From IMG/VR virus record IMGVR_UViG_2897328257_000003: a stretch of DNA of 64,000 bases. The stretch is one strand, 5' to 3'. Both the position numbers and the translations under genes were made by a program. Positions 1-64,000 of the stretch are shown one piece after another (positions within the stretch are counted from its first letter, which is position 1; the number at the start of each line of letters is the position of its first letter). The notes under the pieces were generated by a model. It had not been told where the DNA came from, ran no database searches, and was given only the letters and a program-made list of their open reading frames with translations. Source of the stretch: a virus. Taxonomy: Duplodnaviria > Heunggongvirae > Uroviricota > Caudoviricetes.

Positions 1-1119
1 TTAAATAACCAACTTAACCCATTCCTGACCTCGGGTATCGTTATAGCGATCGGTGGTAGCCTGGACTTTATGTCCCAGTAATGTTTTTGTATCGACACCC
101 TGTGCGCGGTACAACCGTTCTGACAGGGAGCGTTGTTCATGAAATGTTGGCGGTGTTTTTCCTGCTGGTGGAATTATTCCAGCCAGATCTCGCGCTTTGG
201 CGAAGTAATCGCTCAGGTTGTCTTTACTCATCGGTTTTGGTTGTTTCTGGTGCCTACTATGGATTAGGTATGGACTCAACATTCTGTCCCTGCATCCATC
301 AATAACTTCTTTTAACGATACCCCAATTTCATCGCATCGTAGCGTAAGAGGTAAGGCCAGACGCATTCCGGTTTTTCCTTGGGTTATATGTAGATGTCCA
401 TTCCATACATCTGAAAAACGCATGTGGCAAATGTCATCACGGCGCTGACCAGTAACAATCGCAAGAAGCATTGCGTTACGGATAAAGTGTTTTTCTGGCG
501 TTGCATTATAAATTTTTTGCCAGTCTTCCAGGGTGAGTCTGGATCTGGTCACTTTAGGGATCGGTTTACGGGTAGCCTCCGGAGGATTCCATCCAGGAGG
601 AACTTCTCCCGCATGCTGTGCTTCTTTATAAATATCAACCCATAATCCGCGATTTACTCTTGCTGTGCTGACCATGTCTTTATCCATCCACTCGTCCAGT
701 ATTAATGCAAAGTCTCTTACCTCCAGTTCTTTCAATGGGTGGTTTCCCAGGCGGGAAACCAGGTATGCAGCCATTCGCACTTTTTCTTTGTGGGTTGTAG
801 CTGCAATGTCTCCATTTTTCAGTCGCGAATCCTGTATTTTCAGATATCGATCAACCCATGCCTTTAATCTGATACCCCGACGTTTTGTTGCTGACGGACT
901 TTCATCAATTTTGCGCATGAAATATTCAGCTTCTGCTGCAGCTATTCGCTGATTGGCTGTGGAAGCGATTTTTTCTGCCTTACCTTTGTCTGTTCCGAGT
1001 CCGTGAAATTTTCCAGTCACAGGATTTTTATACTGGTAGTAAACTCTGCCAGTTCTGCGATCAAACTTTTCGTAAAGACCGGCTACGTCAGTGCTGTTTT
1101 TTCGTGGCCTCGGTGACAT
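1..1119 (-). CDS. int: Tyrosine recombinase, lambda-type prophage integrase
   Basis: 372-aa ORF; C-terminal region (..PTFHEQRSLSERLY..LLGHKVQATTDRYNDTRGQEW..) parallels the lambda Int catalytic C-terminus as recalled; followed by an xis-like gene overlapping its start. Confidence 0.9.
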   Translation of the reverse strand: MSPRPRKNSTDVAGLYEKFDRRTGRVYYQYKNPVTGKFHGLGTDKGKAEKIASTANQRIAAAEAEYFMRKIDESPSATKRRGIRLKAWVDRYLKIQDSRLKNGDIAATTHKEKVRMAAYLVSRLGNHPLKELEVRDFALILDEWMDKDMVSTARVNRGLWVDIYKEAQHAGEVPPGWNPPEATRKPIPKVTRSRLTLEDWQKIYNATPEKHFIRNAMLLAIVTGQRRDDICHMRFSDVWNGHLHITQGKTGMRLALPLTLRCDEIGVSLKEVIDGCRDRMLSPYLIHSRHQKQPKPMSKDNLSDYFAKARDLAGIIPPAGKTPPTFHEQRSLSERLYRAQGVDTKTLLGHKVQATTDRYNDTRGQEWVKLVI

Positions 1120-1366
1120 GAGTTAAAATCTCCTTCAGTGCATCATCATCGCCAGTATGAATTTCCGGCGCAATTCCCGTTTCACCAGGCCCAACAAATA
1201 CTGCTCGGCGATCTATCAGCCAACGCCCACGAATTTTTTGTGGTCTTGGAACGATGTATCCTAGTTTTCCGTATTTCACCAGGGTAGTGTTTGTTATTGG
1301 GAGACTGAACCGTTTTGGTTTCCACTCATCGAGCGTTATCAGGTACTGTTCGCTCATGGCTATCAC
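1088..1366 (-). CDS. xis: Excisionase-like protein (Xis family); start may be the internal Met at 1357
   Basis: 92-aa ORF overlapping the int start in another frame; N-terminus MSEQYLITLDEW resembles lambda Xis YLTLQEW. Confidence 0.6.
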   Translation of the reverse strand: MIAMSEQYLITLDEWKPKRFSLPITNTTLVKYGKLGYIVPRPQKIRGRWLIDRRAVFVGPGETGIAPEIHTGDDDALKEILTHVTEATKKQH

Positions 1367-1418
1367 TCCGGAACGCGCCAGTTGCAGAATACCAACGACA
1401 ACTGGCGACGGTTGAACA

Positions 1419-3863
1419 TTAAAAATCAGCCTGACTCGGGATCAGTTTTTGCCAGATAGCTGAAACGTATTTTGCCTGGTAACGCGCATCGTGCAGGGCA
1501 TTATGGCGCTCACCCTCAAATGTGATGACACTTCGAGCATCGAAATCCATCACCAGTCCCAGAGCAACCATCGTTCTTACATCGCGATCATTGGTGTAAC
1601 GCCATGGGCAGGGGATCCCCTGCCGTTCATATGAACGGCGTAAAATTACGTTGTCAAAGTTGGCTCCATTTCCCCAGACCTGAACAAAAAATTCACCGGA
1701 GTTTTCGTCGATAAATTCCCGTAATTGCAACAGTGCGTCATCCAACGGGATTTCATCGGTCAGAATGGCTGATTGTGCTTCCCGTGACTGTTTCAGCCAC
1801 CACTTAATGGTGTCCCGATCGATGACTCCGCCCGCGGTTTCCAGATCGATAGTTTTGCTGAATTCTGGCCCCATCTCTCCGGTTGCCGGATCAAAAAACT
1901 TACCGGCCAGAGCGTTTATTGGCGCATCAGGATTTTTGCCCATTGTTTCAAGGTCAATCATCAGATGGTGCCACAACCTGCTGGTGGATGTGCTTTCGTG
2001 ATGACCGTTCACCTTAATTAAGGGATTTGCTGTCTCGCCTGTTTCATTATTGCCATTGGCATGTTGATCGCCTTCGGTACACTCCTTGTTCGGGTATACG
2101 GCACTTTCCATTTCCTCTGGATCTTTCTCCCGGGCTTCATCCTGGCTTTCTTCGTTGAATGTTTCCTGGTATGTTGCGTCGCCCATTACCGCGCCACAGT
2201 CAGGACAGTTGCCGTCGCCGGTCTGACCGCAGGCGTTGCAGACTTTTTCCGGTTCTTGTTGCTCTTCTGGTTCAGGCTGTTTCGTTTCTGGCTCGTTTTG
2301 TAACGCATTTGGGCTGTTTTGTTCCGCTTTCTGGTCGTTTTGTTCCGATTTGTGCTGGTTCTGGTTCACAGAGTCGCGGGTTTCAATCCCCTTCACCCAT
2401 TTCGGATCATTCGGGTCGCTAATCCCTTCAACAAATTCTCCGTGAGAAGCAGCCAGTAATTTATCTGCATCGACAGGATTTTTGGGGGGAATGTTTTTCC
2501 TGGCTTCATGGAGTTCTGCACGCAGTTTCTGATATTTCGCATCAACAGAATTTATCTGTGGCTGAGCATCCATCGACTGCGTGTCCTGATTATGTTCAGT
2601 TGTATCCGGTTCCACTGCTTCAGTCGTTGCCTGTTCATCTGCCATTGCGCCAGTTGGCTGCGGTTTTTCTTCATCATCCTGTTTTCCTTCTTTTGTTACA
2701 CGCTGCGGCATTGGAGCAGAGGAGCGACCGCAGGCAATATCCACGATTTCTGGATCAGGGTTGGCATGGTCGGTTTCGGTCAGTACTTTGTTCAGATATT
2801 CGGTAACACGGTGGGGAGTAGCCTCGATACCAATTGGTGCTTCTTTCACGGACGCAACCACTATCGCGCGGGAATAATCCAGGTGACCAGGCATGGCGAT
2901 GAATTTGTCACGAAAAACAGAAAAGGGCGGCTTATTCTCTGAAACGATTTCTTCAATGCGTTTGGCGTGTGCCGGATGTGGATTGTAAATATCGATGTCC
3001 ATTGAACGGGCCAGAACGCCAGCGGCAACGTCACGTTCCACTGACGCATCATCGTGGACAAAACCTTCACCGCGATCGGTAAGAATTCCTCCGCCAGCAT
3101 TAGCGCCGGATGGCGTGCGGCTGATGCGTAAAACACGATTTCCTTTCATCCACTCTTTTGTCAGCAGACCTCGATCGGTATAGTCAGCGTCCAGGTATGC
3201 TTCGAAAAAAGCAGTCATTAACCCCAGACTGGAATTAACGGGATTAGGGAAAACTTTGTCTGTGTCGCGTACCAGTTTGTGAAGGTCGCGAATCTCCAGC
3301 GGGTCGAGCAGCTTTGTGTTGTGGGAAATAGCCAGGGCAGTAACAGCAGGCAGTTCTTCAGCTCGTGCGATATGTAATGCCTGAAGTTCTTCCCGTGAAA
3401 CGTGCGTTACCGGTTTTTCGCTGCCATGTTGCGCAAGCCAGCGAATGGGCAGTTCCTGACCGGAAATCGGCAGGAGCATATTATCCTCAATCTCAGCCAT
3501 GTCTTCGCCATTGACGTTGGTATTGTCAGAGCTGGCTGGTTTGTCCTGAACTGAGGGGGAAGGCGCTATAAATATCATTGTGATGCCATCTTCCCCGCCT
3601 TTTTCATAGCGGTTGCAGAATTCAGTATCGAACACACCTTCAGGCGGCAGGTCATTAACAATGGGCAAATTCACGCGAACAGGTTTTTTGAAATCCTCTT
3701 CGTCAAATCCAGCATCGTCCATTGCGACAACACCCCGTGATATTGCAACCGATAATTTTTTTGCTGTGCGCCAGTAAAAACCGCCTTTAATCCCAAGGCG
3801 TTTTCTGACTTTGTCATTTTTGGCTTCGTAATACAGTGCAATTTCTTCTTTATCAGTGCTCAT
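1419..3863 (-). CDS. Prophage exonuclease (814 aa) with central acidic/Gln-rich low-complexity region, Cys4 zinc-ribbon (CNACG..CPDCG) and C-terminal DEDD-type 3'-5' exonuclease-like domain; resembles proteins annotated as exodeoxyribonuclease VIII-like in E. coli prophages
   Basis: Long uninterrupted ORF in the early-left position next to xis; C-terminal motifs (..MIDLETMG.., ..HNALHDARY..) match DnaQ-like exonuclease signatures by eye. Confidence 0.7.
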
Positions 3864-3955
3864 TGATAAACCTCATAACTATTTTAAGGTTGTACGAATC
3901 CCTGCCATTGCTGGCATGCTTAATCAACGGGTATGGCGTTAATACGGCTGGCGGG

Positions 3956-4144
3956 TTATCCAGCCGGTATTTCGTTATTCAGGTACAGCGATACTTTGTT
4001 TAACGGGAGACATTCACCGGAAATTTTTTGCTCGTCTCTTGCCTGATGGCAGGATTCTTTACTGGCATAAATTCCGGTAATCACATTCTGTGGCTCACCT
4101 GTTATAAGAAAAACCGTCATCATCAGTGCAAACGCTGAACTCAC
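3956..4144 (-). CDS. Hypothetical small early-left protein (62 aa, hydrophobic N-terminus)
   Basis: ORF on the same strand directly upstream of the exonuclease gene; no recognised family. Confidence 0.4.
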   Translation of the reverse strand: MSSAFALMMTVFLITGEPQNVITGIYASKESCHQARDEQKISGECLPLNKVSLYLNNEIPAG

Positions 4145-4329
4145 TGCTGCCCTCCGAAAATGCCAAGTTCAAGAAGGGCAATTCTGGAGAGTATGGAATT
4201 ATCATTGAGAAGATAAGGCTCATATTTTCTCATCCTGATGGCGTCCTCAGTAAACTCCCGGTTACTGAGCAGAATACCAATATTAAAACACCCTTCAGAC
4301 GTATTAACGTTTGGTAGTGACGTTTCCAT
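4141..4329 (-). CDS. Hypothetical small early-left protein (62 aa)
   Basis: ORF with a 4-nt overlap to the downstream small ORF; start lies inside a sequence duplicated across an N-run, so the exact 5' context is uncertain. Confidence 0.35.
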   Translation of the reverse strand: METSLPNVNTSEGCFNIGILLSNREFTEDAIRMRKYEPYLLNDNSILSRIALLELGIFGGQQ

Positions 4330-4527
4330 TATCGCGTCCTCAACAATGAATTTTGTGATGTGGTGCCTGGTGCCTCCAGGTGACGTTAACCAGTTAACAA
4401 TTAACGCCGGANNNNNNNNNNNACGTTTGGTAGTGACGTTTCCATTATCGCGTCCTCAACAATGAATTTTGTGATGTGGTGCCTGGTGCCTCCAGGTGAC
4501 GTTAACCAGTTAACAATTAACGCCGGA
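4307..4527. repeat. Exact ~105-bp direct duplication flanking a ~10-nt N-run (approx. 4412-4422); probable contig-join artefact
   Basis: Sequence acgtttggtagtgacgtttccattatcgcg...ttaacgccgga occurs identically on both sides of the N-run. Confidence 0.6.
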
Positions 4528-4997
4528 TTGTTAGTTGATGTCTGTTACGCCAGTAAAAGACCGCTTGTTTTAACTGTTCCGCGTGCGCTTAGCCGCATTC
4601 ACCGCATCACAAAATACACTTTAAAAATGGCGGATATCCATTTCCGCCGAATCACCAGAAAAGTGATAACAGAGGTTGTTGTGGCGGTGTTGTCACTCAG
4701 GCGTATGGTCAACCTGACAACCCGGTGCATTTTCTGGAGCAATGGAGGAAGCCCCAGCCATACTTACCGCCGCGCCATTTCGCGGATTGCCACAACCGGA
4801 AGCGCACGATCGAATTACATTTAACGACGACATATACAGAGAGACTAACTTCGCCGAGCGCTTTCGTGTTGTGTGCCTGCTTTTAACCACGTCAGGCGAG
4901 GTGGACCTGTTATTCCCCAACAACAAGGAGCTTGTTAATCTGGATATCCCCAACAACAATAAGAGTATTGAATGTGATCGCTGAATTAACGGCAGCA

Positions 4998-5489
4998 ATG
5001 ACGGCTATTCGTGAAACCGCTCAGATTACAAAACTAATGAACGAGGCAAAAACTCAAGCTGAAGTAAATGCGGCTATTGGTGAACTGAACTCAAAGCTTG
5101 CATCTATTCAGCACGAATGCGTGTCTCTCGTTGAGCTGGTGAGCACTTATCAAGAAATAAATGCTTCTCTCAAAGCTAAAATTGCAGAATTTGAAAACTT
5201 TGAGGCTCAGACGGAAGGTTATATCCTTAACCAACTTGAGTCGGGAACTTTTGTGTACTCGAAGGAGGTAACCGTGAACGGCGGCAGCATAATCATGCAT
5301 CTTTGTCCAAAATGTTTTGGACAAAAGATAGTATCGATACTTCAACCATTCCCGGTTAGAGAACATGAGTTTTTTCATAAAAGCAGGTGCCTCTACTGTG
5401 AAAATCAGTTTCTTATGAATAAAAATCCGGATTATGTATCGCCTCCATCTATTGAGGAGTTGGCCAGAAAACTGAACGGCAATCTGTAG
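4998..5489 (+). CDS. Hypothetical moron protein: N-terminal coiled-coil-like region plus C-terminal Cys4 zinc-ribbon (CPKC ... CLYC); alternative starts GTG 4974 or internal GTG 5274
   Basis: ORF on the strand opposite to the early-left genes, AT-rich relative to flanks, preceded by ~470 bp of non-coding DNA; internal in-frame AAGGAGGT (5262-5269) plus GTG (5274). Confidence 0.55.
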   Translation: MTAIRETAQITKLMNEAKTQAEVNAAIGELNSKLASIQHECVSLVELVSTYQEINASLKAKIAEFENFEAQTEGYILNQLESGTFVYSKEVTVNGGSIIMHLCPKCFGQKIVSILQPFPVREHEFFHKSRCLYCENQFLMNKNPDYVSPPSIEELARKLNGNL

Positions 5490-5602
5490 ATTGTTACTGT
5501 TATGGATATCCAGATTGTTAAAGAGCATGCCGGATGCTTGCTTGTGTCCGGCGCGTGTGCACCAGTTCTCCCCGTGGAGGATTCCTTAACTACCAGACTT
5601 CA

Positions 5603-5755
5603 TTAGTCAGAGTTTCTTGCTAACCAGCGACGCGCGCCAGCTTCAGTTTTAAACGTTTTGCTTCTGGTATACGTCATCGCGGTAAACGTGCCGTCCTGGT
5701 TGGGGAATACTCCGCATACCAGAGATTCGTTGTTGCCAAGATTGAGCGTATCCAT
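5603..5755 (-). CDS. Small protein (50 aa), YdaF/DUF1391-like as recalled
   Basis: Hand-translated ORF MDTLNLGNNESLVCGVFPNQDGTFTAMTYTRSKTFKTEAGARRWLARNSD; below the ORF-track size cut-off; position downstream of the repressor matches the Rac ydaF/ydaG locus. Confidence 0.45.
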   Translation of the reverse strand: MDTLNLGNNESLVCGVFPNQDGTFTAMTYTRSKTFKTEAGARRWLARNSD

Positions 5756-5791
5756 GTTGACCTCATTTGCCCTTAACGCCGGGTCGCGGAA

Positions 5792-6016
5792 CTAAAAACC
5801 TGCTGCGCTGTTATACAAAGTGTTCCCGCCGTCATGTTCATACGCCTCGGGCTGGCTACTTAACCCCTGACCACTGCCTGGTAACTCGAAGTATTGCCTG
5901 GCGTTCTGTGGGGCGGGGTGGGTTGGTGATATAATGTACCTGCTGTTCATTAATGTAAAGTACTTTTGGTACATTTTTGTGAGGGGTAAAATATCAGGAG
6001 GGGATGAGAGGAGCAT
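5792..6016 (-). CDS. Hypothetical ORF (74 aa) downstream of the repressor; weak RBS, may be non-coding
   Basis: ORF only; no recognisable Shine-Dalgarno sequence; no family recognised. Confidence 0.25.
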   Translation of the reverse strand: MLLSSPPDILPLTKMYQKYFTLMNSRYIISPTHPAPQNARQYFELPGSGQGLSSQPEAYEHDGGNTLYNSAAGF

Positions 6017-6050
6017 AAACCCGGAGGGAAGCTACCGGATTTATGCAGAT

Positions 6051-6470
6051 TCAGGAGGCTTTTTGTTTTTTCTTTCGCGCTAATTCTTCATAAATTGCGT
6101 TGTACTTCTGTTTTTTCTCCTCAAGAGTTTTTAAAAGTTCATCAGTTTCACTGTCAGGGAGTTCATCAAGAAGTTCAATGATGATTTTTTGCTTCGGACT
6201 TAACTCCTGATAGAAACGCAGGCTTCCGCTTTCTTCAGTGTCCTCCCCCAGAAGGTAAGTTGGTGTTGTTCCGATAAGTGCTGCCAATTCTTTCAGTTTC
6301 TCTCGACGGGGAATTGCCTCTCCATTAAACCATTTACTAACCGCTTTGGGTGTTAGCTTCATTCGACGGGCAATTTCTGCCTGCCTTCCGTGTTGTTCAA
6401 AGCCAGCATTTTCACAGGCTAGCGCAAGCCTGCTGGCGAACTCTTTACGCGCTTCATCTTCATGAACCAT
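6051..6470 (-). CDS. Prophage repressor, XRE-family HTH, DicA/RacR-like
   Basis: 139 aa; N-terminal HTH (..QAEIARRMKLTPKAVSKWFNGEAIP..) and C-terminal ..LSPKQKIIIELLDELPDSETDELL.. closely parallel DicA as recalled; divergent from a cro-position gene. Confidence 0.85.
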   Translation of the reverse strand: MVHEDEARKEFASRLALACENAGFEQHGRQAEIARRMKLTPKAVSKWFNGEAIPRREKLKELAALIGTTPTYLLGEDTEESGSLRFYQELSPKQKIIIELLDELPDSETDELLKTLEEKKQKYNAIYEELARKKKQKAS

Positions 6471-6549
6471 AAGTTCAATGATATTTGCTATTGAATGTAC
6501 TGTCAGTTCTGTTATATTGTGTACTCAAAGTTCACATTGTGAGGGTGAT
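6471..6549. promoter_or_regulatory. Divergent promoter/operator region of the immunity switch (repressor vs cro-like gene)
   Basis: 79-bp AT-rich intergenic region between divergent start codons, with repeated TGTAC-containing half-sites (..aatgtactgtcag..tgtgtactcaa..). Confidence 0.5.
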
Positions 6550-6816
6550 ATGAGCCATACAACACTTGCAGATGTAATCAAAGCAGTTCGCGTTTCTGTT
6601 GTAGCCGATGTTTGCGGTGTCAGCCAAAGAGCAATCTACAAATGGATGAATAATGGAAAATTACCGCGCACAGAATATACAGGCGAAACAAATTACGCTG
6701 AAAAAATTGCTCTGGCATCAAACGGATTATTTTCTGCTGATGCGGTTTTGACTATTGGCAGGATTAAGCCTACAGCGAATGAATCACTGGCGGTGAACAA
6801 TGAAAATCACCCCTGA
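6550..6816 (+). CDS. Cro-position HTH protein, YdaS/DicC-like
   Basis: 88 aa from ATG 6550 preceded by GAGGG; HTH-like ..VADVCGVSQRAIYKWMNNGKLP..; divergent from the repressor. Confidence 0.7.
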   Translation: MSHTTLADVIKAVRVSVVADVCGVSQRAIYKWMNNGKLPRTEYTGETNYAEKIALASNGLFSADAVLTIGRIKPTANESLAVNNENHP

Positions 6817-7351
6817 ACAGGTTTGTGAGGCTCTGGATGCCTGGGTATGCCGACCAGGAATGACACAGGAGCAGGCGACGATATTAATCACGGAAGCATT
6901 CTGGGCTCTGAAAGAACGCCCGAACATCGATGTTCAACGCGTCACGTTTAATGATGGCGAGGTTGATCAACGGGCGCTGGGCGTTAATCGAGTGAAGATA
7001 TTCGAACGCTGGAAGGCTATCGACACCAGGGATAAGCGTGAAAAATTCACGGCGCTGATTCCGGCAATTATGGAGGCTATCCGGGTAAGTGATTTCAGGT
7101 TGTATTGTGAAATTACTGACGGAAAAAGCATTACGTACATGATCGCCGGGTTAAACAAAGAGTATGGCGATGTGGTGGAGTCCGGGCTGCTTTTTGCGGA
7201 TCCAGTTGTTGTGGAACGTGAGACTGATGAGCTTATAGAAAAAGCCATTGCTTTCAAGCGTGCGTATCGTCAGCAATACCAACATTACTTTGCAGATAAA
7301 CAAATATCTGTCTGGGGTTCGTATGAGTATCGATGCACTACGATGGGCTAA
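6800..7351 (+). CDS. YdaT-like protein (Rac ydaT family as recalled; proposed CII-analogue/toxic protein)
   Basis: 183 aa overlapping the end of the ydaS-like gene; segment ..DKREKFTALIPAIMEAIRVSDFRLYCEITD.. resembles YdaT. Confidence 0.6.
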   Translation: MKITPEQVCEALDAWVCRPGMTQEQATILITEAFWALKERPNIDVQRVTFNDGEVDQRALGVNRVKIFERWKAIDTRDKREKFTALIPAIMEAIRVSDFRLYCEITDGKSITYMIAGLNKEYGDVVESGLLFADPVVVERETDELIEKAIAFKRAYRQQYQHYFADKQISVWGSYEYRCTTMG

Positions 7352-8360
7352 AAAGGTGAAAACCGGCAGTTCATCCAGTAAGTCAGTATTGACCTGGCTT
7401 GCTGATATGTGCGGTGCCGATTTGTGCGCATACCCGTCTATATCTGCACTGGCAGAAGTAACGGAACTGAACAAAAAGACTGTGCAGGACAGTTTACGAC
7501 ACCTGATGGAGATTGGGTTAATTGTTGATACTGGTGAGAGAAAAGGCAGAACAAAGCAAATTGTGGTGTACCGACTTATCGGTGTAGAAGAAAGTGTTGC
7601 CGAGCCTGAATACACCCAAAAACGGGAGTCTTTAAAGGTGGGTAAAATTGGTACTGTTAATAAAAATAGTACCGAAAATGGTTATGTTTCAGCACAAAAC
7701 AGACCCAAAAACGGAACTCTTAGCTGCATGGAAAATAACCAAAGACACCCAAATTTTCCATCAAAGACACCCAAAAACGGATCACGGAACCCAAAGGAAC
7801 CCAAAGATCTAAACCCCACACATAACGCACGCGAGAGTGCTCCGACCAGTGAGCAGGAAGTTTTGTCGTTACAGGCAGCGCCCCCTGTATTCTTGGATGG
7901 CCTGAGCGAACCCATCGGGAAATTTTCGATGACTACTGTCTGGCAGCCGTCGCTGGATTTTCGACAACGGGCAGTAGTGTGGGGTATGGCTCTGCCTGAG
8001 CCGGAATTTACACCTGCAGAGCTTGCCGCATTCCGGGATTACTGGATGGCGGAGGGGAAGGTTTTCACGCAGGTTCAGTGGGAGCAGAAATTTGCCCGTC
8101 ACGTGCAGCACGTCAGGGCACAGGTAAAACCAGTCAGCAAGGGGGTAAGCCATGCAGCATCAGGTGGCACGGCATCACGGGCAGTTCAGGAAATCCGGGC
8201 AGCACGCGAACAGTGGGAACGTGAAAACGGATTTATCAGCAACGGAAACGGCCTGGAAGCTGTGGGAGCTTATGGGGGAGGTGTATTCGAACCGCTGGAC
8301 TCAGAAGAATGGGGCCGCACCTTCGAAGCTCTGGATTGCCCAGATTGGTGCGATGACTGA
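7323..8360 (+). CDS. Replication initiation protein: N-terminal winged-helix DNA-binding domain, low-complexity linker, C-terminal DnaT-like domain
   Basis: C-terminal ..GKFSMTTVWQPSLDFRQRAVVWGMALPEPEFTPAELAAFRDYWMAEGKVFTQVQWEQKFAR.. closely parallels E. coli DnaT as recalled; iteron-like repeats inside the linker-coding DNA. Confidence 0.7.
   Translation: MSIDALRWAKKVKTGSSSSKSVLTWLADMCGADLCAYPSISALAEVTELNKKTVQDSLRHLMEIGLIVDTGERKGRTKQIVVYRLIGVEESVAEPEYTQKRESLKVGKIGTVNKNSTENGYVSAQNRPKNGTLSCMENNQRHPNFPSKTPKNGSRNPKEPKDLNPTHNARESAPTSEQEVLSLQAAPPVFLDGLSEPIGKFSMTTVWQPSLDFRQRAVVWGMALPEPEFTPAELAAFRDYWMAEGKVFTQVQWEQKFARHVQHVRAQVKPVSKGVSHAASGGTASRAVQEIRAAREQWERENGFISNGNGLEAVGAYGGGVFEPLDSEEWGRTFEALDCPDWCDD
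7650..7810. repeat. Putative prophage replication origin: AT-rich palindrome followed by iteron-like direct repeats inside the replication gene
   Basis: GGTACTgttaataaaaatAGTACC palindrome; repeats gacccaaaaacggaac (7702-7717) and cacccaaaaacggatc (7768-7783), agacaccca x2, ggaacccaaag x2; analogous to lambda ori within O. Confidence 0.45.
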
Positions 8361-8814
8361 ACAGCAAATCCGTCTGGTCTGCCGTCAGTGCATGGACCGC
8401 TGCCGGGCGGGTGAAACGTGGCCCCCGGACCTGGCTGAGTTTGTTGCGCTGATTTCGGAGAGTGGGGCAAATCCATTTGGTCTTACGGTGGATGCCGTGA
8501 TGGAAGAGTACCGGCGCTGGCGCAATGAATCCTGGCGATACGACGGGAGTGATAAATACCCGTGGCCACAGCCTGTGCTGTACCACATCTGCCTCGAAAT
8601 GCGTACCAGAGGGATTGAGCGCCAGATGACGCAGGGTGAGTTAAAACGACTTGCGGAACGGCAACTGACGAAATGGGCAAAGCATGTTGGTAACGGGATG
8701 AGTGTTCCGCCAGTGCGACGACAACTGGAAGGGGCGAAACACCCGAAAGGGCCAACGCCAATTGAACGGCTGAAACAGGAATACGAACGCCGGAAGGCTG
8801 CTGGTTTTATTTGA
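8152..8814 (+). CDS. Lambda P-like replication protein (DnaB helicase loader family)
   Basis: 220 aa; strong RBS AAGGGGG before ATG 8152; ..TWPPDLAEFVAL.. and ..YPWPQPVLYHICLEMRTRGIERQMTQGELKRLAERQL.. parallel lambda P; overlaps the previous ORF by ~209 nt in another frame. Confidence 0.7.
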   Translation: MQHQVARHHGQFRKSGQHANSGNVKTDLSATETAWKLWELMGEVYSNRWTQKNGAAPSKLWIAQIGAMTEQQIRLVCRQCMDRCRAGETWPPDLAEFVALISESGANPFGLTVDAVMEEYRRWRNESWRYDGSDKYPWPQPVLYHICLEMRTRGIERQMTQGELKRLAERQLTKWAKHVGNGMSVPPVRRQLEGAKHPKGPTPIERLKQEYERRKAAGFI

Positions 8815-8847
8815 ATCTGGGAAACGATTTTGTCGGAGGAAATTTTA

Positions 8848-9564
8848 ATGGAAACCGTATTTGACGCACTGAAAGCACTGAAAAGAGCCTCTTCACAGGT
8901 AGTGGCGGCCCGCCTTGGAATCAGCCGTGAAGATGCGGTCAACGAACTGTGGAAACTGAAGCGCCGTGGTGAAGCGGATAACAAGGGGTCGATGTGGTGG
9001 CTGACTCAGGCAGGTGAAAGTGAACCAGTGTCACCGGTACCGAAAGTGACAGCGCAAATGCTGACTGAGGCGATTGAACAACATGGCCCACAAACGGCGG
9101 ATGAGCTGGCACTTATGTTCGGGATTACCTCCCGCCGGGCGAATTCATCGCTGGCCATGGCAATCAGCAAAGGGCGTCTGATTCGCGTAAATCAGGGCGG
9201 TAAATTTCGTTACTGCATACCGGGCGCTGATTTACCGGCAGAGCCGGAAGCTGCATCCGTAGCGGAAACCGATGGTAAAGCCTTTCCTCAGCCAGCAGGT
9301 GTTGCGTTACCAGTCCAGGAAACGACGACACAGGAAGAAATGAAAACAGAAATCGTGGAAGACATTGTGAAGTTACAGCCATCGGTCACCGAAACGAAAG
9401 CAGATAACCTGATTCTACCATCGCTGCATGTGGCTAACCGCGAGCTGCGCCGGGCAAAAGGTCAGGTTCAGAAGTGGGAGCGAGTCTGCGCCGCGCTGCG
9501 GGAGCTGAACAAGTGCCGGGATATTCTCTGGGATATTACCGCCACCAGAGAACAGCAGCGGTGA
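8848..9564 (+). CDS. Hypothetical prophage protein with two winged-helix-like segments (DUF1627-like as recalled)
   Basis: ATG 8848 preceded by GGAGGA at good spacing; ORF track places an upstream TTG at 8830. Confidence 0.55.
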
Positions 9565-9878
9565 GTGGGTGGAAGACGTGGTGCCGGGCTGAAATTCTGA
9601 TACTCCGGCAGTGCGCGGGAACAATGAAGGTAAAAAGCATTGGCGCACTTATCGGACGAACTGAAGCGGCAGTGAGAACGAAGGCACGGGAGTTGGGCAT
9701 CAGCATGATGTTACGTGGTGATTTTCACCCGTCGGCAAAATATTCTCAGCGTGATATTGAGCTGGCGCGGCAACTGCATCAGAGAGGCATGCAAAGAAGG
9801 GAAATTGCCAGAAAATTAGGCATGCCGCTGCGCATAGTGAATAACTACGTTTATTTCGACAGGAGGGTTCAGGCGTGA
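9561..9878 (+). CDS. Small DNA-binding protein with GcrA-like N-terminal HTH and a second sigma-70 region-4-like HTH
   Basis: GTG start overlapping the upstream stop (GTGA); pattern W..E.L....G.....I...+G.T.AV..K...LG resembles the GcrA N-terminus. Confidence 0.45.
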
Positions 9879-10180
9879 GGGTGAGCATTTATATCGCCGG
9901 TCCAATGACGGGATATGAAAATTTCAACCGCGAGGCGTTTCACAGGGCGGAAGAAGCACTGAAACGGGAAGGGCATACCGTTTTAAACCCGGCAGTACTT
10001 CCGGACGGGCTGACTCAGCCGCAGTACATGGATATTTGCATGGCAATGATTCGTTGTGTGGATGCGGTTTATATGCTGAAAGGCTGGCAGCGATCGGCAG
10101 GCGCTAAGGCAGAACTGGCACTGGCGGAGAAACTGGGACATGCGGTTATTTTCCAGGAGGCAACCAGTGAGCGAAATTAA
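9875..10180 (+). CDS. DUF4406-like protein (nucleoside 2-deoxyribosyltransferase-like fold family)
   Basis: 101 aa; GTG start after AGGAGGG with overlapped upstream stop; N-terminal ..VSIYIAGPMTGYENFNREAF.. is the characteristic motif as recalled. Confidence 0.65.
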   Translation: MRVSIYIAGPMTGYENFNREAFHRAEEALKREGHTVLNPAVLPDGLTQPQYMDICMAMIRCVDAVYMLKGWQRSAGAKAELALAEKLGHAVIFQEATSERN

Positions 10181-10329
10181 TTACCAGGAGCTACGGCAGG
10201 TGAAAGAGAAAGCATAATCCAGATCTGAATAATTAAAATCAGCACTGTAAATAAAATTTAATCCTTAACCGGAGGGATTTCTGCACCCTCAGAACATCAG
10301 GAGACCGCCAGAAAGGGCGGTAATGAAAA

Positions 10330-10698
10330 ATGACTGAATTAACAAAAGAGCAATTAATCAAAGAAGCCAAATTAAAAATAGCGGTTGCGAAATGTTACCC
10401 TAATTCAGAGATGGCCAGGGTAGAGGGAGAGCTATTCAAAATTGCACTGGCATCGCTGGAGGCGGTTCCGGTGGCATGGCTGCATTCAGACAATGGCCTG
10501 GGTATTCCAGCAATAACCAGGAGTAAAAACGTTGCTGATAGTTGGTTATCAAAGGGCTGGTATGTTCAGCCGTTATATGTAGCCCAACCTGTACCGGTGG
10601 TGCCGGATGCTCGTCCATCTTTAAATAATGGCATTGTCGGATTTGATGAAGGCTGGAATGCCTGCCGGGATGCCATGCTTAATGGAGATAAATCATGA
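10330..10698 (+). CDS. Hypothetical protein (122 aa), first gene of a coupled three-gene module; C-terminal ..EGWNACRDAML.. motif
   Basis: ORF after a 150-bp AT-rich intergenic region with promoter-like sequence and a hairpin just before the start; stop overlaps the next start (ATGA). Confidence 0.6.
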   Translation: MTELTKEQLIKEAKLKIAVAKCYPNSEMARVEGELFKIALASLEAVPVAWLHSDNGLGIPAITRSKNVADSWLSKGWYVQPLYVAQPVPVVPDARPSLNNGIVGFDEGWNACRDAMLNGDKS

Positions 10699-11396
10699 TT
10701 AATCGTATCAAACTGGAGCACATCCTCGAATATGCCGGGCAGCAGAGGCATATTGGTCAGCATTGTAAAATTCCACCAGGAGATATGGTTGAAATCATGG
10801 AGATTGCCATGCGCAAGGCTGGCAACCCTCCGGTAACTCCGGGGCGTTTGCCTGGCGGTTTCACCATTGAGGAGGCGAAGGAGTTACATGAAGACCTGGT
10901 GCGCAGCCACATAAGCAAGGCTTTAAGTGGCGAAAAGATGAAGAAGAAGGATCTCGATGCTGATTTGCGCTGGATCCATGGGGTTATAGTCCAGGCCGCC
11001 TGGTTTGTAAAAGCATCACTGGAGCAGAATGTGCTAACGGGTAACTCTCAGGTAATCCCTGATGACGGTCGCGAACAGTTTGAAACACTTATCAGGTTCC
11101 ATGCAGATGATAAAAACCATGAAACATTATTGCTTCGTGCTAACGAAGGGATGAATTACCGGGATCCAAATGTGGATTTGGCATGGATATTCTGGAAATC
11201 CAGTCGAGAGCACATATTGCCTGGAAAAAGCGACAATAATCCAGCATCAGGCGATCAGGTAAGTGAATTAACAATGTGGGTGAAGCGGTTATCTCATTCC
11301 TTAAAAAGCGTTAATAAATCAAGCAAACTACCGGATAAAGCGATGGACTACCTGAAGCGAAACGGACTGATAAACGAGGAGAATATTTTACGATGA
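10695..11396 (+). CDS. Hypothetical protein (233 aa), second gene of the coupled module
   Basis: ATGA overlaps with both neighbours; no recognised domain. Confidence 0.6.
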   Translation: MINRIKLEHILEYAGQQRHIGQHCKIPPGDMVEIMEIAMRKAGNPPVTPGRLPGGFTIEEAKELHEDLVRSHISKALSGEKMKKKDLDADLRWIHGVIVQAAWFVKASLEQNVLTGNSQVIPDDGREQFETLIRFHADDKNHETLLLRANEGMNYRDPNVDLAWIFWKSSREHILPGKSDNNPASGDQVSELTMWVKRLSHSLKSVNKSSKLPDKAMDYLKRNGLINEENILR

Positions 11397-11476
11397 CCTG
11401 GCCTGAAGCGTTCATAACGGTAGGAATTGCAATGGCGGTGGCGCTGGTGGTGTATTCGATTTGCCGCTGGGGATAA
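11393..11476 (+). CDS. Putative 27-aa hydrophobic (single transmembrane-like) peptide, third gene of the module
   Basis: Hand-translated MTWPEAFITVGIAMAVALVVYSICRWG; start overlaps the upstream stop (ATGA); below ORF-track cut-off. Confidence 0.3.
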   Translation: MTWPEAFITVGIAMAVALVVYSICRWG

Positions 11477-11538
11477 AAACGGTTTGCGGGGAAAGAAGAG
11501 TTAAGTAGAATTGCTGCGGGTGCTTGAGGCTGTCTGCC

Positions 11539-14500
11539 NNNNNNNNNNNNNNNNNNNNNNNNNNNNNNNNNNNNNNNNNNNNNNNNNNNNNNNNNNNNNN
11601 NNNNNNNNNNNNNNNNNNNNNNNNNNNNNNNNNNNNNNNNNNNNNNNNNNNNNNNNNNNNNNNNNNNNNNNNNNNNNNNNNNNNNNNNNNNNNNNNNNNN
11701 NNNNNNNNNNNNNNNNNNNNNNNNNNNNNNNNNNNNNNNNNNNNNNNNNNNNNNNNNNNNNNNNNNNNNNNNNNNNNNNNNNNNNNNNNNNNNNNNNNNN
11801 NNNNNNNNNNNNNNNNNNNNNNNNNNNNNNNNNNNNNNNNNNNNNNNNNNNNNNNNNNNNNNNNNNNNNNNNNNNNNNNNNNNNNNNNNNNNNNNNNNNN
11901 NNNNNNNNNNNNNNNNNNNNNNNNNNNNNNNNNNNNNNNNNNNNNNNNNNNNNNNNNNNNNNNNNNNNNNNNNNNNNNNNNNNNNNNNNNNNNNNNNNNN
12001 NNNNNNNNNNNNNNNNNNNNNNNNNNNNNNNNNNNNNNNNNNNNNNNNNNNNNNNNNNNNNNNNNNNNNNNNNNNNNNNNNNNNNNNNNNNNNNNNNNNN
12101 NNNNNNNNNNNNNNNNNNNNNNNNNNNNNNNNNNNNNNNNNNNNNNNNNNNNNNNNNNNNNNNNNNNNNNNNNNNNNNNNNNNNNNNNNNNNNNNNNNNN
12201 NNNNNNNNNNNNNNNNNNNNNNNNNNNNNNNNNNNNNNNNNNNNNNNNNNNNNNNNNNNNNNNNNNNNNNNNNNNNNNNNNNNNNNNNNNNNNNNNNNNN
12301 NNNNNNNNNNNNNNNNNNNNNNNNNNNNNNNNNNNNNNNNNNNNNNNNNNNNNNNNNNNNNNNNNNNNNNNNNNNNNNNNNNNNNNNNNNNNNNNNNNNN
12401 NNNNNNNNNNNNNNNNNNNNNNNNNNNNNNNNNNNNNNNNNNNNNNNNNNNNNNNNNNNNNNNNNNNNNNNNNNNNNNNNNNNNNNNNNNNNNNNNNNNN
12501 NNNNNNNNNNNNNNNNNNNNNNNNNNNNNNNNNNNNNNNNNNNNNNNNNNNNNNNNNNNNNNNNNNNNNNNNNNNNNNNNNNNNNNNNNNNNNNNNNNNN
12601 NNNNNNNNNNNNNNNNNNNNNNNNNNNNNNNNNNNNNNNNNNNNNNNNNNNNNNNNNNNNNNNNNNNNNNNNNNNNNNNNNNNNNNNNNNNNNNNNNNNN
12701 NNNNNNNNNNNNNNNNNNNNNNNNNNNNNNNNNNNNNNNNNNNNNNNNNNNNNNNNNNNNNNNNNNNNNNNNNNNNNNNNNNNNNNNNNNNNNNNNNNNN
12801 NNNNNNNNNNNNNNNNNNNNNNNNNNNNNNNNNNNNNNNNNNNNNNNNNNNNNNNNNNNNNNNNNNNNNNNNNNNNNNNNNNNNNNNNNNNNNNNNNNNN
12901 NNNNNNNNNNNNNNNNNNNNNNNNNNNNNNNNNNNNNNNNNNNNNNNNNNNNNNNNNNNNNNNNNNNNNNNNNNNNNNNNNNNNNNNNNNNNNNNNNNNN
13001 NNNNNNNNNNNNNNNNNNNNNNNNNNNNNNNNNNNNNNNNNNNNNNNNNNNNNNNNNNNNNNNNNNNNNNNNNNNNNNNNNNNNNNNNNNNNNNNNNNNN
13101 NNNNNNNNNNNNNNNNNNNNNNNNNNNNNNNNNNNNNNNNNNNNNNNNNNNNNNNNNNNNNNNNNNNNNNNNNNNNNNNNNNNNNNNNNNNNNNNNNNNN
13201 NNNNNNNNNNNNNNNNNNNNNNNNNNNNNNNNNNNNNNNNNNNNNNNNNNNNNNNNNNNNNNNNNNNNNNNNNNNNNNNNNNNNNNNNNNNNNNNNNNNN
13301 NNNNNNNNNNNNNNNNNNNNNNNNNNNNNNNNNNNNNNNNNNNNNNNNNNNNNNNNNNNNNNNNNNNNNNNNNNNNNNNNNNNNNNNNNNNNNNNNNNNN
13401 NNNNNNNNNNNNNNNNNNNNNNNNNNNNNNNNNNNNNNNNNNNNNNNNNNNNNNNNNNNNNNNNNNNNNNNNNNNNNNNNNNNNNNNNNNNNNNNNNNNN
13501 NNNNNNNNNNNNNNNNNNNNNNNNNNNNNNNNNNNNNNNNNNNNNNNNNNNNNNNNNNNNNNNNNNNNNNNNNNNNNNNNNNNNNNNNNNNNNNNNNNNN
13601 NNNNNNNNNNNNNNNNNNNNNNNNNNNNNNNNNNNNNNNNNNNNNNNNNNNNNNNNNNNNNNNNNNNNNNNNNNNNNNNNNNNNNNNNNNNNNNNNNNNN
13701 NNNNNNNNNNNNNNNNNNNNNNNNNNNNNNNNNNNNNNNNNNNNNNNNNNNNNNNNNNNNNNNNNNNNNNNNNNNNNNNNNNNNNNNNNNNNNNNNNNNN
13801 NNNNNNNNNNNNNNNNNNNNNNNNNNNNNNNNNNNNNNNNNNNNNNNNNNNNNNNNNNNNNNNNNNNNNNNNNNNNNNNNNNNNNNNNNNNNNNNNNNNN
13901 NNNNNNNNNNNNNNNNNNNNNNNNNNNNNNNNNNNNNNNNNNNNNNNNNNNNNNNNNNNNNNNNNNNNNNNNNNNNNNNNNNNNNNNNNNNNNNNNNNNN
14001 NNNNNNNNNNNNNNNNNNNNNNNNNNNNNNNNNNNNNNNNNNNNNNNNNNNNNNNNNNNNNNNNNNNNNNNNNNNNNNNNNNNNNNNNNNNNNNNNNNNN
14101 NNNNNNNNNNNNNNNNNNNNNNNNNNNNNNNNNNNNNNNNNNNNNNNNNNNNNNNNNNNNNNNNNNNNNNNNNNNNNNNNNNNNNNNNNNNNNNNNNNNN
14201 NNNNNNNNNNNNNNNNNNNNNNNNNNNNNNNNNNNNNNNNNNNNNNNNNNNNNNNNNNNNNNNNNNNNNNNNNNNNNNNNNNNNNNNNNNNNNNNNNNNN
14301 NNNNNNNNNNNNNNNNNNNNNNNNNNNNNNNNNNNNNNNNNNNNNNNNNNNNNNNNNNNNNNNNNNNNNNNNNNNNNNNNNNNNNNNNNNNNNNNNNNNN
14401 NNNNNNNNNNNNNNNNNNNNNNNNNNNNNNNNNNNNNNNNNNNNNNNNNNNNNNNNNNNNNNNNNNNNNNNNNNNNNNNNNNNNNNNNNNNNNNNNNNNN

Positions 14501-17500
14501 NNNNNNNNNNNNNNNNNNNNNNNNNNNNNNNNNNNNNNNNNNNNNNNNNNNNNNNNNNNNNNNNNNNNNNNNNNNNNNNNNNNNNNNNNNNNNNNNNNNN
14601 NNNNNNNNNNNNNNNNNNNNNNNNNNNNNNNNNNNNNNNNNNNNNNNNNNNNNNNNNNNNNNNNNNNNNNNNNNNNNNNNNNNNNNNNNNNNNNNNNNNN
14701 NNNNNNNNNNNNNNNNNNNNNNNNNNNNNNNNNNNNNNNNNNNNNNNNNNNNNNNNNNNNNNNNNNNNNNNNNNNNNNNNNNNNNNNNNNNNNNNNNNNN
14801 NNNNNNNNNNNNNNNNNNNNNNNNNNNNNNNNNNNNNNNNNNNNNNNNNNNNNNNNNNNNNNNNNNNNNNNNNNNNNNNNNNNNNNNNNNNNNNNNNNNN
14901 NNNNNNNNNNNNNNNNNNNNNNNNNNNNNNNNNNNNNNNNNNNNNNNNNNNNNNNNNNNNNNNNNNNNNNNNNNNNNNNNNNNNNNNNNNNNNNNNNNNN
15001 NNNNNNNNNNNNNNNNNNNNNNNNNNNNNNNNNNNNNNNNNNNNNNNNNNNNNNNNNNNNNNNNNNNNNNNNNNNNNNNNNNNNNNNNNNNNNNNNNNNN
15101 NNNNNNNNNNNNNNNNNNNNNNNNNNNNNNNNNNNNNNNNNNNNNNNNNNNNNNNNNNNNNNNNNNNNNNNNNNNNNNNNNNNNNNNNNNNNNNNNNNNN
15201 NNNNNNNNNNNNNNNNNNNNNNNNNNNNNNNNNNNNNNNNNNNNNNNNNNNNNNNNNNNNNNNNNNNNNNNNNNNNNNNNNNNNNNNNNNNNNNNNNNNN
15301 NNNNNNNNNNNNNNNNNNNNNNNNNNNNNNNNNNNNNNNNNNNNNNNNNNNNNNNNNNNNNNNNNNNNNNNNNNNNNNNNNNNNNNNNNNNNNNNNNNNN
15401 NNNNNNNNNNNNNNNNNNNNNNNNNNNNNNNNNNNNNNNNNNNNNNNNNNNNNNNNNNNNNNNNNNNNNNNNNNNNNNNNNNNNNNNNNNNNNNNNNNNN
15501 NNNNNNNNNNNNNNNNNNNNNNNNNNNNNNNNNNNNNNNNNNNNNNNNNNNNNNNNNNNNNNNNNNNNNNNNNNNNNNNNNNNNNNNNNNNNNNNNNNNN
15601 NNNNNNNNNNNNNNNNNNNNNNNNNNNNNNNNNNNNNNNNNNNNNNNNNNNNNNNNNNNNNNNNNNNNNNNNNNNNNNNNNNNNNNNNNNNNNNNNNNNN
15701 NNNNNNNNNNNNNNNNNNNNNNNNNNNNNNNNNNNNNNNNNNNNNNNNNNNNNNNNNNNNNNNNNNNNNNNNNNNNNNNNNNNNNNNNNNNNNNNNNNNN
15801 NNNNNNNNNNNNNNNNNNNNNNNNNNNNNNNNNNNNNNNNNNNNNNNNNNNNNNNNNNNNNNNNNNNNNNNNNNNNNNNNNNNNNNNNNNNNNNNNNNNN
15901 NNNNNNNNNNNNNNNNNNNNNNNNNNNNNNNNNNNNNNNNNNNNNNNNNNNNNNNNNNNNNNNNNNNNNNNNNNNNNNNNNNNNNNNNNNNNNNNNNNNN
16001 NNNNNNNNNNNNNNNNNNNNNNNNNNNNNNNNNNNNNNNNNNNNNNNNNNNNNNNNNNNNNNNNNNNNNNNNNNNNNNNNNNNNNNNNNNNNNNNNNNNN
16101 NNNNNNNNNNNNNNNNNNNNNNNNNNNNNNNNNNNNNNNNNNNNNNNNNNNNNNNNNNNNNNNNNNNNNNNNNNNNNNNNNNNNNNNNNNNNNNNNNNNN
16201 NNNNNNNNNNNNNNNNNNNNNNNNNNNNNNNNNNNNNNNNNNNNNNNNNNNNNNNNNNNNNNNNNNNNNNNNNNNNNNNNNNNNNNNNNNNNNNNNNNNN
16301 NNNNNNNNNNNNNNNNNNNNNNNNNNNNNNNNNNNNNNNNNNNNNNNNNNNNNNNNNNNNNNNNNNNNNNNNNNNNNNNNNNNNNNNNNNNNNNNNNNNN
16401 NNNNNNNNNNNNNNNNNNNNNNNNNNNNNNNNNNNNNNNNNNNNNNNNNNNNNNNNNNNNNNNNNNNNNNNNNNNNNNNNNNNNNNNNNNNNNNNNNNNN
16501 NNNNNNNNNNNNNNNNNNNNNNNNNNNNNNNNNNNNNNNNNNNNNNNNNNNNNNNNNNNNNNNNNNNNNNNNNNNNNNNNNNNNNNNNNNNNNNNNNNNN
16601 NNNNNNNNNNNNNNNNNNNNNNNNNNNNNNNNNNNNNNNNNNNNNNNNNNNNNNNNNNNNNNNNNNNNNNNNNNNNNNNNNNNNNNNNNNNNNNNNNNNN
16701 NNNNNNNNNNNNNNNNNNNNNNNNNNNNNNNNNNNNNNNNNNNNNNNNNNNNNNNNNNNNNNNNNNNNNNNNNNNNNNNNNNNNNNNNNNNNNNNNNNNN
16801 NNNNNNNNNNNNNNNNNNNNNNNNNNNNNNNNNNNNNNNNNNNNNNNNNNNNNNNNNNNNNNNNNNNNNNNNNNNNNNNNNNNNNNNNNNNNNNNNNNNN
16901 NNNNNNNNNNNNNNNNNNNNNNNNNNNNNNNNNNNNNNNNNNNNNNNNNNNNNNNNNNNNNNNNNNNNNNNNNNNNNNNNNNNNNNNNNNNNNNNNNNNN
17001 NNNNNNNNNNNNNNNNNNNNNNNNNNNNNNNNNNNNNNNNNNNNNNNNNNNNNNNNNNNNNNNNNNNNNNNNNNNNNNNNNNNNNNNNNNNNNNNNNNNN
17101 NNNNNNNNNNNNNNNNNNNNNNNNNNNNNNNNNNNNNNNNNNNNNNNNNNNNNNNNNNNNNNNNNNNNNNNNNNNNNNNNNNNNNNNNNNNNNNNNNNNN
17201 NNNNNNNNNNNNNNNNNNNNNNNNNNNNNNNNNNNNNNNNNNNNNNNNNNNNNNNNNNNNNNNNNNNNNNNNNNNNNNNNNNNNNNNNNNNNNNNNNNNN
17301 NNNNNNNNNNNNNNNNNNNNNNNNNNNNNNNNNNNNNNNNNNNNNNNNNNNNNNNNNNNNNNNNNNNNNNNNNNNNNNNNNNNNNNNNNNNNNNNNNNNN
17401 NNNNNNNNNNNNNNNNNNNNNNNNNNNNNNNNNNNNNNNNNNNNNNNNNNNNNNNNNNNNNNNNNNNNNNNNNNNNNNNNNNNNNNNNNNNNNNNNNNNN

Positions 17501-20500
17501 NNNNNNNNNNNNNNNNNNNNNNNNNNNNNNNNNNNNNNNNNNNNNNNNNNNNNNNNNNNNNNNNNNNNNNNNNNNNNNNNNNNNNNNNNNNNNNNNNNNN
17601 NNNNNNNNNNNNNNNNNNNNNNNNNNNNNNNNNNNNNNNNNNNNNNNNNNNNNNNNNNNNNNNNNNNNNNNNNNNNNNNNNNNNNNNNNNNNNNNNNNNN
17701 NNNNNNNNNNNNNNNNNNNNNNNNNNNNNNNNNNNNNNNNNNNNNNNNNNNNNNNNNNNNNNNNNNNNNNNNNNNNNNNNNNNNNNNNNNNNNNNNNNNN
17801 NNNNNNNNNNNNNNNNNNNNNNNNNNNNNNNNNNNNNNNNNNNNNNNNNNNNNNNNNNNNNNNNNNNNNNNNNNNNNNNNNNNNNNNNNNNNNNNNNNNN
17901 NNNNNNNNNNNNNNNNNNNNNNNNNNNNNNNNNNNNNNNNNNNNNNNNNNNNNNNNNNNNNNNNNNNNNNNNNNNNNNNNNNNNNNNNNNNNNNNNNNNN
18001 NNNNNNNNNNNNNNNNNNNNNNNNNNNNNNNNNNNNNNNNNNNNNNNNNNNNNNNNNNNNNNNNNNNNNNNNNNNNNNNNNNNNNNNNNNNNNNNNNNNN
18101 NNNNNNNNNNNNNNNNNNNNNNNNNNNNNNNNNNNNNNNNNNNNNNNNNNNNNNNNNNNNNNNNNNNNNNNNNNNNNNNNNNNNNNNNNNNNNNNNNNNN
18201 NNNNNNNNNNNNNNNNNNNNNNNNNNNNNNNNNNNNNNNNNNNNNNNNNNNNNNNNNNNNNNNNNNNNNNNNNNNNNNNNNNNNNNNNNNNNNNNNNNNN
18301 NNNNNNNNNNNNNNNNNNNNNNNNNNNNNNNNNNNNNNNNNNNNNNNNNNNNNNNNNNNNNNNNNNNNNNNNNNNNNNNNNNNNNNNNNNNNNNNNNNNN
18401 NNNNNNNNNNNNNNNNNNNNNNNNNNNNNNNNNNNNNNNNNNNNNNNNNNNNNNNNNNNNNNNNNNNNNNNNNNNNNNNNNNNNNNNNNNNNNNNNNNNN
18501 NNNNNNNNNNNNNNNNNNNNNNNNNNNNNNNNNNNNNNNNNNNNNNNNNNNNNNNNNNNNNNNNNNNNNNNNNNNNNNNNNNNNNNNNNNNNNNNNNNNN
18601 NNNNNNNNNNNNNNNNNNNNNNNNNNNNNNNNNNNNNNNNNNNNNNNNNNNNNNNNNNNNNNNNNNNNNNNNNNNNNNNNNNNNNNNNNNNNNNNNNNNN
18701 NNNNNNNNNNNNNNNNNNNNNNNNNNNNNNNNNNNNNNNNNNNNNNNNNNNNNNNNNNNNNNNNNNNNNNNNNNNNNNNNNNNNNNNNNNNNNNNNNNNN
18801 NNNNNNNNNNNNNNNNNNNNNNNNNNNNNNNNNNNNNNNNNNNNNNNNNNNNNNNNNNNNNNNNNNNNNNNNNNNNNNNNNNNNNNNNNNNNNNNNNNNN
18901 NNNNNNNNNNNNNNNNNNNNNNNNNNNNNNNNNNNNNNNNNNNNNNNNNNNNNNNNNNNNNNNNNNNNNNNNNNNNNNNNNNNNNNNNNNNNNNNNNNNN
19001 NNNNNNNNNNNNNNNNNNNNNNNNNNNNNNNNNNNNNNNNNNNNNNNNNNNNNNNNNNNNNNNNNNNNNNNNNNNNNNNNNNNNNNNNNNNNNNNNNNNN
19101 NNNNNNNNNNNNNNNNNNNNNNNNNNNNNNNNNNNNNNNNNNNNNNNNNNNNNNNNNNNNNNNNNNNNNNNNNNNNNNNNNNNNNNNNNNNNNNNNNNNN
19201 NNNNNNNNNNNNNNNNNNNNNNNNNNNNNNNNNNNNNNNNNNNNNNNNNNNNNNNNNNNNNNNNNNNNNNNNNNNNNNNNNNNNNNNNNNNNNNNNNNNN
19301 NNNNNNNNNNNNNNNNNNNNNNNNNNNNNNNNNNNNNNNNNNNNNNNNNNNNNNNNNNNNNNNNNNNNNNNNNNNNNNNNNNNNNNNNNNNNNNNNNNNN
19401 NNNNNNNNNNNNNNNNNNNNNNNNNNNNNNNNNNNNNNNNNNNNNNNNNNNNNNNNNNNNNNNNNNNNNNNNNNNNNNNNNNNNNNNNNNNNNNNNNNNN
19501 NNNNNNNNNNNNNNNNNNNNNNNNNNNNNNNNNNNNNNNNNNNNNNNNNNNNNNNNNNNNNNNNNNNNNNNNNNNNNNNNNNNNNNNNNNNNNNNNNNNN
19601 NNNNNNNNNNNNNNNNNNNNNNNNNNNNNNNNNNNNNNNNNNNNNNNNNNNNNNNNNNNNNNNNNNNNNNNNNNNNNNNNNNNNNNNNNNNNNNNNNNNN
19701 NNNNNNNNNNNNNNNNNNNNNNNNNNNNNNNNNNNNNNNNNNNNNNNNNNNNNNNNNNNNNNNNNNNNNNNNNNNNNNNNNNNNNNNNNNNNNNNNNNNN
19801 NNNNNNNNNNNNNNNNNNNNNNNNNNNNNNNNNNNNNNNNNNNNNNNNNNNNNNNNNNNNNNNNNNNNNNNNNNNNNNNNNNNNNNNNNNNNNNNNNNNN
19901 NNNNNNNNNNNNNNNNNNNNNNNNNNNNNNNNNNNNNNNNNNNNNNNNNNNNNNNNNNNNNNNNNNNNNNNNNNNNNNNNNNNNNNNNNNNNNNNNNNNN
20001 NNNNNNNNNNNNNNNNNNNNNNNNNNNNNNNNNNNNNNNNNNNNNNNNNNNNNNNNNNNNNNNNNNNNNNNNNNNNNNNNNNNNNNNNNNNNNNNNNNNN
20101 NNNNNNNNNNNNNNNNNNNNNNNNNNNNNNNNNNNNNNNNNNNNNNNNNNNNNNNNNNNNNNNNNNNNNNNNNNNNNNNNNNNNNNNNNNNNNNNNNNNN
20201 NNNNNNNNNNNNNNNNNNNNNNNNNNNNNNNNNNNNNNNNNNNNNNNNNNNNNNNNNNNNNNNNNNNNNNNNNNNNNNNNNNNNNNNNNNNNNNNNNNNN
20301 NNNNNNNNNNNNNNNNNNNNNNNNNNNNNNNNNNNNNNNNNNNNNNNNNNNNNNNNNNNNNNNNNNNNNNNNNNNNNNNNNNNNNNNNNNNNNNNNNNNN
20401 NNNNNNNNNNNNNNNNNNNNNNNNNNNNNNNNNNNNNNNNNNNNNNNNNNNNNNNNNNNNNNNNNNNNNNNNNNNNNNNNNNNNNNNNNNNNNNNNNNNN

Positions 20501-23500
20501 NNNNNNNNNNNNNNNNNNNNNNNNNNNNNNNNNNNNNNNNNNNNNNNNNNNNNNNNNNNNNNNNNNNNNNNNNNNNNNNNNNNNNNNNNNNNNNNNNNNN
20601 NNNNNNNNNNNNNNNNNNNNNNNNNNNNNNNNNNNNNNNNNNNNNNNNNNNNNNNNNNNNNNNNNNNNNNNNNNNNNNNNNNNNNNNNNNNNNNNNNNNN
20701 NNNNNNNNNNNNNNNNNNNNNNNNNNNNNNNNNNNNNNNNNNNNNNNNNNNNNNNNNNNNNNNNNNNNNNNNNNNNNNNNNNNNNNNNNNNNNNNNNNNN
20801 NNNNNNNNNNNNNNNNNNNNNNNNNNNNNNNNNNNNNNNNNNNNNNNNNNNNNNNNNNNNNNNNNNNNNNNNNNNNNNNNNNNNNNNNNNNNNNNNNNNN
20901 NNNNNNNNNNNNNNNNNNNNNNNNNNNNNNNNNNNNNNNNNNNNNNNNNNNNNNNNNNNNNNNNNNNNNNNNNNNNNNNNNNNNNNNNNNNNNNNNNNNN
21001 NNNNNNNNNNNNNNNNNNNNNNNNNNNNNNNNNNNNNNNNNNNNNNNNNNNNNNNNNNNNNNNNNNNNNNNNNNNNNNNNNNNNNNNNNNNNNNNNNNNN
21101 NNNNNNNNNNNNNNNNNNNNNNNNNNNNNNNNNNNNNNNNNNNNNNNNNNNNNNNNNNNNNNNNNNNNNNNNNNNNNNNNNNNNNNNNNNNNNNNNNNNN
21201 NNNNNNNNNNNNNNNNNNNNNNNNNNNNNNNNNNNNNNNNNNNNNNNNNNNNNNNNNNNNNNNNNNNNNNNNNNNNNNNNNNNNNNNNNNNNNNNNNNNN
21301 NNNNNNNNNNNNNNNNNNNNNNNNNNNNNNNNNNNNNNNNNNNNNNNNNNNNNNNNNNNNNNNNNNNNNNNNNNNNNNNNNNNNNNNNNNNNNNNNNNNN
21401 NNNNNNNNNNNNNNNNNNNNNNNNNNNNNNNNNNNNNNNNNNNNNNNNNNNNNNNNNNNNNNNNNNNNNNNNNNNNNNNNNNNNNNNNNNNNNNNNNNNN
21501 NNNNNNNNNNNNNNNNNNNNNNNNNNNNNNNNNNNNNNNNNNNNNNNNNNNNNNNNNNNNNNNNNNNNNNNNNNNNNNNNNNNNNNNNNNNNNNNNNNNN
21601 NNNNNNNNNNNNNNNNNNNNNNNNNNNNNNNNNNNNNNNNNNNNNNNNNNNNNNNNNNNNNNNNNNNNNNNNNNNNNNNNNNNNNNNNNNNNNNNNNNNN
21701 NNNNNNNNNNNNNNNNNNNNNNNNNNNNNNNNNNNNNNNNNNNNNNNNNNNNNNNNNNNNNNNNNNNNNNNNNNNNNNNNNNNNNNNNNNNNNNNNNNNN
21801 NNNNNNNNNNNNNNNNNNNNNNNNNNNNNNNNNNNNNNNNNNNNNNNNNNNNNNNNNNNNNNNNNNNNNNNNNNNNNNNNNNNNNNNNNNNNNNNNNNNN
21901 NNNNNNNNNNNNNNNNNNNNNNNNNNNNNNNNNNNNNNNNNNNNNNNNNNNNNNNNNNNNNNNNNNNNNNNNNNNNNNNNNNNNNNNNNNNNNNNNNNNN
22001 NNNNNNNNNNNNNNNNNNNNNNNNNNNNNNNNNNNNNNNNNNNNNNNNNNNNNNNNNNNNNNNNNNNNNNNNNNNNNNNNNNNNNNNNNNNNNNNNNNNN
22101 NNNNNNNNNNNNNNNNNNNNNNNNNNNNNNNNNNNNNNNNNNNNNNNNNNNNNNNNNNNNNNNNNNNNNNNNNNNNNNNNNNNNNNNNNNNNNNNNNNNN
22201 NNNNNNNNNNNNNNNNNNNNNNNNNNNNNNNNNNNNNNNNNNNNNNNNNNNNNNNNNNNNNNNNNNNNNNNNNNNNNNNNNNNNNNNNNNNNNNNNNNNN
22301 NNNNNNNNNNNNNNNNNNNNNNNNNNNNNNNNNNNNNNNNNNNNNNNNNNNNNNNNNNNNNNNNNNNNNNNNNNNNNNNNNNNNNNNNNNNNNNNNNNNN
22401 NNNNNNNNNNNNNNNNNNNNNNNNNNNNNNNNNNNNNNNNNNNNNNNNNNNNNNNNNNNNNNNNNNNNNNNNNNNNNNNNNNNNNNNNNNNNNNNNNNNN
22501 NNNNNNNNNNNNNNNNNNNNNNNNNNNNNNNNNNNNNNNNNNNNNNNNNNNNNNNNNNNNNNNNNNNNNNNNNNNNNNNNNNNNNNNNNNNNNNNNNNNN
22601 NNNNNNNNNNNNNNNNNNNNNNNNNNNNNNNNNNNNNNNNNNNNNNNNNNNNNNNNNNNNNNNNNNNNNNNNNNNNNNNNNNNNNNNNNNNNNNNNNNNN
22701 NNNNNNNNNNNNNNNNNNNNNNNNNNNNNNNNNNNNNNNNNNNNNNNNNNNNNNNNNNNNNNNNNNNNNNNNNNNNNNNNNNNNNNNNNNNNNNNNNNNN
22801 NNNNNNNNNNNNNNNNNNNNNNNNNNNNNNNNNNNNNNNNNNNNNNNNNNNNNNNNNNNNNNNNNNNNNNNNNNNNNNNNNNNNNNNNNNNNNNNNNNNN
22901 NNNNNNNNNNNNNNNNNNNNNNNNNNNNNNNNNNNNNNNNNNNNNNNNNNNNNNNNNNNNNNNNNNNNNNNNNNNNNNNNNNNNNNNNNNNNNNNNNNNN
23001 NNNNNNNNNNNNNNNNNNNNNNNNNNNNNNNNNNNNNNNNNNNNNNNNNNNNNNNNNNNNNNNNNNNNNNNNNNNNNNNNNNNNNNNNNNNNNNNNNNNN
23101 NNNNNNNNNNNNNNNNNNNNNNNNNNNNNNNNNNNNNNNNNNNNNNNNNNNNNNNNNNNNNNNNNNNNNNNNNNNNNNNNNNNNNNNNNNNNNNNNNNNN
23201 NNNNNNNNNNNNNNNNNNNNNNNNNNNNNNNNNNNNNNNNNNNNNNNNNNNNNNNNNNNNNNNNNNNNNNNNNNNNNNNNNNNNNNNNNNNNNNNNNNNN
23301 NNNNNNNNNNNNNNNNNNNNNNNNNNNNNNNNNNNNNNNNNNNNNNNNNNNNNNNNNNNNNNNNNNNNNNNNNNNNNNNNNNNNNNNNNNNNNNNNNNNN
23401 NNNNNNNNNNNNNNNNNNNNNNNNNNNNNNNNNNNNNNNNNNNNNNNNNNNNNNNNNNNNNNNNNNNNNNNNNNNNNNNNNNNNNNNNNNNNNNNNNNNN

Positions 23501-26500
23501 NNNNNNNNNNNNNNNNNNNNNNNNNNNNNNNNNNNNNNNNNNNNNNNNNNNNNNNNNNNNNNNNNNNNNNNNNNNNNNNNNNNNNNNNNNNNNNNNNNNN
23601 NNNNNNNNNNNNNNNNNNNNNNNNNNNNNNNNNNNNNNNNNNNNNNNNNNNNNNNNNNNNNNNNNNNNNNNNNNNNNNNNNNNNNNNNNNNNNNNNNNNN
23701 NNNNNNNNNNNNNNNNNNNNNNNNNNNNNNNNNNNNNNNNNNNNNNNNNNNNNNNNNNNNNNNNNNNNNNNNNNNNNNNNNNNNNNNNNNNNNNNNNNNN
23801 NNNNNNNNNNNNNNNNNNNNNNNNNNNNNNNNNNNNNNNNNNNNNNNNNNNNNNNNNNNNNNNNNNNNNNNNNNNNNNNNNNNNNNNNNNNNNNNNNNNN
23901 NNNNNNNNNNNNNNNNNNNNNNNNNNNNNNNNNNNNNNNNNNNNNNNNNNNNNNNNNNNNNNNNNNNNNNNNNNNNNNNNNNNNNNNNNNNNNNNNNNNN
24001 NNNNNNNNNNNNNNNNNNNNNNNNNNNNNNNNNNNNNNNNNNNNNNNNNNNNNNNNNNNNNNNNNNNNNNNNNNNNNNNNNNNNNNNNNNNNNNNNNNNN
24101 NNNNNNNNNNNNNNNNNNNNNNNNNNNNNNNNNNNNNNNNNNNNNNNNNNNNNNNNNNNNNNNNNNNNNNNNNNNNNNNNNNNNNNNNNNNNNNNNNNNN
24201 NNNNNNNNNNNNNNNNNNNNNNNNNNNNNNNNNNNNNNNNNNNNNNNNNNNNNNNNNNNNNNNNNNNNNNNNNNNNNNNNNNNNNNNNNNNNNNNNNNNN
24301 NNNNNNNNNNNNNNNNNNNNNNNNNNNNNNNNNNNNNNNNNNNNNNNNNNNNNNNNNNNNNNNNNNNNNNNNNNNNNNNNNNNNNNNNNNNNNNNNNNNN
24401 NNNNNNNNNNNNNNNNNNNNNNNNNNNNNNNNNNNNNNNNNNNNNNNNNNNNNNNNNNNNNNNNNNNNNNNNNNNNNNNNNNNNNNNNNNNNNNNNNNNN
24501 NNNNNNNNNNNNNNNNNNNNNNNNNNNNNNNNNNNNNNNNNNNNNNNNNNNNNNNNNNNNNNNNNNNNNNNNNNNNNNNNNNNNNNNNNNNNNNNNNNNN
24601 NNNNNNNNNNNNNNNNNNNNNNNNNNNNNNNNNNNNNNNNNNNNNNNNNNNNNNNNNNNNNNNNNNNNNNNNNNNNNNNNNNNNNNNNNNNNNNNNNNNN
24701 NNNNNNNNNNNNNNNNNNNNNNNNNNNNNNNNNNNNNNNNNNNNNNNNNNNNNNNNNNNNNNNNNNNNNNNNNNNNNNNNNNNNNNNNNNNNNNNNNNNN
24801 NNNNNNNNNNNNNNNNNNNNNNNNNNNNNNNNNNNNNNNNNNNNNNNNNNNNNNNNNNNNNNNNNNNNNNNNNNNNNNNNNNNNNNNNNNNNNNNNNNNN
24901 NNNNNNNNNNNNNNNNNNNNNNNNNNNNNNNNNNNNNNNNNNNNNNNNNNNNNNNNNNNNNNNNNNNNNNNNNNNNNNNNNNNNNNNNNNNNNNNNNNNN
25001 NNNNNNNNNNNNNNNNNNNNNNNNNNNNNNNNNNNNNNNNNNNNNNNNNNNNNNNNNNNNNNNNNNNNNNNNNNNNNNNNNNNNNNNNNNNNNNNNNNNN
25101 NNNNNNNNNNNNNNNNNNNNNNNNNNNNNNNNNNNNNNNNNNNNNNNNNNNNNNNNNNNNNNNNNNNNNNNNNNNNNNNNNNNNNNNNNNNNNNNNNNNN
25201 NNNNNNNNNNNNNNNNNNNNNNNNNNNNNNNNNNNNNNNNNNNNNNNNNNNNNNNNNNNNNNNNNNNNNNNNNNNNNNNNNNNNNNNNNNNNNNNNNNNN
25301 NNNNNNNNNNNNNNNNNNNNNNNNNNNNNNNNNNNNNNNNNNNNNNNNNNNNNNNNNNNNNNNNNNNNNNNNNNNNNNNNNNNNNNNNNNNNNNNNNNNN
25401 NNNNNNNNNNNNNNNNNNNNNNNNNNNNNNNNNNNNNNNNNNNNNNNNNNNNNNNNNNNNNNNNNNNNNNNNNNNNNNNNNNNNNNNNNNNNNNNNNNNN
25501 NNNNNNNNNNNNNNNNNNNNNNNNNNNNNNNNNNNNNNNNNNNNNNNNNNNNNNNNNNNNNNNNNNNNNNNNNNNNNNNNNNNNNNNNNNNNNNNNNNNN
25601 NNNNNNNNNNNNNNNNNNNNNNNNNNNNNNNNNNNNNNNNNNNNNNNNNNNNNNNNNNNNNNNNNNNNNNNNNNNNNNNNNNNNNNNNNNNNNNNNNNNN
25701 NNNNNNNNNNNNNNNNNNNNNNNNNNNNNNNNNNNNNNNNNNNNNNNNNNNNNNNNNNNNNNNNNNNNNNNNNNNNNNNNNNNNNNNNNNNNNNNNNNNN
25801 NNNNNNNNNNNNNNNNNNNNNNNNNNNNNNNNNNNNNNNNNNNNNNNNNNNNNNNNNNNNNNNNNNNNNNNNNNNNNNNNNNNNNNNNNNNNNNNNNNNN
25901 NNNNNNNNNNNNNNNNNNNNNNNNNNNNNNNNNNNNNNNNNNNNNNNNNNNNNNNNNNNNNNNNNNNNNNNNNNNNNNNNNNNNNNNNNNNNNNNNNNNN
26001 NNNNNNNNNNNNNNNNNNNNNNNNNNNNNNNNNNNNNNNNNNNNNNNNNNNNNNNNNNNNNNNNNNNNNNNNNNNNNNNNNNNNNNNNNNNNNNNNNNNN
26101 NNNNNNNNNNNNNNNNNNNNNNNNNNNNNNNNNNNNNNNNNNNNNNNNNNNNNNNNNNNNNNNNNNNNNNNNNNNNNNNNNNNNNNNNNNNNNNNNNNNN
26201 NNNNNNNNNNNNNNNNNNNNNNNNNNNNNNNNNNNNNNNNNNNNNNNNNNNNNNNNNNNNNNNNNNNNNNNNNNNNNNNNNNNNNNNNNNNNNNNNNNNN
26301 NNNNNNNNNNNNNNNNNNNNNNNNNNNNNNNNNNNNNNNNNNNNNNNNNNNNNNNNNNNNNNNNNNNNNNNNNNNNNNNNNNNNNNNNNNNNNNNNNNNN
26401 NNNNNNNNNNNNNNNNNNNNNNNNNNNNNNNNNNNNNNNNNNNNNNNNNNNNNNNNNNNNNNNNNNNNNNNNNNNNNNNNNNNNNNNNNNNNNNNNNNNN

Positions 26501-29500
26501 NNNNNNNNNNNNNNNNNNNNNNNNNNNNNNNNNNNNNNNNNNNNNNNNNNNNNNNNNNNNNNNNNNNNNNNNNNNNNNNNNNNNNNNNNNNNNNNNNNNN
26601 NNNNNNNNNNNNNNNNNNNNNNNNNNNNNNNNNNNNNNNNNNNNNNNNNNNNNNNNNNNNNNNNNNNNNNNNNNNNNNNNNNNNNNNNNNNNNNNNNNNN
26701 NNNNNNNNNNNNNNNNNNNNNNNNNNNNNNNNNNNNNNNNNNNNNNNNNNNNNNNNNNNNNNNNNNNNNNNNNNNNNNNNNNNNNNNNNNNNNNNNNNNN
26801 NNNNNNNNNNNNNNNNNNNNNNNNNNNNNNNNNNNNNNNNNNNNNNNNNNNNNNNNNNNNNNNNNNNNNNNNNNNNNNNNNNNNNNNNNNNNNNNNNNNN
26901 NNNNNNNNNNNNNNNNNNNNNNNNNNNNNNNNNNNNNNNNNNNNNNNNNNNNNNNNNNNNNNNNNNNNNNNNNNNNNNNNNNNNNNNNNNNNNNNNNNNN
27001 NNNNNNNNNNNNNNNNNNNNNNNNNNNNNNNNNNNNNNNNNNNNNNNNNNNNNNNNNNNNNNNNNNNNNNNNNNNNNNNNNNNNNNNNNNNNNNNNNNNN
27101 NNNNNNNNNNNNNNNNNNNNNNNNNNNNNNNNNNNNNNNNNNNNNNNNNNNNNNNNNNNNNNNNNNNNNNNNNNNNNNNNNNNNNNNNNNNNNNNNNNNN
27201 NNNNNNNNNNNNNNNNNNNNNNNNNNNNNNNNNNNNNNNNNNNNNNNNNNNNNNNNNNNNNNNNNNNNNNNNNNNNNNNNNNNNNNNNNNNNNNNNNNNN
27301 NNNNNNNNNNNNNNNNNNNNNNNNNNNNNNNNNNNNNNNNNNNNNNNNNNNNNNNNNNNNNNNNNNNNNNNNNNNNNNNNNNNNNNNNNNNNNNNNNNNN
27401 NNNNNNNNNNNNNNNNNNNNNNNNNNNNNNNNNNNNNNNNNNNNNNNNNNNNNNNNNNNNNNNNNNNNNNNNNNNNNNNNNNNNNNNNNNNNNNNNNNNN
27501 NNNNNNNNNNNNNNNNNNNNNNNNNNNNNNNNNNNNNNNNNNNNNNNNNNNNNNNNNNNNNNNNNNNNNNNNNNNNNNNNNNNNNNNNNNNNNNNNNNNN
27601 NNNNNNNNNNNNNNNNNNNNNNNNNNNNNNNNNNNNNNNNNNNNNNNNNNNNNNNNNNNNNNNNNNNNNNNNNNNNNNNNNNNNNNNNNNNNNNNNNNNN
27701 NNNNNNNNNNNNNNNNNNNNNNNNNNNNNNNNNNNNNNNNNNNNNNNNNNNNNNNNNNNNNNNNNNNNNNNNNNNNNNNNNNNNNNNNNNNNNNNNNNNN
27801 NNNNNNNNNNNNNNNNNNNNNNNNNNNNNNNNNNNNNNNNNNNNNNNNNNNNNNNNNNNNNNNNNNNNNNNNNNNNNNNNNNNNNNNNNNNNNNNNNNNN
27901 NNNNNNNNNNNNNNNNNNNNNNNNNNNNNNNNNNNNNNNNNNNNNNNNNNNNNNNNNNNNNNNNNNNNNNNNNNNNNNNNNNNNNNNNNNNNNNNNNNNN
28001 NNNNNNNNNNNNNNNNNNNNNNNNNNNNNNNNNNNNNNNNNNNNNNNNNNNNNNNNNNNNNNNNNNNNNNNNNNNNNNNNNNNNNNNNNNNNNNNNNNNN
28101 NNNNNNNNNNNNNNNNNNNNNNNNNNNNNNNNNNNNNNNNNNNNNNNNNNNNNNNNNNNNNNNNNNNNNNNNNNNNNNNNNNNNNNNNNNNNNNNNNNNN
28201 NNNNNNNNNNNNNNNNNNNNNNNNNNNNNNNNNNNNNNNNNNNNNNNNNNNNNNNNNNNNNNNNNNNNNNNNNNNNNNNNNNNNNNNNNNNNNNNNNNNN
28301 NNNNNNNNNNNNNNNNNNNNNNNNNNNNNNNNNNNNNNNNNNNNNNNNNNNNNNNNNNNNNNNNNNNNNNNNNNNNNNNNNNNNNNNNNNNNNNNNNNNN
28401 NNNNNNNNNNNNNNNNNNNNNNNNNNNNNNNNNNNNNNNNNNNNNNNNNNNNNNNNNNNNNNNNNNNNNNNNNNNNNNNNNNNNNNNNNNNNNNNNNNNN
28501 NNNNNNNNNNNNNNNNNNNNNNNNNNNNNNNNNNNNNNNNNNNNNNNNNNNNNNNNNNNNNNNNNNNNNNNNNNNNNNNNNNNNNNNNNNNNNNNNNNNN
28601 NNNNNNNNNNNNNNNNNNNNNNNNNNNNNNNNNNNNNNNNNNNNNNNNNNNNNNNNNNNNNNNNNNNNNNNNNNNNNNNNNNNNNNNNNNNNNNNNNNNN
28701 NNNNNNNNNNNNNNNNNNNNNNNNNNNNNNNNNNNNNNNNNNNNNNNNNNNNNNNNNNNNNNNNNNNNNNNNNNNNNNNNNNNNNNNNNNNNNNNNNNNN
28801 NNNNNNNNNNNNNNNNNNNNNNNNNNNNNNNNNNNNNNNNNNNNNNNNNNNNNNNNNNNNNNNNNNNNNNNNNNNNNNNNNNNNNNNNNNNNNNNNNNNN
28901 NNNNNNNNNNNNNNNNNNNNNNNNNNNNNNNNNNNNNNNNNNNNNNNNNNNNNNNNNNNNNNNNNNNNNNNNNNNNNNNNNNNNNNNNNNNNNNNNNNNN
29001 NNNNNNNNNNNNNNNNNNNNNNNNNNNNNNNNNNNNNNNNNNNNNNNNNNNNNNNNNNNNNNNNNNNNNNNNNNNNNNNNNNNNNNNNNNNNNNNNNNNN
29101 NNNNNNNNNNNNNNNNNNNNNNNNNNNNNNNNNNNNNNNNNNNNNNNNNNNNNNNNNNNNNNNNNNNNNNNNNNNNNNNNNNNNNNNNNNNNNNNNNNNN
29201 NNNNNNNNNNNNNNNNNNNNNNNNNNNNNNNNNNNNNNNNNNNNNNNNNNNNNNNNNNNNNNNNNNNNNNNNNNNNNNNNNNNNNNNNNNNNNNNNNNNN
29301 NNNNNNNNNNNNNNNNNNNNNNNNNNNNNNNNNNNNNNNNNNNNNNNNNNNNNNNNNNNNNNNNNNNNNNNNNNNNNNNNNNNNNNNNNNNNNNNNNNNN
29401 NNNNNNNNNNNNNNNNNNNNNNNNNNNNNNNNNNNNNNNNNNNNNNNNNNNNNNNNNNNNNNNNNNNNNNNNNNNNNNNNNNNNNNNNNNNNNNNNNNNN

Positions 29501-32500
29501 NNNNNNNNNNNNNNNNNNNNNNNNNNNNNNNNNNNNNNNNNNNNNNNNNNNNNNNNNNNNNNNNNNNNNNNNNNNNNNNNNNNNNNNNNNNNNNNNNNNN
29601 NNNNNNNNNNNNNNNNNNNNNNNNNNNNNNNNNNNNNNNNNNNNNNNNNNNNNNNNNNNNNNNNNNNNNNNNNNNNNNNNNNNNNNNNNNNNNNNNNNNN
29701 NNNNNNNNNNNNNNNNNNNNNNNNNNNNNNNNNNNNNNNNNNNNNNNNNNNNNNNNNNNNNNNNNNNNNNNNNNNNNNNNNNNNNNNNNNNNNNNNNNNN
29801 NNNNNNNNNNNNNNNNNNNNNNNNNNNNNNNNNNNNNNNNNNNNNNNNNNNNNNNNNNNNNNNNNNNNNNNNNNNNNNNNNNNNNNNNNNNNNNNNNNNN
29901 NNNNNNNNNNNNNNNNNNNNNNNNNNNNNNNNNNNNNNNNNNNNNNNNNNNNNNNNNNNNNNNNNNNNNNNNNNNNNNNNNNNNNNNNNNNNNNNNNNNN
30001 NNNNNNNNNNNNNNNNNNNNNNNNNNNNNNNNNNNNNNNNNNNNNNNNNNNNNNNNNNNNNNNNNNNNNNNNNNNNNNNNNNNNNNNNNNNNNNNNNNNN
30101 NNNNNNNNNNNNNNNNNNNNNNNNNNNNNNNNNNNNNNNNNNNNNNNNNNNNNNNNNNNNNNNNNNNNNNNNNNNNNNNNNNNNNNNNNNNNNNNNNNNN
30201 NNNNNNNNNNNNNNNNNNNNNNNNNNNNNNNNNNNNNNNNNNNNNNNNNNNNNNNNNNNNNNNNNNNNNNNNNNNNNNNNNNNNNNNNNNNNNNNNNNNN
30301 NNNNNNNNNNNNNNNNNNNNNNNNNNNNNNNNNNNNNNNNNNNNNNNNNNNNNNNNNNNNNNNNNNNNNNNNNNNNNNNNNNNNNNNNNNNNNNNNNNNN
30401 NNNNNNNNNNNNNNNNNNNNNNNNNNNNNNNNNNNNNNNNNNNNNNNNNNNNNNNNNNNNNNNNNNNNNNNNNNNNNNNNNNNNNNNNNNNNNNNNNNNN
30501 NNNNNNNNNNNNNNNNNNNNNNNNNNNNNNNNNNNNNNNNNNNNNNNNNNNNNNNNNNNNNNNNNNNNNNNNNNNNNNNNNNNNNNNNNNNNNNNNNNNN
30601 NNNNNNNNNNNNNNNNNNNNNNNNNNNNNNNNNNNNNNNNNNNNNNNNNNNNNNNNNNNNNNNNNNNNNNNNNNNNNNNNNNNNNNNNNNNNNNNNNNNN
30701 NNNNNNNNNNNNNNNNNNNNNNNNNNNNNNNNNNNNNNNNNNNNNNNNNNNNNNNNNNNNNNNNNNNNNNNNNNNNNNNNNNNNNNNNNNNNNNNNNNNN
30801 NNNNNNNNNNNNNNNNNNNNNNNNNNNNNNNNNNNNNNNNNNNNNNNNNNNNNNNNNNNNNNNNNNNNNNNNNNNNNNNNNNNNNNNNNNNNNNNNNNNN
30901 NNNNNNNNNNNNNNNNNNNNNNNNNNNNNNNNNNNNNNNNNNNNNNNNNNNNNNNNNNNNNNNNNNNNNNNNNNNNNNNNNNNNNNNNNNNNNNNNNNNN
31001 NNNNNNNNNNNNNNNNNNNNNNNNNNNNNNNNNNNNNNNNNNNNNNNNNNNNNNNNNNNNNNNNNNNNNNNNNNNNNNNNNNNNNNNNNNNNNNNNNNNN
31101 NNNNNNNNNNNNNNNNNNNNNNNNNNNNNNNNNNNNNNNNNNNNNNNNNNNNNNNNNNNNNNNNNNNNNNNNNNNNNNNNNNNNNNNNNNNNNNNNNNNN
31201 NNNNNNNNNNNNNNNNNNNNNNNNNNNNNNNNNNNNNNNNNNNNNNNNNNNNNNNNNNNNNNNNNNNNNNNNNNNNNNNNNNNNNNNNNNNNNNNNNNNN
31301 NNNNNNNNNNNNNNNNNNNNNNNNNNNNNNNNNNNNNNNNNNNNNNNNNNNNNNNNNNNNNNNNNNNNNNNNNNNNNNNNNNNNNNNNNNNNNNNNNNNN
31401 NNNNNNNNNNNNNNNNNNNNNNNNNNNNNNNNNNNNNNNNNNNNNNNNNNNNNNNNNNNNNNNNNNNNNNNNNNNNNNNNNNNNNNNNNNNNNNNNNNNN
31501 NNNNNNNNNNNNNNNNNNNNNNNNNNNNNNNNNNNNNNNNNNNNNNNNNNNNNNNNNNNNNNNNNNNNNNNNNNNNNNNNNNNNNNNNNNNNNNNNNNNN
31601 NNNNNNNNNNNNNNNNNNNNNNNNNNNNNNNNNNNNNNNNNNNNNNNNNNNNNNNNNNNNNNNNNNNNNNNNNNNNNNNNNNNNNNNNNNNNNNNNNNNN
31701 NNNNNNNNNNNNNNNNNNNNNNNNNNNNNNNNNNNNNNNNNNNNNNNNNNNNNNNNNNNNNNNNNNNNNNNNNNNNNNNNNNNNNNNNNNNNNNNNNNNN
31801 NNNNNNNNNNNNNNNNNNNNNNNNNNNNNNNNNNNNNNNNNNNNNNNNNNNNNNNNNNNNNNNNNNNNNNNNNNNNNNNNNNNNNNNNNNNNNNNNNNNN
31901 NNNNNNNNNNNNNNNNNNNNNNNNNNNNNNNNNNNNNNNNNNNNNNNNNNNNNNNNNNNNNNNNNNNNNNNNNNNNNNNNNNNNNNNNNNNNNNNNNNNN
32001 NNNNNNNNNNNNNNNNNNNNNNNNNNNNNNNNNNNNNNNNNNNNNNNNNNNNNNNNNNNNNNNNNNNNNNNNNNNNNNNNNNNNNNNNNNNNNNNNNNNN
32101 NNNNNNNNNNNNNNNNNNNNNNNNNNNNNNNNNNNNNNNNNNNNNNNNNNNNNNNNNNNNNNNNNNNNNNNNNNNNNNNNNNNNNNNNNNNNNNNNNNNN
32201 NNNNNNNNNNNNNNNNNNNNNNNNNNNNNNNNNNNNNNNNNNNNNNNNNNNNNNNNNNNNNNNNNNNNNNNNNNNNNNNNNNNNNNNNNNNNNNNNNNNN
32301 NNNNNNNNNNNNNNNNNNNNNNNNNNNNNNNNNNNNNNNNNNNNNNNNNNNNNNNNNNNNNNNNNNNNNNNNNNNNNNNNNNNNNNNNNNNNNNNNNNNN
32401 NNNNNNNNNNNNNNNNNNNNNNNNNNNNNNNNNNNNNNNNNNNNNNNNNNNNNNNNNNNNNNNNNNNNNNNNNNNNNNNNNNNNNNNNNNNNNNNNNNNN

Positions 32501-35500
32501 NNNNNNNNNNNNNNNNNNNNNNNNNNNNNNNNNNNNNNNNNNNNNNNNNNNNNNNNNNNNNNNNNNNNNNNNNNNNNNNNNNNNNNNNNNNNNNNNNNNN
32601 NNNNNNNNNNNNNNNNNNNNNNNNNNNNNNNNNNNNNNNNNNNNNNNNNNNNNNNNNNNNNNNNNNNNNNNNNNNNNNNNNNNNNNNNNNNNNNNNNNNN
32701 NNNNNNNNNNNNNNNNNNNNNNNNNNNNNNNNNNNNNNNNNNNNNNNNNNNNNNNNNNNNNNNNNNNNNNNNNNNNNNNNNNNNNNNNNNNNNNNNNNNN
32801 NNNNNNNNNNNNNNNNNNNNNNNNNNNNNNNNNNNNNNNNNNNNNNNNNNNNNNNNNNNNNNNNNNNNNNNNNNNNNNNNNNNNNNNNNNNNNNNNNNNN
32901 NNNNNNNNNNNNNNNNNNNNNNNNNNNNNNNNNNNNNNNNNNNNNNNNNNNNNNNNNNNNNNNNNNNNNNNNNNNNNNNNNNNNNNNNNNNNNNNNNNNN
33001 NNNNNNNNNNNNNNNNNNNNNNNNNNNNNNNNNNNNNNNNNNNNNNNNNNNNNNNNNNNNNNNNNNNNNNNNNNNNNNNNNNNNNNNNNNNNNNNNNNNN
33101 NNNNNNNNNNNNNNNNNNNNNNNNNNNNNNNNNNNNNNNNNNNNNNNNNNNNNNNNNNNNNNNNNNNNNNNNNNNNNNNNNNNNNNNNNNNNNNNNNNNN
33201 NNNNNNNNNNNNNNNNNNNNNNNNNNNNNNNNNNNNNNNNNNNNNNNNNNNNNNNNNNNNNNNNNNNNNNNNNNNNNNNNNNNNNNNNNNNNNNNNNNNN
33301 NNNNNNNNNNNNNNNNNNNNNNNNNNNNNNNNNNNNNNNNNNNNNNNNNNNNNNNNNNNNNNNNNNNNNNNNNNNNNNNNNNNNNNNNNNNNNNNNNNNN
33401 NNNNNNNNNNNNNNNNNNNNNNNNNNNNNNNNNNNNNNNNNNNNNNNNNNNNNNNNNNNNNNNNNNNNNNNNNNNNNNNNNNNNNNNNNNNNNNNNNNNN
33501 NNNNNNNNNNNNNNNNNNNNNNNNNNNNNNNNNNNNNNNNNNNNNNNNNNNNNNNNNNNNNNNNNNNNNNNNNNNNNNNNNNNNNNNNNNNNNNNNNNNN
33601 NNNNNNNNNNNNNNNNNNNNNNNNNNNNNNNNNNNNNNNNNNNNNNNNNNNNNNNNNNNNNNNNNNNNNNNNNNNNNNNNNNNNNNNNNNNNNNNNNNNN
33701 NNNNNNNNNNNNNNNNNNNNNNNNNNNNNNNNNNNNNNNNNNNNNNNNNNNNNNNNNNNNNNNNNNNNNNNNNNNNNNNNNNNNNNNNNNNNNNNNNNNN
33801 NNNNNNNNNNNNNNNNNNNNNNNNNNNNNNNNNNNNNNNNNNNNNNNNNNNNNNNNNNNNNNNNNNNNNNNNNNNNNNNNNNNNNNNNNNNNNNNNNNNN
33901 NNNNNNNNNNNNNNNNNNNNNNNNNNNNNNNNNNNNNNNNNNNNNNNNNNNNNNNNNNNNNNNNNNNNNNNNNNNNNNNNNNNNNNNNNNNNNNNNNNNN
34001 NNNNNNNNNNNNNNNNNNNNNNNNNNNNNNNNNNNNNNNNNNNNNNNNNNNNNNNNNNNNNNNNNNNNNNNNNNNNNNNNNNNNNNNNNNNNNNNNNNNN
34101 NNNNNNNNNNNNNNNNNNNNNNNNNNNNNNNNNNNNNNNNNNNNNNNNNNNNNNNNNNNNNNNNNNNNNNNNNNNNNNNNNNNNNNNNNNNNNNNNNNNN
34201 NNNNNNNNNNNNNNNNNNNNNNNNNNNNNNNNNNNNNNNNNNNNNNNNNNNNNNNNNNNNNNNNNNNNNNNNNNNNNNNNNNNNNNNNNNNNNNNNNNNN
34301 NNNNNNNNNNNNNNNNNNNNNNNNNNNNNNNNNNNNNNNNNNNNNNNNNNNNNNNNNNNNNNNNNNNNNNNNNNNNNNNNNNNNNNNNNNNNNNNNNNNN
34401 NNNNNNNNNNNNNNNNNNNNNNNNNNNNNNNNNNNNNNNNNNNNNNNNNNNNNNNNNNNNNNNNNNNNNNNNNNNNNNNNNNNNNNNNNNNNNNNNNNNN
34501 NNNNNNNNNNNNNNNNNNNNNNNNNNNNNNNNNNNNNNNNNNNNNNNNNNNNNNNNNNNNNNNNNNNNNNNNNNNNNNNNNNNNNNNNNNNNNNNNNNNN
34601 NNNNNNNNNNNNNNNNNNNNNNNNNNNNNNNNNNNNNNNNNNNNNNNNNNNNNNNNNNNNNNNNNNNNNNNNNNNNNNNNNNNNNNNNNNNNNNNNNNNN
34701 NNNNNNNNNNNNNNNNNNNNNNNNNNNNNNNNNNNNNNNNNNNNNNNNNNNNNNNNNNNNNNNNNNNNNNNNNNNNNNNNNNNNNNNNNNNNNNNNNNNN
34801 NNNNNNNNNNNNNNNNNNNNNNNNNNNNNNNNNNNNNNNNNNNNNNNNNNNNNNNNNNNNNNNNNNNNNNNNNNNNNNNNNNNNNNNNNNNNNNNNNNNN
34901 NNNNNNNNNNNNNNNNNNNNNNNNNNNNNNNNNNNNNNNNNNNNNNNNNNNNNNNNNNNNNNNNNNNNNNNNNNNNNNNNNNNNNNNNNNNNNNNNNNNN
35001 NNNNNNNNNNNNNNNNNNNNNNNNNNNNNNNNNNNNNNNNNNNNNNNNNNNNNNNNNNNNNNNNNNNNNNNNNNNNNNNNNNNNNNNNNNNNNNNNNNNN
35101 NNNNNNNNNNNNNNNNNNNNNNNNNNNNNNNNNNNNNNNNNNNNNNNNNNNNNNNNNNNNNNNNNNNNNNNNNNNNNNNNNNNNNNNNNNNNNNNNNNNN
35201 NNNNNNNNNNNNNNNNNNNNNNNNNNNNNNNNNNNNNNNNNNNNNNNNNNNNNNNNNNNNNNNNNNNNNNNNNNNNNNNNNNNNNNNNNNNNNNNNNNNN
35301 NNNNNNNNNNNNNNNNNNNNNNNNNNNNNNNNNNNNNNNNNNNNNNNNNNNNNNNNNNNNNNNNNNNNNNNNNNNNNNNNNNNNNNNNNNNNNNNNNNNN
35401 NNNNNNNNNNNNNNNNNNNNNNNNNNNNNNNNNNNNNNNNNNNNNNNNNNNNNNNNNNNNNNNNNNNNNNNNNNNNNNNNNNNNNNNNNNNNNNNNNNNN

Positions 35501-38500
35501 NNNNNNNNNNNNNNNNNNNNNNNNNNNNNNNNNNNNNNNNNNNNNNNNNNNNNNNNNNNNNNNNNNNNNNNNNNNNNNNNNNNNNNNNNNNNNNNNNNNN
35601 NNNNNNNNNNNNNNNNNNNNNNNNNNNNNNNNNNNNNNNNNNNNNNNNNNNNNNNNNNNNNNNNNNNNNNNNNNNNNNNNNNNNNNNNNNNNNNNNNNNN
35701 NNNNNNNNNNNNNNNNNNNNNNNNNNNNNNNNNNNNNNNNNNNNNNNNNNNNNNNNNNNNNNNNNNNNNNNNNNNNNNNNNNNNNNNNNNNNNNNNNNNN
35801 NNNNNNNNNNNNNNNNNNNNNNNNNNNNNNNNNNNNNNNNNNNNNNNNNNNNNNNNNNNNNNNNNNNNNNNNNNNNNNNNNNNNNNNNNNNNNNNNNNNN
35901 NNNNNNNNNNNNNNNNNNNNNNNNNNNNNNNNNNNNNNNNNNNNNNNNNNNNNNNNNNNNNNNNNNNNNNNNNNNNNNNNNNNNNNNNNNNNNNNNNNNN
36001 NNNNNNNNNNNNNNNNNNNNNNNNNNNNNNNNNNNNNNNNNNNNNNNNNNNNNNNNNNNNNNNNNNNNNNNNNNNNNNNNNNNNNNNNNNNNNNNNNNNN
36101 NNNNNNNNNNNNNNNNNNNNNNNNNNNNNNNNNNNNNNNNNNNNNNNNNNNNNNNNNNNNNNNNNNNNNNNNNNNNNNNNNNNNNNNNNNNNNNNNNNNN
36201 NNNNNNNNNNNNNNNNNNNNNNNNNNNNNNNNNNNNNNNNNNNNNNNNNNNNNNNNNNNNNNNNNNNNNNNNNNNNNNNNNNNNNNNNNNNNNNNNNNNN
36301 NNNNNNNNNNNNNNNNNNNNNNNNNNNNNNNNNNNNNNNNNNNNNNNNNNNNNNNNNNNNNNNNNNNNNNNNNNNNNNNNNNNNNNNNNNNNNNNNNNNN
36401 NNNNNNNNNNNNNNNNNNNNNNNNNNNNNNNNNNNNNNNNNNNNNNNNNNNNNNNNNNNNNNNNNNNNNNNNNNNNNNNNNNNNNNNNNNNNNNNNNNNN
36501 NNNNNNNNNNNNNNNNNNNNNNNNNNNNNNNNNNNNNNNNNNNNNNNNNNNNNNNNNNNNNNNNNNNNNNNNNNNNNNNNNNNNNNNNNNNNNNNNNNNN
36601 NNNNNNNNNNNNNNNNNNNNNNNNNNNNNNNNNNNNNNNNNNNNNNNNNNNNNNNNNNNNNNNNNNNNNNNNNNNNNNNNNNNNNNNNNNNNNNNNNNNN
36701 NNNNNNNNNNNNNNNNNNNNNNNNNNNNNNNNNNNNNNNNNNNNNNNNNNNNNNNNNNNNNNNNNNNNNNNNNNNNNNNNNNNNNNNNNNNNNNNNNNNN
36801 NNNNNNNNNNNNNNNNNNNNNNNNNNNNNNNNNNNNNNNNNNNNNNNNNNNNNNNNNNNNNNNNNNNNNNNNNNNNNNNNNNNNNNNNNNNNNNNNNNNN
36901 NNNNNNNNNNNNNNNNNNNNNNNNNNNNNNNNNNNNNNNNNNNNNNNNNNNNNNNNNNNNNNNNNNNNNNNNNNNNNNNNNNNNNNNNNNNNNNNNNNNN
37001 NNNNNNNNNNNNNNNNNNNNNNNNNNNNNNNNNNNNNNNNNNNNNNNNNNNNNNNNNNNNNNNNNNNNNNNNNNNNNNNNNNNNNNNNNNNNNNNNNNNN
37101 NNNNNNNNNNNNNNNNNNNNNNNNNNNNNNNNNNNNNNNNNNNNNNNNNNNNNNNNNNNNNNNNNNNNNNNNNNNNNNNNNNNNNNNNNNNNNNNNNNNN
37201 NNNNNNNNNNNNNNNNNNNNNNNNNNNNNNNNNNNNNNNNNNNNNNNNNNNNNNNNNNNNNNNNNNNNNNNNNNNNNNNNNNNNNNNNNNNNNNNNNNNN
37301 NNNNNNNNNNNNNNNNNNNNNNNNNNNNNNNNNNNNNNNNNNNNNNNNNNNNNNNNNNNNNNNNNNNNNNNNNNNNNNNNNNNNNNNNNNNNNNNNNNNN
37401 NNNNNNNNNNNNNNNNNNNNNNNNNNNNNNNNNNNNNNNNNNNNNNNNNNNNNNNNNNNNNNNNNNNNNNNNNNNNNNNNNNNNNNNNNNNNNNNNNNNN
37501 NNNNNNNNNNNNNNNNNNNNNNNNNNNNNNNNNNNNNNNNNNNNNNNNNNNNNNNNNNNNNNNNNNNNNNNNNNNNNNNNNNNNNNNNNNNNNNNNNNNN
37601 NNNNNNNNNNNNNNNNNNNNNNNNNNNNNNNNNNNNNNNNNNNNNNNNNNNNNNNNNNNNNNNNNNNNNNNNNNNNNNNNNNNNNNNNNNNNNNNNNNNN
37701 NNNNNNNNNNNNNNNNNNNNNNNNNNNNNNNNNNNNNNNNNNNNNNNNNNNNNNNNNNNNNNNNNNNNNNNNNNNNNNNNNNNNNNNNNNNNNNNNNNNN
37801 NNNNNNNNNNNNNNNNNNNNNNNNNNNNNNNNNNNNNNNNNNNNNNNNNNNNNNNNNNNNNNNNNNNNNNNNNNNNNNNNNNNNNNNNNNNNNNNNNNNN
37901 NNNNNNNNNNNNNNNNNNNNNNNNNNNNNNNNNNNNNNNNNNNNNNNNNNNNNNNNNNNNNNNNNNNNNNNNNNNNNNNNNNNNNNNNNNNNNNNNNNNN
38001 NNNNNNNNNNNNNNNNNNNNNNNNNNNNNNNNNNNNNNNNNNNNNNNNNNNNNNNNNNNNNNNNNNNNNNNNNNNNNNNNNNNNNNNNNNNNNNNNNNNN
38101 NNNNNNNNNNNNNNNNNNNNNNNNNNNNNNNNNNNNNNNNNNNNNNNNNNNNNNNNNNNNNNNNNNNNNNNNNNNNNNNNNNNNNNNNNNNNNNNNNNNN
38201 NNNNNNNNNNNNNNNNNNNNNNNNNNNNNNNNNNNNNNNNNNNNNNNNNNNNNNNNNNNNNNNNNNNNNNNNNNNNNNNNNNNNNNNNNNNNNNNNNNNN
38301 NNNNNNNNNNNNNNNNNNNNNNNNNNNNNNNNNNNNNNNNNNNNNNNNNNNNNNNNNNNNNNNNNNNNNNNNNNNNNNNNNNNNNNNNNNNNNNNNNNNN
38401 NNNNNNNNNNNNNNNNNNNNNNNNNNNNNNNNNNNNNNNNNNNNNNNNNNNNNNNNNNNNNNNNNNNNNNNNNNNNNNNNNNNNNNNNNNNNNNNNNNNN

Positions 38501-41500
38501 NNNNNNNNNNNNNNNNNNNNNNNNNNNNNNNNNNNNNNNNNNNNNNNNNNNNNNNNNNNNNNNNNNNNNNNNNNNNNNNNNNNNNNNNNNNNNNNNNNNN
38601 NNNNNNNNNNNNNNNNNNNNNNNNNNNNNNNNNNNNNNNNNNNNNNNNNNNNNNNNNNNNNNNNNNNNNNNNNNNNNNNNNNNNNNNNNNNNNNNNNNNN
38701 NNNNNNNNNNNNNNNNNNNNNNNNNNNNNNNNNNNNNNNNNNNNNNNNNNNNNNNNNNNNNNNNNNNNNNNNNNNNNNNNNNNNNNNNNNNNNNNNNNNN
38801 NNNNNNNNNNNNNNNNNNNNNNNNNNNNNNNNNNNNNNNNNNNNNNNNNNNNNNNNNNNNNNNNNNNNNNNNNNNNNNNNNNNNNNNNNNNNNNNNNNNN
38901 NNNNNNNNNNNNNNNNNNNNNNNNNNNNNNNNNNNNNNNNNNNNNNNNNNNNNNNNNNNNNNNNNNNNNNNNNNNNNNNNNNNNNNNNNNNNNNNNNNNN
39001 NNNNNNNNNNNNNNNNNNNNNNNNNNNNNNNNNNNNNNNNNNNNNNNNNNNNNNNNNNNNNNNNNNNNNNNNNNNNNNNNNNNNNNNNNNNNNNNNNNNN
39101 NNNNNNNNNNNNNNNNNNNNNNNNNNNNNNNNNNNNNNNNNNNNNNNNNNNNNNNNNNNNNNNNNNNNNNNNNNNNNNNNNNNNNNNNNNNNNNNNNNNN
39201 NNNNNNNNNNNNNNNNNNNNNNNNNNNNNNNNNNNNNNNNNNNNNNNNNNNNNNNNNNNNNNNNNNNNNNNNNNNNNNNNNNNNNNNNNNNNNNNNNNNN
39301 NNNNNNNNNNNNNNNNNNNNNNNNNNNNNNNNNNNNNNNNNNNNNNNNNNNNNNNNNNNNNNNNNNNNNNNNNNNNNNNNNNNNNNNNNNNNNNNNNNNN
39401 NNNNNNNNNNNNNNNNNNNNNNNNNNNNNNNNNNNNNNNNNNNNNNNNNNNNNNNNNNNNNNNNNNNNNNNNNNNNNNNNNNNNNNNNNNNNNNNNNNNN
39501 NNNNNNNNNNNNNNNNNNNNNNNNNNNNNNNNNNNNNNNNNNNNNNNNNNNNNNNNNNNNNNNNNNNNNNNNNNNNNNNNNNNNNNNNNNNNNNNNNNNN
39601 NNNNNNNNNNNNNNNNNNNNNNNNNNNNNNNNNNNNNNNNNNNNNNNNNNNNNNNNNNNNNNNNNNNNNNNNNNNNNNNNNNNNNNNNNNNNNNNNNNNN
39701 NNNNNNNNNNNNNNNNNNNNNNNNNNNNNNNNNNNNNNNNNNNNNNNNNNNNNNNNNNNNNNNNNNNNNNNNNNNNNNNNNNNNNNNNNNNNNNNNNNNN
39801 NNNNNNNNNNNNNNNNNNNNNNNNNNNNNNNNNNNNNNNNNNNNNNNNNNNNNNNNNNNNNNNNNNNNNNNNNNNNNNNNNNNNNNNNNNNNNNNNNNNN
39901 NNNNNNNNNNNNNNNNNNNNNNNNNNNNNNNNNNNNNNNNNNNNNNNNNNNNNNNNNNNNNNNNNNNNNNNNNNNNNNNNNNNNNNNNNNNNNNNNNNNN
40001 NNNNNNNNNNNNNNNNNNNNNNNNNNNNNNNNNNNNNNNNNNNNNNNNNNNNNNNNNNNNNNNNNNNNNNNNNNNNNNNNNNNNNNNNNNNNNNNNNNNN
40101 NNNNNNNNNNNNNNNNNNNNNNNNNNNNNNNNNNNNNNNNNNNNNNNNNNNNNNNNNNNNNNNNNNNNNNNNNNNNNNNNNNNNNNNNNNNNNNNNNNNN
40201 NNNNNNNNNNNNNNNNNNNNNNNNNNNNNNNNNNNNNNNNNNNNNNNNNNNNNNNNNNNNNNNNNNNNNNNNNNNNNNNNNNNNNNNNNNNNNNNNNNNN
40301 NNNNNNNNNNNNNNNNNNNNNNNNNNNNNNNNNNNNNNNNNNNNNNNNNNNNNNNNNNNNNNNNNNNNNNNNNNNNNNNNNNNNNNNNNNNNNNNNNNNN
40401 NNNNNNNNNNNNNNNNNNNNNNNNNNNNNNNNNNNNNNNNNNNNNNNNNNNNNNNNNNNNNNNNNNNNNNNNNNNNNNNNNNNNNNNNNNNNNNNNNNNN
40501 NNNNNNNNNNNNNNNNNNNNNNNNNNNNNNNNNNNNNNNNNNNNNNNNNNNNNNNNNNNNNNNNNNNNNNNNNNNNNNNNNNNNNNNNNNNNNNNNNNNN
40601 NNNNNNNNNNNNNNNNNNNNNNNNNNNNNNNNNNNNNNNNNNNNNNNNNNNNNNNNNNNNNNNNNNNNNNNNNNNNNNNNNNNNNNNNNNNNNNNNNNNN
40701 NNNNNNNNNNNNNNNNNNNNNNNNNNNNNNNNNNNNNNNNNNNNNNNNNNNNNNNNNNNNNNNNNNNNNNNNNNNNNNNNNNNNNNNNNNNNNNNNNNNN
40801 NNNNNNNNNNNNNNNNNNNNNNNNNNNNNNNNNNNNNNNNNNNNNNNNNNNNNNNNNNNNNNNNNNNNNNNNNNNNNNNNNNNNNNNNNNNNNNNNNNNN
40901 NNNNNNNNNNNNNNNNNNNNNNNNNNNNNNNNNNNNNNNNNNNNNNNNNNNNNNNNNNNNNNNNNNNNNNNNNNNNNNNNNNNNNNNNNNNNNNNNNNNN
41001 NNNNNNNNNNNNNNNNNNNNNNNNNNNNNNNNNNNNNNNNNNNNNNNNNNNNNNNNNNNNNNNNNNNNNNNNNNNNNNNNNNNNNNNNNNNNNNNNNNNN
41101 NNNNNNNNNNNNNNNNNNNNNNNNNNNNNNNNNNNNNNNNNNNNNNNNNNNNNNNNNNNNNNNNNNNNNNNNNNNNNNNNNNNNNNNNNNNNNNNNNNNN
41201 NNNNNNNNNNNNNNNNNNNNNNNNNNNNNNNNNNNNNNNNNNNNNNNNNNNNNNNNNNNNNNNNNNNNNNNNNNNNNNNNNNNNNNNNNNNNNNNNNNNN
41301 NNNNNNNNNNNNNNNNNNNNNNNNNNNNNNNNNNNNNNNNNNNNNNNNNNNNNNNNNNNNNNNNNNNNNNNNNNNNNNNNNNNNNNNNNNNNNNNNNNNN
41401 NNNNNNNNNNNNNNNNNNNNNNNNNNNNNNNNNNNNNNNNNNNNNNNNNNNNNNNNNNNNNNNNNNNNNNNNNNNNNNNNNNNNNNNNNNNNNNNNNNNN

Positions 41501-44500
41501 NNNNNNNNNNNNNNNNNNNNNNNNNNNNNNNNNNNNNNNNNNNNNNNNNNNNNNNNNNNNNNNNNNNNNNNNNNNNNNNNNNNNNNNNNNNNNNNNNNNN
41601 NNNNNNNNNNNNNNNNNNNNNNNNNNNNNNNNNNNNNNNNNNNNNNNNNNNNNNNNNNNNNNNNNNNNNNNNNNNNNNNNNNNNNNNNNNNNNNNNNNNN
41701 NNNNNNNNNNNNNNNNNNNNNNNNNNNNNNNNNNNNNNNNNNNNNNNNNNNNNNNNNNNNNNNNNNNNNNNNNNNNNNNNNNNNNNNNNNNNNNNNNNNN
41801 NNNNNNNNNNNNNNNNNNNNNNNNNNNNNNNNNNNNNNNNNNNNNNNNNNNNNNNNNNNNNNNNNNNNNNNNNNNNNNNNNNNNNNNNNNNNNNNNNNNN
41901 NNNNNNNNNNNNNNNNNNNNNNNNNNNNNNNNNNNNNNNNNNNNNNNNNNNNNNNNNNNNNNNNNNNNNNNNNNNNNNNNNNNNNNNNNNNNNNNNNNNN
42001 NNNNNNNNNNNNNNNNNNNNNNNNNNNNNNNNNNNNNNNNNNNNNNNNNNNNNNNNNNNNNNNNNNNNNNNNNNNNNNNNNNNNNNNNNNNNNNNNNNNN
42101 NNNNNNNNNNNNNNNNNNNNNNNNNNNNNNNNNNNNNNNNNNNNNNNNNNNNNNNNNNNNNNNNNNNNNNNNNNNNNNNNNNNNNNNNNNNNNNNNNNNN
42201 NNNNNNNNNNNNNNNNNNNNNNNNNNNNNNNNNNNNNNNNNNNNNNNNNNNNNNNNNNNNNNNNNNNNNNNNNNNNNNNNNNNNNNNNNNNNNNNNNNNN
42301 NNNNNNNNNNNNNNNNNNNNNNNNNNNNNNNNNNNNNNNNNNNNNNNNNNNNNNNNNNNNNNNNNNNNNNNNNNNNNNNNNNNNNNNNNNNNNNNNNNNN
42401 NNNNNNNNNNNNNNNNNNNNNNNNNNNNNNNNNNNNNNNNNNNNNNNNNNNNNNNNNNNNNNNNNNNNNNNNNNNNNNNNNNNNNNNNNNNNNNNNNNNN
42501 NNNNNNNNNNNNNNNNNNNNNNNNNNNNNNNNNNNNNNNNNNNNNNNNNNNNNNNNNNNNNNNNNNNNNNNNNNNNNNNNNNNNNNNNNNNNNNNNNNNN
42601 NNNNNNNNNNNNNNNNNNNNNNNNNNNNNNNNNNNNNNNNNNNNNNNNNNNNNNNNNNNNNNNNNNNNNNNNNNNNNNNNNNNNNNNNNNNNNNNNNNNN
42701 NNNNNNNNNNNNNNNNNNNNNNNNNNNNNNNNNNNNNNNNNNNNNNNNNNNNNNNNNNNNNNNNNNNNNNNNNNNNNNNNNNNNNNNNNNNNNNNNNNNN
42801 NNNNNNNNNNNNNNNNNNNNNNNNNNNNNNNNNNNNNNNNNNNNNNNNNNNNNNNNNNNNNNNNNNNNNNNNNNNNNNNNNNNNNNNNNNNNNNNNNNNN
42901 NNNNNNNNNNNNNNNNNNNNNNNNNNNNNNNNNNNNNNNNNNNNNNNNNNNNNNNNNNNNNNNNNNNNNNNNNNNNNNNNNNNNNNNNNNNNNNNNNNNN
43001 NNNNNNNNNNNNNNNNNNNNNNNNNNNNNNNNNNNNNNNNNNNNNNNNNNNNNNNNNNNNNNNNNNNNNNNNNNNNNNNNNNNNNNNNNNNNNNNNNNNN
43101 NNNNNNNNNNNNNNNNNNNNNNNNNNNNNNNNNNNNNNNNNNNNNNNNNNNNNNNNNNNNNNNNNNNNNNNNNNNNNNNNNNNNNNNNNNNNNNNNNNNN
43201 NNNNNNNNNNNNNNNNNNNNNNNNNNNNNNNNNNNNNNNNNNNNNNNNNNNNNNNNNNNNNNNNNNNNNNNNNNNNNNNNNNNNNNNNNNNNNNNNNNNN
43301 NNNNNNNNNNNNNNNNNNNNNNNNNNNNNNNNNNNNNNNNNNNNNNNNNNNNNNNNNNNNNNNNNNNNNNNNNNNNNNNNNNNNNNNNNNNNNNNNNNNN
43401 NNNNNNNNNNNNNNNNNNNNNNNNNNNNNNNNNNNNNNNNNNNNNNNNNNNNNNNNNNNNNNNNNNNNNNNNNNNNNNNNNNNNNNNNNNNNNNNNNNNN
43501 NNNNNNNNNNNNNNNNNNNNNNNNNNNNNNNNNNNNNNNNNNNNNNNNNNNNNNNNNNNNNNNNNNNNNNNNNNNNNNNNNNNNNNNNNNNNNNNNNNNN
43601 NNNNNNNNNNNNNNNNNNNNNNNNNNNNNNNNNNNNNNNNNNNNNNNNNNNNNNNNNNNNNNNNNNNNNNNNNNNNNNNNNNNNNNNNNNNNNNNNNNNN
43701 NNNNNNNNNNNNNNNNNNNNNNNNNNNNNNNNNNNNNNNNNNNNNNNNNNNNNNNNNNNNNNNNNNNNNNNNNNNNNNNNNNNNNNNNNNNNNNNNNNNN
43801 NNNNNNNNNNNNNNNNNNNNNNNNNNNNNNNNNNNNNNNNNNNNNNNNNNNNNNNNNNNNNNNNNNNNNNNNNNNNNNNNNNNNNNNNNNNNNNNNNNNN
43901 NNNNNNNNNNNNNNNNNNNNNNNNNNNNNNNNNNNNNNNNNNNNNNNNNNNNNNNNNNNNNNNNNNNNNNNNNNNNNNNNNNNNNNNNNNNNNNNNNNNN
44001 NNNNNNNNNNNNNNNNNNNNNNNNNNNNNNNNNNNNNNNNNNNNNNNNNNNNNNNNNNNNNNNNNNNNNNNNNNNNNNNNNNNNNNNNNNNNNNNNNNNN
44101 NNNNNNNNNNNNNNNNNNNNNNNNNNNNNNNNNNNNNNNNNNNNNNNNNNNNNNNNNNNNNNNNNNNNNNNNNNNNNNNNNNNNNNNNNNNNNNNNNNNN
44201 NNNNNNNNNNNNNNNNNNNNNNNNNNNNNNNNNNNNNNNNNNNNNNNNNNNNNNNNNNNNNNNNNNNNNNNNNNNNNNNNNNNNNNNNNNNNNNNNNNNN
44301 NNNNNNNNNNNNNNNNNNNNNNNNNNNNNNNNNNNNNNNNNNNNNNNNNNNNNNNNNNNNNNNNNNNNNNNNNNNNNNNNNNNNNNNNNNNNNNNNNNNN
44401 NNNNNNNNNNNNNNNNNNNNNNNNNNNNNNNNNNNNNNNNNNNNNNNNNNNNNNNNNNNNNNNNNNNNNNNNNNNNNNNNNNNNNNNNNNNNNNNNNNNN

Positions 44501-47500
44501 NNNNNNNNNNNNNNNNNNNNNNNNNNNNNNNNNNNNNNNNNNNNNNNNNNNNNNNNNNNNNNNNNNNNNNNNNNNNNNNNNNNNNNNNNNNNNNNNNNNN
44601 NNNNNNNNNNNNNNNNNNNNNNNNNNNNNNNNNNNNNNNNNNNNNNNNNNNNNNNNNNNNNNNNNNNNNNNNNNNNNNNNNNNNNNNNNNNNNNNNNNNN
44701 NNNNNNNNNNNNNNNNNNNNNNNNNNNNNNNNNNNNNNNNNNNNNNNNNNNNNNNNNNNNNNNNNNNNNNNNNNNNNNNNNNNNNNNNNNNNNNNNNNNN
44801 NNNNNNNNNNNNNNNNNNNNNNNNNNNNNNNNNNNNNNNNNNNNNNNNNNNNNNNNNNNNNNNNNNNNNNNNNNNNNNNNNNNNNNNNNNNNNNNNNNNN
44901 NNNNNNNNNNNNNNNNNNNNNNNNNNNNNNNNNNNNNNNNNNNNNNNNNNNNNNNNNNNNNNNNNNNNNNNNNNNNNNNNNNNNNNNNNNNNNNNNNNNN
45001 NNNNNNNNNNNNNNNNNNNNNNNNNNNNNNNNNNNNNNNNNNNNNNNNNNNNNNNNNNNNNNNNNNNNNNNNNNNNNNNNNNNNNNNNNNNNNNNNNNNN
45101 NNNNNNNNNNNNNNNNNNNNNNNNNNNNNNNNNNNNNNNNNNNNNNNNNNNNNNNNNNNNNNNNNNNNNNNNNNNNNNNNNNNNNNNNNNNNNNNNNNNN
45201 NNNNNNNNNNNNNNNNNNNNNNNNNNNNNNNNNNNNNNNNNNNNNNNNNNNNNNNNNNNNNNNNNNNNNNNNNNNNNNNNNNNNNNNNNNNNNNNNNNNN
45301 NNNNNNNNNNNNNNNNNNNNNNNNNNNNNNNNNNNNNNNNNNNNNNNNNNNNNNNNNNNNNNNNNNNNNNNNNNNNNNNNNNNNNNNNNNNNNNNNNNNN
45401 NNNNNNNNNNNNNNNNNNNNNNNNNNNNNNNNNNNNNNNNNNNNNNNNNNNNNNNNNNNNNNNNNNNNNNNNNNNNNNNNNNNNNNNNNNNNNNNNNNNN
45501 NNNNNNNNNNNNNNNNNNNNNNNNNNNNNNNNNNNNNNNNNNNNNNNNNNNNNNNNNNNNNNNNNNNNNNNNNNNNNNNNNNNNNNNNNNNNNNNNNNNN
45601 NNNNNNNNNNNNNNNNNNNNNNNNNNNNNNNNNNNNNNNNNNNNNNNNNNNNNNNNNNNNNNNNNNNNNNNNNNNNNNNNNNNNNNNNNNNNNNNNNNNN
45701 NNNNNNNNNNNNNNNNNNNNNNNNNNNNNNNNNNNNNNNNNNNNNNNNNNNNNNNNNNNNNNNNNNNNNNNNNNNNNNNNNNNNNNNNNNNNNNNNNNNN
45801 NNNNNNNNNNNNNNNNNNNNNNNNNNNNNNNNNNNNNNNNNNNNNNNNNNNNNNNNNNNNNNNNNNNNNNNNNNNNNNNNNNNNNNNNNNNNNNNNNNNN
45901 NNNNNNNNNNNNNNNNNNNNNNNNNNNNNNNNNNNNNNNNNNNNNNNNNNNNNNNNNNNNNNNNNNNNNNNNNNNNNNNNNNNNNNNNNNNNNNNNNNNN
46001 NNNNNNNNNNNNNNNNNNNNNNNNNNNNNNNNNNNNNNNNNNNNNNNNNNNNNNNNNNNNNNNNNNNNNNNNNNNNNNNNNNNNNNNNNNNNNNNNNNNN
46101 NNNNNNNNNNNNNNNNNNNNNNNNNNNNNNNNNNNNNNNNNNNNNNNNNNNNNNNNNNNNNNNNNNNNNNNNNNNNNNNNNNNNNNNNNNNNNNNNNNNN
46201 NNNNNNNNNNNNNNNNNNNNNNNNNNNNNNNNNNNNNNNNNNNNNNNNNNNNNNNNNNNNNNNNNNNNNNNNNNNNNNNNNNNNNNNNNNNNNNNNNNNN
46301 NNNNNNNNNNNNNNNNNNNNNNNNNNNNNNNNNNNNNNNNNNNNNNNNNNNNNNNNNNNNNNNNNNNNNNNNNNNNNNNNNNNNNNNNNNNNNNNNNNNN
46401 NNNNNNNNNNNNNNNNNNNNNNNNNNNNNNNNNNNNNNNNNNNNNNNNNNNNNNNNNNNNNNNNNNNNNNNNNNNNNNNNNNNNNNNNNNNNNNNNNNNN
46501 NNNNNNNNNNNNNNNNNNNNNNNNNNNNNNNNNNNNNNNNNNNNNNNNNNNNNNNNNNNNNNNNNNNNNNNNNNNNNNNNNNNNNNNNNNNNNNNNNNNN
46601 NNNNNNNNNNNNNNNNNNNNNNNNNNNNNNNNNNNNNNNNNNNNNNNNNNNNNNNNNNNNNNNNNNNNNNNNNNNNNNNNNNNNNNNNNNNNNNNNNNNN
46701 NNNNNNNNNNNNNNNNNNNNNNNNNNNNNNNNNNNNNNNNNNNNNNNNNNNNNNNNNNNNNNNNNNNNNNNNNNNNNNNNNNNNNNNNNNNNNNNNNNNN
46801 NNNNNNNNNNNNNNNNNNNNNNNNNNNNNNNNNNNNNNNNNNNNNNNNNNNNNNNNNNNNNNNNNNNNNNNNNNNNNNNNNNNNNNNNNNNNNNNNNNNN
46901 NNNNNNNNNNNNNNNNNNNNNNNNNNNNNNNNNNNNNNNNNNNNNNNNNNNNNNNNNNNNNNNNNNNNNNNNNNNNNNNNNNNNNNNNNNNNNNNNNNNN
47001 NNNNNNNNNNNNNNNNNNNNNNNNNNNNNNNNNNNNNNNNNNNNNNNNNNNNNNNNNNNNNNNNNNNNNNNNNNNNNNNNNNNNNNNNNNNNNNNNNNNN
47101 NNNNNNNNNNNNNNNNNNNNNNNNNNNNNNNNNNNNNNNNNNNNNNNNNNNNNNNNNNNNNNNNNNNNNNNNNNNNNNNNNNNNNNNNNNNNNNNNNNNN
47201 NNNNNNNNNNNNNNNNNNNNNNNNNNNNNNNNNNNNNNNNNNNNNNNNNNNNNNNNNNNNNNNNNNNNNNNNNNNNNNNNNNNNNNNNNNNNNNNNNNNN
47301 NNNNNNNNNNNNNNNNNNNNNNNNNNNNNNNNNNNNNNNNNNNNNNNNNNNNNNNNNNNNNNNNNNNNNNNNNNNNNNNNNNNNNNNNNNNNNNNNNNNN
47401 NNNNNNNNNNNNNNNNNNNNNNNNNNNNNNNNNNNNNNNNNNNNNNNNNNNNNNNNNNNNNNNNNNNNNNNNNNNNNNNNNNNNNNNNNNNNNNNNNNNN

Positions 47501-50500
47501 NNNNNNNNNNNNNNNNNNNNNNNNNNNNNNNNNNNNNNNNNNNNNNNNNNNNNNNNNNNNNNNNNNNNNNNNNNNNNNNNNNNNNNNNNNNNNNNNNNNN
47601 NNNNNNNNNNNNNNNNNNNNNNNNNNNNNNNNNNNNNNNNNNNNNNNNNNNNNNNNNNNNNNNNNNNNNNNNNNNNNNNNNNNNNNNNNNNNNNNNNNNN
47701 NNNNNNNNNNNNNNNNNNNNNNNNNNNNNNNNNNNNNNNNNNNNNNNNNNNNNNNNNNNNNNNNNNNNNNNNNNNNNNNNNNNNNNNNNNNNNNNNNNNN
47801 NNNNNNNNNNNNNNNNNNNNNNNNNNNNNNNNNNNNNNNNNNNNNNNNNNNNNNNNNNNNNNNNNNNNNNNNNNNNNNNNNNNNNNNNNNNNNNNNNNNN
47901 NNNNNNNNNNNNNNNNNNNNNNNNNNNNNNNNNNNNNNNNNNNNNNNNNNNNNNNNNNNNNNNNNNNNNNNNNNNNNNNNNNNNNNNNNNNNNNNNNNNN
48001 NNNNNNNNNNNNNNNNNNNNNNNNNNNNNNNNNNNNNNNNNNNNNNNNNNNNNNNNNNNNNNNNNNNNNNNNNNNNNNNNNNNNNNNNNNNNNNNNNNNN
48101 NNNNNNNNNNNNNNNNNNNNNNNNNNNNNNNNNNNNNNNNNNNNNNNNNNNNNNNNNNNNNNNNNNNNNNNNNNNNNNNNNNNNNNNNNNNNNNNNNNNN
48201 NNNNNNNNNNNNNNNNNNNNNNNNNNNNNNNNNNNNNNNNNNNNNNNNNNNNNNNNNNNNNNNNNNNNNNNNNNNNNNNNNNNNNNNNNNNNNNNNNNNN
48301 NNNNNNNNNNNNNNNNNNNNNNNNNNNNNNNNNNNNNNNNNNNNNNNNNNNNNNNNNNNNNNNNNNNNNNNNNNNNNNNNNNNNNNNNNNNNNNNNNNNN
48401 NNNNNNNNNNNNNNNNNNNNNNNNNNNNNNNNNNNNNNNNNNNNNNNNNNNNNNNNNNNNNNNNNNNNNNNNNNNNNNNNNNNNNNNNNNNNNNNNNNNN
48501 NNNNNNNNNNNNNNNNNNNNNNNNNNNNNNNNNNNNNNNNNNNNNNNNNNNNNNNNNNNNNNNNNNNNNNNNNNNNNNNNNNNNNNNNNNNNNNNNNNNN
48601 NNNNNNNNNNNNNNNNNNNNNNNNNNNNNNNNNNNNNNNNNNNNNNNNNNNNNNNNNNNNNNNNNNNNNNNNNNNNNNNNNNNNNNNNNNNNNNNNNNNN
48701 NNNNNNNNNNNNNNNNNNNNNNNNNNNNNNNNNNNNNNNNNNNNNNNNNNNNNNNNNNNNNNNNNNNNNNNNNNNNNNNNNNNNNNNNNNNNNNNNNNNN
48801 NNNNNNNNNNNNNNNNNNNNNNNNNNNNNNNNNNNNNNNNNNNNNNNNNNNNNNNNNNNNNNNNNNNNNNNNNNNNNNNNNNNNNNNNNNNNNNNNNNNN
48901 NNNNNNNNNNNNNNNNNNNNNNNNNNNNNNNNNNNNNNNNNNNNNNNNNNNNNNNNNNNNNNNNNNNNNNNNNNNNNNNNNNNNNNNNNNNNNNNNNNNN
49001 NNNNNNNNNNNNNNNNNNNNNNNNNNNNNNNNNNNNNNNNNNNNNNNNNNNNNNNNNNNNNNNNNNNNNNNNNNNNNNNNNNNNNNNNNNNNNNNNNNNN
49101 NNNNNNNNNNNNNNNNNNNNNNNNNNNNNNNNNNNNNNNNNNNNNNNNNNNNNNNNNNNNNNNNNNNNNNNNNNNNNNNNNNNNNNNNNNNNNNNNNNNN
49201 NNNNNNNNNNNNNNNNNNNNNNNNNNNNNNNNNNNNNNNNNNNNNNNNNNNNNNNNNNNNNNNNNNNNNNNNNNNNNNNNNNNNNNNNNNNNNNNNNNNN
49301 NNNNNNNNNNNNNNNNNNNNNNNNNNNNNNNNNNNNNNNNNNNNNNNNNNNNNNNNNNNNNNNNNNNNNNNNNNNNNNNNNNNNNNNNNNNNNNNNNNNN
49401 NNNNNNNNNNNNNNNNNNNNNNNNNNNNNNNNNNNNNNNNNNNNNNNNNNNNNNNNNNNNNNNNNNNNNNNNNNNNNNNNNNNNNNNNNNNNNNNNNNNN
49501 NNNNNNNNNNNNNNNNNNNNNNNNNNNNNNNNNNNNNNNNNNNNNNNNNNNNNNNNNNNNNNNNNNNNNNNNNNNNNNNNNNNNNNNNNNNNNNNNNNNN
49601 NNNNNNNNNNNNNNNNNNNNNNNNNNNNNNNNNNNNNNNNNNNNNNNNNNNNNNNNNNNNNNNNNNNNNNNNNNNNNNNNNNNNNNNNNNNNNNNNNNNN
49701 NNNNNNNNNNNNNNNNNNNNNNNNNNNNNNNNNNNNNNNNNNNNNNNNNNNNNNNNNNNNNNNNNNNNNNNNNNNNNNNNNNNNNNNNNNNNNNNNNNNN
49801 NNNNNNNNNNNNNNNNNNNNNNNNNNNNNNNNNNNNNNNNNNNNNNNNNNNNNNNNNNNNNNNNNNNNNNNNNNNNNNNNNNNNNNNNNNNNNNNNNNNN
49901 NNNNNNNNNNNNNNNNNNNNNNNNNNNNNNNNNNNNNNNNNNNNNNNNNNNNNNNNNNNNNNNNNNNNNNNNNNNNNNNNNNNNNNNNNNNNNNNNNNNN
50001 NNNNNNNNNNNNNNNNNNNNNNNNNNNNNNNNNNNNNNNNNNNNNNNNNNNNNNNNNNNNNNNNNNNNNNNNNNNNNNNNNNNNNNNNNNNNNNNNNNNN
50101 NNNNNNNNNNNNNNNNNNNNNNNNNNNNNNNNNNNNNNNNNNNNNNNNNNNNNNNNNNNNNNNNNNNNNNNNNNNNNNNNNNNNNNNNNNNNNNNNNNNN
50201 NNNNNNNNNNNNNNNNNNNNNNNNNNNNNNNNNNNNNNNNNNNNNNNNNNNNNNNNNNNNNNNNNNNNNNNNNNNNNNNNNNNNNNNNNNNNNNNNNNNN
50301 NNNNNNNNNNNNNNNNNNNNNNNNNNNNNNNNNNNNNNNNNNNNNNNNNNNNNNNNNNNNNNNNNNNNNNNNNNNNNNNNNNNNNNNNNNNNNNNNNNNN
50401 NNNNNNNNNNNNNNNNNNNNNNNNNNNNNNNNNNNNNNNNNNNNNNNNNNNNNNNNNNNNNNNNNNNNNNNNNNNNNNNNNNNNNNNNNNNNNNNNNNNN

Positions 50501-52025
50501 NNNNNNNNNNNNNNNNNNNNNNNNNNNNNNNNNNNNNNNNNNNNNNNNNNNNNNNNNNNNNNNNNNNNNNNNNNNNNNNNNNNNNNNNNNNNNNNNNNNN
50601 NNNNNNNNNNNNNNNNNNNNNNNNNNNNNNNNNNNNNNNNNNNNNNNNNNNNNNNNNNNNNNNNNNNNNNNNNNNNNNNNNNNNNNNNNNNNNNNNNNNN
50701 NNNNNNNNNNNNNNNNNNNNNNNNNNNNNNNNNNNNNNNNNNNNNNNNNNNNNNNNNNNNNNNNNNNNNNNNNNNNNNNNNNNNNNNNNNNNNNNNNNNN
50801 NNNNNNNNNNNNNNNNNNNNNNNNNNNNNNNNNNNNNNNNNNNNNNNNNNNNNNNNNNNNNNNNNNNNNNNNNNNNNNNNNNNNNNNNNNNNNNNNNNNN
50901 NNNNNNNNNNNNNNNNNNNNNNNNNNNNNNNNNNNNNNNNNNNNNNNNNNNNNNNNNNNNNNNNNNNNNNNNNNNNNNNNNNNNNNNNNNNNNNNNNNNN
51001 NNNNNNNNNNNNNNNNNNNNNNNNNNNNNNNNNNNNNNNNNNNNNNNNNNNNNNNNNNNNNNNNNNNNNNNNNNNNNNNNNNNNNNNNNNNNNNNNNNNN
51101 NNNNNNNNNNNNNNNNNNNNNNNNNNNNNNNNNNNNNNNNNNNNNNNNNNNNNNNNNNNNNNNNNNNNNNNNNNNNNNNNNNNNNNNNNNNNNNNNNNNN
51201 NNNNNNNNNNNNNNNNNNNNNNNNNNNNNNNNNNNNNNNNNNNNNNNNNNNNNNNNNNNNNNNNNNNNNNNNNNNNNNNNNNNNNNNNNNNNNNNNNNNN
51301 NNNNNNNNNNNNNNNNNNNNNNNNNNNNNNNNNNNNNNNNNNNNNNNNNNNNNNNNNNNNNNNNNNNNNNNNNNNNNNNNNNNNNNNNNNNNNNNNNNNN
51401 NNNNNNNNNNNNNNNNNNNNNNNNNNNNNNNNNNNNNNNNNNNNNNNNNNNNNNNNNNNNNNNNNNNNNNNNNNNNNNNNNNNNNNNNNNNNNNNNNNNN
51501 NNNNNNNNNNNNNNNNNNNNNNNNNNNNNNNNNNNNNNNNNNNNNNNNNNNNNNNNNNNNNNNNNNNNNNNNNNNNNNNNNNNNNNNNNNNNNNNNNNNN
51601 NNNNNNNNNNNNNNNNNNNNNNNNNNNNNNNNNNNNNNNNNNNNNNNNNNNNNNNNNNNNNNNNNNNNNNNNNNNNNNNNNNNNNNNNNNNNNNNNNNNN
51701 NNNNNNNNNNNNNNNNNNNNNNNNNNNNNNNNNNNNNNNNNNNNNNNNNNNNNNNNNNNNNNNNNNNNNNNNNNNNNNNNNNNNNNNNNNNNNNNNNNNN
51801 NNNNNNNNNNNNNNNNNNNNNNNNNNNNNNNNNNNNNNNNNNNNNNNNNNNNNNNNNNNNNNNNNNNNNNNNNNNNNNNNNNNNNNNNNNNNNNNNNNNN
51901 NNNNNNNNNNNNNNNNNNNNNNNNNNNNNNNNNNNNNNNNNNNNNNNNNNNNNNNNNNNNNNNNNNNNNNNNNNNNNNNNNNNNNNNNNNNNNNNNNNNN
52001 NNNNNNNNNNNNNNNNNNNNNNNNN
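11539..52025. other. Unresolved sequence: 40,487-nt run of N
   Basis: Contiguous n characters; all ORF-track entries spanning it are artefacts. Confidence 1.
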
Positions 52026-52062
52026 ACAGGGTTGGCTGGGCACAGGAATAACAGACAAAAAG

Positions 52063-52086
52063 ATGGGGGACCATCACTTCCCCCAT
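52063..52086 (-). terminator. Hairpin followed by a T-run on the minus strand; candidate terminator downstream of the YkgJ-like gene
   Basis: atggggga-ccatcact-tcccccat inverted repeat; minus-strand continuation cttttt. Confidence 0.4.
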
Positions 52087-52215
52087 GAACTGCGTTGATT
52101 ATGTCATTATTGTGAAGAGACCTTACCTACACAGATAAAGAATGCCACGGAAAAGTTAATTCCGGAAGTGACGGAAATCTCATTTTTCGTGCATCCTGTT
52201 GATATGGATGATTTT

Positions 52216-52545
52216 TCAGATTTCCGGAAGTCCGTATTTTGCCCGGGCGCGGTTGCATGCTTCATTCGCGATGCCATTTTCTCCGGACATTGCGAATTCC
52301 CGGCATGTGGACGGACGGTTTTTGTAAACAGAGCAATATGCGTTTTCACCCGGAGTTCCCGCCAGAGCGACACATCGGGGATTTTTCTGACTTGTGCCGC
52401 GCATACAGCGATGAAAGGGGGATATTTGCTCAGTGAGACTGACCGGAACCTTTCCGCCAGCATCGTCAGCTTCTGCCCAGTAAAAAGAGACGCGGAAAAA
52501 TGCACAACAGGCACCACACGTCATGCATGGATTCGGATTGTTCAT
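52216..52545 (-). CDS. YkgJ-like CxxCxxCC zinc/iron-chelating domain protein (UPF0153-like as recalled)
   Basis: 109 aa; N-terminal [17 protein letters not shown].. motif; sits between the N-run and the potB 3' end, i.e. in apparent prophage-end DNA. Confidence 0.65.
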
Positions 52546-52634
52546 TTTTATACTATTTGTTGTTTTTTCAGCGATCAGATCAAAGGGCGCTGAAAAAAAA
52601 CATTCTCCAAAATTAGATTATAACTATTTGATTT

Positions 52635-52668
52635 TATGGATAGAGGCATGCTTTTTACGCAAAAGTAA
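52635..52668. terminator. Perfect 14-bp-stem hairpin just downstream of potB; candidate bidirectional terminator or palindromic binding site
   Basis: ggcatgctttttac-gcaaaa-gtaaaaagcatgcc. Confidence 0.4.
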
Positions 52669-52710
52669 AAAGCATGCCAAATTTGCTATTAACTCTTTGA
52701 ATATTCAGCA

Positions 52711-53574
52711 CTAATCATCTATTTCGGTTGCCTTCTTATTCAGCAGACGAGAAGCGCGCCAGTAAACCAGCAACATCAGGCCCATTACGATAGTCAGCGT
52801 AATGCTGGTGGCTGCACCAAACGGCCAGTCACGAATATTGAGGAACTGGACCTTGATGACGTTACCGATCAGCAGGTTTTTCGCACCGCCCATCAGGTCG
52901 GATACATAGAACAGGCCCATCGCTGGCAGCATCACCAGCAGACATCCGGCAATAATTCCCGGCATCGTCAGTGGAATAATGATACGGATAAAAGTCTGTA
53001 ACTTGCTGGCACCGAGATCGCGCGCCGCCTCAAGCAACGGCTTATCCAGTTTTTCGATACTGGAGTACAGCGGCATCACCATAAACGGTAGCAGAATGTA
53101 AACCAGACCGATAATCACCGCACTGGGCGTGAACATGATACGAATTGGTGTGTCGATAACGCCCAGCCAGAGCAAAAACTCGTTGAGATAGCCTTTGGTG
53201 CTGAGGAAAATTTTCAGCCCGTAGATGCGAATCAGTGAGTTGGTCCAGAAGGGAACAATCAGCAGAAACAGCAGCAGCGGACGCACCTTGTGTGGTAGCT
53301 TCGCTAGAAACCAGGCAAACGGGTAGCCCAGCACCAGGCAGGCGAGGGTGGCGATCAGCGCCATATTCAGCGAGTGCAATAGCACTTCAAAATAGAGCGG
53401 ATCGAGCAGACGCGTGTAGTTATCCAGCGTAAAGACCATTTTGACGAAACTGGCGTCGTCGCGGGTCAAAAAGCTGGTGCCAATGATCATCAGGTTGGGC
53501 AGAAAGACAAACAACACAAGCCAACCGACAATAGTGACAATCACTACATTCTGGAACTTACTTGTGTTCTTCAT
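52711..53574 (-). CDS. potB: Spermidine/putrescine ABC transporter permease PotB, C-terminus apparently altered
   Basis: 287 aa, multi-TM permease, overlaps the potA stop as in the pot operon; ends ..[11 protein letters not shown] and is ~12 aa longer than the 275 aa I recall for K-12 PotB; no potC downstream. Confidence 0.85.
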
Positions 53575-54694
53575 CAGCCAGTACGACCTCCCAGCTTTCT
53601 ACCCAATTAATGGCCATTTTTTGGTCGAGAGAGTGGTCAAAGTCAGGGTCGTCTTCATTGAAGAATTCGCTGACCATCACCATCTTGCCATTTTCCAGTT
53701 CAACAACCGACTCCAGCGTCATGCCTTTGTAGTTACGCTCACGAACGTAACCAATCAGCCCTTCAGCGTGGTTGTCGTCGTTAATCTCTTCAACACGTAA
53801 GTCTTCCGGGCGCAGCAGAACATGCAGTTTTTGCCCCGGTTCAACGGCGAAGTTAACGTAGATATTACATTCGCGGCCTTCAACGTTGGCGCGTACGCGC
53901 TGCTCGTCTAGACGTTCGATGACAGTGGCGTTAAACATATTGATTTCGCCAATGAAGCCGGCAACAAACAGGTTTTTCGGCTCTTCGTAAATTTCGCGCG
54001 GTGTACCATCTTGCTCAATACGACCCTCGCGCATCACCACAATCCTGTCTGACATGGTGAGCGCTTCTTCCTGATCGTGAGTGACAAAGACGAAGGTAAT
54101 ACCAAGCTTACGCTGTAACGCTTTCAGCTCGTTCTGCATTTGCTTACGCAGTTTGTAATCCAGCGCTGAGAGCGACTCATCCAGCAACAACAGACGAGGC
54201 TTGTTAACCACCGCGCGAGCAATGGCGACGCGTTGCTGTTGACCACCAGAGAGCTGATGCGGTTTACGTTGAGCGAAGGTTTCCAGTTGCACCATCCGCA
54301 GGGCTTCCATCACGCGGGGCGTAATTTCAGCAGCGGGGGTTTTTTGCATGCGCAACCCAAAGGCCACATTTTCGAACACGGTCATGTGGGGGAAAAGTGC
54401 GTAGCTTTGGAAAACAGTGTTCACATAGCGGTTTTCCGCCGGAACGTGGGTGATGTCCTCGTTATCCAGCATGATGCGTCCGGAATCAACAGTTTCCAGA
54501 CCTGCAATCAGGCGAAGAACGGTTGTTTTACCGCAGCCAGAAGGGCCAAGCAGCGTGAGGAACTCGCCATTGTTGATAGTCAGATCCAGCTGGGGAATGA
54601 CCTCTTTACCATCAAAGCATTTGCGAATTCCCGCCAATTGCACCAGCGGTGAAAGCGAACTCGGTTGTTTATTCAATTTTTTACTCTGTCCCAT
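53558..54694 (-). CDS. potA: Spermidine/putrescine ABC transporter ATP-binding protein PotA
   Basis: 378 aa; Walker [13 protein letters not shown] signature LSGGQQQR, Walker B LLLLDE; divergent from pepT. Confidence 0.95.
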
Positions 54695-54943
54695 GTAAAC
54701 GCAACGGATGGCTTACCGATGCGGGGTTTGTGGTTAACCACCTTGGTGACTCTTAATGAGGGCGGTAATTCTACGGCAAACCGCTTGAATCGCCAATCTT
54801 TGTTGTGAATTACTGGCTTAGCTTTATATTCATTAAGGTAATGCTGATAAATATTCCCGCTTGCAGGGGTAAAAGTGACCTGACGCAATATTTGTCTTTT
54901 CTTGCTTCTTAATAATGTTGTCACAAAAAGTGAGGGTGACTAC

Positions 54944-56173
54944 ATGGATAAACTACTTGAGCGATTTTTGAACTACGTGTCTCTGGATACCCAATCAAAA
55001 GCAGGGGTGAGACAGGTTCCCAGCACGGAAGGCCAATGGAAGTTATTGCATCTGCTGAAAGAGCAGCTCGAAGAGATGGGGCTTATCAATGTGACCTTAA
55101 GTGAGAAGGGCACTTTGATGGCGACGTTACCGGCTAACGTCCCTGGCGATATCCCGGCGATTGGCTTTATTTCTCATGTGGATACCTCACCGGATTGCAG
55201 CGGCAAAAATGTGAATCCGCAAATTGTTGAAAACTATCGCGGTGGCGATATTGCGCTGGGTATCGGCGATGAAGTTTTATCACCGGTTATGTTCCCGGTG
55301 CTGCATCAGCTACTGGGTCAGACGCTGATTACTACCGATGGTAAAACCTTGTTAGGTGCCGATGACAAAGCCGGTATTGCAGAAATCATGACCGCGCTGG
55401 CGGTATTGCAACAGAAAAACATTCCGCATGGTGATATTCGCGTCGCCTTTACCCCGGATGAAGAAGTGGGCAAAGGGGCGAAACATTTTGATGTTGATGC
55501 CTTCGATGCCCGCTGGGCTTACACTGTTGACGGTGGTGGCGTAGGTGAACTGGAGTTTGAAAACTTCAACGCCGCATCGGTCAATATCAAAATTGTCGGT
55601 AACAATGTTCATCCGGGCACGGCGAAAGGAGTGATGGTAAATGCGCTGTCGCTGGCGGCACGTATTCATGCGGAAGTTCCGGCGGATGAAAGCCCGGAAA
55701 TGACAGAAGGCTATGAAGGTTTCTATCACCTGGCGAGCATGAAAGGCACCGTTGACCGAGCCGATATGCACTACATCATCCGTGATTTCGACCGTAAACA
55801 GTTTGAAGCGCGTAAACGTAAAATGATGGAGATCGCCAAAAAAGTGGGCAAAGGGTTACATCCTGATTGCTACATTGAACTGGTGATTGAAGACAGTTAC
55901 TACAATATGCGCGAGAAAGTGGTTGAGCATCCGCATATTATCGATATCGCCCAGCAGGCGATGCGTGACTGCGATATTGAACCGGAACTGAAACCGATCC
56001 GCGGCGGTACCGACGGCGCGCAGTTGTCGTTTATGGGATTACCGTGCCCGAACCTGTTCACTGGCGGTTACAACTATCATGGTAAGCATGAGTTTGTGAC
56101 TCTGGAAGGTATGGAAAAAGCGGTGCAGGTGATTGTCCGTATTGCCGAGTTAACGGCGCAACGGAAGTCGTGA
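54944..56173 (+). CDS. pepT: Peptidase T (tripeptide aminopeptidase)
   Basis: Begins [19 protein letters not shown] (internal Met of the track ORF 54902..56173); M20-family metal-binding motifs; conserved position next to potA. Confidence 0.95.
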
Positions 56174-56318
56174 TTGCCCGATGCGTATGTGGACTGCCAA
56201 TTACCGGGATGAAACCGTTATATTGATACTGGTCAACATACTTATCGTGCCTACAGGCGTTCAGTGCATGTAGGCACGATAAGGCGCAATCAGCGCCGCA
56301 TCCGGCTTAAATCCAAAC

Positions 56319-57440
56319 TTACCCTTCGAAGAACCAATACCCGCTATTGACCAGCGCCGCGAGCATCGCGAGGAATGACGGATCTTCCAGCGCATCGCCA
56401 AAATTCTCCGCAGTCAGCGCAATGTTGCTGGCGAGTGCATCCAGTGCCGGACGGTGCGGGGAATCGATCTTCTCACCATTGGCATACACGTCGTCGCCAA
56501 TGCGCAATACGCGCAGACCACCCAGGCGCACCAGCACATCACCTTGTTTCAGCGCATCGTAGATTTCATCTGGCTGATAAGGCGGTTCCGGCGGCGCGAT
56601 ATCCAGTTCATGACGTGACTGGGATATAAACTCGCCAAACCATTGCTTAAAGTGTTCCGGCTGGTTGATCAATTCGAGCATCATCTCACGCAGTTTATCC
56701 ATCTCTTGCGGCAGAACATCCGCAGGATGAGCGCGAGGTGGAACATCAGGATCGCTGTAGTAGTTGCCGCCCAGTTCACGTTGCAGCACATAATCGGCAA
56801 ATCCACTAATCAGTTCCCGCGTATTTGGCGCGCGAAAGCCCACGGAATAGTTCATCGCATTTTCCAGCGCGTAGCCTTCATGCGGGAATCCTGGCGGAAT
56901 ATAAAGAATATCACCAGGCTCCAGCTCTTCATCGATGATGGCTTCGAACGGATCGACCTGTAACAGATCCGGATGTGGGCAGTGCTGTTTCATTTGCAGC
57001 TTTTCGCCCACTCGCCAGCGACGACGTCCGGTACCCTGAATGATAAACACGTCGTACTGATCGAGATGCGGGCCGACGCCGCCGCCAGGTACAGAAAAAG
57101 AGATCATCAGATCATCAATACGCCAGTCCGGTAGTTCACGGAACGGTCGCATCAGCGCGGCGGTCGGCTCATGCCAGTGGTTTACTGCCTGTACCAGTAA
57201 TGACCAGTTGGTTTCACCGAGATGATCGTAGCTTTCGAACGGGCCGTGGCTGACCTGCCATTTGCCATCCTGGTGACTGACCAGTCGACTGTCAACTTCG
57301 CTTTCCATCGCCAGACCCGCCAACTCGTCTGGAGAGATCGGGTCAATAAAATTATTAAAGCCGCGTTTTAACACCACCGGGCGTTTCTGCCAGTGACGTT
57401 CAAGAAAATCGGGCCAGTTAAGAGTGAGTTGGTATTCCAT
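56319..57440 (-). CDS. roxA: Ribosomal protein uL16 arginine hydroxylase RoxA (YcfD), cupin/JmjC-like
   Basis: 373 aa from the second ATG (MEYQLTLNWPDFLERHW..); conserved neighbour of pepT in E. coli. Confidence 0.9.
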   Translation of the reverse strand: MEYQLTLNWPDFLERHWQKRPVVLKRGFNNFIDPISPDELAGLAMESEVDSRLVSHQDGKWQVSHGPFESYDHLGETNWSLLVQAVNHWHEPTAALMRPFRELPDWRIDDLMISFSVPGGGVGPHLDQYDVFIIQGTGRRRWRVGEKLQMKQHCPHPDLLQVDPFEAIIDEELEPGDILYIPPGFPHEGYALENAMNYSVGFRAPNTRELISGFADYVLQRELGGNYYSDPDVPPRAHPADVLPQEMDKLREMMLELINQPEHFKQWFGEFISQSRHELDIAPPEPPYQPDEIYDALKQGDVLVRLGGLRVLRIGDDVYANGEKIDSPHRPALDALASNIALTAENFGDALEDPSFLAMLAALVNSGYWFFEG

Positions 57441-57491
57441 GTTAAGCATCCACAGGCTGGTATCTGCAACCGATTATAACGGATGCTTAAC
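57441..57491 (-). promoter_or_regulatory. roxA 5' region: 11-bp inverted repeat with 29-nt spacer containing a TATAAT on the roxA strand
   Basis: gttaagcatcc ... ggatgcttaac; right arm repeats the ATGCTTAAC that precedes the roxA start; spacer contains ccgTTATAATcgg on the minus strand. Confidence 0.3.
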
Positions 57492-57667
57492 GTAATGCGT
57501 GAAGTATGGACATATTTTATCAATTAGTGTTTTTTGCCGTTTCATAATGTTTCAGGTTGTGCGTTATGTTTTTGATTATAAACAGATTTGTGATTTTTCT
57601 TGTTCCAGCTTGTTTCACGTTGTAGCCCTTTGTGCAACGATCGGTGTAGTTAATGGTGTAGTTAATT

Positions 57668-58918
57668 GTGATGACCGGATTCAAAATTATGAGCAGAGCA
57701 CTTAACAAACTGAGCGATACACAGCTGAGGAAAATCAACGGCACACCCGCCCAAAAAACAGCCTTTCTTAATGACGGTGGAAACCTGAGCGTCAGGCATT
57801 CAACCAGTGGCCTTTTAACCTGGTATTTCACTTACAGGGCCGGAACGGGAAGGGGGGCACCACCGGAACGCATTAAGCTGGGAAATTATCCTGATCTGAG
57901 CCTGAAATCAGCCAGGGAAAAAGCCGCCCAGTGTCGCGCATGGCTGGCAGAGGGGAAAAATCCACGTCATGAAATGAATTACACCGTACAGGAAGCGTTA
58001 AAGCCGGTAACGGTTGGCGATGCGCTCACCTACTGGCTTGAGTCGTACGCAAAGGAAAACCGTGTGGATTATGACCCACTGAAAAAGCGGCTAAATAATC
58101 ACGTAATACAGCACATTGGCCCTATGCCGCTGGATAAATGCGAGCTACGGCACTGGCTGGCCTGTTTTGATCGGGTGGCAAAGAAAGCCCCTGTTTCCGC
58201 CGGGTTCCTGCTACAGACATGCAAGCAGGCGCTTAAGTTCTGCAGGAAGCGGCGCTATGCAATCAGCAACGTTCTTGATGATATGAGTGTGGCGGACGTT
58301 GGGAAAAAACCGGATATAAGTGAGCGTGTCTTAAGTAACAAAGAACTTGGCGAATTATTGCAGGCACTGGACAAAAAAATATTTTCCCCTTACTACGTCG
58401 CACTAATCCGCCTCCTGATTGTTTTCGGATGCCGGACAGTAGAACTGAGGTTATCGGAGATCGGCGAGTGGGATTTTACCGAAATGCTCTGGACCGTTCC
58501 GAAGGAGCACAGCAAAACGAAGGTAGCCATATTCCGGCCCATACCGGAAGCGATACTGCCGTTCGTCACGCAGCTGGTGGAGCAGAACAGGCACACGGGC
58601 TTATTGCTGGGGGAAGTGAAACAGGAAACCAGCGTATCGCAGTACGGCAGATTAGCGCACAGGAGGCTAAAACACCCTCAATGGTCATTGCATGACATCC
58701 GGCGCACCTTTACAACCATGCTGAACGATTTAGGCGTTGATCCTCACGTCGTGGAGCAGCTTACAGGTCATCAGATGCCAGGGATGCAACGAGTCTATAA
58801 CCACTCCCGTTATCTCGATGCGAAACGTGATGCGCTGGATATGTGGACGGAGCGGTTAGGAATACTGGCGGGAACACATGAAAACGTAACCACGCTACCA
58901 GTAACCAGAATAAAATAA
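57668..58918 (+). CDS. Tyrosine integrase, P4 family (DUF4102-type N-terminus); start may be 57671 or 57689
   Basis: 416-aa ORF; N-terminal ..LSDTQLRKINGT..DGGNLSV..W.FTYR..G..P..+.LGNYPDLSLKSAREKA.. pattern of P4-type integrases. Confidence 0.85.
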   Translation: MMTGFKIMSRALNKLSDTQLRKINGTPAQKTAFLNDGGNLSVRHSTSGLLTWYFTYRAGTGRGAPPERIKLGNYPDLSLKSAREKAAQCRAWLAEGKNPRHEMNYTVQEALKPVTVGDALTYWLESYAKENRVDYDPLKKRLNNHVIQHIGPMPLDKCELRHWLACFDRVAKKAPVSAGFLLQTCKQALKFCRKRRYAISNVLDDMSVADVGKKPDISERVLSNKELGELLQALDKKIFSPYYVALIRLLIVFGCRTVELRLSEIGEWDFTEMLWTVPKEHSKTKVAIFRPIPEAILPFVTQLVEQNRHTGLLLGEVKQETSVSQYGRLAHRRLKHPQWSLHDIRRTFTTMLNDLGVDPHVVEQLTGHQMPGMQRVYNHSRYLDAKRDALDMWTERLGILAGTHENVTTLPVTRIK

Positions 58919-59144
58919 TTTTTTTCGTGTTTTTTCAGTATGCGCATACTGGATAAGTGCACAGATACAACGTGAAACAATGTGCAACAACGTGACANNN
59001 NNNNNNNNATACTGGCGGGAACACATGAAAACGTAACCACGCTACCAGTAACCAGAATAAAATAATTTTTTTCGTGTTTTTTCAGTATGCGCATACTGGA
59101 TAAGTGCACAGATACAACGTGAAACAATGTGCAACAACGTGACA
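58862..59144. repeat. Exact ~136-bp direct duplication flanking a ~10-nt N-run (approx. 58998-59008); probable contig-join artefact
   Basis: atactggcgggaacacatgaaaacg...caacaacgtgaca occurs identically before and after the N-run; first copy includes the integrase 3' end. Confidence 0.6.
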
Positions 59145-59254
59145 CAATCACGAACAAGAGGCCAAAAAGAATACAGATTTGTAAGTTACTGATTTTCAAT
59201 GCTCAGCTGGTTTTTTATACATTAGTGAATTACGCGTTAAAGCGTGCGAAAAAA

Positions 59255-59285
59255 GGCATAAAACAAGATTTTATGCCTTTGTATT
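59255..59285 (+). terminator. Hairpin plus T-tract; candidate rho-independent terminator between the integrase and alpA regions
   Basis: aaaaaa-ggcataaaa-caaga-ttttatgcc-tttgtatt. Confidence 0.45.
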
Positions 59286-59439
59286 AACATGAATTTAAAT
59301 GATTTTATCCTGATTATTCCTCTTTCTGTAAACCATGCGACACCAACATTTGCCAACTCTGAATCATCCTGACACAATCAGACACATCCCAACGCAATAG
59401 AACACGAAATAACTCTTTAAGAAACGAAAGGGGGCAATA

Positions 59440-59628
59440 GTGTTAAGCACTGATCGGTTTATACGTGAAAAAGAATGCGAAAAGCTAACAGGCCTTAGCC
59501 GCTCATGCCGCTACCGCCTGGAAAAGGCCGGACAATTCCCATCACGTCGTAAACTTGGTGGGCGTTCTGTTGGCTGGTCTTTATCTGAGGTTTTGGCCTG
59601 GAAGGATAGCTGCAAGGCAGTTCACTAA
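59440..59628 (+). CDS. alpA: AlpA-family phage transcriptional regulator
   Basis: 62 aa; GTG start after AAGGGGG; ..RRKLGGRSVGWSLSEVLAW.. matches the AlpA family pattern. Confidence 0.8.
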   Translation: MLSTDRFIREKECEKLTGLSRSCRYRLEKAGQFPSRRKLGGRSVGWSLSEVLAWKDSCKAVH

Positions 59629-59968
59629 AAAGACTGGCGGCACACAGTCGCCACACATCCACTAATACAGAGATATAACTATGAAGATTGAATATGCGCC
59701 CGAACGTGGGCGGGGATTCGTTCGCCCTGGTGAAACTGAAAAACAACAAAATTGGGGTTTTTCAGGCATAAAAAAAGCGGCCCCGATATGGAGCCGCCTT
59801 TCTGAACAATTAACCTGCTGCGCCTTATGTGTATGTGATCCCAAACATAAGCACGGGAATGATAGCCGCTATCAGGCTGGTGGGCAATTACCTTGCTTGT
59901 TGGGGCCGTATTGTGCTGCCATTTTCATCCGTTCAGAACGTGAATATTTTTTTAGAAACTCATCAAGG

Positions 59969-60591
59969 NNNNNNNNNNNNNNNNNNNNNNNNNNNNNNNN
60001 NNNNNNNNNNNNNNNNNNNNNNNNNNNNNNNNNNNNNNNNNNNNNNNNNNNNNNNNNNNNNNNNNNNNNNNNNNNNNNNNNNNNNNNNNNNNNNNNNNNN
60101 NNNNNNNNNNNNNNNNNNNNNNNNNNNNNNNNNNNNNNNNNNNNNNNNNNNNNNNNNNNNNNNNNNNNNNNNNNNNNNNNNNNNNNNNNNNNNNNNNNNN
60201 NNNNNNNNNNNNNNNNNNNNNNNNNNNNNNNNNNNNNNNNNNNNNNNNNNNNNNNNNNNNNNNNNNNNNNNNNNNNNNNNNNNNNNNNNNNNNNNNNNNN
60301 NNNNNNNNNNNNNNNNNNNNNNNNNNNNNNNNNNNNNNNNNNNNNNNNNNNNNNNNNNNNNNNNNNNNNNNNNNNNNNNNNNNNNNNNNNNNNNNNNNNN
60401 NNNNNNNNNNNNNNNNNNNNNNNNNNNNNNNNNNNNNNNNNNNNNNNNNNNNNNNNNNNNNNNNNNNNNNNNNNNNNNNNNNNNNNNNNNNNNNNNNNNN
60501 NNNNNNNNNNNNNNNNNNNNNNNNNNNNNNNNNNNNNNNNNNNNNNNNNNNNNNNNNNNNNNNNNNNNNNNNNNNNNNNNNNNNNNNNNNN
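59969..60591. other. Unresolved sequence: 623-nt run of N inside the satellite element
   Basis: Contiguous n characters. Confidence 1.
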
Positions 60592-60708
60592 AGTGATTAT
60601 ACTGGAATCCAGTTGAGTGTTTATCACTCAATGCAAACGAGGCTGAAAAGGATTGCCGTCCTTTCGCAGCCTCTGACCACCAACGATAGCGAAAGTATCG
60701 AGGTAGCT

Positions 60709-60909
60709 ATGAGAAATCATACCACACACCCGCAAGGGCGGGACTCGCACAACCTGAATAAATTCACCTGGCGCTTTATGCAGTGCCTGACAGACAGCAT
60801 TGCAATATTCACCGTTACCGCTGCCACTGAGCGCGAAGCACGCGCACAGCTGCCGCACGCACATCTTATTTTTGTCGCCCGTATTCGTCAGGGGGTGTGC
60901 CGTGCTTAA
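60709..60909 (+). CDS. Icd-like (host cell division inhibitor-like) small protein
   Basis: 66 aa from ATG 60709 after GAGGTAG; ..ATEREARAQLPHAHLIFVARI.. matches the Icd-like motif recalled from P4-like islands. Confidence 0.55.
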   Translation: MRNHTTHPQGRDSHNLNKFTWRFMQCLTDSIAIFTVTAATEREARAQLPHAHLIFVARIRQGVCRA

Positions 60910-61087
60910 AACCTTCCGTGTATTTGCCAGCGCTGTTAACCCACTAGGCCACACAATTGGTATCGCTCAGAATGTGAAGGCTGTTAATGTTCAGACGGCT
61001 ATTGCTGCGGTGAGAAGCGAATCATCAGAATATGGCTTATCACAAGTCATTATTTCAGCAGTGTATGAATTAAAAGAGGTGCATTAA
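60902..61087 (+). CDS. Hypothetical small protein (61 aa, GTG start)
   Basis: ORF beginning inside the icd-like stop region after AGGGGG; ends TAATG overlapping the next start. Confidence 0.4.
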   Translation: MLKTFRVFASAVNPLGHTIGIAQNVKAVNVQTAIAAVRSESSEYGLSQVIISAVYELKEVH

Positions 61088-61278
61088 TGAAGGAAATTAC
61101 ATTACACGAAGCCGCTGAACGTGCGCACCAGACAGAAATTATTTGCCGACTTCTTGAGGTGTACCCTAATAAATTAAATGATGGTGATATATCCGCATTA
61201 GCTGGCCTTCTGGCAAAACTTTCTGGAAGTGTTGCGCTGTGGTTAATTGATGAGAGAGCCGAACGCTATGAAAAATAA
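61087..61278 (+). CDS. Hypothetical small protein (63 aa)
   Basis: ORF in a tightly packed co-directional block upstream of the primase. Confidence 0.5.
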   Translation: MKEITLHEAAERAHQTEIICRLLEVYPNKLNDGDISALAGLLAKLSGSVALWLIDERAERYEK

Positions 61279-61510
61279 TAAACTGGCGACCAGTGAATTA
61301 AGAAGCCTTGCCAACAGCGCAATATCTTTAAACAACGCAGCAAACGAAGTAATGAACATGTGGCTTCAGTCGCTGGTGAATAATGAACGCGATGAATCAA
61401 CCGCAAGATTAATATTAGCCGTTTCTGAATTACTGGATAGTTCAACCAGCAAAATAGAGAGCATATCAGAGAAGATTAACGGCTTATCAGGTCACGCTAT
61501 CGGAGAATAA
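61268..61510 (+). CDS. Hypothetical small protein (80 aa from ATG 61268)
   Basis: ORF overlapping the previous stop by 11 nt; ORF track offers a longer version from 61247. Confidence 0.5.
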   Translation: MKNNKLATSELRSLANSAISLNNAANEVMNMWLQSLVNNERDESTARLILAVSELLDSSTSKIESISEKINGLSGHAIGE

Positions 61511-61515
61511 AAATA

Positions 61516-61815
61516 ATGAAACTTAAATATCCTGGCTTAACTGCCAGCGGCAAAACTCGCACTAAATTCATGCGCGGGGATATTTACCGCGACCAGTACG
61601 GCGGCACGGTAACGATTAAAGGCGTGGAGGAACGGCGCATCACTTACCGCCGTGAAGGCTACGAATATGACTGCGTTATGCCTGTTTATCAGTTCGATCG
61701 TGATTTTTCTCTGGTACAGGCAGCGCCCCGCAGTAAACCAACCAGCAGGGAGAAAGCACGCGCCAATATTCAGGAAATAAAAAAGATGCTTAACGTATTC
61801 AGGGGTAAAAAATGA
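61516..61815 (+). CDS. Hypothetical protein (99 aa) immediately upstream of and coupled to the primase gene
   Basis: ORF with GGAG upstream; stop overlaps the primase start (ATGA). Confidence 0.55.
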   Translation: MKLKYPGLTASGKTRTKFMRGDIYRDQYGGTVTIKGVEERRITYRREGYEYDCVMPVYQFDRDFSLVQAAPRSKPTSREKARANIQEIKKMLNVFRGKK

Positions 61816-63560
61816 AACTGGCACCGAACGTAAAAAAACAGCCACGCGGAATAAAACACAAAGACACAGAGGTGATTATTTTCGCGGGTAGTGATGCGTG
61901 GGCACATGCAAAACAGTGGCAGGAGCAGGACGGCCCCGCATCCGGCGATAATGTGCCTCCTGTGTGGCTTGGGCCAAATCAGCTTGCCGAACTTGATGCA
62001 CTGCAAATTGTTCCTGATGGAAAAAAACGCGTAAGGCTGTACCAGGCAGGAGAACTGGACTTGGTGGAGACCAAAAAGATTGGTCAGAAGCTGGCGGCGG
62101 CAGATATTCAGGACACAAATTTTTACCCCGAAGGAATGCACGCCCAGAAGTGTGAAAACTGGCGGCGCTATCTGAATGCTGAGCGTGAAAATATTGCCGC
62201 AGGGCTTACCATGCCGGAGCAGAAAAATACGCAACTGGCACAAATGGCAGACAGTGAGCGCGCCCAGCTGCTTGCTGGTCGATTTGATGGCGTTTGCGTA
62301 CATCCTGAAAGTGAAATCGTTCACGTATGGCGCGGCGGGGTATGGTGTCCGGTCAGCACAATGGAACTTAGCCGCGAAATGGTGGCGATCTATTCAGAGC
62401 ACAGGGCCACTTTCAGCAAGCGCGTAATCAATAACGCCGTGGAAGCGTTAAAAGTTATTGCCGAACCAATGGGCGAGCCGTCTGGCGATTTGCTGCCGTT
62501 CGCCAATGGTGCGCTTGACCTGAAAACAGGGGAATTTTCCCCGCACACGCCGGAGAACTGGATCACCACGCACAACGGCATTGAGTACACGCCACCAGCA
62601 CCAGGGGAGAACATCCGCGATAACGCGCCAAACTTTCATAAATGGCTTGAGCACGCAGCCGGAAAAGACCCGCGCAAGATGATGCGTATATGTGCCGCGC
62701 TGTACATGATTATGGCGAACCGGTACGACTGGCAGATGTTTATTGAGGCCACCGGAGACGGCGGGAGCGGTAAAAGTACATTCACACACATAGCCAGCCT
62801 TCTGGCAGGGAAACAGAACACGGTAAGCGCTGAAATGACATCGCTTGATGATGCTGGTGGACGTGCGCAGGTTGTCGGGAGTCGTCTTATCGTCCTGGCT
62901 GACCAGCCGAAATATACAGGCGAAGGAACGGGCATCAAGAAAATCACAGGCGGCGACCCCGTGGAAATTAACCCGAAATATGAAAAGCGTTTCACGGCGG
63001 TAATCAGGGCGGTGGTGCTGGCGACCAACAACAACCCGATGATATTCACCGAACGGGCCGGAGGTGTGGCACGTCGTCGCGTGATTTTCCGTTTCGACAA
63101 TATCGTCAGTGAGGCCGAAAAAGACAGGGAGCTACCGGAAAAGATTGCGGCTGAAATCCCCGTTATTATCCGCCGATTGCTGGCGAACTTTACCGACCCT
63201 GAGAAGGCACGGGCTTTACTACTGGAACAGCGTGACGGTGATGAAGCACTGGCAATAAAGCAACAGACGGATCCGGTTATTGAGTTTTGCCAGTTCCTGA
63301 ATTTTCTGGAGGAAGCGCGCGGCCTGATGATGGGTGGCGGTGGTGATTCAGTGAAGTACACGACCAGGAACAGCCTTTACCGCGTCTATCTGGCGTTTAT
63401 GGCATACGCGGGCAGGAGCAAACCGCTAAACGTGGCTGAGTTCAGCAAGGCCATGAAGCCAGCGGCGAAAGTTTACGGGCATGAATATATTACGCGAAAA
63501 GTTAAGGGAGTAACGCAGACCAACGCAATTACAACAGACGATTGCGACGCGTTTTTATAA
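61812..63560 (+). CDS. Phage/plasmid primase-helicase, P4 alpha-like (SF3 P-loop NTPase C-terminal domain)
   Basis: 582 aa; Walker A ..EATGDGGSGKSTFTHIA..; Walker B-like ..LIVLADQP..; standard position in P4-like satellites. Confidence 0.85.
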   Translation: MKLAPNVKKQPRGIKHKDTEVIIFAGSDAWAHAKQWQEQDGPASGDNVPPVWLGPNQLAELDALQIVPDGKKRVRLYQAGELDLVETKKIGQKLAAADIQDTNFYPEGMHAQKCENWRRYLNAERENIAAGLTMPEQKNTQLAQMADSERAQLLAGRFDGVCVHPESEIVHVWRGGVWCPVSTMELSREMVAIYSEHRATFSKRVINNAVEALKVIAEPMGEPSGDLLPFANGALDLKTGEFSPHTPENWITTHNGIEYTPPAPGENIRDNAPNFHKWLEHAAGKDPRKMMRICAALYMIMANRYDWQMFIEATGDGGSGKSTFTHIASLLAGKQNTVSAEMTSLDDAGGRAQVVGSRLIVLADQPKYTGEGTGIKKITGGDPVEINPKYEKRFTAVIRAVVLATNNNPMIFTERAGGVARRRVIFRFDNIVSEAEKDRELPEKIAAEIPVIIRRLLANFTDPEKARALLLEQRDGDEALAIKQQTDPVIEFCQFLNFLEEARGLMMGGGGDSVKYTTRNSLYRVYLAFMAYAGRSKPLNVAEFSKAMKPAAKVYGHEYITRKVKGVTQTNAITTDDCDAFL

Positions 63561-63574
63561 TTTTTTGTAAAAGC

Positions 63575-63795
63575 CATCTACCCCATCTACCTGAACGAAA
63601 TAAACGCATATTATTCAACATGATAAGTGGGTATAGGGCTAGGTAGAAGGCTAATAAAAGCTCTCTACCTCTTCTACCTGATTTTATCAGTTTCAGGTAG
63701 CAGGGTAGACGGCAGGTAGAGGAGTCAAAAAAGCTATCTACCCGCTGAAAGCGGCGCCATTACTGACATGATGAGCATTCGGGTAGATGGGTAGA
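63575..63795. repeat. Iteron array, putative replication origin of the satellite element
   Basis: At least 11 copies of GGTAGA/TCTACC in both orientations within ~220 bp (e.g. catctaccccatctacc, tctacctcttctacc, ggtagcagggtagacggcaggtagagg, gggtagatgggtagagg) just downstream of the primase gene. Confidence 0.6.
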
Positions 63796-63845
63796 GGGGG
63801 GGGAGGCACAACTAAAAACTTTTTAAACGAGGGGGGGTGAAAATA

Positions 63846-64000
63846 AATGCGCATACATAAAAATCACTTAACAAACATGCCAGCCGAATACATGAATCAG
63901 GGGCGACAAATGACCCAAAAACGCAGAGACAGAACAGAGCCAAAATATAAAGCGTTAGACATGACTGAGCACACCTTAAAGGTGGCAATCAGAACGATAG
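63846..64000 (+). CDS. Hypothetical protein, 5' partial view (runs off the window end)
   Basis: ATG 63846 preceded by GAGGGGGGG; open frame to the window end (MRIHKNHLTNMPAEYMNQGRQMTQKRRDRTEPKYKALDMTEHTLKVAIRTI..). Confidence 0.35.

What the first reader, a model, noticed from the sequence alone, without database searches (positions are those of the whole stretch)
4530..5489. AT-rich opposite-strand moron: coiled-coil plus zinc-ribbon protein with an internal perfect Shine-Dalgarno
The gene at 4998-5489 is the only readable one in the early-left region on the plus strand, is visibly more AT-rich than its flanks, and follows ~470 bp without a convincing ORF. The product has a long coiled-coil-like N-terminal half and a C-terminal CPKC...CLYC cluster. 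Inside the gene an in-frame AAGGAGGT (5262-5269) sits 4 nt before GTG 5274, so the zinc-ribbon domain could also be made as a separate ~71-aa product. The upstream non-coding stretch holds a GGCGGA-tatccatt-TCCGCC hairpin (about 4629-4648). Genes with these properties in lambdoid prophages are often exclusion or defence determinants; I do not recognise this one.
Basis: partly seen in the sequence, partly recalled or inferred. Interest (0 to 1): 0.55.

Follow-up and report, generated by a model that had tools for sequence, protein, structure and literature searches.

The report
Rip1-type prophage defence gene
The unrecognised backwards-facing gene is a distant relative of Rip1, a prophage protein shown in 2026 to kill infected cells by forming a membrane pore around ring-shaped phage proteins. 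It sits in the classic sieB exclusion slot behind the sieB-type regulatory leader.

Summary
The plus-strand gene is real, but it starts at GTG 4974, not ATG 4998, and encodes 171 aa. A profile of 38 homologues matches the solved HK446 Rip1 ('ring interacting pore 1', PDB 9oox) over its full length at E 5e-24. The AlphaFold model's only significant PDB hits are two 9oox chains, and the protein shares phrog_1244 with HK446 Rip1, HK620 HkaP and JBD30 gp30.

The upstream 'non-coding' stretch has three parts:
- a scaffold-gap duplication;
- a 107-nt leader homologous to the P22 sieB leader, the sas antisense RNA locus.

That leader's core precedes at least 30 different cargo families in phage contigs.

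The internal start has comparative support. Codons 101 and 108 are start-type codons in all 20 close-clade genes, although the perfect Shine-Dalgarno sequence is subclade-specific. A competing signal exists: the in-phase antisense frame lacks stop codons across the family, so the antisense ORF may also matter. No function was tested here.

The parts
4974..5489 (+). Rip1-family gene: GTG start, 171 aa. Residues ~2-79 form two long helices; residues ~84-150 form a beta-rich domain with C111/C114/C139/C142.
   Evidence: PGAP CDS WP_033885209.1. Conserved N-terminus and GTG start. phrog_1244, E 1.9e-57. Profile against PDB 9oox Rip1, E 5.2e-24. AF2 pLDDT 91. Foldseek 9oox_M, E 6e-7, TM 0.72 normalised to the target.
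4867..4973 (+). sieB-type leader, the locus of the P22 sas antisense RNA. Near-invariant core GCCTGCTTTTAACCACGTCAGGCGAGGTGG at 4875-4904; TCCCCAACAACAA repeated at 4914-4926 and 4947-4959; weak SD AAGAG before GTG 4974.
   Evidence: More conserved than the protein across genera. Aligns with the published P22 sas reads (PMC13397905). The core occurs in at least 120 viral contigs ahead of at least 30 cargo families, including SieB PF14163.
5262..5276 (+). Internal AAGGAGGT, then AACC, then in-frame GTG (codon 101). Candidate start of a 71-aa C-terminal product.
   Evidence: Codon 101 is GTG x17 and TTG x3 in clade A. SD pairing -13.0 kcal/mol here, but median percentile 0.46 across homologues.
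5295..5297 (+). In-frame ATG (codon 108). Second candidate internal start, giving a 64-aa product.
   Evidence: Codon 108 is GTG x17 and ATG x3 in clade A. SD-like pairing is moderately enriched before it, median percentile 0.16. Translation.
5091..5378 (-). In-phase antisense ORF of 95 aa, co-directional with the early-left operon. In this window the frame stays open up to ATG 5528 (145 aa).
   Evidence: Antisense-stop codons TTA/CTA/TCA are 63 of 189 Leu+Ser codons in codons 1-45 but 1 of 330 in codons 46-127. Start and stop positions recur in all enterobacterial homologues. Synonymous variation is halved in codons 61-135. There is no family hit and no excess of conservative antisense changes once Leu and Ser are excluded.
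5491..5516 (+). 3' element that is an inverted copy of leader segment 4937-4962. Core GGATATCCAGATT pairs with AATCTGGATATCC.
   Evidence: 26 nt, 81% complementary. An 11-14 nt perfect complement occurs in 14 of 20 clade-A loci, against a shuffle mean of 5.7 and maximum of 10. In relatives it is followed by an intrinsic terminator that is absent here.
4623..4661 (-). Shortened DicF-like sRNA. The 5' UUUCUGGUGA is kept, ~19 nt are missing internally, and the terminator hairpin at 4629-4648 is followed by U5.
   Evidence: Alignment to K-12 dicF. Terminator scan. Fold z = -2.8. No Rfam DicF hit.
4530..4866 (-). Untranslated part of the dicBF-type early-left operon, between the inserted cassette and dicB.
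   Evidence: Homologous to the K-12 ydfC-dicF-dicB intergenic region. Sub-threshold Rfam STnc100 match at 4435-4630(-), 31 bits. ORFs in this stretch have no family hits.
4412..4527 (.). Scaffold artefact: 11 N, then a 105-bp duplicate of 4307-4411.
4141..4329 (-). dicB, downstream gene of the operon that the cassette interrupts.
   Evidence: PF05358, E 7e-34; annotation.
5603..5755 (-). ydfA-like DUF1391 gene, first gene of the early-left operon. A promoter-like site lies at 5931-5959(-).
   Evidence: PF07151, E 5e-30; promoter scan.

Best explanation
The plus-strand gene 4974-5489 is a divergent member of the Rip1 (ring-interacting pore) family of prophage-encoded antiphage proteins. It lies in a lambdoid prophage integrated next to ompW in a Shiga-toxigenic E. 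coli. There it occupies the slot of the early-left operon that holds sieB in P22 and lambda, and it replaces ydfB-ydfC of the dicBF-type operon. It is read against that operon and is preceded by the sieB-type leader.

Shown here: homology, fold, architecture and genomic position.

Inferred from the characterised relatives (P. aeruginosa prophage Rip1 and HK446 Rip1):
1. The protein is made in the lysogen and is harmless alone.
2. An infecting phage assembles a ring-shaped small terminase or portal.
3. The C-terminal four-cysteine domain docks around that ring.
4. The resulting Rip1 ring inserts its N-terminal helices into the inner membrane as a pore, killing the cell before progeny are made.

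Inferred from the P22 sieB/esc/sas precedent and the shared leader: when the resident phage's own early-left promoter fires, transcription runs antisense through the gene and its leader. This would shut off the full-length protein and so protect the phage's own lytic cycle.
For: Homology and fold:
- Profile of 38 homologues against PDB: 9oox_L 'ring interacting pore 1 (Rip1)', E 5.2e-24, residues 6-151 against 16-160 of 164; the next hit has E 0.14.
- AF2 model pLDDT 91. Foldseek against PDB finds 9oox_M and 9oox_L at E 6e-7; the next hit has E 0.12.
- Same PHROG (phrog_1244) as HK446 gp37, HK620 HkaP and JBD30 gp30.
- BLASTP E 2e-12 against HK446 Rip1 and E 2e-21 against JBD30 gp30.
- Four Cys, Y83, V94-Y95, Q46 and L66 are invariant across both clades.

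Genomic position:
- In every context examined the gene is antiparallel to a lytic operon: HK446 and HK620 between N and cIII, JBD30 between the terminase subunits, PhiR49_1 and Citrobacter next to cI, O157:H7 and this window next to ydfA.
- The leader is homologous to the P22 sas locus. The core element sits ahead of SieB genes.

Family function and distribution:
- Function of the family: review PMC13434031, section 5, and PDB title.
- The gene is intact and widespread: the cassette is at least 80% covered in 648 of 5426 complete E. coli genomes, and 3344 50%-identity clusters match at E<=1e-3.
Against: - Identity to the characterised Rip1 proteins is only 27-30%.
- The amphipathicity test of the N-terminal helix is inconclusive: maximum hydrophobic moment 0.42, P 0.08 against shuffles, similar to HK446 Rip1.
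- No plus-strand sigma-70 promoter was found.
- The intrinsic terminator that closes the cassette in relatives is missing in this window, so expression in this lysogen is unproven.
- The leader shows no significant thermodynamic structure in this copy (z +1.1 and +0.4).
- The primary Rip1 paper could not be read. The mechanism is taken from a review and from the PDB entry.
- The prophage's own terminase and portal lie in the 40-kb N run, so self-triggering could not be examined.
Confidence: 0.8

Rival explanations
1. Add-on to the main explanation: the gene makes two products, as sieB does (SieB plus its in-frame antidote Esc). Internal initiation at GTG 5274 (codon 101) or ATG 5295 (codon 108) would yield the 64-71-aa ring-binding four-cysteine domain without the pore-forming helices. 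That fragment could cap the ring and block pore assembly. It would continue to be made when a sas-like antisense RNA silences the main start.
For: - Codons 101 and 108 are start-type codons in 20 of 20 clade-A genes (GTG17/TTG3 and GTG17/ATG3). GTG is 22% of other Val codons, and the conserved V94 is GTT10/GTA2/GTG8.
- The window has the strongest possible SD before codon 101 (-13.0 kcal/mol). A second subclade has AAGGAGGAAACG-GTG.
- SD-like pairing before codon 108 is moderately enriched, median percentile 0.16.
- The main start is a weak GTG with an AAGAG SD.
- The leader is homologous to the P22 sas target, where exactly this switch is documented.
Against: - SD strength before codon 101 is not enriched across homologues, median percentile 0.46.
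- Wider family members have Ile, Ala or His at position 101.
- HK620 HkaP and JBD30 gp30 have no start codon at either site.
- GTG/ATG and GTG/TTG also read as His and His/Gln in the in-phase antisense frame.
- Neighbouring codons (P112 CCA, I122 ATA, L66-I70) are equally frozen, so a nucleotide-level constraint other than initiation is possible.
Confidence: 0.35
2. The antisense in-phase ORF (5091-5378, minus strand, 95 aa; open to 5528 in this window) is translated as part of the early-left operon, in addition to the plus-strand gene. The product, or merely the act of translation (for example to prevent Rho-dependent polarity across the antisense cassette), matters to the phage.
For: - The sense codons that would be antisense stops are 63 of 189 Leu+Ser codons in codons 1-45 but 1 of 330 in codons 46-127 (naive Fisher p 4e-30; per-gene P 0.004-0.18). 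Other cargo families behind the same leader show no such bias.
- The bias holds in the distant HK620, L121 and HK446 genes.
- Start (antisense of the conserved His ~135) and stop (sense codons 40-46) recur, giving lengths of 91-99 aa with SD-like pairing of -5 to -11.6 kcal/mol in most.
- Synonymous difference rate is 0.28-0.31 in codons 61-135, against 0.53-0.56 outside.
Against: - Codon-position variation fits the plus frame.
- Once Leu and Ser are excluded, sense-synonymous changes are not enriched for conservative antisense replacements (0.15 +/- 0.10).
- The candidate antisense Cys residues are not invariant.
- No family hit in Pfam, PHROGs, PADLOC or NCBIfam. Only 7 clusters, all from this locus, match among 5.8 billion proteins.
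- The antisense start follows automatically from a conserved sense His.
- Low synonymous variation could reflect recombination joints in a mosaic gene.
Confidence: 0.3
3. The antisense ORF 5091-5528 is the real gene and the plus-strand ORF is spurious.
For: The antisense frame is open and co-oriented with its neighbours.
Against: - The plus-frame protein has thousands of homologues and a solved relative.
- Its four cysteines are invariant and the third codon position varies most.
Confidence: 0.02
4. The protein shares the Rip1 fold but acts differently, for example as an injection-blocking exclusion protein or a zinc-ribbon nucleic-acid binder.
For: - Low identity to tested Rip1 proteins.
- HK620 HkaP was annotated only as 'putative superinfection exclusion protein'.
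- Amphipathicity is inconclusive.
Against: - Homology is full length, including the N-terminal helices.
- Length (145-180 aa) and architecture are the same across 3344 clusters.
- The gene has the same genomic habit as tested members.
Confidence: 0.1

Closest known systems
Rip1 (ring interacting pore 1) of phage HK446 (PDB 9oox, complex with T6 small terminase) and of P. aeruginosa Mu-like prophages (JBD30 gp30 type); Patel et al., Nature 2026, doi 10.1038/s41586-025-10075-1
   Same: - Same PHROG, full-length profile match and best structural match.
- Same size and two-part architecture: N-terminal helices plus a C-terminal four-Cys beta domain.
- Prophage location, antiparallel to a lytic operon.
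- HK446 Rip1 also carries the sieB-type leader core.
   Different: - 27-30% identity, in a separate clade found across Enterobacterales.
- GTG main start.
- Conserved start-type codons at positions 101 and 108, absent in HK620 HkaP and JBD30 gp30.
- A different neighbourhood here, inside a dicBF-type operon.
- The trigger and phenotype were not tested.
P22/lambda sieB-esc-sas superinfection exclusion module (Ranade & Poteete 1993, as summarised in PMC12197685 and PMC13397905)
   Same: - Same slot in the early-left operon and same orientation.
- Homologous leader, which is the sas locus.
- Candidate in-frame internal start, as for Esc.
   Different: - The protein is unrelated to SieB: no PF14163 match and no membrane segments.
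- sas-like RNA production and a translational switch are only inferred here.
- In this copy the sequence after the conserved hairpin lacks the U-run seen in P22.
HK620 HkaP ('putative superinfection exclusion protein')
   Same: 30% identical homologue in the same PHROG, lying between N and cIII on the opposite strand with the same leader core.
   Different: Uncharacterised experimentally, as far as the held literature shows. It has no start-type codons at the two internal positions.
DicF sRNA / dicBF operon of the Qin prophage (E. coli K-12)
   Same: The flanking operon (ydfA ... DicF-like ... dicB) and the untranslated region are homologous.
   Different: ydfB-ydfC are replaced by the antiparallel Rip1-type cassette. 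The DicF-like RNA lacks ~19 internal nucleotides and does not match Rfam RF00039.

Membership tests
Rip1 (ring interacting pore) antiphage family | Significant full-length sequence homology to an experimentally characterised Rip1 | tested here: met
   Profile against 9oox_L, E 5.2e-24 over residues 6-151. BLASTP E 2e-12 (HK446) and 2e-21 (JBD30 gp30). Shared phrog_1244.
Rip1 (ring interacting pore) antiphage family | Same fold as the solved Rip1 chain | tested here: met
   AF2 pLDDT 91. Foldseek against PDB: 9oox_M, E 6e-7, TM 0.72 normalised to the target, 120 aligned columns; no other hit below E 0.1.
Rip1 (ring interacting pore) antiphage family | N-terminal amphipathic helix able to form the pore | tested here: inconclusive
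   Helices at residues 2-24 and 28-79 are predicted. Maximum hydrophobic moment is 0.42, against a shuffle mean of 0.28 (P 0.08), similar to HK446 Rip1 at 0.39-0.41.
Rip1 (ring interacting pore) antiphage family | C-terminal ring-contacting domain with conserved residues | tested here: met
   C111, C114, C139, C142, V94-Y95 and the ILQ motif are conserved from this clade to HK446, HK620 and JBD30. Metal binding itself was not tested.
Rip1 (ring interacting pore) antiphage family | Encoded in a prophage | tested here: met
   Lambdoid prophage at ompW between integrase/excisionase and the immunity region. Other contexts.
Rip1 (ring interacting pore) antiphage family | Protects against phage; activated by oligomeric small terminase or portal; permeabilises the membrane | not testable with these tools
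   Known for relatives only (PMC13434031 section 5).
sieB/esc/sas module | Leader homologous to the sas antisense RNA target | tested here: met
   Alignment of the window minus strand 4855-4982 with published P22 sas reads; the 3' half is near-identical. The same core precedes SieB genes.
sieB/esc/sas module | SieB protein (PF14163) | tested here: not met
   No SieB match for the window protein at E<=1. The gene is therefore not a sieB gene; only the slot and leader are shared.
sieB/esc/sas module | In-frame internal start giving a truncated product | tested here: inconclusive
   Start-type codons are fixed at positions 101 and 108, but SD conservation is partial and an antisense-frame explanation competes.
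DicF sRNA (Rfam RF00039), for the hairpin at 4629-4648 | Match to the Rfam covariance model | tested here: not met
   No hit at the gathering threshold or at E<=10.
DicF sRNA (Rfam RF00039), for the hairpin at 4629-4648 | Position between the operon's upstream ORFs and dicB, conserved 5' end and an intrinsic terminator | tested here: met
   Alignment to K-12 dicF: UUUCUGGUGA and the GGCGG...CCGCC-U5 terminator are kept, and ~19 nt are deleted. Terminator scan.
Moron (autonomous promoter-gene-terminator unit) | Own promoter and own terminator | tested here: inconclusive
   No plus-strand promoter-like site. Relatives end in an intrinsic terminator, but this copy does not. The cassette boundaries (4867-5526) are shared with unrelated phage backbones.

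The most novel reading that the evidence does not exclude
The locus is a three-layered self-safe defence cassette.
1. A Rip1-type pore former is controlled through the sieB-type leader by a sas-like antisense RNA made from the phage's own early-left transcript.
2. Conserved internal start codons yield the ring-binding domain alone, as an Esc-like antidote.
3. A conserved antisense reading frame is embedded in the same DNA and read with the lytic operon.

The shared 30-nt leader core ahead of at least 30 unrelated cargo families would then mark a general, swappable expression-and-immunity frame for prophage defence genes.
Probability: 0.2. Interest if true: 0.8.

Novelty: new member of a known kind. 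Interest (0 to 1): 0.55.

Why it matters
Naming. The result gives a name to a 'hypothetical protein'. The cassette is at least 80% covered in about 12% of complete E. coli genomes, including O157:H7, and the protein family is widespread in Enterobacterales. It is a Rip1-type abortive-infection pore, which is relevant to phage therapy host range and to prophage-prophage competition in Shiga-toxigenic strains.

Testable regulation. The locus bears on how a prophage avoids being killed by its own ring-sensing defence when it is induced. Three sequence-level candidates for that safeguard can each be tested with point mutations:
- the sieB/sas-type leader;
- the fixed internal start codons;
- the stop-free antisense frame.

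Wider use of the leader. The finding that many unrelated small genes share the same leader core suggests the 1993 P22 sieB/sas mechanism may be a general control module for accessory genes in lambdoid prophages.

Tried and rejected
- Pfam, NCBIfam and PADLOC gave only sub-threshold coiled-coil noise or nothing for the protein.
- Rfam found nothing at gathering thresholds in 1-11538. At E<=10 it gave only a sub-threshold STnc100 match and chance miRNA hits, with no DicF hit.
- The sigma-70 scan found no plus-strand promoter. I considered a reading of the leader core as -35 TTCACC, 16 nt, then an extended -10 TGgTATACT. It fits many short-leader cargo variants but not the Rip1-type leaders (GGTGGATCCTG; GGTGGACCTG here), so I did not adopt it.
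- A possible H-type pseudoknot in the core (GCCTG/CAGGC interleaved with CCAC/GTGG) cannot be tested for covariation, because these positions are invariant.
- G-U versus A-C counts in the covarying hairpin after the core (32 against 20) do not decide which strand is the functional RNA.
- MFE z-scores of the leader on either strand are not significant.
- The BLOSUM test for selection on antisense residues looked positive (+1.20 against +0.16). The effect disappeared when Leu and Ser were excluded.
- The same start-codon test on SieB genes flagged internal columns 25 and 36. I could not check these against the published Esc start.
- The Rip1 primary paper is not held.
- The search for related loci with the mixed-clade alignment failed. 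The viral scan with A1 returned mostly near-identical copies.
- AF2 of the antisense product was not run, because only a shallow alignment of near-identical sequences was permitted.
Full report
**What the window is.**
- Bases 4423-5800 are 100% identical to the chromosome of E. coli STEC435.
- There they lie in a lambdoid prophage next to ompW. On the minus strand the order is integrase, excisionase, exonuclease, a DUF1482 gene, dicB, then a lone plus-strand 'hypothetical protein', then DUF1391 (ydfA-like) and an HTH repressor. The rightward replication genes follow.
- The window carries assembly artefacts:
  - an 11-N gap at 4412-4422 whose right flank (4423-4527) repeats 4307-4411, while the reference has one copy;
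  - a 40-kb N run at 11539-52025 that hides the late genes.

**Checking the observation.**
- The start is wrong by eight codons. An alignment of 38 homologues from at least 12 genera begins MIAEL(S/T)AAM. In DNA this first codon is GTG in 18 of 19 clade-A genes that align at the first codon, and TTG in one. PGAP annotates 4974-5489.
- The plus frame is the coding one. Differences fall 0.34/0.25/0.52 on codon positions 1, 2 and 3.

**What the protein is.**
- Pfam, NCBIfam and PADLOC do not know it. PHROGs places it in phrog_1244, 'unknown function', at E 1.9e-57.
- A profile of the 38 homologues searched against all PDB chains gives one strong hit: 9oox chain L, 'ring interacting pore 1 (Rip1)', E 5.2e-24 over essentially the whole length. 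The next hit has E 0.14.
- The AlphaFold model (pLDDT 91) has two helices (2-24 and 28-79) followed by a beta-rich domain. By Foldseek it matches 9oox chains M and L (E 6e-7) and nothing else below E 0.1.
- The PDB title identifies 9oox as HK446 Rip1 bound to the T6 small terminase.
- HK446 gp37, HK620 HkaP and JBD30 gp30 all fall in phrog_1244. They are 27-30% identical to the window protein.
- All share the four cysteines, Y83, V94-Y95, Q46 and L66.

**What Rip1 does, from the review PMC13434031, summarising Patel et al., Nature 2026.**
- Rip1 is a prophage protein that is harmless alone.
- On infection it assembles as a 12-mer around the 11-mer small terminase ring, or is triggered through the portal in Pseudomonas phages.
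- Its C-terminal half contacts the ring and its N-terminal amphipathic helix forms a pore. The infected cell dies before the phage matures.
- I could not read the primary paper.

**Family size.**
- 3344 50%-identity clusters match at E<=1e-3, almost all 145-180 aa long.
- The 660-bp cassette is at least 80% covered in 648 of 5426 complete E. coli genomes, including O157:H7.

**Genomic habit.** In every context I opened, the gene runs against a lytic operon:
- between N and cIII in HK446 and HK620;
- between the small and large terminase genes in JBD30;
- beside cI in PhiR49_1 and a Citrobacter prophage;
- beside ydfA in O157:H7 and here.

In this window it replaces ydfB-ydfC of the dicBF-type operon.

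**The upstream 'non-coding' 470 bp is three things.**
1. 4423-4527 is the gap duplication.
2. 4530-4866 is homologous, on the minus strand, to the K-12 ydfC-dicF-dicB intergenic region.
   - That RNA keeps the DicF 5' end UUUCUGGUGA and the GGCGG/CCGCC-U5 terminator, but lacks about 19 internal nucleotides.
   - The scan calls it a minus-strand terminator. It folds with z = -2.8. It does not match Rfam's DicF model.
3. 4867-4973 is a leader that is more conserved than the protein itself across genera.

**The leader is the sieB/sas leader.**
- A scan of viral contigs for the leader core (GCCTGnCTTTTnnCCACnTCAGGC) hit at least 120 contigs. Only 11 carry a Rip1-type gene behind it.
- The ORFs behind the core fall into at least 30 families. 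The largest is SieB, PF14163. The others tested belong to PHROGs of unknown function or to none.
- The published reads of the P22 sas antisense RNA (PMC13397905, Table 2) align to the minus strand of the window leader, and the 3' half is nearly identical.
- In P22, sieB encodes the exclusion protein SieB and an in-frame truncated product, Esc. The sas RNA switches translation between the two (summaries in PMC12197685 and PMC7067206).
- After the core comes a hairpin whose stem sequence differs between cargo types while pairing is kept: TTCTCG/CGAGAA, TTCTTGG/CCAAGAA, TACTGG/CCAGTA, TCCTTTTA/TAAAAGGA, ATCCT/AGGAT and others.
- The Rip1-type gene therefore sits in the sieB slot and uses the sieB-type control region. 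That this region works here as it does in P22 is inference.

**The internal start.**
- In 20 clade-A genes (53-98% nucleotide identity, median 62%), the codon aligned to V101 is GTG 17 times and TTG 3 times. The codon aligned to M108 is GTG 17 times and ATG 3 times.
- GTG is only 22% of the other Val codons, and the invariant V94 uses GTT, GTA and GTG. Further loci agree.
- The perfect Shine-Dalgarno sequence is found in the window's own subclade, and as AAGGAGGA in a 65%-identical one. Elsewhere pairing before codon 101 is unremarkable, and pairing before codon 108 is moderately enriched.
- HK620 HkaP and JBD30 gp30 lack start codons at these positions.
It is not proof.

**A competing signal on the other strand.**
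- The sense codons TTA, CTA and TCA are the only ones that read as stops in the in-phase antisense frame. They make up a third of Leu+Ser codons in codons 1-45 and are essentially absent from codons 46-127 in 23 enterobacterial homologues (63 of 189 against 1 of 330).
- This includes the distant HK620 gene and L121; the HK446 gene, examined separately, shows the same stop-free stretch.
- Other cargo families behind the same leader show no such bias.
- The resulting antisense ORF has a recurring start (opposite the conserved His ~135), a recurring stop (opposite codons 40-46) and a length of 91-99 aa. In the window it is 5091-5378, open to 5528.
- Synonymous variation is halved in codons 61-135.
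- Evidence against a selected protein product:
  - once Leu and Ser are excluded, sense-silent changes are no more conservative in the antisense frame than expected;
  - the product matches no family;
  - the conserved antisense start is an automatic consequence of a conserved sense His.
- GTG/ATG at codon 108 and GTG/TTG at codon 101 would read as His and His/Gln in that frame, so the two explanations cannot be separated here.
- A nearly invariant 30-nt block (5169-5201, codons 66-76) may instead be a recombination joint, since N-terminal and C-terminal halves are visibly reassorted in the alignment.

**The 3' end.**
- Just after the stop codon lies an inverted copy of the leader segment that precedes the SD: 4937-4962 against 5491-5516, 81% over 26 nt.
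- An 11-14 nt perfect complement is present in 14 of 20 clade-A loci, against at most 10 in shuffles.
- In relatives it is followed by GTTAAAGAGC and an intrinsic terminator. In the window, homology stops at about 5526 and a hairpin without a T-run (5529-5552) follows.

**Verdict.**
- The gene is a new, divergent member of a family whose function became known in 2026.
- I put 0.8 on the statement that it is a Rip1-type pore-forming defence placed in the sieB slot. I put about 0.35 on a functional internal start and about 0.3 on a functional antisense frame.
- None of the functional steps was tested.

Noticed in passing
window 4412-4527; also 11539-52025, 58998-59008, 59969-60591: The window is a scaffold. 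The 11-N gap at 4412-4422 is followed by a 105-bp duplicate of 4307-4411 that covers the 5' end of dicB; the reference genome has one copy. A 40.5-kb N run hides almost all late genes, and the ORF listing reports meaningless 13,000-aa 'ORFs' across it.
   Followed up: yes
window 4623-4661 (-): A DicF-like sRNA has its 5' end and terminator conserved but ~19 internal nucleotides deleted relative to K-12 DicF. It escapes Rfam RF00039 even at E<=10. Whether it still regulates DicF targets is open.
   Followed up: partly
window 4875-4904; loci L022-L141: The 30-nt core GCCTGnCTTTTnnCCACnTCAGGCtcGGTGG is the conserved 3' part of the P22 sas locus. Fragments of the cassette's first 38-92 nt, which span this core, also match in a further ~1150 complete E. 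coli genomes with no annotated feature.
   Followed up: partly
window 4937-4962 and 5491-5516: An inverted repeat brackets the gene (leader AATCTGGATATCC against 3' GGATATCCAGATT). It is conserved in most clade-A loci and also around a second, unrelated cargo family (L062, L102). It could be a 5'-3' RNA pairing, a processing site on the antisense transcript, or cassette ends.
   Followed up: partly
window 5169-5201 (codons 66-76): The block CTCAAAGCnAAAATTGCAGAnTTyGAAnAyTTT is almost invariant at the nucleotide level in clade A, although synonymous sites elsewhere are near saturation. No promoter-like reading fits. It may be a recombination joint between reassorting N- and C-terminal halves.
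   Followed up: partly
window 5302-5325: A perfect 11-bp inverted repeat (TTTGTCCAAAA tg TTTTGGACAAA) is centred on the second cysteine codon (C114). It is specific to this subclade, because the residues after CPxC vary in other homologues.
   Followed up: no
window 4876-4885 and 5378-5387: A 10-nt perfect complement links the leader core (CCTGCTTTTA) to the codons for HKSR (TAAAAGCAGG). That is exactly where the candidate antisense ORF starts. It may be chance.
   Followed up: no
window 4435-4630 (-): A sub-threshold Rfam match to STnc100 (31 bits against a gathering score of 47, E 1e-4) covers the conserved untranslated stretch just upstream of dicB.
   Followed up: no
SieB genes in loci L022-L141 (cargo cluster 0): The same codon test applied to 15 SieB genes finds an invariant internal ATG at alignment column 25 and ATG/TTG at column 36. 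These are candidates for the Esc start, which I could not check against the 1993 paper.
   Followed up: partly

Follow-up and report, generated by a model that had tools for sequence, protein, structure and literature searches.

The immunity region of phage HK022, grouped with that of HK75, is the closest described system to the locus analyzed here, and the HK022 repressor CI binds its OR and OL operators cooperatively, with looping between them (PMC8053113). The DicA repressor of the Qin prophage recognizes the operator Oc (TTGTTAG-N6-CTAACAA; PMC3441716) and is relieved by the antirepressor Rem (PMC10448788). In Rac (RacR/YdaS/YdaT) and CP-933P (PaaR2/YdaS/YdaT), the genes follow the order repressor, divergent Cro analogue, YdaT and replication genes, and YdaS and YdaT of both prophages act as Cro and CII analogues rather than as a toxin-antitoxin pair (PMC8630535, PMC9986795, PMC11879457). 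YdaT consists of a POU-like N-terminal domain and, after it, a long C-terminal helix through which it tetramerizes (PDB 8bt1); residues R57 and W58 of Rac YdaT, in recognition helix α3, have been linked to DNA binding and fold (PMC11879457).

The locus lies in a stretch of 64,000 nucleotides of viral DNA, referred to as a whole as the window, in which a run of N occupies positions 11539-52025 (63% of the window). The immunity repressor (6051-6470, minus strand; 139 aa) comprises a helix-turn-helix domain (aa 1-76, nt 6243-6470) and a tail (aa 77-139, nt 6054-6242). Across an intergenic gap of exactly 79 bp (6471-6549), it faces a Cro analogue (6550-6816, plus strand), an all-alpha helix-turn-helix protein of 88 aa whose gene is preceded by the ribosome-binding site GAGGGTGAT. 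The CII position is taken by a YdaT-family gene (6800-7351, plus strand; 183 aa) that overlaps the Cro-like ORF by 17 bp and is in turn overlapped by 29 bp by the first gene past the switch, which encodes a replication initiator with a DnaT-like domain (7323-8360, plus strand; Pfam DnaT, E 3e-16; phrog_1032, a replication-initiation family). The leftward operon begins with a DUF1391 gene (5603-5755, minus strand) encoding a YdfA/YdaF homologue (PF07151, E 5e-30; 88% identity to YdfA), and dicB is also among the visible genes there. The four coordinates are also those given by PGAP (NCBI) in a genome with 100% identity to window positions 5500-7500. The layout described in the initial annotation, a repressor facing a cro-position gene across 79 bp with an overlapping YdaT-like gene beyond it, is thus confirmed by both ORF coordinates and PGAP calls, and its view of the region as a lambdoid-type immunity region is supported. 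The region is the ordinary lysis-lysogeny control of an E. coli lambdoid prophage, assembled from known parts; with a probability of about 80%, we read it as a switch built from three exchangeable modules, namely an HK022-type specificity cassette, a DicA-type tail and a Qin-type YdaT.

The operators provide much of the evidence for the first of these modules, which takes in OL, OR, Cro and the repressor's DNA-binding domain. Repeats of TGTAC in the gap had been suggested as possible operators, and the two copies there (6496-6500 and 6520-6524) are indeed half-sites of HK022-type dyads. By itself TGTAC is not enriched, with 29 matches in the window versus 30.3 expected; the 13-bp dyad GWACY-N3-RGTWC, which contains it and is a pattern derived post hoc from these same sites, has four exact matches, all within 5960-6533, versus 0.19 expected, and none of 100 shuffles reached four. 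OR3 (6463-6477, TGAACCATAAGTTCA), an exact match to the motif, covers the repressor start codon (6468-6470) and has the same sequence as HK022 oR3, which likewise covers the cI start codon. OR2 (6496-6510, TGTACTGTCAGTTCT; HK022 oR2 is TGTACTATCAGTTCC) lies 33 bp from OR3 in the spacer of the PR-like promoter, and OR1 (6520-6534, TGTACTCAAAGTTCA) is found 24 bp from OR2, just downstream of the PR -10 hexamer. On the left side, OL2 (5935-5949, TGTACCTGCTGTTCA) fits the 15-bp dyad TGWAC-N5-GTWCA and overlaps the PL -10 hexamer, while OL1 (5959-5973, AGTACTTTTGGTACA), an exact match to GWACY-N3-RGTWC, abuts the PL -35 hexamer 24 bp from OL2; their HK022 counterparts are the oL sites TGTACTTAAAGTTCA and AGTACCAATAGTACA, respectively.

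These sites coincide with those annotated in the HK022 record (X16093.1), which has the same dyad, TGWAC-N5-GTWCA, an identical oR3, spacings of 33/24/24 bp, a 79-bp gap, and PR and PL hexamers likewise placed. At the DNA level, the likeness to HK022 is restricted to two islands, one at window positions 6310-6645 (71%) and one at 5930-5977 (81%). Raoultella and Salmonella loci with a homologous repressor and Cro have this motif at homologous positions, likewise as three OR and two OL sites at unchanged spacing, and the OL pair with its 24-bp spacing is found in loci L007 and L009; Rac, Qin and a PPompW phage of DicA type lack the layout. In the phages Tritos and 666R9, the half-sites are free of substitutions, which are confined to spacers or to the stretches between sites: OR2 is invariant, OL2 keeps its outer half-sites around a variable spacer, and the sole change in OR1 among relatives lies in the spacer. 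The motif scan revealed neither a third OL site nor an OFR site. A search for the HK75 putL and putR sites (blastn-short against window positions 5400-7600) returned only chance matches of at most 11 nt, with no Rfam match, and no nun gene is annotated in the identical copy of the region.

Promoters were predicted by consensus scanning. The PL-like promoter (5931-5959, minus strand; -35 TTTACA at 5959-5954, -10 CATTAT at 5936-5931) falls exactly on the annotated pL -35 and -10 hexamers of X16093.1 when the OL regions are aligned, and the hexamers of the PR-like promoter (6491-6518, plus strand; -35 TTGAAT at 6491-6496, -10 TATATT at 6513-6518) coincide with the annotated pR hexamers of HK022 in an ungapped alignment. 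A candidate PRM (6478-6506, minus strand; -35 CTGACA at 6506-6501, -10 TATCAT at 6483-6478; scan score 10/12) has its predicted start at or next to the repressor ATG and would yield a leaderless mRNA; no Shine-Dalgarno sequence is present upstream of this ATG. OR2 overlaps the whole of this predicted promoter's -35 hexamer, an arrangement not suggestive of lambda-style activation. A candidate PRE-like reverse promoter is proposed inside the cro-like gene (6726-6754, minus strand; TAGTCA-17-AATAAT; scan score 9/12), the analogues being PracR4 in Rac and PRE in CP-933P (PMC11879457, PMC8630535). The leftward leader RNA (170 nt; 5756-5925, minus strand) shows no unusual stability (z = +1.1), and Rfam at gathering thresholds gave no match in the readable part of the window, DicF included.

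The repressor's DNA-binding domain belongs with the operators. Residues 1-75 are 59% identical to HK022 CI (E 8e-32), with the helix 3 region, PKA(V/I)SKWFNGE, almost identical between the two proteins, versus 29% identity to the N-terminal domain of DicA. Beyond this domain the relationship is different: whereas HK022 CI bears an S24 C-terminal domain, the repressor has no Peptidase_S24 domain (HTH_3 is its only Pfam match) and ends in a tail of some 55-60 aa that has no similarity to the HK022 CI C-terminal domain and is 34% identical over 47 aa to the DicA tail (LSPK..LL-L...LP-SE.D). Relatives whose N-terminal domains are about 70% identical carry the S24 domain, and alignment with such S24-bearing relatives places the domain joint after residue ~76, where a different short tail begins. 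The repressor had been described as closer to DicA and RacR than to lambda CI. This holds to the extent that it is a short helix-turn-helix protein with a DicA-like tail and no peptidase domain, but its identity to DicA is 30% over 112 aa, the BLASTP alignment with RacR covers 33 aa of the helix-turn-helix (36% identity, E 1e-4), and the nearest DNA-binding domain is that of HK022 CI, a lambda-CI-type, S24-bearing repressor. RacR is unrelated to it beyond the helix-turn-helix, and the two share no PHROG.

The cro-position protein also follows HK022. Over 71 aa it shares 61% identity with HK022 Cro (E 4e-33), and its family profile matches the solved Cro proteins 5w8y and 3bd1. When an AF2 model (pLDDT 73.8) was used as a Foldseek query, the top match was Xfaso 1 Cro (probability 1.0; TM-score of 0.70 when normalised by target length), with CP-933P YdaS (8c7k) in ninth place (probability 0.85); all matches had E values above 0.001. 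The initial annotation had assigned a YdaS-like helix-turn-helix protein to this position; the helix-turn-helix protein is there, but as a homologue of HK022 Cro whose link to YdaS is remote. No PF15943 (YdaS) match was obtained at E <= 0.01 (gathering threshold, 30 bits), versus 107.7 bits for Rac YdaS, and BLAST found no match between the two proteins. They do both match phrog_35, 11 of the 20 members of the Cro analogue's family match PF15943, and hhalign paired the Cro analogue with Rac YdaS at a probability of 84% (E 7.5e-6); the protein would be at best a remote YdaS relative.

These comparisons bear on the idea of a strict Rac/Qin-type switch, with a DicA or RacR orthologue acting on DicA- or RacR-like operators and a YdaS or DicC orthologue at the cro position. 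Such a reading could draw on the DicA-like tail, on a weak match to the NCBIfam DicA model that spans most of the protein (NF007257; aa 29-137, 56.7 bits, E 2e-15) and on the Qin-like flanking genes (ydfA-like, dicB and full-length ydfX), but we consider it very improbable. The DicA score stays below the model's cut-off of 101 bits, and the likeness to RacR extends over 33 aa. Oc is absent near the locus at up to three mismatches (its single match in the window, at 55349, lies in host DNA and is at chance level); Pfam gives no YdaS match; and DicC is not homologous to the Cro analogue except for the last six residues, whose codons lie in the 5' flank of the ydaT module. In DNA-binding domain, operators and Cro, HK022 is far closer. 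The "Rac/Qin type" label is half correct: operators, promoters, spacing, DNA-binding domain and Cro follow HK022, and within the repressor the tail alone is DicA-like.

The YdaT-like assignment itself was borne out: the protein scores 26.0 bits against PF06254 (gathering threshold, 21) and matches phrog_163 (E 4.7e-41), the PHROG to which YdaT of Rac and YdfX of Qin both belong. Identity to YdfX is 90% over 93 aa. Qin ydfX shows the same 17-bp overlap with its upstream gene but is truncated to 96 aa compared with 183 aa here; the gene of this locus is its full-length form. YdaT of Rac and CP-933P belongs to the same Pfam family and shares ~30-45% identity over the N-terminal domain. Alignment with Rac YdaT by hhalign (probability 95.2%, E 2.5e-8) was accompanied by conservation of the recognition-helix Arg-Trp pair, R70/W71 being invariant in the family alignment and aligned with R57/W58 of Rac YdaT. 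A search of PDB sequences returned 8bt1 and 3c4r (E 0.05-0.08 with the single sequence, ~1e-3 by profile). The AF2 model of the protein, built from an 11-sequence alignment, is poor (pLDDT 48.7) and insufficient for a fold search, with a long helix predicted at 135-181. A candidate YdaT box (6792-6811, GGTGAACAATGAAAATCACC; dyad GGTGA-N10-TCACC) straddles the start codon of the ydaT-like gene, begins at the mosaic joint, and shares its register relative to the ATG with the Rac YdaT box ATGATTcatgaaAATCAA; its symmetry is partial and weaker still in the Qin and PPompW copies. No site fitting the published YdaT box (TTGATT-N6-AATCAA) was found in 6400-7400 at up to three mismatches.

The initial annotation mentioned a debate over the toxin-antitoxin status of such genes, which experiments have since decided in favour of Cro and CII analogues (PMC8630535, PMC9986795, PMC11879457). 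A toxin-antitoxin or toxin-repressor pair made up of the cro-like and ydaT-like genes and controlled by the upstream repressor is hardly credible and already largely refuted. The notion survives in the Pfam names YdaS_toxin and YdaT_toxin and in the PGAP product name "toxin YdaT family protein", and derepression of Rac ydaS and ydaT is lethal (PMC5700377, PMC5700373). Nevertheless, the work on CP-933P and Rac shows these proteins to be DNA-binding regulators, an argument from genetic context points the same way (PMC5917428), and the cro-position protein here is a homologue of HK022 Cro. Moreover, the two genes are not co-inherited: the cro-like gene moves along with the repressor and operators, and exchange of the ydaT-like gene occurs independently of them.

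This independent exchange is visible in the relatives. In L007 and L009, unrelated genes adjoin the same repressor-cro cassette, and in PPompW phages the same YdaT gene accompanies DicA/DicC. In the phages Tritos, vB_EcoS-666R9, -673R7 and -613R10, the repressor is ~93% and Cro 79% identical and the operator half-sites are identical, but the YdaT proteins, of 140-141 aa, are of the CP-933P type in Tritos and of the Rac type in 666R9, and the flanking arms and replication genes differ. HK022 itself differs in having a lambda-type cII where the YdaT-family gene lies here. DicA of Qin is likewise short and without an autocleavage domain, its tail is homologous, and in Qin, too, a ydfA-like gene and dicB lie in the leftward operon. 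Colinearity of the window with NZ_CP075640.1 is confined to window positions 4423-11538. Of 5426 complete E. coli genomes, 1047 carry the cassette, and many of these are of Shiga-toxin-producing strains; it is also present in deposited phage genomes.

The Qin-like operon, with dicB and the DUF1391 gene, would also suit a domesticated remnant, in which the module keeps host-toxic early genes (dicB, the ydaT-like gene and replication genes) silent in a prophage that no longer makes phage, as DicA does in Qin or RacR in Rac. A repressor without an SOS-cleavable domain is in keeping with this, as are the frameshifted portal and tail-tip J genes in the prophage of a genome that shares window positions 4423-11538 at 99.96%. 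In the window itself the late region, on which the full-size appearance noted in the initial annotation would bear, falls in the run of N. We nonetheless consider it unlikely that this describes the locus. The ~93% identical repressor and identical half-sites occur in genomes deposited as phages (Tritos, 666R9, 673R7 and 613R10); the three regulator genes, five operators and replication genes are intact, in contrast to the truncated ydfX of Qin; and the flanks point to insertion of a ~52-kb element between potC and potB. Domestication, furthermore, concerns the state of the prophage and not the mechanism of the module, and is compatible with a lambdoid switch built from three exchangeable modules.

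The data presented above lead us to propose a model for this three-module switch. In the lysogen, the repressor would bind the 15-bp TGWAC-N5-GTWCA dyads at the three OR and two OL sites, silencing PR, and with it the cro-like, ydaT-like and replication genes, as well as PL, with the DUF1391 gene and dicB among its visible genes; the overlap of OR3 with the repressor start codon would permit negative autoregulation. Cro made from PR would bind the same operators and stop repressor synthesis. The YdaT-like protein, translated from the PR transcript, would act as a CII analogue, binding at or near its own start codon and activating the reverse promoter within the cro-like gene, so that repressor synthesis is established. 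As the S24 domain has been replaced by a DicA-type tail, RecA-stimulated self-cleavage of the repressor is probably excluded and induction would proceed by another route, most likely through an antirepressor, as Rem acts on DicA, or through stochastic switching of a bistable circuit. The DicA-type tail may be the surface recognized by Rem-like antirepressors. PHROG scans of a few early-region ORFs identified no antirepressor (two of the six queries of one scan were void, falling in the run of N), and the region where Qin has rem is N-masked. An ORF at the rem position in NZ_CP075640.1 was considered as an antirepressor; it bears no resemblance to Rem by eye, and it was dropped because a similarly placed ORF of the same length occurs in a prophage of a different immunity type. 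The readable part of the window contains no exact match to the LexA box CTGT-N8-ACAG.

The cassette is a known kind of switch and holds nothing surprising for the specialist. The locus does, however, illustrate mosaicism clearly, and on three levels: inside the repressor gene, between DNA-binding domain and tail; between the immunity cassette and the gene at the CII position; and between the cassette and the prophage arms. It also bears on annotation. A CII-like lysogeny regulator is the best reading of the "toxin YdaT family protein"; the two proteins labelled "helix-turn-helix" are an HK022-type repressor and a Cro, and the truncated ydfX of Qin is a remnant of the same YdaT type. An induction route that is probably not RecA-mediated cleavage is relevant to the response of such prophages to antibiotics. 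Tentatively, and with somewhat less than an even chance of being right, we suggest that the repressor is a natural domain-swap chimera, in which HK022-type operator specificity has been combined with a tail of DicA type that replaces the S24 domain for autocleavage and cooperativity; close relatives that have the same operators and a DNA-binding domain about 70% identical retain the S24 domain. If the chimera is functional, one operator code would serve two induction modes, SOS-triggered self-cleavage and antirepressor-driven or stochastic switching, and a prophage carrying the chimera could confer dominant, non-SOS-inducible immunity against S24-type phages that share its operators.

The control region reproduced exactly the layout described in the initial annotation. 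A 139-aa repressor ORF (6051-6470, minus strand; PGAP 'helix-turn-helix domain-containing protein') is separated by a 79-bp gap (6471-6549) from an 88-aa Cro-like ORF (6550-6816, plus strand; PGAP 'helix-turn-helix transcriptional regulator') with GAGGGTGAT just upstream, and this is overlapped by 17 bp by a 183-aa YdaT-like ORF (6800-7351, plus strand; PGAP 'toxin YdaT family protein'). A replication gene (PGAP 'DnaT-like ssDNA-binding domain-containing protein') begins at 7323, before the 183-aa ORF has ended. The PGAP annotation of a genome that matches window 5500-7500 at 100% identity contains the same set of genes. Database entries often extend the Cro-like gene to an ATG at 6478, yielding 108-112 aa (for example P0076, P0092 and the annotation of phage Tritos). 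This ATG falls within the −10 hexamer proposed for the repressor promoter and precedes predicted PR. Since the extension would therefore cross operators OR2 (6496-6510) and OR1 (6520-6534), the 6478 start is almost certainly a mis-call.

TGTAC repeats in the gap had been proposed as possible operators. Two copies are present, at 6496 and 6520; by itself the motif is not enriched (29 matches in the window against 30.3 expected), and the partner half-sites GTTCA (TGAAC on the other strand) had been overlooked. The full dyad, GWACY-N3-RGTWC, extending to TGWAC-N5-GTWCA, was derived from the window alone and after the fact, and was for that reason tested in three independent ways. It has four exact matches, all within 5960-6533, where 0.19 would be expected, and a fifth site with one mismatch at 5936. 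In the close relatives Tritos and 666R9, whose repressors are 93% identical, substitutions are confined to operator spacers or to positions between sites and never hit the half-sites. Two distant relatives, a Raoultella locus with an S24-type repressor and a Salmonella locus with a short-tail repressor 64% identical to that of the window, each carry a trio of sites between repressor and cro, at spacings of 24 and 33 bp and with the last site covering the repressor ATG, as well as an additional pair 24 bp apart further downstream. No dyad sites occur in Rac, Qin or a DicA-type PPompW phage. The control region of the window lacks the DicA operator Oc, TTGTTAG-N6-CTAACAA (PMC3441716). In the GenBank record of coliphage HK022 (X16093.1), the annotated oR3, oR2, oR1 and two oL sites share the consensus and the spacing of the window's sites; the oR3 sequence, TGAACCATAAGTTCA, recurs unchanged at window 6463-6477 (OR3), and the cI-cro gap is likewise 79 bp. 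By these three tests, the TGTAC repeats are real half-sites.

Promoter hexamers predicted by consensus scan, at 6491-6496 and 6513-6518 for PR and at 5954-5959 and 5931-5936 for PL (the −35 abutting OL1, 5959-5973, and the −10 overlapped by OL2, 5935-5949), coincide exactly with the annotated HK022 pR and pL hexamers. A candidate PRM on the minus strand (−35 at 6506-6501, −10 at 6483-6478) would initiate at the repressor ATG; OR3 would then cover the start site, and the mRNA would have no leader. OR2 overlies the −35 hexamer of this candidate, which does not point to lambda-style activation of the repressor gene by its product.

The repressor had been described as closely resembling DicA/RacR, which is not borne out: only its tail is DicA-like. 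It aligns to DicA with 30% identity over 112 aa (E 9e-16), but scores 56.7 bits with the NCBIfam DicA model, whose cut-off is 101, and its alignment to RacR is limited to 33 aa of the helix-turn-helix (E 1e-4). A Pfam search found only HTH_3 and HTH_31, with Peptidase_S24 absent. A database search identified S24-bearing relatives, 235-240-aa repressors of Raoultella and Trabulsiella, whose N-terminal ~80 residues are ~70% identical to the window repressor, and among phage genomes a sensitive DNA search picked out the cI-oR-cro region of coliphages HK022 and HK75. When the domains are compared one at a time, identity of the N-terminal domain is 59% with HK022 CI (E 8e-32) and 29% with DicA; over 47 aa the C-terminal 63 residues show 34% identity to the DicA tail, with no meaningful similarity to the HK022 S24 domain. 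The repressor is thus a chimera of an HK022-type DNA-binding domain and a DicA-type tail.

The protein in the cro position, initially called YdaS-like, aligns to HK022 Cro with 61% identity (E 4e-33), lacks a match to the Pfam YdaS family and gives nothing significant in BLAST against YdaS or DicC. What stands of the original assignment is at best a remote relation: the protein shares phrog_35 with YdaS, PF15943 matches 11 of the 20 members of its family, and hhalign probability is 84% against YdaS and 5% against DicC. The family profile matches the solved Cro proteins 5w8y and 3bd1. In a Foldseek search with the AF2 model (pLDDT 73.8), where no match reached E <= 0.001, the top match was Xfaso 1 Cro (probability 1.0, TM-score 0.70, target-length normalised) and CP-933P YdaS ranked ninth. 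The protein is an all-alpha-type Cro and at best a remote YdaS relative. The six C-terminal residues (NNENH) common to it and DicC derive from coding sequence in the 5' flank of the ydaT module, and this flank is the mosaic joint.

The overlapping gene was correctly recognized as YdaT-like: its product passes the PF06254 cut-off (26.0 bits against 21) and matches phrog_163, 'CII-like transcriptional activator' (E 4.7e-41), to which Rac YdaT and Qin YdfX also belong. YdfX is 90% identical to it across all 93 comparable residues and is thus a truncated copy of the window's gene; Qin ydfX shows the same 17-bp overlap with its upstream gene. With Rac YdaT, hhalign gives a probability of 95% over the N-terminal domain, aligning R70 and W71 with R57 and W58, residues that the Rac study ties to DNA binding and fold (PMC11879457). 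The CP-933P-type YdaT of Tritos is 35% identical over 96 aa (BLASTP, E 6e-9); the structure model of the window protein is poor. In published experiments, YdaT recognises an inverted repeat where its own gene begins and turns on a reverse promoter that serves the repressor gene (PMC8630535, PMC9986795, PMC11879457). The toxin-antitoxin status of ydaS/ydaT, described in the initial annotation as debated, has been settled by experiments showing that they are not such a pair (PMC8630535, PMC9986795, PMC11879457), and a genetic-context argument agrees (PMC5917428). The YdaT 'toxin' is a CII analogue. The Rac YdaT box straddles the ydaT ATG, and the window has GGTGAACAATGAAAATCACC (6792-6811) in the same register; this candidate box is a partial dyad that does not match TTGATT-N6-AATCAA, and an alternative is offered by the conserved direct repeat TGAACA-N14-TGAACA (6794-6819).

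Taken together, the best-supported reading is that the region would operate as a standard lambdoid bistable switch with HK022-type specificity. Because cooperativity and looping of lambda-type repressors reside in the C-terminal domain, both may differ in the window repressor from those of HK022 CI. HK022 CI binds its operators cooperatively and forms OL-OR loops (PMC8053113). The missing S24 domain would exclude RecA-stimulated cleavage as the induction route. For DicA, which has the same type of tail, the antirepressor Rem lifts repression and spontaneous switching occurs too (PMC10448788); antirepressors inactivate the short Gifsy repressors as well (PMC3121763). Neither an antirepressor nor a LexA box was found in the readable part of the window. 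A single N run at 11539-52025 (40,487 nt, ~63% of the window) makes the late prophage region unreadable, the hok locus and the position equivalent to Qin rem being masked as well; three shorter runs lie at 4412-4422, 58998-59008 and 59969-60591. Of the readable flanks, the left one carries an integrase and the right one potB, potA, pepT and roxA.

Comparison of related prophages showed that repressor, operators and Cro are co-inherited across loci, while the CII-position gene is exchanged independently. The Qin-type YdaT of the window also occurs in PPompW phages beside DicA and DicC; 666R9 carries a Rac-type and Tritos a CP-933P-type YdaT, and unrelated genes hold this position in the Raoultella and Salmonella loci. 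The RM10466 prophage, for which NZ_CP028381.1 1309057-1327158 was compared with window 1-11538, sits between potC and potB with arms ~97% identical to the window, and has a CP-933P-type immunity region comprising a presumably PaaR2-like helix-turn-helix gene in the repressor position, a RelE/ParE-RelB toxin-antitoxin pair, YdaS and a 141-aa YdaT, a clean cassette replacement relative to the window. The prophage at ompW in NZ_CP075640.1 matches the window only over 4423-11538, at 99.96% identity. The immunity region is therefore an exchangeable cassette. This ompW prophage, with the same immunity region, encodes an S6-family autotransporter peptidase, a YadA-like adhesin, an ompC-like porin and two hok/gef genes; PGAP reports its portal and tail-tip J genes as frameshifted.

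In the Raoultella and Salmonella relatives, cargo is found between the repressor gene and the OL pair, the classic lysogen-expressed 'moron' position: an AAA_15/AAA_21-type AAA-ATPase in the Raoultella locus (3808-5250 of that locus), and a HigB-toxin gene with an adjoining HTH_3 gene in the Salmonella locus (3553-4220 of that locus). On the leftward side, a ~24-nt invariant element, AGTTCCGCnACCCGGCGTTAAGGG (~5768-5792, minus strand), immediately precedes the leading gene of the leftward operon and is common to the window prophage, Qin (upstream of ydfA), Rac (upstream of ydaG), PPompW and RM10466, regardless of immunity type; the 170-nt leader around it shows no unusual stability (z = +1.1). 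A 185-aa ORF (4932-5489, plus strand; phrog_1244, function unknown), flanked by dicB and the DUF1391 gene and opposite in strand to the leftward operon, occupies the position of sieB in Rac and may be a lysogen-expressed exclusion gene.

Among 5426 complete E. coli genomes, 1047 carry the cassette, and it also occurs in deposited phage genomes; the finding is both genuine and ordinary, each component coming from a described family. The original classification as Rac/Qin type survives in the DicA-like tail and the Qin-type YdaT, but operators, repressor N-terminal domain and Cro are HK022-type. The analysis offers three useful corrections: the specificity is of HK022 rather than Rac/Qin type, the repressor is chimeric, and the YdaT 'toxin' is an analogue of CII.

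Follow-up and report, generated by a model that had tools for sequence, protein, structure and literature searches.

In the window, by which we mean the whole 64,000-nt stretch of viral DNA analysed here, a replication initiator gene and the gene of a lambda-P-family helicase loader overlap in two reading frames, and we consider it very probable that this is a genuine, conserved and ancient dual-coding junction at which the loader starts at ATG 8152 (Table 1). The preliminary description had put the overlap at about 209 nt, and this was borne out, as 8152-8360 comprises 209 nt and the initiator gene (gene 1) stays open to 8360. Gene 1 runs from ATG 7323 to the TGA at 8358-8360; the frame of the loader gene (P) is +1 relative to it and is open from the TAA at 8146-8148. 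Each gene 1 codon in the overlap consists of the third position of one P codon and the first and second positions of the next, and because of this arrangement no site in the overlap is synonymous in both frames. The source of the window is an E. coli prophage, and the module is present in 1254 of 5426 complete genomes.

The loader would be translated independently from ATG 8152 by means of the AAGGGGG inside gene 1, giving a protein of 220 aa that is laid out in four domains like lambda P. A predicted disordered "lasso" (domain I), made up of the first ~26 residues of the loader, would overprint the last conserved helix of the initiator, and the final ~41 residues of the initiator, a predicted disordered acidic tail, would overprint the three leading helices of domain II in the loader. 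Because disordered and structured parts alternate between the two frames, each protein would lay a low-constraint segment over a structured segment of the other.

Table 1 Features of the initiator-loader junction, with positions in the window
Feature	Position	Strand	Basis
Gene 1, replication initiator / replisome organizer, 345 aa	7323..8360	+	ORF; RefSeq CDS WP_033885211.1, same coordinates
Iteron-like direct repeats in the gene 1 linker, candidate origin	7609..7805	+	Repeat search
DnaT DNA-binding domain, aa 201-267 of gene 1	7923..8123	+	Pfam; NCBIfam; AF2 pLDDT 72-84
Shine-Dalgarno (SD) AAGGGGG for the P-like gene, within gene 1 codons (..KG..)	8139..8145	+	Anti-SD duplex energy
Lambda-P-family helicase loader, full-length 220 aa, proposed true CDS	8152..8814	+	ORF; PF06992
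Dual-coding overlap, 209 nt	8152..8360	+	Both ORFs open
Conserved gene 1 helix, aa 286-301, RAVQEIRAAREQWERE	8178..8225	+	AF2; gene 1-phase periodicity 8165-8219
Point at which codon-phase variability passes from gene 1 dominance to P dominance	8225..8237	+	Diversity by codon position
Gene 1 C-terminal tail, aa 305-345, glycine-rich, acidic, predicted disordered	8235..8357	+	AF2 pLDDT 29-36
Internal ATG (M41), start in 180-aa annotations (PGAP, other genera)	8272..8274	+	Start codon in 41/43 loci
ATGACTGA, start of the 153-aa "replication protein P" in RefSeq/PGAP, overlaps the stop of gene 1	8353..8360	+	Annotation

Conservation of the two reading frames

At 0.034 stops per codon in this frame, the 67 open codons upstream of ATG 8353 would occur by chance in a single sequence with a probability of ~0.1; in one sequence alone such a stretch is unremarkable, and its significance comes from the comparative data. 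The comparative set comprised 43 distinct homologous loci from many Enterobacterales genera, ranging from Escherichia to Serratia, Yersinia, Erwinia and Limnobaculum, with P identities of 42-100%, while the relatives returned by an IMG/VR scan, which were only of 96-100% identity, were left out of the evolutionary tests. Across the 43 loci the overlap measures 149-227 nt (median 212). Within the overlap no stop occurs in 1430 codons of the P frame, against 145 in 4300 codons just upstream (0.034 per codon), and the gene 1 frame has 0 stops in the 1731 codons of its tail, against 301 in 5590 codons downstream (0.054 per codon). When the gene 1 protein was held fixed and synonymous codons were drawn at random, an open P frame across 23 loci had a joint probability of ~10^-4.4. 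Both frames are open beyond chance across these diverged homologues and the end of gene 1 is shared among them, which speaks for the genuine long two-frame overlap that the preliminary description had offered as one of its two readings. Individual loci depart from the pattern: the P frame is broken near residue 69 in Leclercia, the Symbiopectobacterium copy is degraded, and two Erwinia loci carry orphan P-like genes without the initiator, both of which start upstream of the AW.LW motif. In an Erwinia orphan locus the gene 1 frame is closed upstream and a similar tail peptide is still present; judging from these sequences, conservation of the tail motif is partly a by-product of P conservation.

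The codon-periodicity analysis that had been suggested for both frames was carried out as sliding-window diversity by codon position over 24 aligned loci, and also over the 43 loci. Third-position variability follows the gene 1 phase across the DnaT domain and moves from gene 1 to P at 8225-8237. This switch precedes the RefSeq start at 8353 by 116-128 nt and also lies upstream of ATG 8272. An example of the P-dominated part is SNRWTQKNGAAPS, which is shared by E. coli and a Klebsiella phage despite six substitutions, each of which is synonymous in P but non-synonymous in gene 1. In synonymous shuffles, conservation of the gene 1 tail exceeded the expectation imposed by P with z 7-8 (controls, z -0.5 to 1.5), and the tail frame had 4 stops against 26 expected. 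For P residues 6-29 the excess over the expectation imposed by gene 1 was larger (z 12.6) and only partly controlled, as the controls, which were anchored on the invariant QWEQK motif, gave 5.4 and 1.1. Purifying selection is thus seen in both frames within the overlap, more weakly for P residues 6-29. The sequence constraint on the gene 1 tail is nevertheless mild, and stop avoidance may account for most of it, because P four-fold sites show only a slight reduction in synonymous diversity inside the overlap (0.52 vs 0.63, p 0.11); over all third positions the diversity was 0.47 inside the overlap and 0.58 elsewhere (p 0.019).

Start of the loader gene and alternative readings

The preliminary description had named ATG 8152, with its AAGGGGG, as the best start of the loader, and the duplex energies with the anti-SD agree: -11.8 kcal/mol for ATG 8152, -6.1 for 8272 and -3.1 for 8353, with a background median of -2.5. 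An ATG equivalent to 8152 (residue -1 to 10) is present in all 43 loci, with a median SD energy of -10.7 and an SD of -6 or stronger in 93% of them. The M41 position (8272) has a median SD of -5.5, and the M68 position (8353) is a start codon in 34 of the 43 loci, with an SD of -3.1, at background level. From this pattern we infer that ATG 8152 is the start actually used.

The databases hold products of 220, 180 and 153 aa for the identical gene (the 220-aa form is, for example, ASZ41149.1), and the two shorter forms correspond to rival readings of the junction. With a start at ATG 8272 (M41) the loader would have 180 aa, the overlap would shrink to 89 nt and 8152-8271 would be untranslated as P. 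NCBI uses this start in Salmonella, Klebsiella, Citrobacter, Brenneria and other genera, many entries of 180-181 aa follow it, including an identical sequence found on 626 contigs, and the wide presence of this start codon, its moderate SD and the disordered and variable nature of P residues 1-26 would all suit it. We still regard it as unlikely, since the AW.LW motif (residues 35-39) and its invariant W38 lie upstream of M41, P-phase periodicity begins at ~8237, the predicted helix 25-45 spans M41, lambda P domain II begins at about residue 30, the Buttiauxella and Dryocola loci have no start codon at position 41, and the upstream frame is open and preceded by a much stronger conserved SD and ATG. 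The RefSeq model goes further and starts P at ATG 8353, so that a 153-aa product would be coupled to gene 1 termination via ATGACTGA and the open frame upstream would be a by-product of gene 1 composition. PGAP gives this start in every E. coli genome inspected, ATGA[CG]TGA is kept in the Escherichia-Klebsiella-Enterobacter clade, and the HMM match to lambda P begins nearby. However, residues 41-67 are highly conserved and the changes there are synonymous in the P frame, the start codon is missing in 9 of the 43 loci and its SD is at background, three domain II helices would be lost, and NCBI itself places the start earlier in other genera. This model is already contradicted by the substitution pattern, and we judge it very improbable; translation from 8353, which the preliminary description had also considered, would remove half of domain II from P, along with residues that are nearly invariant. 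A milder variant, compatible with the full-length loader, would have two isoforms, one from 8152 and a truncated one produced from 8353 by termination-reinitiation at ATGACTGA. ATGA-type junctions commonly support translational coupling, and members of the E. coli-Klebsiella clade have the ATG in exact overlap with the stop of gene 1, but this arrangement is not kept in more distant loci, M68 can be L, and the short product would have half of domain II, so that we give this variant a rather small chance.

The remaining possibility raised at the outset was that a sequencing error or mutational frameshift near 8150-8200 extends gene 1 artificially in this genome. The G5 run at 8141-8145 makes the idea understandable, as with one G fewer gene 1 would meet the TAA at 8146, directly before ATG 8152. 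Against it, the same gene 1 frame and stop occur in 43 of 43 loci and among 22 protein homologues that were aligned, with identities down to ~50%, and a gene 1 ending before the P start or near 8150-8180 was found neither in the 43 loci nor in the full-length protein homologues. Moreover, gene 1-phase periodicity persists over 8165-8219, and helix 286-301, which follows the G run, is conserved, unlike the TAA at 8146. The homologous sequences therefore already refute a frameshift or an artefact of assembly, whose probability appears negligible. Programmed frameshifting at the G run, as in fusions of the dnaX or G-GT type, would need to be a +1 ribosomal shift from gene 1 into P; it seems unlikely, as P has a conserved ATG and a strong SD of its own and, again, the TAA is not conserved.

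Domains of the initiator and the loader

The label "DnaT-like" given to gene 1 in the preliminary description is confirmed by a Pfam match to the DnaT domain PF17948 (E 3e-16, aa 201-267). The NCBIfam DnaT model PRK02854 matches only in part, gene 1 aa 194-269 corresponding to model positions 82-156 with 91 bits against an equivalog cut-off of 201. HTH_36 matches weakly (20.2 bits vs a cut-off of 25), and a winged-helix fold is predicted by AF2 for the N-terminal aa 3-85. Pfam gave no match to PF04492 (Phage_rep_O) for the gene 1 protein of the window. The AF2 model has the order winged HTH, disordered linker (aa 89-194), DnaT domain, helix and acidic tail. The domains of gene 1 vary by locus (HTH_36 and DnaT, DUF1376, Phage_rep_O, HTH_36/DnaD_N, or none recognised), while the part made up of helix, tail and P is common to the loci with these differing domains, and the helix motif RAVQEIRAAREQWERE is kept even where the remainder of gene 1 is of another type. 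In Klebsiella sp. BIGb0407, for instance, this C-terminal cassette follows a Phage_rep_O N-terminus. The C-terminus D[WR]x[DN][DE]* is common to all full-length homologues of gene 1, and BLASTP found no similarity between the C-terminus of gene 1 and lambda O.

For the second gene, the label "lambda-P-like" is upheld by a match to Phage_lambda_P (PF06992) at E 1e-15 and 58.3 bits, above the cut-off of 26, in which aa 58-187 of the 220-aa ORF cover profile positions 31-161 of 162; NCBIfam lacks a loader model, whether for the long or the short form. With phmmer the 220-aa ORF also matches lambda P in PDB 8v9t (E 0.0028), loader residues 69-192 aligning with lambda P 81-202, and hhalign, run with the family alignment against lambda P as a single sequence, reached a probability of 92% over residues 82-191 only, so that the N-terminus was left to structure comparison. 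The earlier impression that P homology begins before 8272 holds within the P subfamily, where AW.LW and W38 are conserved, and does not hold for direct matches to lambda P or Pfam, which start only at residues 58-82. In the P alignment, W38, W49, K52, N53, G54, P57 and W61 are invariant, M41 and R48 are nearly so, and residues 35-67 are conserved, with 41-67 among the most conserved of the family; residues 1-26 are poorly conserved and predicted to be disordered.

The helices at P residues 25-45, 47-53 and 59-67 are predicted with pLDDT ~84 and are continuous with the rest of the AF2 model. In Foldseek, this 220-aa model matches the chains of lambda P in 9oa1 best, over 202-210 aligned columns and at an identity of ~17-18% in the structural alignment; the predicted structure matches the full-length lambda P of the DnaB-P complex. 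The domains of lambda P are I (1-29, disordered), II (~30-119), III (~120-192) and IV (193-233) (PMC12661323), and the predicted model of the 220-aa ORF is colinear with this four-domain layout. When the two models are set over the DNA, gene 1 helix 286-301 lies over the disordered P residues 1-26 and the disordered gene 1 tail over P helices 25-67, the first three of domain II, and the gene 1 helix ends (8225) where the first P helix begins (8224).

The gene 1 linker contains three near-exact copies of the 13-mer ACCCAAAAACGG[AG], at 7614, 7703 and 7769, and shorter CAAAGACACCCAAA and GGAACCCAAA repeats within the same candidate origin. At 0-1 mismatch, the 13-mer occurs in the 64 kb window only in these linker copies and in one 1-mismatch copy at 63913. 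The repeats encode repeated P[KE]NG peptides, which are also present in gene 1 homologues.

Related systems and a possible role of the overlap

The closest known parallel is the O-P pair of lambda, in which initiator and loader likewise follow each other in an early rightward operon that has cro-like and regulatory genes upstream of them, and in which iterons lie inside the initiator gene, as the candidate iterons do here. Lambda P and the present loader share PF06992, a model alignment of ~205 columns and a disordered N-terminal segment. However, the O-P overlap of lambda is just 4 nt (39582-39585), compared with 209 nt out of frame here, and the present initiator is not O-like, as it combines a weak HTH_36 match with a DnaT domain and has a tail unlike the lambda O C-terminus. 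Its likeness to E. coli DnaT is limited to the central domain, which is the DnaT DNA-binding domain; gene 1 further comprises a predicted winged-HTH N-terminus, a linker with iteron-like repeats, and a C-terminal helix and tail. Overprinted phage gene pairs such as lambda Rz/Rz1 and phiX174 A/B/K also encode two proteins in different frames of one DNA stretch, and the overlapped parts of such pairs tend to be disordered or of low constraint. In contrast to these embedded genes, the present case is a terminal overlap of adjacent partner replication genes, to which each gene brings one structured and one disordered segment. Full-text literature searches on Stx-phage replication regions, on DnaT-like proteins and replication protein P, and on overlapping genes and helicase loaders turned up no account of the overlap, and the Eru-type paper (PMC8044961) mentions neither DnaT nor any overlap.

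By analogy with lambda, where the O C-terminal domain recruits P, the C-terminal helix and tail of the initiator would recruit the loader or the loader-DnaB complex. The overlap would then hold the interacting parts together as one cassette of helix, tail and P that recombines with different initiator DNA-binding domains, and it suggests how initiator-loader specificity could survive rampant module shuffling. We speculate, as a tentative and rather doubtful extension, that the helix and tail of the initiator and the lasso and first helices of the loader are mutual recognition surfaces, comparable to the lambda O C-terminal domain and the N-terminal part of lambda P, and that a second isoform from 8353 may add regulation. 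If this were true, recombination would never part a loader from its matching tail, because the same ~210 nucleotides encode both surfaces, and the presence of the helix, tail and P cassette on at least four unrelated initiator DNA-binding domains would be explained.

The dual-coding junction would represent a clean, ancient case of reciprocal overprinting between partner proteins in a dsDNA phage. It also has a practical side, as the reference annotations probably start the loader gene 40-67 codons late; the RefSeq form would then be without ~67 residues, including half of a folded domain, and structural or functional work built on it would use a truncated protein. The two frames can be separated by single silent changes: T8153C removes the P start and leaves gene 1 unchanged, and G8277T would truncate gene 1 and leave P unchanged.

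Layout of the replication module

The replication initiator gene (gene 1) and the lambda-P-like helicase loader gene (P) are members of an early rightward operon, and the domain matches bear out the identities given to both in the preliminary description. A prophage of E. coli S19-141 matches the window at 100% identity. The P ORF opens after TAA 8146, with AAGGGGG preceding ATG 8152, and the two ORFs share exactly 8152-8360 (209 nt), the length that had been estimated. The first 29 nt of gene 1 (7323-7351) lie within the YdaT-family gene, and the Shine-Dalgarno (SD) site of gene 1 is weak (-5.4 kcal/mol). At the protein level, the iteron-like repeats give recurrent P[KE]NG peptides, and extra copies in homologues (e.g. 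Enterobacter) appear as a 21-aa insertion; by analogy with lambda O, the DNA repeats are probably the phage origin.

Features of the replication module and candidate starts of P (SD energies are medians in kcal/mol)
Feature	Position	Description
Divergent promoter-like sites	~6480-6520	
cro-like HTH gene		3' of the promoter-like sites, 5' of gene 1
YdaT-family gene	6800-7351	3' of the promoter-like sites, 5' of gene 1
Gene 1	7323-8360	345 aa; DnaT DNA-binding domain PF17948 at aa 201-267, E 3e-16; weak HTH_36 match
Iteron-like repeats	7609-7805	ACCCAAAAACGG[AG] three times, plus CAAAGACACCCAAA and GGAACCCAAA repeats; in the disordered linker of gene 1
Lambda-P-like ORF	ATG 8152 to 8814	220 aa; +1 frame; Phage_lambda_P PF06992 at aa 58-187
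P start, 8152 equivalent	8152	start codon in 43/43 loci; SD -10.7
P start, M41	8272	start codon in 41/43 loci; SD -5.5
P start, M68	8353	start codon in 34/43 loci; SD -3.1
Background positions		SD -2.5
DUF1627 gene		3' of the lambda-P-like gene

Conservation of the overlap and the start of P

Homologous loci came from phage records, from E. coli genomes, and from a single genome for each species, and 43 distinct loci (P identity 42-100%) remained after duplicates and four exceptional loci were dropped, representing Escherichia, Salmonella, Citrobacter, Enterobacter, Klebsiella, Pluralibacter, Kluyvera, Pectobacterium, Serratia, Rahnella, Rouxiella, Yersinia, Erwinia, Samsonia, Buttiauxella, Dryocola, and Limnobaculum. 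In all 43, an ATG at P residue -1 to 10 (numbering of the 220-aa ORF) opens the P frame, and gene 1 stops at P residue 58-82 in an unchanged relative frame, giving a median overlap of 212 nt (range 149-227). Within these overlaps we found no stops in either frame (0/1430 and 0/1731 codons), against 0.034 and 0.054 stops per codon in flanking control stretches of the respective frames. The preliminary description had considered that a frameshift or indel near 8150-8200 might extend gene 1 artificially. Because both frames are open throughout and all full-length homologues of the gene 1 protein, down to ~50% identity, reach the same acidic C-terminus, this reading is refuted, and the gene 1/P overlap is a conserved dual-coding junction of the lambda-P-type replication module.

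The preliminary description had also named evidence for P translation from 8353 as grounds against the overlap, and 8353 is the start which RefSeq/PGAP assigns to 'replication protein P' in every E. coli genome inspected (153 aa, leaving an 8-nt overlap with gene 1, ATGACTGA). Each gene 1 codon joins position 3 of one P codon to positions 1 and 2 of the following one, so that no site can be synonymous in P and gene 1 at once, and variability by position therefore reveals the constrained frame. Gene 1 third positions vary most 5' of ~8225, and P third positions vary most from ~8237, unbroken into the non-overlapping part of P. Klebsiella phage Kp4865-4 has the same SNRWTQKNGAAPS peptide as E. 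coli despite six substitutions, all silent in P and all altering the gene 1 tail. W38, W49, K52, N53, G54, P57, and W61 are invariant in P alignments, and M41 and R48 nearly so. Together, the P-phase variability and these residues indicate that P must start 5' of ~8240; on this sequence evidence, a start at 8353 appears excluded and one at 8272 unlikely. The 8152-equivalent ATG is the only start 5' of the conserved AW.LW motif present in every locus, and its SD site (-11.8 kcal/mol in the window) falls on gene 1 codons for a conserved Gly-Gly or Lys-Gly. Codon phase, SD strength, and predicted structure agree on a genuine long overlap, with P probably starting at ATG 8152.

The constraint on the gene 1 tail was measured by redrawing synonymous codons randomly with the P proteins fixed, in 16 representatives (<70% identity in P residues 30-135). 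Gene 1-frame peptides were more alike than simulated (z 7-8), with 4 stops observed vs 26 expected, all four being natural earlier gene 1 ends, whereas three downstream control blocks showed no excess likeness (z -0.5 to 1.5; 35-46 stops vs 25-48 simulated). P synonymous diversity is also slightly lower within the overlap, and together these observations show that the gene 1 tail is kept open under mild constraint. Reversed and applied to P residues 6-29, the test gave z 12.6 and 0 stops vs 2.6; with correctly anchored controls at z 5.4 and 1.1, however, this is the weaker finding.

Five consecutive G residues directly precede the P-frame TAA (8141-8148 together), and were one of them lost, gene 1 would terminate at 8146-8148, three bases 5' of the P start. 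This run is possibly a phase-variation or error hotspot, but the TAA is not kept in relatives.

Predicted structures and database annotation

Lambda P has four domains: I (1-29, intrinsically disordered), II (~30-119), III (~120-192), and IV (193-233) (PMC12661323). In an AF2 model of the 220-aa ORF built on the 43-sequence alignment, residues 1-26 are disordered and helices span 25-45, 47-53, 59-67, and 70-85 (pLDDT ~84 from residue 30). Its best PDB matches by Foldseek are the lambda P chains in 9oa1, the complex with DnaB that PMC12661323 describes (202-210 columns), and the model reproduces the four-domain layout; with a start at 8353, domain I and half of domain II would be missing. Gene 1 is predicted to comprise a winged helix (aa 3-85), the linker (aa 89-194), the DnaT domain (aa 200-267), a helix (aa 286-301), and a disordered tail (aa 305-345). 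This helix runs to nt 8225 and P enters its first helix at nt 8224, coinciding exactly with the codon-phase switch; thus, a structured segment lies opposite a disordered one in both directions.

NCBI records use the 8272-equivalent ATG in Salmonella, Klebsiella, Citrobacter, Brenneria, and Pectobacterium (180-181 aa), one GenBank phage set places the start at an ATG 3' of 8353 (140 aa), and other records and gene callers give products of 216-223 aa. The identical P gene has three N-termini in public databases: 220 aa (71 contigs, e.g. ASZ41149.1), 180 aa (626 contigs), and 153 aa (RefSeq WP; 536 contigs). Judged by codon phase and model, the reference annotation of P appears to carry a systematic start-site error. 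RefSeq also shows two short pseudogene fragments at 10330-10698 (L004:6008-6519), one labelled 'valyl-tRNA synthetase, incomplete'; the window has an intact ORF there (122 aa), and the label looks doubtful.

Modularity and unusual loci

Lambda-like O-P modules and overlapping phage genes are known kinds, and our literature search found no description of the gene 1/P overlap, an absence which is not proof of novelty. In E. coli, the DnaT domain, helix, tail, and P (from ~7803) are common to prophages with differing gene 1 N-termini, e.g. DUF1376. In distant loci, Phage_rep_O, HTH_36/DnaD_N, DUF1376, or unrecognised domains replace the DnaT domain, and helix, tail, and P are retained. The initiator of a Klebsiella sp. 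prophage (L027:1573-2676) has a truly lambda-O-type N-terminal domain (Phage_rep_O, E 7e-27), yet its C-terminus is the helix and tail seen in gene 1 and it overlaps P by 209 nt, whereas the overlap in lambda itself is 4 nt.

In Leclercia adecarboxylata NCTC13032 (L045), the P frame is broken near residue 69 and the N-terminal part runs on in another frame, through either a frameshift mutation or a misassembly of that record. Orphan P-like genes of 208 and 189 aa are intact in two Erwinia genomes (L038:2426-3052 and L046:2474-3043), with no initiator or prophage context at either locus. One is flanked by a ttcA-like gene and a dbpA-like helicase gene, an interval that in E. coli is the Rac attachment region, and the other by a PTS transporter and a LysR regulator; these orphan genes could be remnants or domesticated loaders.

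What the first reader, a model, noticed from the sequence alone, without database searches (positions are those of the whole stretch)
7650..7810. Iteron-like repeats and AT-rich palindrome inside the replication initiator gene (putative prophage ori)
The linker-coding part of the DnaT-like gene contains direct repeats (gacccaaaaacggaac / cacccaaaaacggatc ~66 bp apart; agacaccca twice; ggaacccaaag twice in tandem), preceded by the palindrome GGTACTgttaataaaaatAGTACC. This mirrors lambda, where ori iterons lie inside the O gene, and the encoded peptide here is a low-complexity linker, as expected if the DNA is constrained by binding-site function.
Basis: partly seen in the sequence, partly recalled or inferred. 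Interest (0 to 1): 0.35.

Follow-up and report, generated by a model that had tools for sequence, protein, structure and literature searches.

The report
Lambda-style replication origin inside initiator gene
The repeats are very probably the binding sites (iterons) of a prophage replication origin that sits inside the phage's own initiator gene, as in phage lambda; it is a well-supported but fairly ordinary example of a known design, in an initiator family where it had not been described.

Summary
The repeats are real. The 12-mer ACCCAAAAACGG occurs exactly three times (7614, 7703, 7769). ACCCAAA occurs 6 times on one strand in 7614-7805, against 9 in the whole window. They lie in the predicted disordered linker (aa 88-195) of a 345-aa initiator (7323-8360): N-terminal winged helix plus C-terminal DnaT ssDNA-binding domain, followed by a lambda-P-like loader gene.

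The constraint is on the DNA, not the peptide. Copy 1 is read TQKR and copies 3 and 4 PKNG. In 48 non-redundant homologues from Escherichia to Vibrio and Acinetobacter, 119 copies of CCCAAAAACGG lie at gene nt 261-534 in all three frames (81/24/14). Synonymous-codon permutation gives 39 ± 5, and 208 kb of flanks hold 4.

Divergent initiators carry different repeats at the same place. A protein-blind motif scan of viral contigs landed just downstream of this winged-helix domain in 75 of 80 cases. One exception is a true lambda-O-family gene with the same iteron core.

A second conserved element follows the iterons: three 12/13-mers, GAAYCT..CA.., usually the gene's least stable DNA. Here it is 7786-7815.

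The palindrome is chance-level and absent from the common E. coli allele.

Verdict: a lambda-type intragenic origin, supported by comparison only; no experiment shows that it fires.

The parts
7323..8360 (+). Replication initiator gene (345 aa): N-terminal winged helix, disordered linker, C-terminal DnaT-like ssDNA-binding domain
   Evidence: ORF and translation. Pfam DnaT PF17948 at 3e-16 and a weak HTH_36 hit. PHROG 1032 'replication initiation protein' at 1e-88. AlphaFold2 model.
7323..7583 (+). Coding region of the winged-helix DNA-binding domain (aa 1-87), the presumed iteron reader
   Evidence: AlphaFold2 gives four helices (H3-11, H17-30, H40-47, H51-64) and a beta-hairpin (E67-74, E80-85), pLDDT about 60-83. 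Homologues hit HTH_36 at 1e-10 to 1e-15. PHROG 'replication initiation O-like' hits at 2e-10.
7608..7630 (+). Iteron 1, GAATACACCCAAAAACGGGAGTC (core 7615-7625), translated as TQKR
   Evidence: Weight-matrix score 32.4 bits. Exact 12-mer. Read in a different frame from iterons 3 and 4.
7632..7671 (.). Least stable 40-mer of the 5800-9600 region.
   Evidence: Nearest-neighbour dG -43.9 against a mean of -55.3, sd 4.1. Palindrome at chance level and absent from the three other E. coli alleles aligned. Alignment with EPP-1.
7664..7686 (+). Iteron 2, degenerate: AAATAGTACCGAAAATGGTTATG (core 7671-7681)
   Evidence: Weight-matrix score 14.9 bits, fourth best in the window. The O45 allele reads ACCGAAAACGG, closer to consensus.
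7697..7719 (+). Iteron 3, AAACAGACCCAAAAACGGAACTC (core 7704-7714), translated as PKNG
   Evidence: Weight-matrix score 30.7 bits. Exact 12-mer.
7740..7760 (+). Variant site CAAAGACACCCAAATTTTCCA, the positional counterpart of the CCCAA(A/T)TTTGG site that precedes the last iteron in relatives
   Evidence: Repeat family D2. The same position in EPP-1, L089, L090 and L093 reads ACACCCAATTTTGGAGG.
7763..7785 (+). Iteron 4, AAAGACACCCAAAAACGGATCAC (core 7770-7780), translated as PKNG; overlaps GATC at 7780
   Evidence: Weight-matrix score 27.4 bits. Exact 12-mer. GATC position.
7786..7815 (+). Three ~10-bp units GGAACCCAAA / GGAACCCAAA / GATCTAAACC. This is the local, shortened form of the conserved triple 12/13-mer (GAAYCT..CA..) that follows the iterons in the family; a candidate unwinding or helicase-loading element
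   Evidence: Tandem Repeats Finder. GAAYC-N5-8-GAAYC in 37 of 48 homologues at gene nt 381-565 (two also carry a further match downstream, at nt 542 and 871), against 4 hits in 208.7 kb of flanks. Usually the least stable DNA of the gene. Loss of one unit splits the gene in strain CFSAN027350.
7803..7803 (.). Mosaic junction: homology to the Rac-type YdaU C-terminal module begins here, so the winged helix and the origin travel as one cassette
   Evidence: The megablast match to Rac-SA53 starts at query nt 481. Rac YdaU has a DUF1376 N-terminus and no iterons.
7923..8123 (+). DnaT-like ssDNA-binding domain (aa 201-267)
   Evidence: Pfam PF17948. pLDDT 80-89. Foldseek hits to DnaT 6aeq and 4ou6, 56-57% identity, TM 0.9.
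8353..8814 (+). Lambda-P-like helicase loader gene, overlapping the initiator stop codon
   Evidence: Pfam Phage_lambda_P PF06992 at 3e-15. PHROG 109 'P-like helicase loader' at 8e-54.

Best explanation
Window 7608-7815 is the replication origin of this lambdoid, Rac-like prophage, embedded in the linker-coding part of its initiator gene.

Shown by computation:
- There are four iterons with consensus rAAyAnnCCCAAAAACGGnA (a short CCC/GG(G) dyad around an A5 tract), plus one or two decayed or variant copies.
- They are followed by a triple short-repeat element.
- Both elements are conserved as DNA, independently of reading frame, in the same place in a large family of phage and prophage initiators.

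Inferred mechanism:
1. Early rightward transcription from the cro side runs through ydaS-ydaT-initiator-P, as pR transcription does in lambda.
2. The N-terminal winged helix (aa 1-87) binds the iterons. Together with their intrinsic A-tract bends this builds an O-some-like complex.
3. Stress from that complex melts neighbouring low-stability DNA. In most relatives this is the 12/13-mer plus A-tract element 3' of the last iteron. In this allele the weakest DNA is 7632-7671, inside the array.
4. The C-terminal DnaT-like domain holds the exposed single strand and/or docks the P-like loader (8353-8814), which delivers host DnaB.

The winged helix and the origin form one specificity cassette. It recombines with different C-terminal and loader modules.
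For: - Clustering and weight-matrix scores in the window.
- Different frames within one gene: TQKR against PKNG.
- In 48 non-redundant homologues, 119 copies of the core (at most 1 mismatch) lie on the coding strand at gene nt 261-534, in frames 81/24/14.
- Synonymous-codon permutation gives a mean of 39.2, sd 4.6, maximum 50 in 200 trials. The 208.5 kb of flanks hold 3 forward and 1 reverse hits.
- Divergent lineages have their own repeat at the same site. Acinetobacter: AACAGTnCCAACAAYGGAAC with a 17-bp period. Halodesulfovibrio: GTCCCAAAAGTGGGAC. Desulfovibrionaceae: CCCCCGAACnnGGTTC or CCCCCGCCGGAAACGG with 17/22-bp periods.
- A protein-blind scan of IMG/VR for two cores 6-25 nt apart hit at least 120 contigs. 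In 75 of the 80 fetched, the winged-helix domain is encoded within 600 nt upstream on the same strand.
- A genuine lambda-O-family (PF04492) initiator, L188, carries five TTACCCAAA(A/T)(A/T)CGGGTAA iterons followed by an AT-rich tract.
- Lambda's own iterons lie at O-gene nt 349-433, just after its DNA-binding domain, in frames 0, 2, 2, 1.
- The second element and the stability minimum coincide.
- The linker is predicted disordered, pLDDT below 35.
- A P-like loader gene lies next door. Partner genes vary with the C-terminus: P-like, DnaB, primase-helicase, DnaC-like.
- The mosaic junction falls at the end of the origin.
Against: - There is no experimental evidence here for binding, unwinding or initiation.
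- In this allele the 3' element is shortened (10-bp units, about 50% GC) and is not the stability minimum. Iteron spacing is irregular (56, 33, 43, 23 bp) compared with relatives (17-33 bp). One unit has decayed.
- PPompW prophages, whose initiator N-terminal and linker part (aa 1-165) is 98% identical to this window's, are reported to be packaging-defective (PMC8112680). This copy may therefore be a relic.
- The N-terminal domain is not a Pfam Phage_rep_O member. Direct profile comparison with lambda O is insignificant.
Confidence: 0.72

Rival explanations
1. Relic origin. The sites are homologous to a real origin of this phage family but no longer fire in this (probably defective) prophage, persisting only by descent.
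For: - Decayed unit at about 7636-7657, degenerate iteron 2, shortened GC-richer 3' element and irregular spacing.
- The common O157 allele has a mutated iteron 3, CCCAAAAACAG.
- One strain has lost a 10-bp unit, which frameshifts the gene.
- PPompW prophages are reported defective for packaging.
Against: - The initiator and P-like ORFs are intact here.
- Three iterons are perfect matches to the family core.
- The module is kept at 95% identity or more in 907 of 5426 complete E. coli genomes.
- The reported defects lie in late genes, while early regions are 'relatively well conserved'.
Confidence: 0.15
2. The repeats are initiator-binding sites used mainly for control (autorepression, transcriptional roadblock or handcuffing), while initiation occurs elsewhere.
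For: Iterons in plasmid systems also serve copy-number control (general knowledge of iteron plasmids). The sites lie inside the transcribed initiator gene.
Against: - No other repeat cluster exists in the unmasked early region 4000-11500.
- In most relatives the array is directly followed by the gene's least stable DNA.
- The layout matches lambda, where these sites are the origin.
Confidence: 0.07
3. The repeats are a peptide-level, low-complexity linker (PKNG repeats made by slippage) with no DNA function.
For: - The PKNG/PENG frame is the commonest, 81 of 119 copies.
- tblastn aligns the linker across distant phages.
- The linker is predicted disordered.
Against: - The same 11-mer is read in three frames: PKNG, xQKR, PKTx.
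- 17-, 22- and 25/26-bp periods are not multiples of 3.
- Codon permutation gives only a third of the observed copies.
- Pro is coded CCC in the AT-rich Acinetobacter phage AP22 copies inspected.
- A motif-only DNA scan finds the same gene context.
Confidence: 0.04

Closest known systems
Phage lambda ori-lambda (iterons ITN1-4 plus AT-rich tract inside gene O, with P as helicase loader)
   Same: - The iteron array lies immediately after the DNA-binding domain, inside the linker-coding part of the initiator gene.
- Iterons are read in several frames (lambda: 0, 2, 2, 1).
- Iteron design is alike, a short C-rich/G-rich dyad around an A-tract: ATCCCTCAAAACGAGGGA against ACACCCAAAAACGGGA.
- A penultimate AAATT-type variant site is present in both.
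- A low-stability tract lies 3' of the iterons in the family.
- A P-like loader gene lies downstream, with the same cI-cro-...-O-P order.
   Different: - The N-terminal domain belongs to Pfam HTH_36, not Phage_rep_O.
- The C-terminus is a DnaT ssDNA-binding domain rather than the lambda O C-terminal domain.
- The iteron arms are 2 bp shorter.
- The 3' element consists of three conserved 12/13-mers rather than a plain AT-rich tract.
- In this allele the weakest DNA lies within the array.
DopC/DopE of Cellvibrionales and Oceanospirillales (Brezellec et al. 2017, PMC5509034)
   Same: The same two-gene architecture: an HTH_36 N-terminus plus a DnaT C-terminal domain, next to a lambda-P-like protein.
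   Different: DopC/DopE are resident chromosomal genes, and those authors found no iteron-like sequences in them. Here the pair lies in a prophage (integrase, RecE-like exonuclease, cI/cro) and keeps the iterons. It looks like the mobile, origin-bearing form of that architecture.
Rac prophage YdaU/YdaV replication module (with oriJ)
   Same: Gene order ydaS-ydaT-ydaU-ydaV. The C-terminal DnaT-like half and the P-like gene match at about 86% DNA identity.
   Different: Rac YdaU has a DUF1376 N-terminus and no iteron array in its gene. Homology starts only at window position 7803.
Iteron plasmid origins (RK2 oriV/TrfA, pPS10 RepA, staphylococcal RepA_N)
   Same: Winged-helix initiator, 17-24-bp direct repeats, and an adjacent unwinding element made of short repeats (13-mers in RK2; my own knowledge). 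There are weak fold hits to RepA_N initiators.
   Different: There the origin lies beside, not inside, the rep gene, and usually has DnaA boxes. No sequence-level family relationship was shown here.

Membership tests
Lambda-type intragenic phage origin | Array of at least 3 direct ~18-bp repeats with an internal dyad and A-tract, inside the initiator gene just after its DNA-binding domain | tested here: met
   Four sites score 14.9-32.4 bits at 7608-7785; the domain ends at about 7583.
Lambda-type intragenic phage origin | The repeats are constrained as DNA, not as peptide | tested here: met
   Three reading frames, a codon-permutation z-score of about 17, and non-triplet periods.
Lambda-type intragenic phage origin | Repeat sequence co-varies with the initiator's DNA-binding domain | tested here: met
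   Distinct repeat cores in the Acinetobacter, Halodesulfovibrio and Desulfovibrionaceae clades, at the same gene position. This is qualitative; no residue-to-base covariation analysis was done.
Lambda-type intragenic phage origin | Easily melted AT-rich tract directly 3' of the last iteron | tested here: inconclusive
   In 40 of 48 homologues the gene's stability minimum lies in the iteron/linker stretch (gene nt 250-560); in about 30 of these it falls on the 12/13-mer plus A-tract element just 3' of the last iteron. In this window the minimum is 7632-7671, inside the array, and 7786-7815 is of average stability.
Lambda-type intragenic phage origin | Helicase-loader gene (P-like) immediately downstream | tested here: met
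   PF06992 at 3e-15; PHROG 109 at 8e-54.
Lambda-type intragenic phage origin | The initiator binds the repeats and replication starts there | not testable with these tools
   Needs EMSA or footprinting, an origin-plasmid assay, or marker-frequency analysis.
Lambda O protein family (Pfam PF04492 Phage_rep_O) | N-terminal domain matches PF04492 | tested here: not met
   No PF04492 hit; weak HTH_36 instead. Lambda O itself hits PF04492 at 6e-36. hhalign against lambda O gives probability 4%. There are only remote PHROG 'O-like' hits, 2e-10 to 1e-4.
DopC/DopE (domesticated lambdoid O/P pair) | HTH_36 plus DnaT C-terminal domain protein next to a P-like protein | tested here: met
DopC/DopE (domesticated lambdoid O/P pair) | Resident, non-prophage chromosomal context without iterons | tested here: not met
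   Prophage context (integrase, RecE-like exonuclease, cI/cro) and iterons present.
Rac YdaU family (DUF1376 plus DnaT) | DUF1376 N-terminal domain | tested here: not met
   Only the C-terminal half is shared; Rac-SA53 YdaU hits PF07120 and the window protein does not.

The most novel reading that the evidence does not exclude
The triple 12/13-mer GAAYCT..CA.. may be a previously undescribed, sequence-specific unwinding or helicase-loading element shared by a very large family of phage origins.

- Units 1 and 3 are usually 25 bp apart.
- The units are read in different frames.
- An A-tract often follows.

It is conserved even where the iterons have changed completely (Desulfovibrionaceae). It may therefore be read by something other than the iteron-binding surface: the single-stranded form bound by the initiator, or a conserved host factor.
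Probability: 0.3. Interest if true: 0.55.

Novelty: new member of a known kind. Interest (0 to 1): 0.36.

Why it matters
- It places a probable origin in a prophage module present in about one sixth of complete E. coli genomes (909 of 5426), including the PPompW prophages of STEC.
- It shows that the lambda design (origin inside the initiator gene, with the linker peptide a passenger) extends to the HTH_36 initiator family. The iteron core is almost unchanged from Enterobacterales to Vibrio and Acinetobacter.
- It provides the mobile, iteron-bearing counterpart of the domesticated DopC/DopE pair.
- It gives a simple DNA signature (iteron core plus triple 12/13-mer) for annotating origins in phage genomes.
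- It gives a clean test bed for initiator-iteron co-evolution.

Tried and rejected
- **Palindrome as an origin feature:** rejected. It is at chance frequency, absent from the common E. coli allele and not found in relatives.
- **Direct profile comparison with lambda O:** insignificant, probability 4%.
- **Fold search for the N-terminal domain:** only generic winged-helix hits at E about 1e-2, so no specific family could be assigned from structure.
- **RNA element:** no Rfam match at E of 1 or below in 5500-9500.
- **Other repeat clusters that could be the origin in the unmasked early region:** none found.
- **Literature:** searches for the motif, for iterons with DnaT-like initiators and for phiV10/epsilon15 origins found no description of this origin. 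Papers in subscription journals were not searchable, for example the epsilon15 and phiV10 genome papers and Weigel & Seitz 2006.
- **Rac oriJ:** considered, but Rac YdaU lacks this N-terminal and iteron cassette.
- **GATC/Dam regulation:** both GATC sites of the gene lie at the 3' end of the array, and GATC is frequent in the Enterobacterales origin regions but rare in Acinetobacter. This is suggestive only.

Full report
**Context.** The window's left arm is the early region of a lambdoid, Rac-like E. coli prophage.
- Integrase, 1-1119, minus strand.
- RecE-like exonuclease, 1419-3863, minus strand.
- cI-like repressor, 6051-6470, minus strand.
- Cro/YdaS-like HTH protein, 6478-6816.
- YdaT-like protein, 6800-7351.
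- A 345-aa protein, 7323-8360.
- A lambda-P-like protein, 8353-8814.

Bases 11540-52026 are masked with N. The 345-aa protein has a weak HTH_36 match at its N-terminus and a DnaT domain at aa 201-267. Its best PHROG match is 'replication initiation protein', with remote 'replication initiation O-like' hits for the N-terminal 95 aa.

An AlphaFold2 model built on 16 homologues gives three parts:
- a winged helix at aa 1-87, with four helices and a beta-hairpin, pLDDT about 60-83;
- a segment of pLDDT below 35 across aa 88-195 (window 7584-7907);
- a confident DnaT fold.

Foldseek matches the DnaT fold to DnaT ssDNA-binding domain structures 6aeq and 4ou6 at 56-57% identity. The finding therefore lies in the DNA coding for the disordered linker.

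**Checking the observation.**
- ACCCAAA occurs 9 times in the window, and 6 of these are on the + strand within 7614-7805.
- ACCCAAAAACGG occurs exactly three times, at 7614, 7703 and 7769.
- A 23-nt weight matrix trained on 116 copies from other genomes, with the window excluded, scores 32.4, 30.7 and 27.4 bits at 7608, 7697 and 7763, and 14.9 bits at 7664. The next best score anywhere in the window is 7.8 bits.

The palindrome GGTACT-N12-AGTACC exists but is not meaningful.
- Such 6-bp inverted repeats occur once per 133 bp here.
- The three other E. coli alleles aligned (O157:H7 86-24, O45:H2 FWSEC0003 and CFSAN027350) read GGTGCT.
- More distant relatives have nothing like it.
- Its arms are the flanks of two repeat units. 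One unit has decayed: KVGKIGTV here against KTPKNGAV in Edwardsiella phage EPP-1.

**DNA or peptide?** Within this one gene the same 12-mer is translated as T-Q-K-R (copy 1) and as P-K-N-G (copies 3 and 4).

tblastn with the N-terminal 165 aa found relatives in phages of Edwardsiella (EPP-1), E. coli (phiV10), Vibrio anguillarum (H20 group), Acinetobacter (AP22 group) and others. Each has 3-6 copies of the same core in the same part of the gene, spaced 17-33 bp apart. A scan of GTDB species representatives added 60 loci, from Enterobacterales to Pseudoalteromonas, Marinomonas and Desulfovibrionaceae.

In 48 non-redundant genes:
- There are 119 copies of CCCAAAAACGG (at most 1 mismatch), all on the coding strand and all at gene nt 261-534.
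- They are distributed 81/24/14 over the three reading frames, read as PKNG, xQKR and PKTx.
- Permuting synonymous codons within each gene leaves a mean of 39.2 copies (sd 4.6, maximum 50 of 200 trials).
- The 208.5 kb of flanking DNA holds 3 forward and 1 reverse copies.
- Repeat periods of 17, 22 and 25/26 bp are common.

A peptide-level explanation cannot produce this pattern. Lambda behaves the same way: its four annotated iterons start at O-gene offsets 348, 368, 392 and 415, which are frames 0, 2, 2 and 1.

**Specificity and linkage to the initiator.** More divergent N-terminal domains come with different repeats at the same position:
- many Acinetobacter prophages: AACAGTnCCAACAAYGGAAC;
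- Halodesulfovibrio: GTCCCAAAAGTGGGAC;
- two Desulfovibrionaceae: CCCCCGAACnnGGTTC and CCCCCGCCGGAAACGG.

Conversely, a protein-blind scan of IMG/VR for two cores 6-25 nt apart hit at least 120 contigs. In 75 of the 80 fetched, the winged-helix domain is encoded within 600 nt upstream on the same strand. The five exceptions are informative:
- One is truncated.
- Two have the gene on the other strand. The core is nearly palindromic (CCC-N6-GGG), which points to dyad recognition.
- One is unrelated GC-rich repetitive DNA.
- One (L188) is a genuine lambda-O-family initiator (PF04492, 1.5e-31). It carries five iterons TTACCCAAA(A/T)(A/T)CGGGTAA followed by an AT-rich tract.

L188 links this iteron type directly to lambda-class origins. 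This holds even though the window's own N-terminal domain is HTH_36-like, not PF04492, and a direct profile comparison with lambda O is insignificant.

**A second conserved element.** In 37 of 48 genes the last iteron is followed by short repeats matching GAAYC-N5-8-GAAYC. The flanks hold only 4 such matches in 208.7 kb. Typically there are three units, GAAYCT..CA.., spaced 12+13 or 13+12 bp and therefore read in different frames. An A-tract often follows.
- Acinetobacter: CGGAATCTATCAAAGAATCTACCAATAGAATCTAAAAATAAAAAA.
- Vibrio phage H20: CAGAACCAGTCATTAGAACCAGTCATAGAACCAAG.
- phiV10: AACCAGTCATAT three times.

The element persists even where the iterons have changed (L131, L140, L143). In 40 of 48 genes the least stable 30-mer of the whole gene lies in nt 250-560, and it is usually this element.

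It is shorter and more GC-rich than in relatives. Here the least stable DNA of the 5800-9600 region is 7632-7671, between iterons 1 and 2.

**Modularity.** Megablast homology to Rac-SA53 ydaU starts at query nt 481, which is window position 7803, exactly at the end of the origin. Rac YdaU has a DUF1376 N-terminus and no iterons. E. coli proteins with other N-termini (DUF1376, 'phage replisome organizer') share the C-terminal half at about 90% identity.

Across the family the winged-helix and iteron cassette is joined to different C-termini (DnaT-like, Phg_2220_C, others). It is followed by different partner genes: P-like, DnaB, Toprim-DnaB primase-helicase or DnaC/IstB-like. This is the classic split between an origin-specificity module and a helicase-recruitment module.

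**Relation to known systems.** The design is that of ori-lambda, with iterons and an AT-rich tract in the middle of gene O (PMC7466680). The protein architecture (HTH_36 plus DnaT C-terminal domain, next to a P-like protein) is the one described for the domesticated chromosomal pair DopC/DopE. Those authors found no iterons there (PMC5509034). The window carries the mobile, iteron-bearing form. I found no paper describing this origin, but subscription literature was not searchable.

**Is it active?** This is unknown.
- The module is present at 95% identity or more in 907 of 5426 complete E. coli genomes.
- Its N-terminal and linker part is 98% identical to that of the PPompW prophages of STEC. 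Those are reported to be packaging-defective, although their early regions are relatively conserved (PMC8112680).
- Alleles differ within the origin. O157 has CCCAAAAACAG in iteron 3.
- Strain CFSAN027350 has lost one GGAACCCAAA unit, which frameshifts and splits the gene.

**Verdict.** The repeats are a lambda-type origin, or at least its direct descendant, inside the initiator gene. The kind of system is well known. What is new is its extension to this initiator family and the conserved triple 12/13-mer.

Noticed in passing
window 11540-52026: About 40.5 kb of the window is a run of N (masked). It produces spurious 13,500-aa 'ORFs' in all frames in the ORF list.
   Followed up: yes
window 4307-4527: An exact 105-nt direct duplication (4307-4411 and 4423-4527) flanks an 11-N gap (4412-4422). 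This looks like a scaffolding or assembly artefact rather than biology.
   Followed up: partly
window 2278-2351 (- strand gene 1419-3863): A 21-bp tandem repeat, 3.5 copies (TGTTCCGCTTTCTGGTCGTTT), lies inside the RecE-like exonuclease gene. Its reverse complement gives the best off-target iteron weight-matrix score in the window, but only 7.8 bits.
   Followed up: no
L147 (E. coli CFSAN027350), equivalent to window 7786-7795: One copy of the GGAACCCAAA 10-mer is missing. This frameshifts the initiator, which is annotated as two pieces: an HTH protein and a DnaT-like pseudogene. The tandem unit is therefore slippage-prone.
   Followed up: yes
L188 2700-2860 (IMG/VR contig 3300023215_001397): A genuine lambda-O-family (PF04492) initiator gene carries five iterons TTACCCAAA(A/T)(A/T)CGGGTAA followed by an AT-rich tract. 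The core is the same as in the HTH_36 family, which suggests a common iteron ancestry for the two initiator families.
   Followed up: partly
L177 ~5500-5720 and L220 ~7810-8030 (coordinates on the reverse-complemented locus for L177): In these contigs the iterons are inverted relative to the gene and to the 12-mer element: they read CCCGTTTTTGGG in the gene's sense. Single inverted copies also occur as the last site in L085, L087 and L116. This fits a near-palindromic CCC-N6-GGG recognition site.
   Followed up: partly
window 7780-7783 and 7806-7809: The only two GATC sites of the 1038-bp gene lie at the 3' end of the iteron array. Enterobacterales homologues are GATC-rich in the origin, with AAAGATCT as the third unit. 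Acinetobacter homologues have GAATCT there. This may indicate Dam/SeqA control; it was not tested.
   Followed up: partly
window 7748-7759; lambda L145 1079-1096: The site before the last iteron is a conserved AAATTT-type variant: CCCAAATTTTCC here and CCCAATTTTGG in relatives. It parallels lambda's third iteron (CAAATTGGGGGA), which also differs from its neighbours in the A-tract.
   Followed up: no
window 8152-8814 and 8353-8814: The P-like protein is short, 153 aa, matching only positions 53-161 of the 162-position Pfam P profile. A longer 220-aa ORF starts at 8152 inside the initiator gene. PHROG 15931 spans both the initiator C-terminus and the P-like protein, so fused forms exist elsewhere.
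   Followed up: no
window 7323-7351: The initiator start overlaps the end of the ydaT-like gene by 29 nt, and its stop overlaps the P-like start by 8 nt. This suggests translational coupling along ydaT-initiator-P.
   Followed up: no
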